Source of the DNA: Asterias rubens
Lineage: Eukaryota
Direction: 5' to 3'
DNA: 64,000 nucleotides
NCBI RefSeq assembly: GCF_902459465.1
Contig: NC_047068.1
Coordinates: forward strand, 15,624,001 to 15,688,000
Below, in pieces: positions 1-64,000 of this stretch. Position 1 is the stretch's first letter; the number at the start of each line of letters is the position of its first letter. Made by a program: the position numbers and the translations under genes. Below the pieces are notes generated by a model. It saw only the letters and a list, made by a program, of their open reading frames with translations. It was not told the DNA's origin and did no database searches.

Positions 1-1406
1 ATCATCTAGTTTGTGATAAATAATATATTTTACAAACTAATCTTGAAAAGTTGAATCAGCAAATTCTTGGCCAAATACTGTTCTGTGCCTAGCCAAGTTC
101 TTTCAACAAAATTCTTATGAAAATCACTTGGGTGGGATTCGAACCTGGTTCACGATAAAAGTAGTTTTTGTTTTGTTAATGAAGTTTGGTTGAGGCAATT
201 GTTGCACCATCTTTTGTTTGTCCAAGTTCAAAAGGTTTGGAAGTGGTGCTAGAATTTTTTTTCACAGAGGCTTGGTTTCTTATAAGCAATATTTTTAGAT
301 TTTAATACTATCAGCAGCTTTGTTATCTGTCATGTCTGTGACATAAAATTTTCAAAATGAACTACAGAGATTAGTAGGAAATAACGTGAATTGATGTGTG
401 TGGCAAACTGTCCATAAGGTAGTTTGATTGATGTACACAGTAGTAAGACTCATCTATGAAAATATAGATTTACTTGATATTTTGCTGCTTTTCTCCGCCA
501 AAAAACAAACATAACTTGCTGCAAACCAAAATTATGTCATCGGGTAAGATAGACAGACAATTAGAGCATTATTATATTGGACCAAATTAATTGTGGATAG
601 ACGGTGCTGTGTGCCGTCAAAATATGATCATTGCGAGTAGGTCAATTGGAGAGCTGTTCCACATGATTGTAATGTTCATCATTAATTAATGTTTACCCAT
701 TACAGACAAATGAATAAAAAGGCAGCACTTAAATAATTCTTTGTTTTCAGAAAAAAAACTTTGAAGCAAAGGTATGTACAGCAGCTTTAGATTGTCATTT
801 CAATTTGAGAAGCGTTACTGTCGGGGACATTTTGCAGATTGTGCATTCTTCCTACATGGAAAATGATGGACATATTATTCGCTCTGAATTTTCAGTGATA
901 TTTACAAATTAAGAACACCTTTTGAAATGAATTCTCATAGGTTTCTTTTATTGTGTACATCTACATATTTATAGGATTAAAACAAATTTACAGTGACTGT
1001 CTTTCTTTTATTCCTGTTTGGGTGGATGGGTATGTAGTTGCACATGTAGTTGGGACACATGGAAAACTTATTCTATACAGAAAATCAATATTTAAATCTA
1101 ATTTTAATAAATCAGTTCATTTTTTCAACTGTTTTTATATATATATAGATGATTATTGAAAGGTTAATTAACTTATAGAATAAATAATTCACTTTCATTT
1201 GTATTTTTAATTTGGTTCAGCTGTTTATGCAAGTGTAGAGATTATTGTTATTGGAGTAATTTTGATACAAGTTTTTAAAAGTTATTATTTTTGTTTACAT
1301 CATGAAATAAACCTTTTATTTCCTCAAGTACTATTGTGTTCAATGTAGATCGTTGATTTCTCAAATAAATGGTGAATAAATATTTACAAATCATTTACTT
1401 AAATCT

Positions 1407-2174
1407 GAGTTTTGTTCACAGGGTGGGTGAGTTTTGTTCACAGGGTGGTGAGTTTTGTTCACAGGGTGGCGAGTTTTGTTCATAGGGTGGGTGAATTTTG
1501 TTCACAGGGTGGGTGAATTTTGTTCACAGGGTGGGTGAGTTTTGTTCACAGGGTGGGTGAGTTTTGTTTAAAGGTGGGTGAGTTTTTTCACAGCGTGGGT
1601 GAGTTGTTCACAGGGTGGGTGAGTTTTGTTCAGAGGGTTGGTGAGTTTTGTTTACAGGGTGGTCGAGTTTAAAAGTGTTCACAGGGTGGGTGAGTTTTGT
1701 TCACAGGGTTGGTGAGTTTTGTTTACAGGGTGGTTGAGTTTAAAAGTGTTCACATGGTGGGTGAGTTTTGTTCACAGGGTTGGTGAGTTTTGTTTACAGG
1801 GTGGTTGAGTTTAAATGTGTTCACATGGTGAGTGAGTTTTGTTCACAGGGTTGGTGAGTTTTGTTTACAGGGTGGTTGAGTTTAAAAGTGTTCACATGGT
1901 GGGTGAGTTTTGTTCACAGGGTTGGTGAGTTTTGTTTACAGGGTGGTTGAGTTTAAATGTGTTCACATGGTGGGTGAGTATTGTTCACAGGGTTGGTGAG
2001 TTTTGTTTACAGGGTGGTTGAGTTTAAAAGTGTTCACATGGTGGGTGAGTTTTGTTCACAGGGTTGGTGAGTTTTGTTTACAGGGTGGTTGAGTTTAAAT
2101 GTGTTCACAGGGTGGGTGAGTTATGTTCATGTGGGTAAGTTTTGTTCCCAGAGTAGGTAAGTTCTGTTCACAGG
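1407..2174 (+). repeat. G/T-rich minisatellite, 22-bp monomer GAGTTTTGTTCACAGGGTGGGT with 71-bp and 142-bp higher-order repeats
   Basis: Tandem monomers read directly. The long variant GAGTTTAAA(A/T)GTG recurs at 1665, 1736, 1807, 1878, 1949, 2020 and 2091 (period 71). Confidence 0.95.
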
Positions 2175-3261
2175 CTCATCCCAACTTGACAATCTATCTT
2201 CGGCCAAAGTTTAGCTGTAAAGCTAATAATGGTGATGAGCAAATTTTCCTGCTGTGCAAAAAAAAAAGTCAAACAGTAGGCCTACATAGTTTTCTATTTT
2301 GACTGATAAAATTGTTCCTGACTAAAGCAAGATTTTTCTATGCTCGGCATTTTTAAACATTAACTCTATAAGTGTCTACATGTGTAGGTTGTAGTATTCC
2401 GAAAGCGGCATTCTCGTACATGTACAATCTTTGATGTGAAACCAAACGGTGTCGTCAATGATGATCATACATGTACACGTACAACCCTAGTATACTAGTT
2501 ATCACTTATTAGGGCATTACCACTCAAGAAATTCCATTGACTTTGGGATGCAGGCCTTATACCAAGGTAACACAAATCAGCAACATTCAATTTTTTTTAG
2601 TGAGAAAGACTTGACTGCTTTAAAAGCAGGGCATTTTATGTTCAAACTAACGCAAACAAACCAGGCACTGACAGCCTATGAGTAAATTGATGAAACCAGG
2701 TTCTGTTGAAACCAATAGGGCATCAATCCACGACTGACAGAGGCTTATTTCAGGATGACATCCCCCACTGGCTCAATTTGTTCAATTGGTGGCCATCTGG
2801 ACTCGTGGCACCAGACGTGCTCTTTGGTCTAGACATGGGCTCTAGAATAAGGTGTCATGGGTTTGAATCCCAATCGAGAGTGTTGGTGCTTCCACAAATC
2901 AATGTAAAATCATGCAAGGGCAAAACCAAAATGTTACTCTTTATCCCTGTATGAAATCAATGAAATTTAATTTCGAGGTTGAAAAAAGAAAAACTTGACT
3001 AAAACACTATAGAGTGGGATCTAAACATTGACCTCCAGGTTTTACATGAGCTATCTAGTCCTATGTTGGTGGTTTTATCTTTGCTCAAGGGTGCTAGTCA
3101 AGCCATAAAACAGTTGGCTGTCCAAGAATAACACCCAGGATTTACAAGCATGACAAGGTGCTGCAGCACATTCAGTATCAACCCTGCCAGAACACTTGGG
3201 TAACACAAACCCATATAAGTGTACTTGGTTCATGCATAGAGCAAGGGTTCATGTCAGCTCT

Positions 3262-3415
3262 GGCTTAACATCCCATCCGAAGGAAGAAGCACCAGGTTAA
3301 GTGGCTTGCTTATAAGAACTCAAGTGTCATGACCCAGACACCCACACTCTGCTGATCAGAAACATCAGAGCTTGAGTCCAGTGCTAACCAATCGAACACG
3401 ACACACCACTTTGGA
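3262..3415 (-). mobile_element. tRNA-derived SINE-like element, degenerate (family with TCCCATCCGAAGGA...GGTTAAGTG)
   Basis: Homologous to the copy at about 11795-12250 (AGTCCCATCCGAAGGAC...GGTTAAGTGTCTTGC...CAGAAACATCAGAGC). Confidence 0.6.
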
Positions 3416-4814
3416 CTGCCACTCAATCATAGTAAAAATTGTTCCAGAATATGTGCAAGTGAAAGGACTTTGTACTGAGTGGGTTTCCGAGTCTGTTTAT
3501 TTGTATCAGGAAATATGAAGATGGCCCGATGAATTGGCTTTCATTGGCGCCCAAACATGAAGATTTAAGCATGAAGATGTACGCAAACATGAAGACTTAC
3601 ACTTAAGATTTTTAGTAAAATCTATCAGAAAATTGAATATCACCAGCTTAGGCTTCTGAGAAAATGAACATCTGTAACCTCTATGCTGTAACTAGGGCGA
3701 TTGATGTACACGGAACACAATAAGCTTCAAACTGAGCCAAGACAACCATTGTCATATAGTGACTGATATTGACTTTGCATACTATAATGGCCTAGTCAGT
3801 TTTTGACAACAAAGATTGGAAAAATAAAGCACCCATACATGCAGATTAAAAACAGATAGCCACAGTTCAACAAGAAATAAACCACAAGGGATATTGACCG
3901 AGTAAATTTGAAATGATTTGGGGTTGACCCAAATCAGTCACAGTTAGCAACCTCTCTTACCAATGTAAAAAAAATATTGAATAATATAGCTGACAAATCA
4001 ACCAATCATGGGACGCGTTTATCTTATTTGGAAGTTTGCAGAATAGCTCTCGGTGTGTAATTTTATTGAATTTGTGGAGAGACATAAAATACTACCGGTA
4101 CTGCTAATAATAATAAACTAATTATAAAATGGTTAAATGTTTTGCCATTACTCAGCCAACTTGCCTGTTGATGTATCAACTCTGTTATCAGCCATGGCTA
4201 CTGGAAAAGTAGCAAGTGAATGCATCACAAGTATGCTTGGCTAATTTGACATTTCACTGAATCTTGAAATACTATGAATTCCTTTCCACTGATAAGGACA
4301 ATTTACCACAAAATTCATTGCAAGAGTTTAACTCCTTTTTTGTATGGTAGCAGTTGCAGGGGAAACTACTCCAGTAGCCTTCAACCAAAAATGGGTCATT
4401 TACAACATCTTCCCAAAAGACTTCTCATGGAACAAACTACAATCATTTGAGAGCCCAAATGTTTATTTCCATGAAATATAACATGAATGTGATACAAATG
4501 TACTTTAATATACACAATATTTAACATGATAAATGCACATTAGGTGTAGCTTAACATTTATTACTTATGTCATTGACCACCCAACATGTCCTTGTACAAC
4601 CTTTGTTCGATACCAATTGTTGCTTTTGATCAAATCAGAATAACTTTTTGCACATGGAATAGTTTTAATACAAGATGCAAAGTCACACTGTCTTTTTGTT
4701 TTCTTTTTTGTTTTCTTTTCAAGACATACAAATTGTTATGTGAATCCATAGACATAGACCTAGAAAAAGCTAATTGAGTCATGGTAATTTCAGTTGTGAA
4801 ACATTTTATTAAAA

Positions 4815-4912
4815 ACTTTGGGTTAAACAAAGAAACATTTATTAGAGTAGGACTTGAACCTGCAACCTCCGAATTAACGTGCCCGTACTCTACCCAACTA
4901 GAGCTATAGACC
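4815..4912 (-). mobile_element. tRNA-derived SINE-like element (second family)
   Basis: Minus strand reads TAGCTCTAGTTGGG (A box) ... GGTTCAAGTCC (B box) ...TTTAACCCAAA. A related copy lies at about 17712-17812 (+). Confidence 0.55.
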
Positions 4913-7900
4913 TTTAGCACGCCATCTTGGTCATGTTCCCTGTTTTTAATAACAGTTATGAATGCTAACGTTCATTGCGCATGGCACCAGACTATTATTT
5001 TGTCCAGCCTCAGTTTGGTTACAATGAGTTGGAATGGAGTAAATTCAGACCACACCGTGATAAAGGTCTATCTAGCCCACAACTCAAATAATTACTATAT
5101 CTATGGCAAAATAAGTACATCACAAAATAGAAATTGACATTTTCCTTTTTCTTCAAAGAGTTGACAAGGGAATAACTTGAACTTTACATACAGCTTAGTA
5201 TACAAATTCATGGCAACAGGCAACACACAAAATATACTGGATATAGACACATAATACACGTATAGCACCTTTTTCAAAACTAAAAGCACTGCTCAACCAG
5301 TGCATTTAATTACACTTTCTACATGTATTTGAAACGTATATACTGACTTTTTTTTAAAGGTCAAACAATTGTGTCAGAAATTAATCTGAATGTCAGGACA
5401 GTGTTTTATAACTTCATTTGAAGCACAACATCCTGTGTGGAATCACATAATAGTTTTAAAGGAAACGTAGCAAGTGTGAGGTAGGAAAGCCCGATGTACA
5501 CTCTAAATGAGAACGGTTGCAATGAATGTCATATCAGGGCTTGAATAGCCTATGAGAGGAAAATCTATAAGACCAATGCTCAGAATGATTACGGGCCCAA
5601 TTGCATGGCTCGTAAGCAAAGAATCTGCGTTTGCGTAAGCAGGGAATTCCATGCTTACATGTCAAGCATATGTAACGGGTTAGCAAGGAATTTTGGCTTT
5701 AACGCTTGTGCACTCCACGTACATGTGTTACTAGGAATTCTGCGCTTACACAGCTTAGGCAGAAATTTGGCGCTTTTAGGTAAGCAGAGTGTGATCACAA
5801 GCGGGATTCTGTGGTAAGCAGAGCCAAACATGCATACTGAGTGTTACAAGTTTTGTTGAGTACAAGGGATGACAACGACCATCATGGAGGTAATGACATA
5901 AATACACATGATGCACATGGTGTAGGCTTTAAAGCTTTCAGTTTTCAGTACATTTTTCAGATTTTTTCGCAAGGGCAAAAAGAAATCAGAATTTGGAATA
6001 ACATACAGGAAGATTGTCATTCCTGCTCATTGATTTTAAAATAAACACTACTGCCATTCCCCAAGAGAATTGTTTCCATCTGAAATATTGTAATAAGTAT
6101 ATTTCACAATCAGACACTTTATATGCCTATTTCACGCCTCATGCCTTTCGCACCAGACTTCTCTTTCAAGTGAATTTCTGATGAGGTTCATTTATCATTA
6201 ATGGAGAAAATCAAGTGACTTAAAGATCAAACAAATTGCCTCATATTGTGCATGAATCTGTTTATGGTAATAGCACAATCTGCACTTGAATTATTCATAC
6301 TTAAAGATTACTATGGATTAACCCTCTTGACATTTCCATGGCTTTTGAAGGACCAGGCTAAAAGAAACAAATAGTCCGGCCCCTACTGCTTAGGACTGAA
6401 TGACATTTGAGTGTAGGGTTGCTAGGTCAGAACATTTACTATTTGTTAAATGTTGTACTGACGTTGGAATGAAAAACAAACGTATTCCAGCAGGTGCTGT
6501 GTAACTAATCATATCAACTCAACCTCAAATATGCGTTCTCTCCCGTCTGTTTTTTGCTTTGATATGTTGCCTTTGCTTGTTTTTGTACAACCGTATGTAT
6601 AGTGCTGTATCCCATAAGCCTCGACTTATTCAAACAGCCTCCTTATTAATCACAACTTGGGTGTAACGAACATTCAGTATCATTATTCATGTTTAATCTT
6701 TGCTTATATTGTACTAACTATAAAGTAATCCAAATCATTCAGTCTTTTCTTATACAGAATAAATTTCAATGGATTGAAATTATGAGAAAAAAGGGACAAT
6801 ATGATTTTTTTTTTAAACTCTGTATCAGGCCTGATGCTTTACATATGCAAAAGGAGGCAATTGCCCCCTGGTCATTGCTTAGTGCCCTTTGAATGGTTCA
6901 AGTACAGATTTAAGTTTGACTCACTCGGGTGCCCTTAGGAGAAATTGCCTTGCCCATCCTTGCCCTATTCAACCGTGCAGTAGCCTGCTGTATTTGAAAT
7001 TGAAGCAACCTTGTGCTGTATTAACACATGCCTTTAAATGATTGATAAAAGGACGACACTGTCCAAGTCAGTGACACTACTTCACAATCAGAATAGAGCA
7101 TTTTCCCCCCACGAACTGTTCTGCTCTAACATCCAATGTTTAATTTATGTATTCCATTTGCACTTCGTCAAGCCTCATCAGCCAATTCTTTCAAACGATA
7201 CCCAATACCTATTTGTGCACACTCTAATCCAGATTAGTATTATCTGCTCTTCACTTTTCCATATTGTTGAGTGCCCTGAGCGTCACTGCGAGACGGATTA
7301 TGTGCTATAATGATAGCCACTATTATTATGTATATGATAAGTAATATCAACTACTATAACTGAGAAATATTCCTTTCTGAAATGCTGCCATATGCAAAAA
7401 ATGTGCTCACGTTCTGTCCTTAAAAAGGCAAGGGAAATGTCAAATTTAATGATGTGATGTACTCATTTTCCAATAGATGGAATCCTCAAGTGGGGAAATA
7501 TAGGTCTCTATAACCTGTTAGAATAGTGTAAGTTACCATTGTATTCAATACCCTTCCAACGCAAATTTGTTCATCATCTCAAATATCCGATGACATCATT
7601 CTGAGGAAAATGGGACTGTGCTTTTTTGTACGGGGATGTTTTGTTTCATTTAGAACTTTCAAAGATATTCAATCAATACTGCCTTGGATTTAACCTTTTG
7701 AACTGATGGCAAATTCCTCTTTGGGGTGTAAAGATGTATTAGTTATTGATATCCAATGACACCACGTTTCAATGGCATACCCATCTTACGTGGCCATACT
7801 GTAATGCCGAACTAGACGATGGAAATTAATCATTCTTTTCAAATGTCCAAAAACAAACGACAAATATACTTGTAGGAGGCCTACTTTCAAAGATGTAGAA

Positions 7901-8007
7901 TATCAGACAACGTTTACACAGTTGTATGGGTATTTGCCCATTAGATTGTGCAAGTCTTGCATGTATTCCAACATTTGAATCCGATAAAGAGCGCAACTTT
8001 TTTTCCT

Positions 8008-8170
8008 TCACATGTTGAAGCAATGTGCTCACATGTTAAAGCAAGGTCCTCCTGCATTAAAGCAATGTGCTCACTTGTTAAAGCATGTTCTCCTGCATTA
8101 AAGCAATGTGCTCACTTGTTACAGCAATGTGTGCTCACATGTTAAAGCAATAGGCATTAAAGCAATGTGC
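8008..8170 (+). repeat. Tandem repeat of 21-bp units (AAAGCAATGTGCTCACATGTT alternating with AAAGCAAGGTCCTCCTGCATT)
   Basis: About 7-8 units read directly, with partial 42-bp dimer periodicity. Confidence 0.85.
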
Positions 8171-8790
8171 GTGGCACCAAAGTGGTCGCACAACTGTTTT
8201 TAATATGCACAAGACTTGCACAGTTCATTAGTTTCCAATGATTTATAGCACTTGAATAGCAAGGTAAACATTTTCATGGTCTTACTATAGCTTACTCCAA
8301 TGGTCACACAAACACTGGTGTTGGGTTGGCTGGAGACACAAACTGTGCAACCCATAGCTGTGGGTGTGAACATTTGTTCATATCTCTTCTCAGAAACAAC
8401 AGGCCTGGAATTCACACAGGACAATCAGGTCATGTTCTCCATTGCCCCTTATCTTGGCCTTGGTGCCCCTTCAAAAGTTTCCCATCGACTTGAAAATTTT
8501 CCATTAGAAGTGCCCTTTGCAAAATGAAAATGGCCCTGCCCTTTCAACGATAAACGTTCCAAGCCTCAAACAGATGTTTTTAAAATCTAACAGTCACATT
8601 GAACAAATTAAGAAGCAGGTATTCTGGTAGCTTTGTGCAGCAGGGATTATTGGTTGCTATTAACATTATATCAACGCTCATCGATGCACACAAACATCAT
8701 TAAGTACTACTTTGGAAAGGTCTTCAGAAATTACTCTTAAAAAATACTGATATATTTCACAATGGTTATACATTTGGCAGTTCATGTTAA

Positions 8791-9143
8791 AGACAGTGGA
8801 CACTATTGGTAATTGTCAAGGATTAGTCTTTACAGTTGGTGTAACTCAACAAATTTGAGCTCAATCGGACGTTGAAGTTGCGAGATAATAATGAAAGAAA
8901 AAGAAACCCTTGTCACACGAAGTTGTGTGCTTTCTGATGCTTGATTTCGAGACCTCAAATTCTAAACTTGAGGTCTTGAAATCAAATTCGTGGAAAATTA
9001 CTCCTTTCTCGAAAACTACGTCACTTCAGAGGGAGCAGTTTCTCACAATGTTTAATACTATCAACCTCTCCCCATTACTTGTAATCAGGAAAGTTTTTAT
9101 GATAATAATTATTTTGAGTAATTACCAATAGTGTCCACTGCCT
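8791..9143. mobile_element. Kolobok-like MITE (TTAA TSD, AG(A/G)CAGTGGACACTATTGGTAATT TIR)
   Basis: TTAA at 8787-8790 and 9144-9147; TIR about 24 bp. Family copies at 13581-13958, 26231-26579, about 23660-23980, about 47510-47630 (truncated) and about 60699-61076. Confidence 0.85.
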
Positions 9144-10688
9144 TTAATGTTTATTTTACCGTCATTCTATTACATGTAGCACTCTTCAGAGAGGTAAACA
9201 TTTGTTATTCAGAATAATGTTGAATGAAGAGTAGTATAGAGCCTTAAGTGTTCATATACACAAGTCTAGATTATTTTGGAACAATTGAACTTTGGATTTT
9301 CAGAAAATATACAAACACAAAAAGTTTTAATTCACAATAAAGGAATGGAATGGCGTTGGTTTTTGAGACTTATATAGAGGTATGCCAAGAAATAAAGGTT
9401 CGTTTTCAAAACTTAATACTTATTCAAGTGTGCTCAAGTAAAAGGTTGGTTTTATACTTTACGGGAAAGTAATAATGCAAAGTAATAATGCTTTGCTTTT
9501 ATAAAACAAAAACTATAAAACAAAAACAGGTTGTAAAACAGGCCATGGCCAAGAGCTAATTTCCCAACAGTTACTACTGCCCTACATGTATGTTTCCTTA
9601 AAAAGTTTTACTCCCTGATGTGCACTGCACCGTAACAGGAACCAGCATTTCCCAACAGATCCAGCAATGGATATATCGTACATAACAGACACGACTTATG
9701 CATGACTTACACAAGAGTCTGACTTAGGCCTGACTTAAGTTGACTCACAAAACACTCAGGCTTGAGTCAGGCTTGCCTGATACAGGACTTTAGCTTGACT
9801 CATATAAGGTTAAGACTTCGGCAAGTTTGGTTGACGTATTTTGATTCCCACAATAATTAGACTTGACTCATACAAGATTTAGGCTTGCCTCACTCCAGCG
9901 TTTGGTTTAACTATACACTAAATCGGTACTGAATCAAACAAAGTTCAGGAAAAAATCAAGTTTTAGGATTTTGAAGGATTTGGGTATGGGTATTGTAAGT
10001 CACAAATCTGAGGTCACTGTATCATTACCTGTACATAAAAATGGAAAACGCACTATGAAAAATATACTCGATATTTGTAGAACTTCCATACATTATATGT
10101 ACATGTACACATAGCTGACCATTATTGCTTGTGCCCAACTGTTACAAGATGAGGTACATGTGTCTAAACCATATCCAATCCATTTTGTTTTCACAAGCAT
10201 GACAAGAGATACAAAACTTTATATATGGTCAAGTACAGTACAAACACCTACGAAAGAATACTTAAAATTTAGCTTCAATTACAAATACACTGAAAGAATG
10301 ATAATCAATTTACATTTACACTACATAAATGATGGGTGTCTACTGTTTTGAAGGGTAGATTTACTATGTCTGACTGCATGCCATCATGTGATGAATGCAT
10401 TAACAATAACACACTTACGGTTATTATGTGAAATTGGGTTGTGAATACACAAGACTGTACTTGCACAACAAATATGGAATGTCACTTTGACGTGGCAGAA
10501 GCACACTTTTTAAAGTTGAAGAGCTCACTCAATATTTCCATATCCAACCCCCTCCATTACCCCATTCGAAAGCTCCATTCTTACCCCCAACTAATCCCCC
10601 AAAACTCTCGAAATATTCATTAATAAAAATTTAACACATATTTCTTAAAATACTTATTGAGTTGGAATTGACAAATAAAACAGACTAA

Positions 10689-10897
10689 GGCCCAATTTCA
10701 TAGAGCTGCTAAGCACAAAAATTTGCCTAGCATGAGTTTTCTTTGAATTTCCATTTGTTGCATATTGCTGGTTACTGGTATTCAGCTGTTGTTTGCTTAT
10801 ATCACGTAGAAATTTTGTTGGTAATCCTGTTTTTATCAAGGCAAACATTTCATACTTAAAGCAATTTTTGTGCTTAGCAGCTCTATGAAATCAGGCC
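10689..10897. mobile_element. MITE family A (GGCCCAATTTCATAGAGCTGC TIR), PIF/Harbinger-like
   Basis: 35-bp TIR with 2 mismatches. Other copies have 3-bp CAG/CTG TSDs (11909-12066, 41184-41425). Confidence 0.85.
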
Positions 10898-11794
10898 CTG
10901 TATGGAAGGTAAATCAACCAAGAAGCAGTATACTTCACAAGGATACAACTATACGTGAAGCAACAATGAAGGAAACACATACATTTGTTTGTTTTTACCC
11001 ATTGTTTTAAAGTACGTAGATCGATACGTATCCAGGCATTATGCAGGTGTACATCTATCTATACACGTACACCTGCACAACCTATAGGTGAAAATTTCAT
11101 TTCAAAAAGTGGTAGCATTTTTGAGATATCGCAGGACGAGTAGTTTGTAATTGGAAAACACAAACTGGCAGAAACAATTCTCAGATTCAAATTTCTGGGG
11201 ACAAAACTAATACATTTCTTTTTGCCTTAACCACATTACTTAAAAATAAAATGACTCTCAAAATGCTGCATACTATCGAAAGATAAGTCCTACTATTAAC
11301 TAAGTAAGTGTTTATTGCCATTTTAAGATTGATCATCAAACGTATACCTTCCCTTAAACATATACAACATTGCAAACAAATTACTGGTTAAACAAACTCA
11401 TGGCTTTAGCTTGGTTGTCTGTCACCTTCTGGGCCCAATTTCATAAAGCTGCTTAAAGCAAAGTATAGTTGCATTTCACATGGTGCATATGAAGTGGTAT
11501 TTTGGTTGGTTATCTTATAATAGTGGCTTCAAGTTCTTATCTAGCGCTCATATCCGTCACTCAGTGACGTTCAAGGCGATTCAACATTCAGTATTTTCCA
11601 GCACGATATTATGAAGCTTGAAGTACATATGAGACCAATTCCTTTACAAATAGCACCATGCAATGGCTTACAAGATGCTGTGGCACAATATGCAGCTACT
11701 CAAATCAGGAACACCGGGGCAAACCTCTGCTCTTTTTGATAAGTACACTTCGTTCTTTTATGTGCATTATACATATAGTGTACTTGTAACACAC

Positions 11795-12707
11795 ACAACT
11801 TTAAGTCCCATCCGAAGGACAGAGCGTCATGGTTAAGTGTCTTGCTTTTAAGGACACAAGTCTCACAACCTGGGCTCGAACCCTAACTCTGTTGAACAGA
11901 AACATCAGGGCCCAATTTCTTAGAGCTGCTAAGCACAAAAATTTGCTTAGCATGAAATTTGTTCCTTGTTTAAAACAGGATTACCAACCAAATTTCCACT
12001 TATTGCATTCAGCTGTTGTTTGCTGAATTTATCCTGAAAATCATAGTAGCTATATGAAATTGGGCCCAGGGGTCGATTTCACAAAGAGTTAGGACTAGTC
12101 CTAACTTAGGACTAGTCCTAAGAGATATCAAAAACGTACAGCTAGTCCTAAGTTAGGACTAGTAACTCGTCTTAACTCAAGATAAGTCTAGTCCTAACTC
12201 TTTGAGAAATCCACCCCAGAGCTCTCTAGTTCCGGCGTTCTTATCCGCTTAGAACCTAATTGTGCCAAGCATAATTTTGTTGAGCTTAGCAACTATTTGT
12301 CCGCAGCTCTATGAAATTTGGTCCCAGGGGCCAATTTCATAGAGAATATTGCTTGAAAATTTTCTGCTAAGCAGAAATCTGCAGGATATGAGTCACAAGT
12401 TGTATTGTGACATGGTAGTTTGGCTGGTAACCTTATCCGAACCCACACACTGTTGACACAGAAACACCAGAGCTCGAGTCTGCACTCTTATCCACTTAGA
12501 AATTAATTGTGCTAAGCAAGTGTTGTGCTTTGCTACTTTTGTGCCTAAGCAGCTCAACGAAATTGGGCCTTGGGGTGAATTTCACAAAGAGTCTTATCTC
12601 GACAAGTTGGACAAGTAGGAGTAGGACAAGCCTCAAGTTTTGAATAACTTCTAAAGAGTCCAAGGACTAATCTTAAGTTAGGACTATCTTTCTGAAATCG
12701 ACCCCTG
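11795..12707. mobile_element. Nested cluster: SINE split by MITE A (11909-12066) and MITE B (12070-12216), followed by further MITE A fragments and MITE B (12573-12704)
   Basis: CAG TSDs at 11906-08, 12067-69 and 12217-19. Removing both MITEs restores the SINE junction CAGAAACATCAG|AGC seen in the 3262-3415 copy. Confidence 0.85.
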
Positions 12708-12738
12708 GACGTTAAGAAAGGAATGGGAGTAGATGTGA

Positions 12739-24300: not shown

Positions 24301-25987
24301 TAAAACTTTTTGTCAAGGCCTTTCTTGCTCTACATTGGGTTCAAAGATTCGCACCGAGCCGATCCAACAGATATCCCAAAATACGGACAATTCGCAGAGC
24401 GTTTTGGCAATGGTGAGGCGGGTATGGGAGTGATAGAGGATTGGACTCCGTCAAAGTATAACCACTCTGATGTCGTTGTTCCGTGGTATTTACCCGATAC
24501 CACGGCAACCAGGCAAGACATAAGCGCTCAGTACACTTCAATCAGCAGATTGGATGCAGGTATTTCTGGTTGAATTCTCTTTTAGTATTGGTGGTGAAGC
24601 AAAAATTACAAGGATACAAGTCACAAATTGTACATTTTGACATGGTGTTTTGGCTGGTTACCTAACTCTAGTTAGCATAATTTTGATGCGCTTAGCTACT
24701 TTTGGCTTTTAAGCTTCTCTATGATATTGGGCCCTAGACTCGGCAAGACCCAACAAAGTTGTGCTAGAGGTTGGTTTGATGCCTATAAATTCTCACAACT
24801 ATCTTTACTAACTACTACCTTTTTGGACCAAAAGTCACTAGACTGATGAGGCATTTCTAGTCTAGTCATTGTCTCATATCACATTTTCTGTCTTACACTA
24901 ATGTTCAAATTCAGTGTTGTAGCTAGAACAATTTTAGTTGTGGGCTGTAGATCCAATTTAGTCCATCAAGAGGGAGCAGTTTAACAAAATTATTTATGTA
25001 TAGATATGAGTGCAATCTGGGAGAAATCTGTGTTGGGCGGCACAGTGCATTTTGTTAACAAAATTTGTTAACTCTGGGCAGGCCCGCCCTGCACTGTCCA
25101 TCGTGGCTACAACACTGTTCAAAGTACATAATTGTCTTATATTCATACATGATATTTTTTAATTCCCTTTTTGCAACACAGGTGTTGGCATGCTTCTGAG
25201 TGAACTGAAATCCTTTGGCTACCTAAACGATACACTCATCATCTACACGGCCGACAATGGCATCCCCTTCCCCAACGCCAAGACCAATCTCTACGAAACG
25301 GGAATGGGTGAACCGATGCTGGTCTCCAACCCTTACAACAAGAACCGCTGGGGGCAGTACAGCGATGCGATGACTAGCACCACCGACATCGTGCCGACCG
25401 TCCTAGACTGGTTCGGGGTCAAGTTTCCAGATTACAGTCTCTTGCGTAATAAAGTCACCCTGACCGGTAAATCTATGTTACCGCTCACGCTGTCCGAGCC
25501 GGCGAAAGATTGGGACGTTGTGTTCTCCAGCCACGACTTTCACGAGATAACAATGTCGTACCCAATGCGTGTAATGCGAAATAAGCAATACCGCCTCATT
25601 CATAACATGAATTACCGTGCGCCGTACCCCATTGCTCAGGATCTTGCGTCATGCCCGACGTTTGTGGATATTCTAAACAACACCGCGGCTGGTAAGCCGA
25701 CAAAATGGTTCAAGACGTTGGATCAGTATTACTACCGCCCGGAATGGGAGTTGTACGACCTCTTACACGATCCCAAAGAGACAATCAACCTGGCCGATCA
25801 GCAAGATCACAAAACGACGTTGGGTAAGATGCAGAAGGCTATATGTGACTGGCGACATCTTACAAATGATCCATGGAGGTGTTTTCCCGACGGTGCGATC
25901 AATGGACCTAAATGTATTGATCTCCATAATGAACCACCTAGTGAAAAGTACACCCAGGAGCAAAACCTTGACACCATCAATGAATAA
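21359..25987 (+). CDS. SGSH: N-sulphoglucosamine sulphohydrolase (sulfamidase). Exons 21359-21455, 22322-22588, 23486-23636, [24031-24263 or 24318-24559], 25182-25987; 517 or 520 aa
   Basis: Signal peptide, RNALVIIADDAGFE, formylglycine motif CSPSR...LTG ([22 protein letters not shown]), [39 protein letters not shown]. All junctions are GT-AG with consistent phases 1,1,2,1. Confidence 0.96.
21575..21695. mobile_element. Small MITE in SGSH intron 1
   Basis: Inverted repeat GTATGGCGCCACCACTTTC (21580-98) / GAAAGTGGTGGCGCCATAC (21669-87). Confidence 0.7.
22618..22918. mobile_element. Rearranged (inverted plus forward) copy of the tRNA-like retroposon with a 14-bp target-site duplication
   Basis: AAGTCGTAGATAAT at 22604-17 and 22919-32; 43-bp perfect inverted repeat 22613-55 / 22747-89; A24 run at 22721-44. 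Confidence 0.8.
24031..24263 (+). CDS. SGSH: SGSH alternative exon 4a (DPHRC...FC type)
   Basis: Acceptor CTCTTCACTAG, donor GTACCT, 233 nt, phase 2 in / 1 out; encodes [14 protein letters not shown]...SRMDQ. Confidence 0.9.
24318..24559 (+). CDS. SGSH: SGSH alternative exon 4b (DSHRA...FA type)
   Basis: Acceptor TTTGTCAAG, donor GTATTT, 242 nt, phase 2 in / 1 out, open frame; encodes [14 protein letters not shown]...SRLDA. Confidence 0.85.
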
Positions 25988-26230
25988 ACTTTCTTTCACT
26001 AAGAACTAGAGCTTTTAAAACACAAAAATAAAAAATAAAACATGTACAAAACTTTCCAAAGACCATGGTTCAATTTAGCGCTTTGAAAAATCCTGGGGAG
26101 AACAAACTGGTCTAAATATAAAATAGCTCTGTATACCTCATGTAAAATAGTAAAAGCTTTTATGTCCATTGAACCGGGCTCTAAAGGCACAGTGCTATAG
26201 GTTACTTAATTGCAATGGAAGAGAGGTTAA

Positions 26231-26579
26231 AGGCACTGGACACTATTGGTAATTACTCAAAATCAAATGTTAGCATAAAAACATAGTTTGTAACGAGCAA
26301 TGGGGAGCTTTTGATAATGTAAAACATTGTCAGAAAAAGCTCCCTCTGATAGTTTTTGAGAAAGAGGTAATTTCTCACTCAAATAATAAAAGCCTTTTAT
26401 TATGCATCAGAAAGCACACAAAGTAGTGCAGCAAAGGTGTTTTTTGTGGTTTTTTTTATTATTCTCTTGCAACTTCGGTGACCCATTGAGTCCAAATTTC
26501 AACAGGTTTGTTGTGTTATGCATATGTTGGTATACACCAAGTGAGAAGACTTGACAATAACCAAACATGTCCAGTCCAT
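26231..26579. mobile_element. Kolobok-like MITE copy just 3' of SGSH
   Basis: TTAA|AGGCACTGGACACTATTGGTAATT ... GTCCAGTCCAT|TTAA; body similar to 8791-9143. Confidence 0.75.
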
Positions 26580-27139
26580 TTAAAAGAAACGGTTATAAAT
26601 TTGAAAACGATTCGCACAAAAAAGTGTTCACAAAGAAAACAAGCGTTTCCAATCGATTTATAAACTTTTAAGTTACTTTGTTGATCAATAACCTTGTGCA
26701 CCAGAAGGTCCAAAATATGCAAAATCCAAATTCATGAAATCTAAACGACTTGACCTTATAGCACTAATGACCTTATAGCCCTGAGCCCACAAATAAAAAT
26801 GTTGAAAATTGGTGTATTTTTATAAACTCGGCTAGGGTGAAAACGTCAGGCCATTAACTGTTTTTTTTTTCGTTTTTTTTTTCATTTTCACCATAGGTCC
26901 ATTCGTTTGGTAAGCAGTTTGCAACAGAATTATATTTTCTTATCTACTGTGAAGAGTTACTTTTAAAATGTAAACTATAAAAACATTGAAAAGCTTTGTT
27001 GGCTTAGATTTCTGTACTTTTACTAAATGTTTTCTTTGAAATAGTTTGAAGAAGTGTTCATCTTTTTTATGTAAATTAATCATGCTGGATTAATCATGCA
27101 TATTTTTTATATACTCAAATAAAATCGAAATCTGTTTTT

Positions 27140-27360
27140 ACCCTAACACCGATGTGTGTAAGCACTGCATACTCAGTACTTTCCAGAGTTTCGTGGGAAA
27201 TATAAATCACACGCATATAATACTCGGGTGGGATTCAAACCCACGACCTTTGCAATTCTGGAGCAGTGTCATACATAGACCATCCACCGAGATTGCCCGG
27301 TAGCTAGATGCAGTTCGAACCCTATTTTTAGCAGCGGGTAACACAACAATTGAATAGAAT
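27140..27360 (-). mobile_element. tRNA-like-head retroposon copy
   Basis: Reverse complement collinear with 15915-16135 (CTCGGTGG...GGTTTGAATCCCACCCGAGTA...CACACATCGGTGT). Confidence 0.75.
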
Positions 27361-27879
27361 AATATCAAAGTCTTATATAGCGCACGTATCTACCAAACAA
27401 GGTACTAAAATATTTGTATCCATCTATTAACTATTAAATTTAATAGACTGATCAGGGATAAAGACCATTATTTACTAATTGATGCAAACAGTGCACCGAG
27501 TCATATTGACTATTATCCACCAGGAGTTGAATATTACTGAATACACTGGGCTATTGTTGATGAGGCCAAATTAATTGTTTTTTGGTTAAAACAAATATTA
27601 AACGTGTTTTTATGTTGAAAATAAATTGTTTTAAAAGATTCTATTTTGAAGTGGTTTGCAGACGTTTTATATTCATAGGTCTATATAAAAAGGTTGGCAG
27701 CATCAATTTACATGAACTGGCTTTACCTTTAAAGGAAATAAACGACAACATAGAGTTAAAAGGGTTTGTCCTTAGAAAATGGTCATTTTGATTGTCTCTG
27801 AATTATACACCGTAGTCGGGAAAGCACCCCAATTGAAACACCATCACAACTGTCTAAAAGAATACATTGAAGACTATCT

Positions 27880-28035
27880 CTGTTTTAGACGGGGGAGGAA
27901 CACATTATGGAAATCCGACTCAGACAGCATTGTAGGGACTGACAGCCAAATCCACAGGCAATGATGTTCCAGACCGACAGGGAATCGAACCGGGGTCCGC
28001 AGAGATGAAAAGCAAGAAAAAGAACTATCATACCT
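27880..28035 (-). mobile_element. tRNA-derived SINE-like element (third family)
   Basis: Minus strand GGTATGATAG...GGTTCGATTCCC (B box) followed by a non-tRNA body. Confidence 0.5.
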
Positions 28036-28080
28036 GGCTGTTTCGATGGCCACAAATGTAAAGGCCAAGACATTCATTAA

Positions 28081-28481
28081 GGAACAGTACAGAATTGGGT
28101 TTTGCTAACAAAACAGTTGCTGGCAGTGTAATCCACCTTACATCACTTTACAAAACTGTGGAAGTAATAAGTATAGAGATCGATCGGCCATCTGGGTCAC
28201 GAGAAAATAGTGAAAACCTGATTACACATTTTGCATGACATCGATGCAAAAACCAAACGAAATAAAACGCTCATTGAGTGATAAACCCCAAACGCCAAAT
28301 TAGATTATGTGTTTCTCATCAAAAAAATTATTATGACATTTCAGACAGAAATATTTCACGAGATGTTTTCTACTATCTTATCTATAAATGATAGATATTT
28401 CATCATCATTAGACCGTGTATGTTTTATCTAAATCTGTGAACTTCACGATTTTGTTTCTTACCAATTCTGTAACATTCGTT
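28081..28481. mobile_element. Degenerate Kolobok-like MITE
   Basis: TTAA|GGAACAGTACAGAATTGG ... CCAATTCTGTAACATTCG imperfect TIR. Confidence 0.5.
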
Positions 28482-29262
28482 ATAATAGAGCTTAACTGCG
28501 GATTAAATATAGGGTCAACCATCCAGAGCAACACAGTACAACAAGTTCATGTCACATAATATTGCTGAGACAATGCAGGGCTTGGAAAGTCGAAAGGAAT
28601 CAGGCATGGCCCGCGTACCATAAAATAAAAATGATAATTCTTTTACGTGTGGCGGCCTTAGCGCGCTGCTTGTATGCGTTAACGCGACATTCACGCACAC
28701 TATTACGAACAAATAACCCTATTTGCGTCATCAATGTTCCAAAAGAACACGGTACGCACCAATGAAAAAATAAACCGCGCGCAAAAAAACAACGCGCGCT
28801 TGGAATTGCGCGCATTGAAAATTTAATTCAAACAGAACAAACAGAAAATGTATCATGCGTGGTTTTAAATGCGGATTGGACTTTAAACGTACAAATCGCC
28901 ATGTTTGTAGGACTTTTGTTGACCTTTTTTATAACTCCGCTTCACCAATTCATTTTAAAATCTTATTCTGGTTGTCTTTCTTTTTCAATGTCTTCACAAG
29001 TTCTATTTTTTTGCAAAGGGTGTCCGAGCTTTTTTGTTTCAATCAACGTAACGCCAGGTGAATAGCAGTTCTTCATTCAACAAAGGATTTAACTTCAACA
29101 ATGGGCATAAAAACGACGAAGTTTTAACACGCTGCATTTTGTTATGAGATTGTTCGGAAACTAATGATGTTGCAGTATTTTCTTGGGCTCTTACAACAAT
29201 CTTTCGTTAATAGCATGCTAGTGGTCGCTAAGCCTGTATTTTTTTGAATGGACTGATGGAAG

Positions 29263-29317
29263 ATGCGGTTGCAACATTTTGCCTACCTCATCATTGGTGT
29301 CTTTCTCTTTACGTCGG
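29263..29317 (+). CDS. Receptor exon 1, signal peptide MRLQHFAYLIIGVFLFTS
   Basis: Hydrophobic N-terminal peptide; strong donor GTAAGT, phase 1. Confidence 0.75.
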
Positions 29318-32300
29318 GTAAGTCCAGATTAAAAAAGTAAAAAATAAACGAAAGTTGTAACATAAAAAAGCTTTTTGTAGACAACTTGATACATGCCTTC
29401 TTGGTTCAACAATTCAATCAAGCATACCAGGTAAATATGCGTTGCACTTACAAAGGTTTCCTTGATTATGGGGGCATATGACAATATCTATTGAGGACAA
29501 TAAATATGTAGGGGCCCATCGTATTGAAACTTTACAAAGGGCACCACATGTTTTATTCCAGGGCACACCAACCCTGAGATGCCAGTTTCCGTTGCACTAG
29601 CTGTACTGATGATGCATGTAACGGAGGAGTCCAAACCCGGGATATGGCCTGAAGGGTAACCTCGCTGTGGCCCGTGGGTGCCTATGGCTAAATCGAGGGC
29701 CTGTCAAGTGACTCAAGACACGTTTTCGCGTCACATTTATACCAAGTCTATAGCTACCATGTTTTCTGGTTATTGACGTGCAAACATGGTACCTAGCCTG
29801 CTAACTGTAGAATTTAACAACACTGACAATGTATTAGGATAATTAGGACGAGTCTTGGAAACTGAGATTTATATCCAAACGTGAGAAGGAAGAAATCCCG
29901 ATGAGAAAAAATGATTCACTCATCCTCTTCATTAATTCTCAAACAATCTCGATCCTCCAGAAGACGGTCTGCGCATACTGATCAAAATGTCTTTTCAGAA
30001 CCACCTTAACTCAAAAATGATAAGAGATTAACGTTATTATGGTGTTGTATACCGCAAACCTCACTAATTTCAAATCCTACAAAGTTTCAAATCCTACAAA
30101 TCTCGATTCTGAAAAAAACAGGTTTGGATGCTAATAAACACCTTTCCCCGGAGATGTCGGACGCCCTGCAGCTCCTGAGGCTGACAGAACGGATGCGTTT
30201 CGGCGCGATGTGCCTGCAGGAGAGGTACTGCACCCACGCCGAACTGCTGGGGTTCGGGTGGGAGGAACAATCCTTGGATACCGCGGTGCTGAACCGATTC
30301 TGGCACACGTACTCCTGCACGTTTTTAGAGAATGTCTACTTGTGTCCAGGTGACTGAGAAATTGGTTTAAAATAATTTCATCTTACAACATCCCAAAGAA
30401 CTATTGGGTCCGATTTCATAGCTCTGCTTACTTGCCGCAGAATTATACAATTACGACGCCATGTAAAGCACATGGGTTGTATAAGCACATAATTCCACGG
30501 TAAGAAAGCTATCAAGCCTAGCTTTCAAGAACAACACACCTGGGCCCAATTTTATAAAGCCTGTAAGCACCGAAACTTGCTAAGAAAAAATAGTATTGCT
30601 TATAGGTTTACAGTGTTGTGGCTGGTGCCCCGCTCAAGTTTTACTTAACAAAGAAACCTGCCGCGCAGTATTTTCTGCTTGAAATAAAGTCCAGTTCTAT
30701 ACAGTCCATAAAGTTATCAAAACATTATTGGTTGAAATTATTCACGAATAGCAAAGCATCATCATTACGGTTACATAAATTGGGTTACAGACAAGGAAAA
30801 ACCAAGCTACTGAAAGCTTTTTAATGGTCACGCAAATATAATGTATTGCACGAGTGTTTTTTTATTACGAAAATAATGATATAATGTAAAGTTTGAGTTT
30901 TTTGTATAGATCGTCCACGGTTTGGTTGGGGTGCTGTGTCATTGAGAAATGCAATTAATTGTGTTCCTCTTTACATATAAGAAGGGGTATAAATTGCCCC
31001 ATACTGCATGTAAGCACTGGGGGAACGCTACTAAGGACATTTAGTTTGTTGTGTACCTTTTCTAAACTGTGTTCTTATCTTAATTTCGATGTAAAAATAC
31101 CGTGTTTATTTACTTATTATTTGATCTGATTGACAAACTTTGCTAGTGAAATGTGATAAGGATTAACACTAATGAAATAAATGTATGAAGATGATGTTTA
31201 ACGCAACGTTACAATGTCAATCACGGTTTACAGTGGACGGGGGTTGGAGTGCATGGGGTGAGTGGGGAGACTGTCACGTGACCTGTGGGGACGGAACCAA
31301 GATGAGACAGCGCATCTGCAATTGGCCCGAACCCCAAAATGGCGGCAATGAATGCCACGGGCAGACTACTAGCGTTACGAGCTGCACAGTGATTCCGGCA
31401 TGCCCACAGAATGGTAAGGGATCTGGCAACCGAGAATCATATAAGAACTATAATTGAGTTTCTAGTATTTAATGCAGGGCCCACTTGCTAAGCAAAGATG
31501 CTAAGCACACACAATTTATAGAGCTGTTACTTCTATTATTGAGTATACACAAAGATGCTAATCACAACAAAATTATGCTCACCAGAATAGGTTACAAGAC
31601 AAAAAAACGAAAGAAGAAAAAAAGATCAAATACCCAGCTGGCCAAGCTTTTCAATTCCATTACTGATTATATACACTCCAAAGTAAAAGTTGTTTCAGCA
31701 AGAAAAAGCCATCGAAAACTACAGATGTTGAATACTTTTGATCTTAACAATCTGGCTCATTAGTGGTATTATTTTGCGTATAAATCTAAAGTTGGGGTGA
31801 GATGGGTAGGTCGAAACAATTTCGGGAAACACAAATTTAAATGTTTTATAATAATTGAACATTCTGAATGCCTATAAAATGTCATTGTGTGTCTTTATTT
31901 TGTGTAGAAACAGAGGGTGAATCTATCGAGGATTCAGTACAGAAGAAAGCATTTAAGCTTATGGAGCCATTCAACACTAACGATGCTGAACTACGAGACA
32001 CTTGTATGACTGGACGGTGCAGCTATCAACAAGTACTGGAAATGGTCACACCACGGAACCTTGCGGTACAACAACTGTTCACTTGTTTTATGTCCCTGAT
32101 AAGTTTAAGTCATACACAATGTTCTTTCAGTTAACAACTGGGGCCCACAAGAAGCGGCAAGTTAGCTAAGACCCTTAGACAGAACCTTGCAGTTCAACAA
32201 CTGTTCACTTGTATTATGTCCCTGATAACTTTAAGTCATACACAATGTTCAAGAAGCGGCACGTTAGCTAAGACCCTTAGACAGAACCTTGCAGTTCAAC

Positions 32301-35300
32301 AACTGTTCACTTGTTTGATGTCCCTGATAAGTTAGTCACACACAATGTTCTTTCAGTTAACAACTGGGGCATACACGAGGCAGCACAGCTAGCTAAAGAT
32401 AAAAAATTAACTATGAAAATAGTGACTTGGTGGGAACAACAATATCAAATCTCCCATGGAGGAGTGTTAGCTGTGAAAAGAGCCAGTGTGGTATCGACGT
32501 TTCGAACAGTGTACTCTGCTGGTATTCAGAAGAAAACACCACTTACAATAGCTAGGTTCAAATGCATAAATAAAAGAGTATTCCTTGCTAGATCATTACT
32601 TTATGGCATATCAGTAGAACCTAATTAAAGCATAGAGAAAGGACCACAGAAAAACAACTTTACTAGAACAACATACATAATTTGTTTTTCTGTTACATAA
32701 TGGCCTTATTGTCATCGTTAGAGATACAACTTTCATGTTACCATCGTTACAGAAGAGTTCCAATGTTTCCATAAAACAGATTTAGTGTGACTTTTGTGGA
32801 TGTTGGGTTAAATTAAAAATGTTGCAATTTCAGGATACTTACTGGACCAACTTGAACTGCTACAAGCATTTGGAAGGGTGTGCGGGTGAGTTACTTCGTC
32901 ATGCATCCGTTGAAGGAAAAGTCTTGGCTCTAGATTAAATCTGTTTAAATGATTAGAAAACATGTTTAGTTGTCTCGCGGAGTAGAGAGTATCACTTTCA
33001 TGCAATGAATTCCTTGTGGTCTACAGTGGTTTTGTTAAAGGAAGTGTTTGCGTGTTTGCGGTAGTCGGCCATTTTGAAGAGAAAAAAAACAACCGATCGT
33101 CTGTGCTACGATCACGCTAATTCCTCAACCACCATGTTCAATTGAAAGTAAAACGTATTTCCATTACTTCAAAAACAATTCTAAGCATTAGGTCTACAAA
33201 ACATAAAACATTAATTTAAGAAAAGAACCGTAGGTTTAAATTCGGAACCACTCCAATTCAATTAGAGATTACCGTAACATCGTGCTACTGCAAACCTTAC
33301 TCAAAAATTTAAAAAAAATAAAGTTTGCCGGAAAAAAACACATAGACAAATCAAACTTGAGTTTTAACACAAATTTTCCTCCGACACCCTACTAATAATA
33401 GTTGAGGGCGGTTGGTCTGAGTGGAATCCGTGGAGCAGTTGCTCGTCCCAGTGCGGTAGCGGGAAGGCGTACCGATCACGACGGTGTAACAACCCACAGC
33501 CACGCCACGGCGGGCACCACTGCAGGGGACCCGAGTACGAGGAGGGTGCATGCGTTGATGATACGTGTGCGCTGGCAGGTGAGTCGGAAAAGGACTTACT
33601 GTTGGTTATTTGAAACGTTCGATTGTTTTAATCCTATATATAAAGGAAGATGTATACAATAAAACTATCATGTGAAAATTTCACCTTCAAAAGGTGGTAG
33701 AGTTTTTGAGATTTCGCCGAAAATCTGGAGCGAATAATTTCGCCTTTTTTTGCATAGGCACATCACTTCAAAAAGTTTCTCAAAATGCTTTATCCATCGA
33801 AAGCTGATGTATGCTTCTAAACAACAGTTTTGATTGTCATGAGTTGTAAAAGTGATTACCAAACGTAGGCCTATACACTCCAAAGTTTGTTTGTAAATGC
33901 CATCATCTGAAAGAAATGCATTACACTGTCCAAACTGTATACTTGTATTTAAAGGACAGTATGTAACTGTGTTGAAATGTTTTGTCATCCTTGTGATACT
34001 ATTGCATGCAAGCGCATTTTTATTTTGGTCACAGTTGGAATTTTCTTGACTCCGTGGTCGACATGGACAGCGTGTTCTACCAGCTGCAATGACGGGTTGA
34101 AAACGTCGAGTAGACGGTGTCACGGCGGCGACGCGTGCGACGTTGGTAATGGACACGAAGCCTCGATACTGACTCGAGAGACACCCTGCAACTCTGGTCT
34201 TTGCCCAGGTATGAACTCGTAAAACACCTTGGTTCTTCGAATCAGTTTTATCCGGGGAAAAAAAGTTGGGTGTGATTTAGAATGTCTACATAATATCTGG
34301 TATGTGTTCAGGAATAAACTCGTAAACACTTGTTTCTTCGATTCAGTTTTATCCATTTATAAAAAGGGTTGTGTGACTACCGGTACATGAAATAATGAAT
34401 ATGAAGTAGGCCTAACATATCAAAAAAACAAAAAACAAGTTTCCCTATCCACACCAGTGGTGTACCTACTCTACACCATTGACGTAGAGAGGGTAGGGGC
34501 AGGACGGCCCAGTGTCCTTCAATTGCAAAACGGCCTAACTCGAAAGTGTTGGTCAACTAGATAATGTTGGTAAATTGAGGCCTTTTATCCATTTCAAAGT
34601 TTCAAATGTTTCAGTATGTATGGATGTGAATATAACATGTCTAATATCATCCTCTGTTACACTTTCATCCCGTTTTTATGCGAAGTGCAGCTGATCTATG
34701 TACTGGCTTTTCTCGAAATGTCATTTTCGAGTTGGGCTGTTTTGGCATGGAGGGGCCCAGGAGCCCTTTTCCCGCTCAGAACTCTTGTCCCCTATTTTGC
34801 CTCTAATGAGATTGAACAAAAATGCACAATTGAATGGGTCGATAGCTTTTTGCCCAAAAAACTTTGTTTAAAAACTGACTTTGTTGACTTACTTGGTAGA
34901 GCATGGAGGCTGGAGTATGTGGAGTGAATGGACGGTATGTACGGGGATGTGCAGCAAGGGACGTCAGGTGAGAGAGAGGACGTGTAACAACCCTCGTCCC
35001 CAGGGGAAAGGGAATGACTGCCCCGGAGTGTCGGCCATGTTGAAGAAATGCACCCATTCCGCACCGTTCTGCGAGGGACTGCCAAAAAAAAAGCAACGTA
35101 TGTTTTATAAGTTATATGTTTCTTTGAATTAAAACCACCTACCGATTTTCACGGTTTATTTGTAATACTTCTGTTTTACTGATATAACAGAACAAAATGA
35201 GTATACACATTTTGTCAGAAATTTCACGAAGAGACAAAATACACGAAAAACAATTTAAAAAAAAACCTTAATTATTTGAACCTTTTGGTGGTTTCGGTTT

Positions 35301-38300
35301 AGTTGAACGGTATCTTATGATTTACAAAGTTACGGGTCTTAAAATTGTATCATTTCTTAATTGTTCTAAGTTGACGACCGACAAAAAAGCCCAAAGAACC
35401 TGGAATTTCGCTTTCAAGAAGAGCAAAAAATCGGGGGGTTTTCGGCGACCACCCGTTGAAGATACGGCTGGCACATGAAAGTGCCAATCATAAAAGCTTT
35501 ATGAAATTGCGCCCTGGGCTCGATTTCGCAAAGCAATACTTAATTCATTGTAAGACAAATTGTCAGTATTTGTATTGTAACAATCACATTTAAAATATAT
35601 AAGCAACTACACATGTATACGATTGATTTGCAGTGATCAATCTTTATCTCTTTGTGAAATCAGCCCCTGATTGCAGGTTACACATTTGCATTAAGATCAA
35701 TTCTAATGAGAACAACACAATCAACGTTGCACTGACATTATTTCAATTGCATTTGGCTATTAACCTGTTGTTTTTGTTTGATTAAAGTTCACGAAGCGTG
35801 GTCCCAGTGGTCTGACTGTAGCTCCCTCTGCGACGGAGGGATGCGAATTCGACATCGAACCTGTCCAGAGCAGAAGCACGCATGCTCGGGGGAGTTGTAC
35901 GGCCTGGAGGTCTGCAACGATGACATTCCGTGTCCGGGTACAAAAAATATATAATATAAACAACACACACACACACACACCCCAAGATCAAAAGACCCCA
36001 AGAAACAAACAAAATAAACAAACAAAAACAAACAACGTAAAAATAATGAGTCATCGCTTTCAATTGTTTTTAACCAGCAATGGGAGAGAACCAAAGTCTA
36101 TTCAATTTTAAAATAAAAGACAAAAAGTAGAGTTCGGTTTAAATTCTTGAAAATCGACAACAGCCAAGTATAATGACATAAGCATTATTTTTCAGAAATT
36201 GTACAAACGATCATGATGTATTTCTTAAAACAGTCAATGGAAAAATGGCTGTTATAAAACCATGAAAATATCTGTCTTATTTTGACTCCGATAGCCAACG
36301 GTGGATGGAGTGAGTGGTCACAGTGGTCAGTGTGTACTGTAACGTGTGGGGACGGGGAGACTCATAGGTTTCGACTCTGCAATAATCCGAGGCCAGAGTT
36401 CGGAGGCAGCAGCTGTGAGGGCGAGTCAGACGAGAAGAAAAGCTGCGTCGTCCAAGACTGTCCAGGTAGACATATAAATTGGACCCTCTTAATCACTGTC
36501 AAAACAAAGCCACGCCATGATTTTTTTGGCACTAACACTGCTCATGGGCAAAATGAGGGAACATCGCGCCTTTTGTGTATATGCCTACATTTCTACCTCC
36601 ATGATTTAAGCGTATTGTGCATAATACTCGGGGGGGGGGGTGCCCAATAGTCCATTTACTCGAAAGCATAATTTTAACGATCAAATTTCTTGTGAACGGC
36701 CATTAATAAGAGGACATGTTCCACCATCCTCTATGGTTCCACAATGTTAACAATATGTTTATATTAATCTTTATTAGTGTTACAAGTACCACAGACCATT
36801 ATAATAATGATACGGTTTGTAAATCGAGCGAAACAGATAAGTTACATAAATACATCGTACGTTAGCCTTCTTTCAATGTAAATGGTGTCGTAAACTTTAA
36901 TCTGCTTCTTAGCAAAACAAAACGACACTAAATAAAAACAATTGGAAACCAGCGTTCAGTGTTTAAGGGTTTTCTTAATTAAAACACCAATTATTGTATT
37001 TTGTTGTTATCTCCCCATTATCACAAAGCTAACACCCCTACTTGGGAATCTTGGAGCCCATGGTCTCAGTGCTCAGCAACCTGCGGCGGGGGATTCAATG
37101 AACGGGCGCGGGTGTGTCTGCCTGGTAGCGTCACGGTGGGTGAAAACAGGCGAATGTTGAAGCCACCAAGCTCAAGCTGTGTGGGGGAAAACACGCAGAT
37201 GAACGTGTGCAATTTCTTGCCTTGCCCAGGTGGGGACAATATTATTTTTCTGAGATTTTAAATTTGTACTACGGAGCTCTGGAAGTGCCATCTAACTAAT
37301 ATTGAGATCATGAGACAGTTTACTGCAGGATGGTTCAACTCAATTGAAACTCACATTATTTTATTTCAATACTTCATGAATATTTCCTAAAATAGAAGTA
37401 ACACAACTTTAAGCAGACATTAATTAAGTACGGAGGCACTAGAACCCGAGGCTTGTGGCGAGGTGCCTGATGGACAGAACAAACAAAGGCCAAGACAAGA
37501 GAAAAATAGACCTGCCGGCCTCTGTGGCATCTGTGAAAATCCTGGCCTGCTGCAGTAAATTATTTCATGCTCACTTTCAACAGCTTTGTTTTTTGTTGAG
37601 ATTGTTGGTCTGGTCTTTCTTGTTTTCAGTGAATGGCAACTGGGCGAGTTGGGGAGATTGGGGCAGCTGCAGCAAGACGTGTGGTGAGGGTGTGCTGAAG
37701 CGAGATCGGACGTGTACCGATCCAGCCCCAGCAGGAACAGGCGAGGTATGCGGTGGCTACGGCACGGAAATGCTGCTCTGCTACACACAACCATGTCCAG
37801 GTATTCCATTTTTTGTTCTCTCTTTTTTTAATACTACCAATGATAATGATACTGGAAACGAGGAATGAGATTTGCTGGTAGGAGCAAAGAGTCTCCATCA
37901 AAACTCATTCATTTGGGAACCAAAACAAGGACCATAGACCAACATTGATCTAAGATGTTTTGACGAAAGACAACCGGACTGCAGTGGACTGGAGACAGCA
38001 GAGCTATGGGCAGCAATGCGGGACATAGAGAGGGCAAATGTAGGCCTACATTTCTGTATAAAAAGTAGGCCTACTGATACTTTTTCGCATTGAATCATTT
38101 TCCAAAAAGAGTAGGAATCAAGTCATTAATTTGAATTAAATCTACAATGAGCTCACTATACAACTAATGGCCAAGATAGTGACAACATTAGGACCGGTTT
38201 TAAAGACCAAAAAAAGAGCTGAAGACGAGCAATGGAGTCAAGGGGGAAAGCTAAGTTACTTGATGAGCGAGCCTGGCTCTTTTGAGCGAGGCTTTAAAAT

Positions 38301-41300
38301 CTCTCCCTCCACTTTCCCCTAATTTTAGCCACTGATGAGATCGTCCGTACATTCGACGGCTCTTCGTTCATGATGTACCGTCGTGCATCCAAACCCACCA
38401 AACACCTCCTACTGTACATACAGTTCAAGCCGAGTACACTGAGCGGTGTGCTGGCGTTGCGTAACGAGGAAGGTTCCGATCAGACCGTGTCCGTGGGGTT
38501 GGCGGACGGCCACGTCAAGATGTATGCTAAGGTCGGTGAAGCGGAGAGCGAGGTTGGCAGCGAAAAACAAGTAGTAAGTTAGACTGAAACCCTGTATTTA
38601 TCCGCAAAGATAAAGATAGGTACGTACAAACCAGCGATGTCATTATATACAATGATTTCATTGGATAAACGTTCACTGACGTAAGCCTTCCATACATATA
38701 TAATAGTGTTTTGATTGGTCCGAAGTGATGTCAGCTGTTCGTTGGCCACGATCCGTACATGATCGTCAACATATTGACGTGGGCTCGAGGCTGGTATCTG
38801 GCGTAATTCACGAGCCTCGTAGTGTGACAAGAAGTTCAAGCTGTAGTATTAGGTTTACAATGTAAACTTGATGGGAAGTTAGCACCATTACTGTATTTGT
38901 GTGCGTGCTGCTTTGTGGAAAAGTTATGCAGTAAGGATTGCTCAGAAACACTATACTTCTTCATGCATGAATTTTTAACGACGAGCAGGTAGAATTTCAT
39001 TTTGATACTTGGATGATTTTGACACAGGTCCTTGATGAATGGAACCGCATCGAAGCCACCATTAGTGGCGGGAACACACATCTAAGATTGAATGACGGCA
39101 TCCCGACCTTCAGTAACTTCACCATTGCACTACCGGCACACTTAGACTGGGACCTGCCCATGTACATCGGCGGTGCGTTGCCTCAACTCTTCCCGAAACT
39201 GGCTCCCGAGTATGTAGGTAAGACTTGACTTTATCTTTGGACTGTTCAACCATTGTCAATCCACTGCAGTGATGAAGGCTTCAGCATGATGTCTCTAAAT
39301 GTCTCTATGTTTTGTTTGTTGATACTGCTTGACTAAATCCCCAGTATTGTTGCAGCTCGTCTTTCCATCCTTTTATGTGGTGCCATCAAGTGTCGTCCCG
39401 TCCATAAACAGGGCTCGATTTCACAAAGCAATTAAATCAATCGTATGTACGGCACCTAAATGTACCCCGAGCCCTAAATGTAGCCTGACCTAAATGTAGC
39501 CTTGTCAGTATTACTATAGTGATTTGTTATGTGACATTACACTTTACTTAGCAACTACAATTTATTTGCAGTTGAGATCAAAGCTCTTTGTTAAATCGTC
39601 CCCAGTATAGTTGCTTAGCGCAAAATGGTTGTATACTCTGCAGCGTTTGTGTCCGCCCAGCTCAATGTGCTCTTCCCTCTTTTCACTGCTCCGACATTTC
39701 TCTCTGCATGTTAAGGTTTCAGGGGCTCGATCTCCGCACTGCGAGTGAACTACAACATGTACACTCTTCACGAAGTTAACGCAGAGTGGACTGGAATCGG
39801 TCTGCCCTATGTGTCTTTTAACGTTGGCTTTGGGCAGGCAGGTAAGACTGTAAAATATAGCGAGGTTTAGCTGCACGTAACGCGAGCAAAATGTGAACGT
39901 TAACGTCAATAATTGTGTGGTTTCGGGGTGACGTCACCACTTTGGGCTTATTGCATGCATACGCATGACGTCTGCGCGCACGTACGTACCCGACGTGAAA
40001 AATGGTAATCTCACGTATGCTAAAAACGGGAGATTTTAATGACCCAGTTTTCTGACGTTCGCGTTCACGTTCACACGGAACGTGCAGCTAAACCTCCCTA
40101 CTATTAGAGATAGTACACCGTACGCAAGCGGCAATCTATTGCCCACAATCCCTCTCAATATTTGTAGAGATATCAACATTTTGTTAAAATATAATACATT
40201 TGTTTGTTTCACCGACTAGATAAAAAAAAGGCTATACCAAAAGTACCAATGAAGGATGACTAGAACGTATCAAATTATGTTTAGGTTTCTTTTGTTCCTT
40301 TTGTGAATTTACGCGTAATGCCTTTTCAATGCACTTCAATGCGTTGATTGATGAACTCAATTTTCCTTTAATAAAGAACCGATACTACAATATCATAATT
40401 TTGCGATGACACCTGAGGTGACTCTCAAATACATTTTACACAGATTAAGTATTATATAGACGTTGTTGTTGATGGTGGTGTCAATAAACATCATGGACAG
40501 GATAACTGGAGATTAATGCATATGATGTAATACTGTCATTATTCATCCAGACATCAACTCCCAAGTACCCGTCTTCACCGGGCAGGAGTTTACCTCCCTG
40601 CCGTGCAACGCGTCGACAGACGGCAAGCTATCCATCAAAGTCATCCTCAAACCGTTGGCTCCAGACGGTCTTATCCTGTACCATCCAGGCCAGGTTCCTG
40701 AATCGTTCGTCGCACTAGTTATGCTGGATGGGCACATGACACTGTATTTGAATCTTGGGTTCAAGACCATGTCCGCAAAGAGTGCCGAAGTAGATGTAAG
40801 TTCGGGGTGTTTTGAGATGTATTGTAAATAATTGTATACACTTTCATAAAACAGCTAACGCCTAATATCACATGTCTGGACGTCCACCTTGAGGTAAGGG
40901 CTGTCGACTCAACCCATCTGTCACCTCTGCAGCCGATTCACAATACGCTAGGATTAATTCTATCTCGAGTTAGGACGACGAGTAACTCGTCCTAAACTTA
41001 TAATGGGTTCAATGCCTCCTAACTTCTATTACGGAAATTAACTTGTCCTAAGTCCTACGACTAATACTAAAGTTAGGAAGAGTTTGGTCAAATCGACGAC
41101 AGGGGCAAGATTGCCACCAATATCTCCTTGGGCTGAAACAGGGTTCTATATAGGCAGGGGGTATCACCCACTATAGGGATCTGGGCCCAATTTCATAGAG
41201 CTGCTTAAGCACAAAATTGTGCTTAAGCAAAAAAGTCCTTGCTTAGTAAAATCAGATTACCGGCCAAGACTCCACTAAATTGTTATGCTAAGTGAACAAC

Positions 41301-44300
41301 AGCTAATTACCAGTCACAATCAATGTATATGGCATAACATTTTGGCCAGTAACATGTGTATAATAAGCGAGCTGTTTTCGTGCTTAAGCAAAATTTTTGC
41401 TTAAGCAGCTCTATGAAATTGGCCCCTGGGTGGTGGGGAATGATGCATTCCTTCCCAACTTCAACAATAATACGAGATCAAATTTGAAAATATTGAAATC
41501 AAGACGTGTGTTCTTAATTTCTAGTTTCTTAAAACATTATTCATTTTACAAATTGACATGCACGGTTGAACACATCCGTCATTTACCAAATAAATATCTT
41601 TCCTCCGATCAGCTCTCGTATTGGGTCATAGTTCAACTGACTATCCTGGGTGAGAACGCAGAGATGAGGATCAACGGTGGCCCGGCCATCCAAGTAACCG
41701 TCGAGGGGAGAAACTTCGTGTCTTCGGACAGAGTGGCCGTTGGGAGCGTTCTGGCACCGGACGTCACCGCGGTGTCCATGTCGATGGACGTGTACACGGG
41801 TTACGTCGGTTCACTCTACGAGGTGACGATCAACGATAATGATTACTTGCTGCGTGATGCTGCTCTCAGCAGGCACGACGTATATGTCGACTCGGAGTCC
41901 ACAACTCTTGCAGGTATACATAGACTTTTCCCCAGTACCGAGGGGCGATGTTTGTTTGTTTGTTTGTTTGTTTGTTTGTTTGTTTGTTTGTTTGTTTGTT
42001 TGTTTGTTTGTTTGTTTTTTGTTTGTTTGTTTGTTGAGAAATTTGTTTGGAATTGTCTGCATCATGCAGCGTACGAAATTCATCCACAACAAGTGTTTTA
42101 TGTTTTTATATACAGCACACTACCGCGAAGTTAGAAAACTACGTCACGAAATCGTTGCACTCCAATGCAACTACGCCAACGTCTACACCGAGAAACCGAC
42201 CATCACGTGGATAATGGGCGATAAAATGATTGAATCCGACCACAACTTCAAAGTTTTCGAGGTAGGAAAGTTGATAATAACACGATCTCTTCCAATGAGT
42301 TATGTCACAGTCTTTAGATTGAGTTAAATTAAGTTTATTTTTGTCATTTTGCAAAAAAAATATGTAATGGCCTGACGTTTCGACCCTAGCTGGGTCTTTC
42401 TCGAAGGCAAAAATATTTTGCATACAAATTAAACCAATGTGAGAATACTGAACTTTGTCAGTTACCAAACACATGTCCAGTGCCTTGAATTCTTACTGAC
42501 ATTATTTTACAGAGTATGTTTCAGCCCTACATGTCCTCGTTGCTTCTGCACGCCTTAGACACGGATAACGAGGGATTGTATGCGTGTGTGGTCGGGTACC
42601 GAGGAAAGGCCATTCTGACCCACGCATTTGGGATTTCTGTCTTCGAACCACACCGTAAGTAAACATTCTTGCTAATACTCGTGGCCCAGGGGGTTGATCT
42701 CCACAAACTCTTCATAACTTTACAGGAGTAGTCATAGACAATGCTTTAGAGCTAGGCCCAGGAGTACTGGTCCTATGAAAAACTCTAGTCTTATCTCTTT
42801 GTAAAATCCGACCCAGGGGTCGATTTCACAAAGGGTTAGGACTAGACCTAGATATTACAAACTTAAGACTAAATATCCTAAGTAAGAACGAGTAACTCGT
42901 CCTAACTCGAGATAAGAGCAGTCATAAAACTCCGTAGAGATCCACCCCAGGTATACGTTTTGATGGTTTTCGTAGTACGAAATGCCAAATATTGTCAAAC
43001 AACAATACAAACAGATCGACGTTTTTAAAGTATTAAAAAAAAGGAGCCCATCATAATATTTTAAACTTTTGTACTACTCTGCATTTTTAAAGATACTGGA
43101 ACCTTAAACATAAAATGGGTGTCACTATTCTGATTCTAGAAATGAACCTCAATATGAGAGAGTAATAGACCTTTTACACCATTTTTACGTAAGTTTTTTT
43201 TTATTTTGTTTATAGTGACTTGTATTTGTTCATAATTTTCAACAGGAATAATACATAGTTTGGTAAATGTATGCATGACTCCCACATGTGAAAGGTGCTC
43301 AGGGGGCTCGAGAAAGTTGCTGGGGTAGTGTAACTTGATGGATTTGCTCCATCAAGAAACTCGATTTCCACAAATTATAGCCAAAGTTTGACAAGTAACC
43401 TTCCACAACGGGTCTGGGTTTGTTTTTTTAGGTGTGAGTTTTGATATGCAGTCGGCCCTTGGTTATGCCGTCATGGCATATGCAGGACTCATCTGTGGTT
43501 TCGTCATCAGTGTCTTTGTCCTGTCATGCTTCAAATGTCTCAGACTAAGGTAAAACGGTTGTTAGTAATGACTTTTAGAAACAACTTACAAAAACGACAA
43601 AGGCTATATTTTCGAATCCGCGGCTTCGGTTTTTTGATTCTGCTTCAGGATCCGTACGTCCTCTCGTGTGGTGAAGCCCTGAGCACGGTACGCAAAGCAC
43701 GCGCAATTGTCACTAATAACCGCGGGGCAAAGCTAGCCTGAGCAGAATCTGGAGTCGAAGCAGTGGTTTCGAAAAGAGCCAAAATTCGTACATTGCGCAT
43801 AAATCCAGCTCAAAAGACACGTCCAAGTGTGCACGAAAATGGTGTTGTGGTACGAGAGTACACAATACTATTAGTAGTATTTTTGACCGCGTGAGGGCGG
43901 GCTACTATGGACCAAAATACGAAACAAGTCAAACAAAAATTGTCTGATTGTGGATATTGTTATTATTTGAGTATCTAGTAGAAACGATCACCTAAGAAAA
44001 TTGTACACCGCTTGAATAAATGGCACCGCGCCCACCGAAGCCCGCCGAGCAAGTTTTTGAGTTCGGTGGTGTTGATTTGTCATTGAGTTACGTATCTTGT
44101 TTATCAATATTCCACCTCTGCACCCCACTCAACATCCCCTCGGCCTGCATACAAAGTTAAACATTTTAAAATCTGCTTCACACACAGATTTTTCTTCTTT
44201 GATTTGATGTACGAGTCCATCATTTACTACCTTGGCTTGGACTCGTGGGCGTGTATGAGGGAGGGAAACATGTTCGACCATCACACCCTCATGACGGTCG

Positions 44301-45322
44301 ACGCCACCTATCACAAGGACTTCTCGGCTCGGGAAGAGAAGATTAAATTCGACCAAGCACTGGCAGAGGAGAAGAAGAACAAGAAACAGCTGGAGGCAAC
44401 TACAACCAGTCAAACATTGGTGCCAAAACTCAGTCGAAATGGAGTCTCGCAGGATGTGGAAAAGAATATGGATACAGCAGACGATACTGGGATTCAAAAT
44501 GGCGGGAAAGACGCAGAATCAAACAAGGTTTCAAAAGTGTACATCATGGCACAACGTGATGAAGTTCCGGGCACATCAAATGCTCCAAAGCAATATGACA
44601 GTGCGGGGAAAAGACCGTCATCCAGAAGTCAAAGTAATGACATCATTGTCGAGGTAGAAGGCCAGAACCTGACCCGGCGTCCAAGCGAGTCTCTGAGTGA
44701 CAAGGAACTCAATCTAAGACGCCTGTCTCACGAGATCGTTTCGGGTAGGCCAGAGTCTTCTACATCGGGGTCCTCCCTCGGGAGGGCGGACTCCGCACCA
44801 CCGGCAGACGACAACCATGTCCGGGAAGAACCGAAGGAAGAGCCGATTTATGTCAACATTGACGCCATCCGGGAGAGACAACGACTGAGCAAGGCTTCCA
44901 CAAGCAGTTTGAGGGTCTCGAAGGGGGAGTCCTCGGAGTCATTCGACACTGATCATCCGCCGGGGTTAGATTCACCCAACACCCGGGAGAGACTTCAGAA
45001 AGAAGAGCCGGTAGAAGTTGACATGGATGCTGTCCGTGAAAATTGGCAACGGAGTATAATGTCGATACACGGAGCCAGCCCCCGGGCGTCCACCGAACAC
45101 AAAGAGGGTTTGGTCTATGCAAGCAGAGGGGCCGACGGTGCTGACTGGGAACCCGTCAAGGACGTCGTCAAAGACGACAACCCAAGTGGGAGGAGCTCAG
45201 GCCTGAGGAGCTCCGATGGCTCTTTGTCACCAAAGGACGAGGACGAAGCCAGCTCATCGGACAATAGTACAGGAGAAGATGCCAACAAGAACGCATCAGT
45301 TAATGACGATGGTAGTGAATGA
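29263..45322 (+). CDS. Uncharacterised type I membrane protein, about 1520 aa: SP - Gla-like - TSP1 - Gla-like - 7xTSP1 - LamG - LamG - Ig - TM - acidic Ser-rich tail
   Basis: 21 GT-AG exons with fully consistent phases, total 4563 nt: 29263-29317, 30122-30349, 31234-31413, 31908-32065, 32834-32885, 33402-33578, 34035-34208, 34900-35097, 35788-35937, 36295-36465, 37029-37229, 37630-37800, 38329-38573, 39028-39217, 39716-39841, 40551-40795, 41613-41913, 42116-42261, 42513-42654, 43432-43549, 44188-45322. Confidence 0.85.
31234..37800 (+). CDS. Eight symmetric phase 1-1 exons, each encoding one thrombospondin type-1 repeat
   Basis: Each has the WxxWxxCSxxC...R.R.C...C...C pattern (e.g. GGWSEWSQWSVCTVTCGDGETHRFRLC). 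Starts at 31234, 33402, 34035, 34900, 35788, 36295, 37029, 37630. Confidence 0.93.
38329..41913 (+). CDS. Two laminin G-like domains (exons 13-17)
   Basis: FDGSSF...IQFKPSTLSGVL...W.RI...MYIGG...GFRGSISALRVN and FTGQEF...ILKPLAPDGLILY...W..V...VAVG...GYVGSLYEVTIND LamG patterns. Confidence 0.8.
39858..40100. mobile_element. MITE with AGGTTTAGCTGCACGT TIR
   Basis: 16-bp perfect TIR at 39863 / ending 40095, extendable to TA ends; starts 16 bp after the exon-15 donor. Confidence 0.75.
41184..41425. mobile_element. MITE family A with CTG TSD
   Basis: CTG|GGCCCAATTTCATAGAGCTGCTTAAGCA...TGCTTAAGCAGCTCTATGAAATTGGCCC|CTG. Confidence 0.85.
41950..42033 (+). repeat. (GTTT)n microsatellite
   Basis: About 20 units with one interruption. 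It produces the spurious FVCL/KQTN ORFs in the track. Confidence 0.95.
42116..43549 (+). CDS. Ig-like domain (exons 18-19) and transmembrane helix (exon 20)
   Basis: ALQC...ITW...LLLHALDTDNEGLYAC (Ig C-W-DxGxYxC); TM AVMAYAGLICGFVISVFVLSCF followed by basic KCLRLR. Confidence 0.85.
42370..42408 (-). ncRNA. Minimal type I hammerhead ribozyme motif of the Penelope-like type (U3-A8 variant)
   Basis: Minus strand GCCT-TCGAGAA-A-GACCC AGCTA GGGTC-GAAAC-GTC-AGGC: stem I, core, stem II, GAAA, palindromic ACGT stem III, GUC site. Sister copy at 48018-48062. Confidence 0.55.
42689..42950. mobile_element. Two adjacent MITE family B copies
   Basis: GGGGTTGATCTCCACAAAC...TTTGTAAAATCCGACCC then CAG|GGGTCGATTTCACAAAG...GAGATCCACCC|CAG. 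Confidence 0.7.
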
Positions 45323-48300
45323 GAAACGTAAATTAAACTGTATGTTATTACAACTGAAAACTCTAACATGGTACAACGAGGAAAGTAAATGACAGAGTCA
45401 ACATTTACAATGTAAAAGATTACTGTTTGTAAAAACCTTGATTTCGAAAGTTAAAGGCAAAGTTTACCTTTGGTTTTTTTTAACCGCTCAAATATTTGGA
45501 TCCTATTATGTACAGTATACTAACCTATGAAAAATATTCTATTAATTTAAAGGTGGTAGCGTTTTTTAAATTATATTGCAGAACACCTGGAGTGGTTATG
45601 TCCATGAAGATAGTCCTTAATTGGAGTACACAATCTGAGAAACGTTTGATAATGTTTCTGATTTTGAAATGAATTTGAATCTCTCTCTCTCTCTCTATCT
45701 CTAAAACCACAATCTTTTGATGGGAACTGTTTCTCAATATGTTAATCATTATCAACATCTGCAATGCTTCTTACAAGTGATTTTTTATGATCATTATTTT
45801 TTTGAAGTAACCACCAAAGAATGCCCCCCCCCCCTTAAGTTAACAAACAAATGTTCGCGTATCTCGTTTACATTAAACTCCTCACACGGTACATAGGAAT
45901 ATTAATTGAACAATGTATACAAATGAACAGTTTTATATGTATGTTTGTTATAACTTTTGTTTTGTCTCAATTAGTGTAAAAGGAGATCCCCTTCACTTTT
46001 TAGTTGTAATGGATCTCGATAATCAGTTTTGGGGCACGTGAGTTATTAATTTTCTACACAGTTTGATTTTTGTTCTTGTTTAAAATTAAAATAAAATAAC
46101 AAAAGTACATCAAAGAGTGTTGTTGCAATTATTGCTCATTCATCATTTAAAGGTAATAAACTCCACTTTCTGTCAATCATTTGAAATCAAATTTCAAATC
46201 AAATTAAGTGTGCAGCGATTTTCTGTATCGTGCTTAATGAGCAAACACAACAAATCTTTTGTTTAAAAAAAAACGTTATTTCGTACGTTAACAGACTAAG
46301 ATACACTATAGTTTATACCATGGCCATTTTAATAGTCAAATATGTTGCATTTATGTCAGGGATAATTTGAAGTTTAACCACGATGCCATTTCATCCAAAT
46401 GCTTGAGGTACAAAAACGAAAGACCCCACTTTAGAAAAGAAAAAATATATATTATGCAAAGGGAATGTGTTTTATAATTTTAGTAAAACGTGTACAATGT
46501 ACAGATTGAAATATTCTCATAAACTCGGACTCTACTAGGAATATTTCTCCCTAGCAAATCGTCGAGAACAGAGATGCCCGCCCGATGTCACATTACATTG
46601 TGTGTCCCTCGTACAGGTCCCTCGTACAGTAAACAAGGGCTGGATGAAGATGAGTCAGAAGAGGGCGCTACCAGACGTACTTTTCTCAATTCGACGTATG
46701 GGGGGGGGGGGGGGGGGGACGCACGACACAATATTATTTAGAACACCCCATAGCAGCCAGTTAAATGTAAAGTATTCAAAAATAATCAACAAAAAGGTCA
46801 AATCACTGAGCCTTTTTTAACAAATCAAGTGTGTTTTCAGATAACCGAACTTCAGATTTCTTTTCAATTGTTGGGACTGCCAGCCGTTTGGAATGTTTTG
46901 ATAATTACCTCAGAAAAAAAACACACCCAGCAACAGTAAGGTTCTTTTCCTAAAACCTACTTGCTGTCAGTTTTAATGAGGCACACCTCAAATTTCAATT
47001 TGGAAACAACATCCGCACCAAAAAGCCCCTTTCATACGAGAGCAATTTAGCAAGGGTCCCTTGCTAAATTGTACCATGGTTGTAAGATTTTACAAATAGC
47101 ACCTCGTGTGAAAGGACAATACTGATGAGCCGCATAGCCGTACTTCGGACGGCATCAGACGCGTACTCCAGCCCAGTTCGTCTGTCCCAATGACCAACAA
47201 CAACCTTGTTGAAGCATACAGAAGATACCCCCTGTACTGAGAATCCCATCCATGTGGGATTATTCAAAAGAAATTACGCTCATCCTACGTCACAGTGGCG
47301 TACTTTGACCTAACACAGCCATTGACAACACTATGGTACAACCAAGGAGCAATAAACTGGATTTATTGATCCATGGTTATTGAAACAAGTTAAGTTGTCT
47401 ATAGTTTTTTAACCAGCTGTTAAACTGAATTTACATTCAGGGCCCATGTCATAGAAAGCGGCTTAAAAAAAAACCAGGGCACAACTTAAATGTGGTTTTA
47501 AAGACATGTCAGTGGACACTACTGGTAATTGTCAAAGACCAGTCTTCTCACTTGGTGTATCTCAACATATGCATAAAATAACAAACCTGTGAAAATTTGA
47601 GATCAATTGGTCGTCGAAGTTGCGAGATTGCGGTTATTTCTCAGCAACAGCCACGCACACCCCCCCCCCCGAAGATTGAGGTTCCCACAAGAGGTTACTA
47701 TTTCGAGACAAATCTTTAAAAAGTCTGCTTAAAACGTTATATGTTTTGACAAACACAGTCCATTGATAATTGTTTTGTTATGAAAGGTCATTTAGTAATC
47801 CACATTTCATTTATAGTGGTGGTAGAGTCTAGAGAACAGATCCACAAACAAAACGAGATCACTAGTGGGACTGACGGGGTGAACAACCCCCCCCCCCCCC
47901 CCCCTGGCAATGAGTCCAAATGATGCTTGCAAATAATGGAAAGTTTAATCAAAATCACAAACCTCTGATCCAAAAGTGACCCACCCCCTTTTTATATCAC
48001 AAACAAAGTAGCTCACGGCCTGACGTTGCGACCCTAGCAGAGACTATTAAATTCTCAAAGGCTAACAAAATGATCGATAACACAACAAACATGAACCTTT
48101 CAATTTACCCATCTGTGAAAAACTTTGATGACGACCTAATTCAATTCCCAGTACTATCATGCCACATGCCAGCCCCCCCTCCCTCCCCCTCCCCCATATG
48201 AATGTGAACAATACATGTAACCTGTCAATCAGCCGAATGGCTTGCTGTAATCCATTGTGAACATTTTTTGTTGTGGTATTGCAACGAGAGATGATGCACA

Positions 48301-49329
48301 TAGATAATGCTCAATGCGAATAATGGGAAGGATGCGTTGAAGATCTGGCGCATCTTTTCCTCCTTCACATGGGATGGCCTATTTTTTCAGCATTGGATGG
48401 ATACCATCATATACCAAGATTATGAACTTGCCCTAATTTCAAAAGCAGATTGTTGAGCGGAAATTCTACTGAGCAAAAATAGGCCGGATACGTCACAGGT
48501 TTTACACTTTGACAAGGTATTTTGGCGGGTAACCAATTATGGTAAGCAAAGTTGTGCTTAACTGCTTTGGTCCTCCATTTGATTGGGGATAATTTTTTCG
48601 ACTTACCAAAAGCTAGCAGACCGTATGTTCACTGGTATTCCCAGGAAAAATTACGTTTTTAATCACTATTCACTTACTAAACCACACTGTGTTTTGTGGA
48701 TGAAAAACATTTCCAACAGTAACATTTGAAGTACACTACACTTTGAAATGATGGGGGGGGGGGGGGGGGGGGACAGTTATGTGTATTTTATTGATGATGC
48801 AAACACCACAGCAACAAATGATTGTTGCAAAAATTTGCGAGAATGAATATCCCTCAGGGAGAAAAACGAGCACAATCCACTGGCAGAAAAGTACGAAAAT
48901 TTGACATTACTGTTACTGACAATAAAATAAACAAGAAATGTAGTTATCAAACATCTCAATTTAACATACTCATTAAAGCGACCATCACGCGGATTTCAAT
49001 AATGACTGCTGTGCAAATCAGAATACTAATGATCTTATTTAAGATTATTGTCATTTTCTGGATATTTAGACTCTAATTATTACTACTATTTCGGGGTTTT
49101 TATTATTGATTTAGGTCACCCTAAATGGAAACGGAAATACTACCATCTGTTAGTTACGGAAGTCACACACGAAGGCACAATATTTTCCACCTGCATGCTA
49201 GATTGCTAGCCGCCGTAATAAAACGTTTATAACAACACACGTGTACTGAAATAAACACAAATAAAAAATTCATCATTTAAAATTACTATGCAGGAACGCC
49301 TTGTTATTATTCATGAGCAAAGGCAAACC

Positions 49330-49846
49330 TGACATGCCCATTGGTCAAAGCGCGCCGGGGGTCATTGTTCAGCTAGCGACGGTCGACCAATGGCAGCGCG
49401 GTCGGCGTTGTTGATATCGGTTTTGATGTTGCTATGATGGAAGTTCCCATTCATTCTCGTGTTGTATATTGACGATCTCGCACATGTTATGGTTTAGAAT
49501 GCCAGCTGACAGCAAGCAAGGCACACTACTGCACACAGCGTACCCACGCTAAACGTAATTAATACATCATCGTGACAGCTAAATCGGATTAAAACCTATC
49601 ATCAGCCAGAATTGATAACATTATAGAAATCAAGGGAAGATCAGATTTCGTGTGATGTTGTCAGATCGTGTGTCACAAGTCCAGACGGAAACATCTCTGT
49701 AACAACAGTTCGCCGGACATTTTTGTTTAGTGGAGGAGTGAACTCCGGAAAGCAACAAGCCTTGGACAGCTATCACCGGGATCCATATTCAGCACATTTA
49801 CTTCCTTTATAACGATCTTGTATTGCAGAGCAGTATTCACAAACAG
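49330..49846 (+). promoter_or_regulatory. Probable FOXJ1 promoter and non-coding first exon
   Basis: CpG-richer segment with CCAAT/ATTGG boxes, ending in donor CAG|GTGAGA at 49846; the next acceptor (50755-59) precedes the FOXJ1 ATG. Confidence 0.5.
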
Positions 49847-50781
49847 GTGAGACGAATCATACTCACTAACTTCTGCTGACATTCAAAATAATTTGTATCC
49901 CCACACAAATATTGTATTTTGTCTACAGTGATCTGTGTAGAAACTGGTTGTGCAATAATGTGCACCCGTCAACGATTGCAAGACTCGCTTGCGTGTTGAA
50001 CACTACAGCTCGGTCATTAAATCAGGCTTTATCCCGTGTCACATAGAATTTGACAAAAACGTGTTTATAATATATACATCCATCCAGCAAATTGTCATGT
50101 TTTTTAAAAATGTTATTGGTGTGTCTTGCCATGGCCGTGCCGTTTCGTAGCGTCTGAAGCCCGGCTAGTGTGTTCATTGTTTACACGGTGACGGGAGTGT
50201 TGATTGAGTGCTTGCTTGTGAGCATACCGATGCAATAGGCCCATTCCCATGTTCCGTTAAGTTTACTTAGTGGATTAAAGCTCGACTCCTGCCTCTGGCG
50301 TTCTATTTTTGGATTCAACTAAGATTGAAGTGGCTGTCCATCCAACTTCTAAGTTGCATTTAACAGTTCATGGCTTCTCTACATAAAGCTATATTTAATT
50401 GTGCTACAAAACAAGTAGGCCCTATCATCATATCACCAGTCAGTGTCAACATGCCCATAATTGCCTTCATTGTCCCTGATCAATTGCCTTGTTGCCCCTC
50501 TTTATGTTCCAATTGAAATTTATAAACTTTGAATTAAAGAAGAAAACACCTTGCTGCCCTTGCGTTTTTCCAAAACGACAACCCGATTTAATTGATTTAC
50601 ACATTAACCAAATGTCATTCAACAGAAATATGAATAATAGTTAAGGAAAGTCTTTGTTACCCCCCCACCCCCCATCCCCCGCATACCAAGTGATAAAAAG
50701 GTTGTTTTTCAAATGATTGACTTTTAATTTCTGTACAACTATGCTTTGTTTGACAGCAGTTTCTGTAATCTGTGTGGCAAG

Positions 50782-53700
50782 ATGGCCACTACACTAATCA
50801 CAGTCCCCATCAAGGATGCAGCACACCGCTTCAAACAGACATGGCTCTCAGGCCACCATTCCCCTCAACAACACAACGACTCAAGCACAGGGTCCAACGA
50901 AGCCACAGACAGCCTGGATGACAGTCTCACAAGTCTCAACTGGCTACAGAATCTGCGTATCATGCGCATCCAGCAGCCAACCCCACCAACCAGTCCGTCT
51001 CCACTGGCGTCCGCGTGCCAACGTCTGAACACGACCATCACTATACAGAACCATAAGAGCCCAAATGGGATGGTCAGGGTTGCAAAGACAACGCAGGAGG
51101 AGGCCAAAGCGTTTTCCCGCATCGGTACGCACCACACCACCGCAACGAGTATAGACCAAGTGGACTACAAGACAAATCAGTACGTGAAGCCGCCGTATTC
51201 TTACGCTACATTGATATGGATGGCCATGAAAGCATCCAAGAAGAACAAGATCACGCTGTCTGCAATCTATAAATGGATAACAGACAATTTCAAGTATTAT
51301 CAGACGGCTGACCCAAGCTGGCAGGTAAATATTGTTTTTTTTCCGACTTTTCTGGTTGGTAGACGAACGGCCTTGTCACATGGACAACTTTCACAGGCAA
51401 CTTGGACTCTTGGAGAACAAACTCTGCCATTGCATACAGGGCCACTTTGATAGCACAACAGTCATTTTTCAAACAAGTCTAGATTGCCTTGTGTGACACT
51501 CTGCTTGCGCATATCAAAGTTCACCTCAAATTGAGAACGGAACTGTCCAGTTGCTTGCAGTAACAGTAGTATACATTTTAAAGTATGCTGCCCCAATCTA
51601 AAACAGGGTGCCATGAGTTGAGATTGAAATTAAAATCATAACATTGGTAATTTATTAGACAGAATTCAGCCGTAGTATTGCTCTCTCTTAAAATGATTTA
51701 GTGAACTCTACACAGTGTAGAATTCCATACTAACCCTAGAGTTTTGATTTCAAATACCGTATTCAATCAAGCAAACCTGAAGTCTATAAACACACTTATT
51801 ACATGCAATGCATTTAACAGTAGGCATGTTCAACACAAAAAGTCAAAATTCAACACTGCACATTGATATTGGTGATTAATCACCAGCAATTGTGAGTTTC
51901 AAGTTATGAATAGTAAATATTTATCATGTTTCTGAGCCTGAAGGCATTATCCATATTGATTAATGAATATTGGATTAGAGCAGCACGCCTTAAATGGCTG
52001 GCTACATTAATCAATGTAAAATGCTTTTATAGGCAGGGCTGTGTCTCAAATGCAAACATTGTAAAGTATCAACGTAAAACACAGAGTTCAAAGAAGTCAT
52101 AGCACAGGGTTCATGGTTCATGTGTGTGTGAATCATAAATTGTGCTTATCAACCCATTGCCACAAAAGGCTGTCTCCCAATCCAGTAAGAAGGCATATAA
52201 AAATTTGGTAAAAAGATTTCAAATCTAAGTTGAAAGTGAGGGCATCCATGTTGCTCTCAGAGCTTTTACATGAAAGAATGATACAAGGTTGTCAAATTAA
52301 TTTTATCCAAAAAGACACAATACACCCTCTACACACAAAGCAATGTCAACAAACATGAACTGGGTGTTGATCTACATGTAAGATTTTGTTCTCTAAATCA
52401 TGAATACAGTTTTTATCAGACATGGTTTTATAAATCAATTGTCAATAGGACTGACCATCCCACTCTGTAATCACTGATAACAGTGAGCAAAATATGATAA
52501 CAGAGGAGGATGTGGGTACTTTAAAAAAATTGTTTAGTCATACTTGAAGCAGAACTATGGTGCACACCACACCCATGCTCGCGATGCATTTGCCAACAAC
52601 GCGTAAATTCTCAAGGTGGAGCGCATTTAGCCCAAAGGGCATAATAGGAGACTTTCCAACGCTAGGTGGCAGCAGACATACCGGGTAAATTTCCATTGTT
52701 TACGTTGTTCTGAACATGCGCATAATTCTGAGAACAATGGATTTACCCGGTAAGTCTGCTGCCCTCTATCGTCCCAGAAAGTCTCCCATTGCAAATAAAA
52801 ATGCTTTAGAAGCAGTTTTAGCTAATGTTCGCCAAAGTAAAATATATAATGGCAAAACAAAACACAAGGCTATGATGGTACTAAGGGTAGGGCCTATATG
52901 CCTAATTCTTGAAAACCATGTAAATAATTGGTCACTCCAATCTAGCTGTTTTGCAATGTTCTACTTTGACCAGGATGTGGCAGATTGAAAAGCTACCTTT
53001 GGCTACCCAATAGATGAATTATGGCTAGAACTGAAAGCAATTTTCATTCCTGATGTGGGCAGATTTAATTTGCATTATCGCTGAAACTGTGACTCATAGA
53101 CAGAACTTGCACTTTGTACTGCATTACCAAAACAACGTTTTCTGTGAGGACCCATTTTTCTCGATTTATAATTGAAACCTTATACTTTGAAGGCTGTTTT
53201 TAATTTCCAAATCAAATCTGGATTTAAAGAGGCATTTGAAATTCACCCAGGTTGTGGTGATAAATGTACTATGGGTAGGCCTAATGGGGCAATTAAACAA
53301 TATTTCAACTTGTGGATTTTGCTCTTTGCAAATTAACACATTAATCATCAGTACAATTTGGAACAGAGTTCTCCGAGACTCCTTGGGGATGTTTTGGGGG
53401 TTGGTTTAGAGCACCTGCCATGGTTTGAGTCAGGGCAGTTGTACTTTGATTGAGGGCAGTTAATTTCAGTCGGGCAATTTGATTGATCCGTCTAACATTT
53501 TGTTGTTTATAATGCAGTCTATGTCGTACAGTTTCAGGCAGCTATCAGAGTTGTTCTTTCGAAGGTTTCAGTTAACCTGTAAAATTAAGTCATGTTTTGA
53601 AAATTTGTGGGAAAAGTGTGTGAGTCGACTGCTCCAGATCTTTCAAAGAAATTTGAGACATTTTGCACATTGATCAATGGTCTTTCTTTGGATGGACGCT

Positions 53701-56700
53701 TAGCAGAAACTGAAGTCAAGCTTTCCTTCATCCATGGTCATTACAAATCAATACATTTATAAGCTTCTGTTCTTGGTATCAGCACAATATAATTGCACTT
53801 CTGCATTGAACAGATGCCCTTGGACTATCCAGTACCCAGTAAACACAGTTCATCACAGCACGGGAAATATGCATTTTCAGTTTTCACAAGTAATTTCCTC
53901 AGCACCTGATCCCTAACAATGTTTCGGCCATTCATATACAATTCATGGACTTGTCTGCCAATCCCCACCTTTCATACCCTATCAATACAATGCGCAGTAT
54001 TAAATTATGAATGGACAGAGACCCCCATGTTTGCACTTTGCTCAGGTACACAAGAGTTTCGGCCACAGAATACCAAAGAGCAGAAATCCATTGTACCTTT
54101 GTACCCATTGGAATCAGCTGTAACTGGTAGCAGTATTGATTAGGGGCTTGTGGTAGTATGTCCTCTGCCTGTTCAGATGCAAATTTCTTCAGTAGGGGAT
54201 TTAAATCCGCTTACAAAGTGTTGAATGAAGCTAACACATAAATGTACACAGGTCTACCTACAGTCCATTATGGGATTGTCACAGAGTTGTTGACGGATGC
54301 TTCTCAAACAGACCATTTAAAAGAGTGGACATTTCACTTTCTCGAGGTTTCCTTCAAAACCTACTTATATAAAGCTTGTGGCCAACATTGGCAATTGTCA
54401 AAGACAAGTATCCACTCTTTGACAAAAAAATAGCCTATGAAATATAAAAAAACTAAGTTGTTCATGTTTGCTGTGTTGTCATAATAGCCCCCCCCCCCCC
54501 GTTATTATTTGCAAATAAGAAACCTGTGAAAGTTTTAAAGCTCATCCATCACAATCATAAACAAAAACTCTCTTTCACCATGCTTTCACCGAATCAAATT
54601 TAATTGTTTTTATAAGTGTTGCGATCCAAAATTCTCCAAACTATCCGTGAATATAAGTCCTTCAAAAACCCTGAATTTATAGCATTTCAAACAAAATAAT
54701 GAATGGAACAGGAAAGAACTCCTCGCGACCATCAAATATTTTTGCTTGTAAATCTCCTCAATGCACTCCCTTTAAAGACTATTTTTTGTTGACGAAAAAT
54801 CTACCCCACATTTTCCAACTTTTAAAACACAAACTTACAGTGCAGTAAGCAACATGAAGGTTTTTAACAACTTTCTGATTTCTGTTTATTTGGAGGAAGA
54901 AGTTGACCTACATTCATTACACTGCAAAATATTCTTGATAGCCAAAGATGCTTTATATTAGTGCACAGATTTGCAACTAGCAAAGTTCGACAAGTGTTTG
55001 AAACCAAGTGATTAAAAAGAAAATACATGGTACACGTGACCAAGAGCATGCAGCTTTTCACAATTTTTCTTTCATTATCAATCAATACAGTCCAATTTTC
55101 ATATTGCTATTCAAGAATCCTGGCAGGGGACAAATTGTGACCTTCACTAGTGCATTGAGTTTTCAACTCTGAGCAATAAACACCCCAATGCATGCCCATG
55201 AGCCTTTTGGTTTGGTGATCATTAAACCATGAAGAATTTTAAACATAAAGAAAACAAAATTTCCTGGTAGAGTGGGACTTGGAGTGAAATTGCTCTGGAG
55301 CAGTTAAAGAAGGATTGTTTTTGTGCTGGGGTAGTGGGGCAGTACTGCATTTGGACCACAGTAGGGGGTTGGAGAAGTTTTGTCTTTTTTGCACGTAGAC
55401 CCTGGACAATTTCCAAATGACTGGCTGTGGTACTACAGTGGCACAGATATTCTGCGGTCTGTGGTGTGACCCCTGACCCTTTGATAGTATTTTTGTTGTC
55501 AAGTTAACAACATAAATATTATCTTTTTTTTATGTAGGTTTTTTGTTTCATGGTTAACAGGTTCGTCTCAGTGATAATTTTGTTTTGTAAGAAAGTATCA
55601 ACCAGTTTGATTCAATGTTTTTAAAAGCTGTAGGCCTAATATGCAGTATAAAAAAAAATAATAAAAAAAAGTTCTCTAATATACATAATCTACCCAGTGA
55701 GTAGGTATACACCCATGGTGTTACCGCAAACCAAATAATACAACAAATAAACCATTAACACTACCATAGTGTTAAAGGTATTTTGAGGAAATTTTTTATT
55801 TTTTATTAAGATGTGGTGGGATTCTGTTTACTCCATTCTTTCATTTTATCAGCTGTTATTTCAACCATGAATCACACAACTGTATAACGGGCACGGCACA
55901 TTCACATATAACCCTAGAACACGATGCAGACATTGAGAGCAAATATTTGCTGACTGTAAACTGATTAAACTCAGAAAAAGGGGTGTGTAGTTAGGGAATA
56001 CAATATGATTATTCTGGTTATTGTTGGTGTTGTATGTTGAATGATTGCCATGGAAATATGAAAGGGAGTGTATAATCTGAGAATTTAAGCTTCAGGCATG
56101 AAGACTTCTCAATCATCTGAAATCACACAATTTTTATTATTTTCTGTCCATTATGATGACCACTTTGGCTCATATTTTCACTGGTTTGTTTTTTAATGCA
56201 ATAATTAGTATACAGTAAGGATACTGGTATTTGGCAAGTACCAATATACCTTGCCTTTAAAAAGATGAGAAGTACTTTTAAAAGACCAGTCCCCCCCCCT
56301 TTTTTTATTATCTTTCCTCTTTCTTCAGTTATAAATTTTGAGTGACATCTGTTATGATCTAGATGGGGAACATTCAATGAAGGGTAATTTAACTCGATTG
56401 CCAATCCTTAATTTCAACAAGTTTCTTGTTTTGTCTCAACAGAATTCCATCCGCCATAATCTCTCCTTAAACAAGTGCTTCATGAAGGTGCCGCGAAGGA
56501 AAGACGAGCCCGGGAAGGGTGGTTTCTGGCAGATCGACCCCGCCCATGCAGACCTCCTGGAAAATGGCATCTTCAAGAAGCGCCGTACCAGCTCCTCCAG
56601 AGATTTCAACACAGAGAACATCAAGAGAATCAAGATTGAGCCGTTGGACGATTACGAGACGTGTCCCGTCGAGAAACAACACCACAGTCGGAAACAGTCC

Positions 56701-57291
56701 GCACCCAAGAAGAAGTCGTACGACCTTGACGGTTCGTTTAAATTCAGACCTCTTCAGTTGAACAGCTTTGGGGATGCCGATTTCTCGGATTCCGATGACA
56801 ATCTGCCTAGTGCTGTCCTTCGGGACGACTTCGGATGGAACTCCATCTTCCAATCTGAGATTGACATTGACGGGATCAAGGTTAAGACGGAGGATATCTT
56901 AGACGATGAAGCTCAGCAGAACCGATGTTTGTCACCGTGCCTTCAGATTAGTCCCCCACCTTCAAATGAAGGGGGTGAGCAATTAGGCTTGCAGAATCTA
57001 GAGGACTGCCTCGACTTGTCAATCAGCGGGGTTCAAATCCCGCGACCCGCGTGGTTCGAGGATCAATTCAGGGAACTAGACTATACAGCGGAGGAGGCGC
57101 GCATGCTCTTTGATGATATTGACCTGCCGCCCTCGCCGGACAGTTCGATCAATGACCAACAATCGCATCCCTGGGCGGAGGCCGGCGGGCCTGTCTCGTT
57201 TGATATGGAAGATCTTCTTGATTTCAGGAGCATTCCGGGTGAAGACATGCCGTGGGATCTTTCTCTTCATCAACCTCTACCCTCGTCGTGA
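50782..57291 (+). CDS. FOXJ1: Forkhead box protein J1 (463 aa); coding exons 50782-51324 and 56443-57291
   Basis: N-terminal [11 protein letters not shown] motif; forkhead [15 protein letters not shown]...[23 protein letters not shown]|[33 protein letters not shown]; phase-0 intron. Confidence 0.95.
52643..52790. mobile_element. MITE in the FOXJ1 intron whose TIRs contain CTCF-like motifs
   Basis: AATAGGAGACTTTC / GAAAGTCTCCCATT ends; inner arms GGCAGCAGAC.TACCGGGTAAAT / ATTTACCCGGTA.GTCTGCTGCC. Confidence 0.7.
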
Positions 57292-57947
57292 GGGGGTTTG
57301 TTAAGAGACTAATTTATAGACTATTAGTGTCCTATTCACAGTGCCTAAATTATGTTGTCCGATATTGAAAGTGGCAAAAAAGCATCTGGTCAGAATCACA
57401 TACCAGGGACCGGAGATTGTGCCAATTGTAGAGAAATTAACTCTATCACTCGAATCTATTCAATCATGAGCTTCAATAAAATCATGTCTGAAGATCCTGA
57501 CCAATCATGTTTACACTCGGTTAAAAATCATGCAAGTAAGTTAAAGTACAAGATAAATTCTACTATTCTACCTTCCCCTCTTAAAAATCAAGAAAACTTA
57601 AAGTGCAAATATAACTTTAGAGCAAAAAGACAGCAGTCTGAAGTATCAATCTCCATGTGAATTGTTTTTTTGCTGAAATGTTTTCTTGAAGAATGAATCT
57701 TTGCTTTTATATGGGTCGGAATTTTAATAGAATTTCAACCCTGATCATGGACAGTGGTATGACATGGGATCCATAAGAGACAAGCAGCACACTGACTGGT
57801 GTGTACATTACAAAGGATTATGAACTAGCTAACCCAAACAATTTGCATACAATATTGCTACACGATTTTCCGTGTTCATTCAATTGCTGTGAAGTTGGGG
57901 CAATGGAGCTAAAATTCAGGCCACATTTAGTTCTTAGAGTTGCTTAA

Positions 57948-58333
57948 AGGAACACGTTGCCTTGGATCGGTCGAGTTGGTCTTTGAAAAGCGTTCTGTAG
58001 CCGTCTGTTATTAAATGCATATGGGTAGAAAGATGATGTAAAAGTAGAATACAATGATCTACACAAACATGACTTGAAATGGCGTGGTTTTCCTTTTACC
58101 TCGTCGACAAACACAGTTTGCCATTTATGGGAGTCAAATTTTTTACTCCCATAAATGGCCGACCGTGTTAGTTCCCAAAGTAAAAGGAAAACCGTGCAAT
58201 TTTGAGTGATACTTGTGTGGATAACTACTTTTTAAACATTTTTCCAACCATATGCATTTCATAACAATTGGTAACAAACGGTTTCAAACGCTTTTTATAG
58301 ACCAACTCGTCCGATTCAAGGCAACGTGTTCCT
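57948..58333. mobile_element. Kolobok-like MITE (386 bp, TTAA TSD) nested in a MITE A remnant downstream of the FOXJ1 stop
   Basis: TTAA|AGGAACACGTTGCCTTG...CAAGGCAACGTGTTCCT|TTAA; long imperfect TIRs and a central hairpin. Confidence 0.9.
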
Positions 58334-60199
58334 TTAAACGTACAGTGGTGCTTAAAATGTTTCTGCATAGCAAATGGTACACCTAATACAGTATTTTGCC
58401 TGGTAACCTTATTCTGGTAAGCACAATTGTGCTTTATAAGCAGCTCTATGAAATTAAGCTCAGTTTGAATGGAAACAGTAGACCCCTTGATAGTTTTGGA
58501 AAATCAATGCTTTACACACCATATTGGTGTTCAGAGAAACCCTCCCTTTTAATTACCCGGGCGGCTTTTCTGTAAAATAAAAGACATGTTATGAGCGAGG
58601 CTGGAACTCTCTCCTTGTGTTTGCAGTGTGCACATAGTATCATGCAGGTGTTCTAATAGTAGCGGACTGCATGGTGCATTATTAATAAGAAGAGAAAATG
58701 TAAATATCGCGTCTTGCCTGGTGCAACCTATAACAAATCACCATAGAGTATATTATCAACTAATTGTACAGCGTGTGTATTACGTGCAGCAGCCGTTATT
58801 GTTTGCTAAATTAAGTGTGAGTTACTTTTTTGTGTTATTTATATGTTGCAATGGAATCAATGGAAAACCATTTTATTAAGTTTGAAATTTGTTACACCAT
58901 TCAATTAAAAGCTTTGTTTGGCTGGCTGAGTTTGTTTTCTACAATTATGTGTTTTTGAAATTGACCTATTTCTAGGGGAGATGGGGATGTGTCAGCAAAA
59001 ATAAAATGCTGATATGCAGCGGTATGAATGTTCCATGGGACTTCTTAAGTCTTATTAGAGGTAAAATGATGGTGAAACAATAGAAACGCACAGCTGAGTA
59101 AGCGCTGCGCACAAGATTTGCCAATGAGTAACCTTCTTTTTACCTCAAGGGGATGGTGCCCTACTCAAATGGCGTCATATCGCATGGTCTACTTGAAAGA
59201 AAACAGTACTGAACTATGACTTGTTGACAATTAAGAACCCTCCTACTTTTGTAAACATTATTTTTCTCAGCAACTTCTCAACCATCCAGAACCATCATTT
59301 CAACTTGAAGGGTTTTGTATGATGGTGCAACTGTGCACAGAACCAACATCTGTATTCACAGTGACATGCAATATATAGGGGCATCTAGGATTCAAAAATC
59401 ACACCGTGGAATGGTCAGACAGGGATGGTCACAAGATCTTTAATATAGACCCCTTTATTGATAATGTCATGGTTTGTATACTGTATTAAGCAAGTGCCCT
59501 GCATTGTGGACAGTCGTGCAGGGACACAGTTTTAAATTATTCTTCAAAAGTGGTTTAAAAAACTGTGACGTCATCAGCAAAAAGGTATTTTAAAGATGAT
59601 AACAACTAGACGCCAAAGCAATTCATGGGAATAAGTTGGCAAAGAATTGTTTATCTTAGATTAGACCCCAATATTGGAACTAATGCAAAATGAAGTTATA
59701 TCAATTTTCACTGCAATGCAGATCCAATTCTTCACATAAAATAATGTCTAATCGTGTGCCTTTGTATTTTTAACAAGTCCGTCCAAGAGAGTTTTTATTG
59801 CACAATGAGAACATTCATTGTCTTGAGAGATGAAATAAAACAATTGATCAATAATTAAGAATGAACAGAGTGTATTTTATGTTTATTGTCTGTGTGTGTT
59901 TGGAATTTAGTTTTGATTGCTTTATGAAAGTGTAGCTATCCCAGAAGTAACCCATCAGTTTTTAGCTTGCTTTGTGCAACAATCATTATGGTGTTTACTG
60001 GTTTGTTGTTATGGGTGTTTGTTTGCTTGTCGGGGTGTTTGTTTGTTTGATGGGGTGTTGGTCTGTTTTGTACAGCATGTAAACAGAAAAACAGTTTTTA
60101 AGACACTGTAACTGCTACTCATAAAAGCTTTGAATCGTTATTAATTTTTTACTCTCAAAAACTCAAGCGGGTCCTGATGTCAAGGGGGTTGCCGGTGCC

Positions 60200-60500
60200 G
60201 CATGCAATTATGTCCTCTCTGCAATACTATCCGGGGGACATTATTGCATATGCCTGGACGCCGCTGCATAATGCAATTGTGTCCGCCCGGACACATTTGC
60301 ATATGCGGTTGTGTCCGCCCCGTGCAAAACCTTGCTTGCAGTATAAATTAAACGGCCTTGGTCGACGGAACACGTTCGCCATTTTTGTGCCTGACATGGG
60401 AAACATTCGGCCGTTGGGTTGCATAGCCCCGGACACGATTGCATATGCAAAAGTGTCCGTAGCGGACAGTATTGCATGGCCGAACAATTGCATCCCACAC
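60200..60500. repeat. Array of palindromic GGACAC-N-TGCATATGC-N-GTGTCC motifs (probable transposon remnant)
   Basis: Motifs at about 60236, 60289, 60431 and 60464. Confidence 0.6.
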
Positions 60501-60535
60501 CAGCATGCCCCTTTAGTAATACACATGTAACAATC

Positions 60536-60660
60536 TCTACCTGAAGACAGCAGAATGGATGTTCGAAACGTCGAGATCACACTGGCTCTTTTCAGAGCCA
60601 ACACTCATCCAAAAGCGATTTTATGTATGGTTGAATTGTATCCGCAAGTTTACTATTAAT
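60536..60660 (+). mobile_element. Penelope-like pseudo-LTR remnant with a degenerate hammerhead core; sister copy at about 32445-32545 (-)
   Basis: CTGAAGA...TGTTCGAAACGTCGAGA-CACACTGGCTCTTTTCAGAGCCAACACTC shared between the two copies. Confidence 0.5.
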
Positions 60661-60698
60661 TTCATTAACAATTTTTTATCTATCAATCTTCATATTAA

Positions 60699-61076
60699 AG
60701 CCACTTTTTTTCCTCAATAATTGCGAGCACAAATGCAGGGCACAAATAAAAAAAAGACTACTCTTCACATGTGTGTATCTCAACGTATGCATAAAACAAC
60801 AAAGCTGTGAAAATTTGAGCTCAATCGGTCGAAAGAAAAAACACCCATGTCACACGAGGTTGTGTGCTTTCAGATGCTTGATTTCGAGACCTCAAAATCT
60901 AAACCTGAGGTCTCGAAATCAAATTCGTGGAAAATTACTTCTTTCTCGAAAACTACATTACTTCAGAGGGAGCCCTTTTCTCACAATGTATTGTACTATC
61001 AACCTCTCCCCATCAATCAAGTAAGGTTTTTATGATAATGATTATTTTGAGTAATTACCAATAGTGTCCACTGCCT
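60699..61076. mobile_element. Kolobok-like MITE copy (5' end degenerate)
   Basis: Body matches 8791-9143; 3' end AATTACCAATAGTGTCCACTGCCT|TTAA. Confidence 0.75.
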
Positions 61077-64000
61077 TTAATGGCATTCCAGGTTTACTTG
61101 ATTTTCAAAGTAGGCTCTAACAGAGAGTCCCGCAAGAAATATACCTGCCGGGAACCTTATGAAGGTTACGCTATTTCTACCTCTGTAATTAAAAACCAAT
61201 CAGCTTCTATTGCCTAATTAATGTTTGACCAATTGACTTGGCTTTTTAATGAGAAAATGGTTTCCTACGTAAGCGCGTATGGGTCCCATGCATGTTGTCT
61301 CTTCTTGTTTAAACACAATCAGCCATGTGGTTTCACACCAAAGCTCAACCCCAACGAGTAAGGAATGCAATCAGCAACTGCTGTAGTAAAGGGCAAGATC
61401 AGCTAATATTGAACATCCTGTTTGTTTTATTGATTCACTGCTACTGAAGTAATTATAGCTATTACTCGGAAAAGTCAGTTGGGATCCTCAGGAGGGCAAT
61501 TAAATTGTAAGAGGTTGTTTTTCTCTGGCACAATTTGATTGTAGAATGATTCGACCATAAAATGGTCTGGTATGATATTTTAAGGCAAAGTAGCCGACAT
61601 CATTGTTGTTTGAATTGGAAGAATGAACTCGAATCCATCCTTCATAACTATTTTTGTTACAACCAAACTGTAAACAATCAATTATTTTGAGTAATTACCA
61701 ATAAACGAGTTTTCAGATTTATTTATACAATAATTAGAAAACAATCATGGAAGGTCACTTTACCTTATTCCTATGTTGATGTCTCCTTATGTTGAATTAG
61801 AGGGCGTCTTCAGACTCAAAAGCCACAGAGTTTACACAGAAGCCTTGGTTCTCACGGCGTGCATCTTGAAGCTCAATCTCAGTTTTAATCTAAAGTTCTA
61901 GACAACTTTACCATGGATCTGTGTTATCTTTTCTGTCTCGTAATCAGCTGTTCCCCTTTACCTCGGGGCCTATTGGTGCAAAGTTCCACTTTTACTATGA
62001 GCCGCGGGGTAACCAATGGTTGTTCGACAAGACAGTCAGTGCAGTTCGGTTTTTGATTTACCGGCAAATCGGGCACTCACTCCTCATGCAGTCTTCACGG
62101 GTGTCGTGTTCGCAGTCAGTCTTGCTCGTAAACTAGAGGTTTTTTTTTCAAAAAGCATACAGTGATGGAAATAGAGCAAATTTGTAGAATGGAATGCTCA
62201 TTTTGTTACCGCCGAACCTCTCAAATGGGGCAGGTAAACATAAGAGAATAAATCAACCATGCTTGATGGTTTTTAAACTCAAATTCCAAGCATACCGAAA
62301 CTGTTCGGACAAGGTACATTAGTCCAGCTGTATCACGGCAGGCAATTCCCACGAAATGCAACGTCTGCGGGCTTTTGCCTCTCTTCCCCTGGTCATCCAA
62401 TCATCAACATTCAGACTAGAAATTCTTCCCGACACCAATTTTATATCCTATTATTGTAGCCATTGATGCAGTATCATCCATTTGGCAAGCAGGAAAAGGT
62501 GTCGACGGCATCCAAAACGATAAATATTTCAACATTTCAAAATGGTTGCTGGATCGTACGGGTGCCGTTAGCAAAACAGCTCGGCAGGACAGGGTAGACA
62601 TTTTGACATGCACAGAACACAGAAGAGTGGAATTCCAATACAACAAAGCAATGGAAGTGTCTTGATTTAGCAAGTGTTTGCCTTTTGTTCACTTCTCATT
62701 CCTCAGATTATAGAACAAGAATGTCACAAGAATGTCCCCGATGCAAATTTAACATCTATTATAAGAATGTCACATGAAGGTGATACGCCTGACTACGCAG
62801 AACTTCGTTTTACCTCCATGGGTCATGCAAGAAACAGTCTTTAAAACAGCCTTTTTCATGAAGAATGAAAACATCAGAAGGCTGTACTTTTCACTTCCAG
62901 CAAATTTCAAATGGCAATTTCTGTAATTGTTACTTCTGATCGCAGTTGTGCTTCCATCGACAGTCTGTGCGCCATTTTCCAGATTCTTAAATCATCATTA
63001 AGCATTTGAATTGAACGAAACCGGACAGAAAGTCAGAATTGACCCTGATTCCATTTGTATTAGGCCTGACCCCGACCTGACCCCAACCTGACCCATTCCC
63101 GGGTCACACTGACCTGGAAAGTGGTAACAACATGAGATTTTAACTGGGGTTGTGTGTCACATCAACCGGAGGGGCTTCATGACACCCCCCCCCCCACCCT
63201 CCCTTACGTCAATTTGTTTCAGTGAAAACCAGTGTTTCGGTTTTTAAGCGTTAACCATAATGTGAAGCTTTGGGAAATTGTGGTTCATTCATTTTGAAGA
63301 ATGTTTGTTCCCGTCTTCTTGATTCTGAGGAAAGAGTTTCTTTTCAGAACCAACACTTGTCGTTGTACTCGCAAGTTGTTCTTACTGTGAAACAGTGTCC
63401 TTCACCAGATGGGTACATAACAACTTTATTATTATTATTATTTTTTTTGGGGGGGGGATGGGGGGGGGCAAAGAATAAAGTATGTTATTAGATTTTTGAA
63501 AAAACTTGTCATGCATTTGAATTTGGAGTATTGTACAATGGGTATACAATTTATGCGCGATTTATCGTTTTTGTGGAAATCTCTAATTGTTATATACGAT
63601 TCGAGGTATTGTATGCCGGCATGCTTCGATATAAACGCCCAACATAATTATATTATACTTTTGACTTGGAGAAATATCACTTGCGATTGGTATACTAATT
63701 TATTAGATCTCGTCCTGCATAAGTCTTTATAGAGAACAAAATGCATAAACTACGAAAAGAACAAACAAAGTGAACTACAACCAGTCGATAATACTCTTAT
63801 GAAAGTAGCCTCAACAAACAGACGCTTGGCAATGTAAAAATAGCACTGCTTTATTCGTTCTGAGACATAGTTTTCACTTGGCGTGAGTGTTGGCAAACAG
63901 CCCCTGTTGACAGAAAGTTGTCGGTGGCAGGCTGACGAGTTTCGGGGGCGGGGTGGATAGTTCCGGACAATGGGTGGAAGATTAAACATGAATTGCAAAC

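Follow-up and report, generated by a model that had tools for sequence, protein, structure and literature searches.

A probable glutamate-poor homologue of the Gla domain in a TSP1-repeat receptor gene of the starfish Asterias rubens

Gamma-carboxyglutamates are the defining feature of the Gla domain, which is commonly regarded as a vitamin-K-linked innovation of chordates. A preliminary description of a 64,000-nucleotide stretch of the Asterias rubens genome (contig NC_047068.1, positions 15,624,001 to 15,688,000; the window) raised the question of whether two neighbouring exons encode a Gla fold in which most of the carboxylatable glutamates are replaced. We consider it likely that these exons, exons 4 and 5 of a cell-surface receptor gene, encode a divergent Gla-domain homologue nearly free of gamma-carboxylated glutamates: a conserved and probably carboxylation-independent Gla-fold module. 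Profile matches, fold ranking, splice junction and orthologue survey are all favourable to this reading.

The host gene and its transcript

The gene lies on the forward strand and encodes eight TSP1 repeats (TSRs), two LamG domains, an Ig domain and a transmembrane helix. The order in the protein is module 1, one TSR, module 2, seven TSRs, two LamG domains, Ig, transmembrane helix and tail; in Pfam the orthologues show eight TSP_1, two Laminin_G and a weak Ig. Exon 1 (29263 to 29317) carries the start codon and the signal peptide, MRLQHFAYLIIGVFLFTS-G, and is followed by a phase 1 intron; a 2364-nt spliced contig (run X1) covers it up to 29316/7 and joins it to 30122. Exon 2 (30122 to 30349), placed by the contig and by orthologue alignments, encodes the N-terminal four-cysteine module 1. 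Exons 3 (31234 to 31413) and 6 (33402 to 33578), both present in the contig, encode the first and second TSP1 repeats (Pfam PF00090, E-values of 2.5e-13 and 1.2e-12, respectively). Between these repeats lies module 2, 70 amino acids long (aa 155-224), which TSR2 abuts directly (..GCA-VEGGWSEW..). The rest of the gene (34035 to 45319) comprises TSR3-8, the two LamG domains, the Ig domain, the transmembrane helix (~43400-43550) and, finally, a long cytoplasmic tail. Past 35097, where the contig ends, exon limits are approximate and were placed by colinear tblastn of the Holothuria and Anneissia orthologues and by the list of open reading frames.

Exon 4 (31908 to 32065, 158 nt) is the main exon of module 2. 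It codes for aa 155-207, comprising an N-terminal helix, the L-x3-C-x4-C motif and a CSY helix, and ends in phase 0 with the residues ...TPRNLA. The intron that follows (32066 to 32833) falls 15 residues after the second cysteine. Exon 5 (32834 to 32885) is a mini-exon of 52 nt encoding DTYWTNLNCYKHLEGC-A; it contributes the aromatic-stack helix (YW) and a C-x6-C loop, and the next intron is in phase 1. The translation of the two exons reads ...AELRDTCMTGRCSYQQVLEMVTPRNLA up to the intron and DTYWTNLNCYKHLEGCA beyond it. Exon 4 is preceded by AG and followed by GT, exon 5 lies between cag and gtgagt, and the intron phases around the module are 1-0-1. This phase pattern with a small aromatic-stack exon, pointed out in the preliminary description, is borne out by the contig and the translation.

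The contig joins 31413 to 31908, 32065 to 32834 and 32885 to 33402, all with GT..AG, and so contains the predicted junction through the 52-nt exon. Six GT..AG joints within the contig identify it as a spliced molecule, which indicates that both exons of module 2, including the mini-exon, are used in mRNA. The contig differs from the genome at nine synonymous sites, such as T>G at 33403 in exon 6, and at four non-synonymous ones. Exons 4 and 5 could nevertheless be a rarely used or non-functional insertion, with one or both of them skipped in the main isoform: the junctions are seen in one assembled contig of a single run from one study, the RNA label of which is presumed, and two raw RNA runs with the same species label (X11 and X12) have zero depth on any exon of the gene within this stretch. 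However, the neighbouring TSR exons are equally without raw reads, which suggests that the gene as a whole is weakly expressed rather than that exons are skipped. Loss of the 52-nt exon alone, or of exon 4 alone, would shift the reading frame, and in five other species the gene models retain both module and exon structure, with Cys, Tyr, Pro and Ala residues common to all. Skipping is, in our judgement, extremely improbable.

Similarity of module 2 to Gla domains

A phmmer search of 1.84e9 proteins found orthologues in Ambulacraria only: Holothuria (P0002), Ptychodera (P0003), Acanthaster (P0005) and Anneissia (P0006). Saccoglossus (P0008) has a further orthologue. The motifs named in the preliminary description as common to module 2 and factor IX are present by eye: C-x4-C, C-S-Y, a Trp 19 residues after the second cysteine, and the intron at +15. 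The factor IX and FX Gla sequences printed by HMMER agree with those quoted there. The C-x4-C motif, predicted to form a disulfide like that of Cys17-Cys22 in FX numbering, is invariant across six species, and the Y-W aromatic pair at +18/+19 is found in all five complete sequences. Module 2 has in common with the Gla domains of factors X, IX and VII and of prothrombin (PF00594) the pattern Leu-x3-Cys-x4-Cys-Ser-Tyr/Phe as well as an aromatic-Trp pair 18/19 residues past the second cysteine. It matches the x6-[EDR]-x10-[FYA]-[YW] part of PROSITE PS00011, but the N-terminal half of the pattern, E-x2-[ERK]-E-x-C, is not matched by its T-C-M-T-G-R-C stretch. Gla domains typically have 9-12 Glu at the gamma-carboxylated positions.

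The starfish module 2 peptide has zero Pfam matches at E<=10, and its best match in a single-sequence PDB search, the Gla domain of prothrombin, has an E-value of 0.17 and is not significant alone. Profiles of five and of six orthologues, compared with 177,635 PDB sequences, match factor X best, with an E-value of 6.6e-5, an improvement of about 2,500-fold over the single sequence. Other matches include FIX (0.002-0.004), prothrombin (0.006-0.01) and PRRG2 (0.03-0.04), and all of the 31-33 PDB matches at E<=1 are Gla except one (Crov588, E 0.12). Reciprocally, PF00594 matches the module of the crinoid Anneissia at residues 182-212 (model positions 8-38 of 41), with an E-value of 0.033 in the full-length protein and 7.8e-4 for the piece alone. 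The corresponding 14.8 bits are the best Pfam score of any orthologue and lie well under the PF00594 gathering cut-off of 27 bits.

The AF2 model of module 2 (pLDDT 85, pTM 0.71) has helices at residues 7-25, 27-35 and 40-46; it was built on an alignment of five sequences and may be biased by remembered Gla sequences. In a Foldseek search of the PDB with this model, FVIIa light chains came out on top (rmsd 1.1 A over 33 columns), a match that is individually non-significant. VIA aligned residues 25-64 of the model to FVIIa 9-47 with a Z-score of 3.2, placing the three-helix core in the same register as the sequence alignment; a wide VIA search with the model gave generic helical matches only. 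Among the 550,129 entries of AFDB Swiss-Prot, Gla proteins account for 24 of the best 30 fold matches. The fold matches of the predicted model span a small helical unit of about 35-40 residues, and none reaches significance by itself (Foldseek E 1.6-7; rmsd 0.9-3.4 A over 29-39 residues).

The preliminary description also equated the phase-0 intron with the exon 2/3 intron of factor IX. We take F9 exon 1 to be 88 nt, not 87. Coding exons of about 88, 164 and 25 nt are implied for F9 by Table 3 of PMC8911121, and an 88-nt exon 1 fits the Gla/EGF border at residues 92/93 (PMC8911121). With these sizes, a phase-0 intron follows residue 84 of the prepro form (mature Thr38, or Cys23+15), in agreement with the proposed equivalence. 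Five ambulacrarian species have the phase-0 intron at Cys+15: Asterias, Anneissia, Holothuria, Saccoglossus and Acanthaster, where the exon likewise ends after ...DLA. The 52-nt mini-exon also occurs in Holothuria and Saccoglossus, and is fused to TSR2 in Anneissia. The hallmark gene structure of Gla domains is thus retained: phase 1 borders enclose the phase-0 intron and a mini-exon starting three residues ahead of the Trp, although the starfish mini-exon, with its added C-x6-C loop, has 52 nt and that of factor IX 25 nt.

Module 2 might instead be an unrelated small four-cysteine helical linker between TSP1 repeats, resembling Gla in C-x4-C, aromatic pair and intron position by chance or convergence. 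Short helical motifs with cysteines match easily, and phase 1-1 borders are generic among extracellular domains; the single-sequence E-values are non-significant, the peptide from the window has no Pfam match, and every fold match has E>1 or a Z-score of about 3. Yet the profile gains its significance almost exclusively on Gla domains, the curated Pfam model provides an independent reciprocal match, and Gla predominates among the best Swiss-Prot fold matches. A single register is common to the sequence and structure alignments. The internal intron agrees in both position and phase and is kept across Ambulacraria; a random match of both in a 70-codon module is estimated at roughly 1 in 200. A chance origin appears unlikely to us. 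At the level of sequence, it is the orthologue profile and the conserved intron together, and not the single-sequence score, that place the similarity beyond chance.

Glutamate content and carboxylation

In the starfish protein only one of the nine alignable Gla positions carries Glu, and the count is 0-2 in each of six species. The remaining 7-9 positions are non-Glu in every species, and acidic character there is not conserved. The position equivalent to Gla29 is acidic, as in coagulation factors, in five of the six species (E or D), with Asp in two of them. The replacement of most carboxylatable glutamates, noted from the starfish sequence in the preliminary description, therefore extends to the orthologues, so the Glu-poor state is not the result of recent decay. 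Both this state and the intron are kept in starfish, sea cucumber, feather star and acorn worms; judged by these sequences, the module is an old, selected feature of Ambulacraria and not a decaying Gla domain.

The omega-loop sequence of coagulation factors is missing from the starfish module, and the translation contains no RxxR or other basic cleavage site and no recognisable propeptide ahead of module 2 (aa 155-224). Since the Glu residues and the propeptide are missing, module 2 is probably independent of carboxylation and vitamin K.

In the starfish genome, PF05090 matches exons of a carboxylase-type gene (C21:6694766-6698415, up to 93 bits), and searches of the genome found no canonical Gla domain as its substrate. 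Module 2 could on these grounds be a low-Gla, vitamin-K-dependent substrate of gamma-glutamyl carboxylase, its remaining glutamates (the Gla29 equivalent, the N-terminal helix) being carboxylated; the frequent E or D at the Gla29 equivalent and the weak extension of the profile alignment into the end of the FX propeptide point the same way. However, the searches for canonical Gla domains are insensitive, so other substrates may exist; invertebrate carboxylases are known to act on non-Gla-domain peptides, as in Conus. In two species position 29 is Asp, a residue that carboxylation cannot turn into Gla, most of the other Gla positions are neither Glu nor conserved as acidic, and the module is internal and has neither propeptide nor basic cleavage site. 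We regard carboxylation of module 2 as very unlikely.

In the Gla-fold reading, module 2 retains the Ca2+-independent part of the fold: the Leu-x3-Cys helix, the C-x4-C pair, the C-S/T-Y helix and the Y-W helix. The N-terminal omega-loop, which depends on Gla and Ca2+, would be replaced by the long helix (model residues 7-25) packed on the core, and the extra C-x6-C pair would tether the C-terminus of the module to the start of the following TSP1 repeat. With these two features, folding of the module would require neither vitamin K nor gamma-glutamyl carboxylase nor Ca2+. The module may serve as a rigid helical unit for protein binding or spacing near the membrane-distal end of a single-pass receptor, and would not be a phosphatidylserine-binding membrane anchor.

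Module 1 follows the pattern AL.LLR[LP]..F...C-x5-C...FW.TY.C-x8-CP. It has no internal intron in Asterias rubens; in Holothuria and Saccoglossus it has a phase-0 intron three amino acids before FW, plus a 58-nt mini-exon. Comparisons of module 1 with module 2 and with Gla gave no statistical similarity; it may be a paralogue of module 2. A more tentative scenario, possible if rather doubtful, makes module 2 the survivor of an ancestral carboxylation-independent helical scaffold, from which chordate Gla domains derived by gaining the Glu-rich omega-loop and the carboxylase-binding propeptide. The receptor would then carry two such modules: the more diverged one, encoded by exon 2, would occupy the N-terminal site that is canonical for Gla domains and would share the mini-exon in Holothuria and Saccoglossus. 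Ambulacraria would have a carboxylase without any canonical Gla domain.

Relation to known Gla proteins

Known Gla domains are N-terminal and follow a propeptide, whereas the starfish module is internal, between two TSP1 repeats. In prothrombin a second Cys pair comes right after the aromatic stack and encloses a loop of about 12 residues; module 2 has its C-x6-C after YW-x3, with a loop of six residues. Like the starfish receptor, PRRG1-4 cross the membrane once and carry a Gla-fold module in the ectodomain, and PRRG1, 2 and 3 are among the fold matches. The PRRGs are short, their N-terminal Gla domain is canonical and carboxylated, and the tail contains PY motifs. The receptor, unlike them, has eight TSRs, two LamG domains and an Ig domain, and its module lies far from the membrane. 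Gas6 and protein S (Gla, EGF repeats, two LamG) likewise combine a Gla-type module toward the N-terminus with a C-terminal LamG pair; however, they have EGF repeats in place of TSP1 repeats, and the starfish protein is anchored in the membrane and additionally has an Ig domain and a tail. A PDB sequence search places the starfish LamG pair closest to neurexin and agrin rather than to Gas6, protein S or SHBG.

Module 2 is best read, from its sequence, as a previously unannotated variant of the known Gla domain. The practical impact of this assignment is modest. It adds a domain to a receptor family that is conserved in echinoderms and hemichordates and whose members bear public names such as 'uncharacterized', 'coadhesin' and 'ectin-like', and it offers a candidate Gla fold that is naturally free of calcium, for comparisons of structure and lipid binding. 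A conserved homologue in which fold, disulfide and intron persist without the glutamates implies that the helical scaffold is usable without carboxylation, and would date the Gla scaffold to the split of Ambulacraria and chordates or before it.

Splicing and transcript of module 2

The 70-aa Gla-like module of the starfish receptor (module 2, aa 155-224; Gla, the vitamin-K-dependent gamma-carboxyglutamate domain) is encoded on the + strand by exon 4 (31908-32065, 158 nt), which contains most of the module and lies between ..tgtgtag and gtac, and by mini-exon 5 (32834-32885, 52 nt), positioned between ..tttcag and gtgagt. Translated in the frame fixed by the splice sites, the two exons give ..TEGESIEDSVQKKAFKLMEPFNTNDAELRDTCMTGRCSYQQVLEMVTPRNLA and DTYWTNLNCYKHLEGCA, and the introns flanking and separating them have phases 1, 0 and 1.

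We aligned public reads over positions 29200-35150 of the window. A single 2364-nt transcript contig from run X1 spans eight exons with the introns spliced out. GT..AG ends are found at six of its seven joints, including 31413>31908 and 32065>32834; at the joint 32885>33402 the aligner cut two bases late, the true acceptor AG being 33400-33401. Since the introns have been removed in this contig, the use of exons 4 and 5, the 52-nt exon included, is real in this one contig from one study, and the predicted 32065-32834 junction is borne out. Between contig and window there are 13 listed differences, 9 of them synonymous. The raw RNA-seq runs X11 and X12, which carry the same species label, contain no reads on the exons of the gene within the stretch and cover intronic repeats only, which is compatible with low expression of the gene.

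Two kinds of repeats were observed in the introns. At 32022-32385, a segment made up of the final ~45 nt of exon 4 and the first ~40 nt of the following intron recurs twice more within that intron. The two copies, at 32148-32231 and 32250-32333, match each other at 95% and the original at 63%, and the exon 4 donor GCG/GTAC reads GCAGTTC in them; a second repeat pair, of 52 nt, lies at 32108-32159 and 32334-32385. The splice-donor region has been duplicated locally in tandem. Short segments at 30538-30570, 31557-31589, 30013-30101 and 33277-33301 (e.g. GGGCCCAATTTTATAAAGC) reach very high depth in all RNA runs, with dissimilar flanks and odd joints that lead backwards. Their behaviour is that of fragments of an abundant SINE-like interspersed repeat unrelated to the exons of the gene.

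Orthologues and fold similarity

Searched with phmmer, a set of 1.84 billion representative proteins yielded orthologues in Holothuria leucospilota (P0002, named 'Coadhesin'), Ptychodera flava (P0003, P0007), Acanthaster planci (P0005, a truncated model named 'ectin-like') and Anneissia japonica (P0006), and in Saccoglossus kowalevskii (P0008), which was reached via the LamG region. Module 2 sits between the first and the second TSP1 repeat (TSR) in all of them. The invariant residues of its alignment are Leu, both Cys of the C-x4-C motif, Tyr, Pro and Ala; YW-x3-C-x6-C comes next. Sea urchins and brittle stars yielded no orthologue, and word-based homologue searches returned almost only the queries. 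Scanning the starfish genome for module 2 paralogues with the profile of its orthologues gave chance matches or repeats only.

Taken alone, the Gla resemblance of the starfish peptide is not convincing at the sequence level: Pfam gives no match to the 70-aa peptide at E<=10, and a phmmer search of all PDB sequences places prothrombin Gla first at E 0.17-0.7, in the register proposed in the preliminary description. When five orthologues are combined into a profile and compared with 177,635 distinct PDB sequences, 33 matches are recovered at E<=10, all but one of which are Gla-containing chains (32/33). The best match is factor X (E 6.6e-5, 26 bits), and factor IX (E 0.004), prothrombin (E 0.006) and PRRG2 (E 0.04) are also recovered; a six-sequence profile has the same outcome. 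Conversely, the Pfam Gla model (PF00594) matches residues 182-212 of the crinoid Anneissia protein over model positions 8-38 of 41, with E 0.033 for the full-length protein and 7.8e-4 for the excised piece, under the 27-bit cut-off.

The AlphaFold2 model of module 2, built from the five-sequence alignment, has a mean pLDDT of 85 and predicts helices at residues 7-25, 27-35, 40-46 and 50-65. Foldseek places factor VIIa light chains first among PDB entries, at an rmsd of 1.1 A over 33 columns and a weak E of 3.8 for this predicted model. VIA-align pairs model residues 25-64 with factor VIIa residues 9-47 (Z 3.2), a register identical to that of the sequence alignment, and Gla proteins make up 24 of the top 30 matches among the 550,129 entries of AFDB Swiss-Prot. 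The VIA wide search with the same model returned generic helical matches only (Z<=5.5). Each structural score is weak by itself, as is to be expected with about 35 residues; in these model-based comparisons it is the enrichment of Gla proteins and the common register that would carry weight, not single scores. The orthologue profile, the reverse Pfam match, the AlphaFold2 model and the fold searches point the same way, in agreement with the Gla fold similarity originally proposed.

Intron position and glutamate content

The position of the intron within module 2 provides evidence independent of the sequence score. For F9 (factor IX gene), Table 3 of PMC8911121 lists patients by exon and also by coding nucleotide; the quotient of the two columns puts exons 1-3 at about 88, 164 and 25 nt. 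As the first two amount to 252 nt, or 84 codons, the exon 2/3 intron is in phase 0 after prepro residue 84. This residue is mature Thr38, 15 residues past Cys23, and Trp42 is residue 4 of the 25-nt exon. The starfish phase-0 intron likewise follows residue 15 past the second Cys, and Trp is residue 4 of the mini-exon.

We surveyed this intron in the starfish, Anneissia, Holothuria, Saccoglossus and Acanthaster, leaving out Ptychodera, which has no genomic locus on record. Anneissia shares this intron (..KEEA, gtaagt .. ag, NKYW), with the mini-exon fused to TSR2, and so do Holothuria (..NSLA, gtaaga) and Saccoglossus (..ASLA, gtaagt), in both of which a 52-nt mini-exon follows. The Acanthaster module exon also stops after ..DLA; the mini-exon was not located between it and TSR2, and the public model is split at that place. 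By our estimate, position and phase would both match by chance within a module of 70 codons in about 1 of 200 cases. The splice sites, the F9 exon sizes and the orthologue introns uphold the claim of an intron at the factor IX position with phases 1-0-1.

In the public annotation of the Acanthaster locus (DF978550.1 3001-9072) the orthologue is represented by two models. One, 'ectin-like', has 215 aa and its end coincides exactly with the phase-0 intron; the other, of 1776 aa, additionally lists a Forkhead domain. The gene appears to have been mis-split or mis-fused in the annotation around the mini-exon.

We counted Glu at nine Gla positions (14, 16, 19, 20, 25, 26, 29, 32 and 39 in factor X numbering), anchored on the ungapped factor X stretch Cys17-Trp41. 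Starfish module 2 has Glu at position 29 only. Across six species each module has 0-2 Glu, five of the six have E or D at position 29, and the acidic character of the replacing residues is not conserved. The replacement of most carboxylatable Glu, noted earlier from the starfish sequence, extends to the orthologues. Module 2 is also internal in the protein, without a propeptide-like basic cleavage site.

The starfish genome contains a carboxylase-type gene, with multi-exon matches of up to 93 bits to PF05090 (HTTM / vitamin-K-dependent carboxylase) at G000:C21:6694766-6698415. Canonical Gla domains were searched for across the genome with three insensitive queries: a six-frame PF00594 scan gave no candidates, the factor X Gla peptide had no match, and the E-x-E-C-x-E-E-x-C DNA motif had 0 exact matches. 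The motif matched 44 times with one mismatch, and the 36 matches inspected were all repeats or unrelated. Given the insensitivity of these queries, canonical Gla is better described as not found in this genome than as absent from it.

The receptor and its N-terminal modules

The assembled N-terminus, on the + strand, comprises a signal peptide (29263-29317), a 75-aa module with four Cys (module 1, aa 20-94, exon 2, 30122-30349), TSP1 repeat 1, module 2 and TSP1 repeats 2-4. Downstream, the orthologues are colinear, with eight TSRs in total, two LamG domains, an Ig domain, a transmembrane helix and a long tail. Upstream, at 22261-25984 and also on the + strand, is a sulfatase gene (SGSH-like). 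TSR1 and TSR2 are not mutually closest among the repeats and give no signal of tandem duplication; a link to Gas6/protein S via the LamG pair was likewise rejected, the nearest matches being neurexin and agrin.

The layout of module 1 is like that of module 2: a helix, C-x4-6-C, a helix and FW-x3-C-x7/8-CP, followed by a TSR. In Holothuria (6156-6305 and 7135-7192 of locus L016) and Saccoglossus (2116-2173 of locus L053) module 1 is interrupted by a phase-0 intron, three residues ahead of the Trp or the FW pair, and has a 58-nt mini-exon. BLASTP does not align the two modules, hhalign gives E 0.018 and 0.14 with a probability below 3%, and Pfam does not match the exon 2 peptide. No Gla matches were recovered with the module 1 profile in PDB and Pfam, or with its AlphaFold2 model in PDB and Swiss-Prot. 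With the sequence comparisons negative, paralogy of the modules is argued solely from the common Cys/FW architecture and the mini-exon. As a lead, module 1 may represent another, further diverged copy of the Gla fold, located where Gla domains canonically sit, at the N-terminus. At position 30182 the window has T and the X1 contig C, changing Leu39 to Pro (ALQLLRP); the Pro39 form matches Acanthaster and Anneissia (LLRP), and the difference is probably allelic.

The initial observation is confirmed and its Gla-fold interpretation supported. The calcium-free folded part of apo Gla structures consists of the helical core, the disulfide and the aromatic stack. Module 2 is best read as a divergent Gla-fold homologue that keeps these elements, in which a helix would substitute for the omega-loop that depends on Gla and calcium. 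Such a module would be uncarboxylated and calcium-independent, and would have a second disulfide, Cys215-Cys222. A literature search for 'Gla-like domain' had no match, and no report on echinoderm Gla domains was found in the literature searched. Module 2 is a known domain in variant form; it is conserved in Ambulacraria, lacks annotation in public records, and may serve the receptor as a distal spacer or protein-binding unit.
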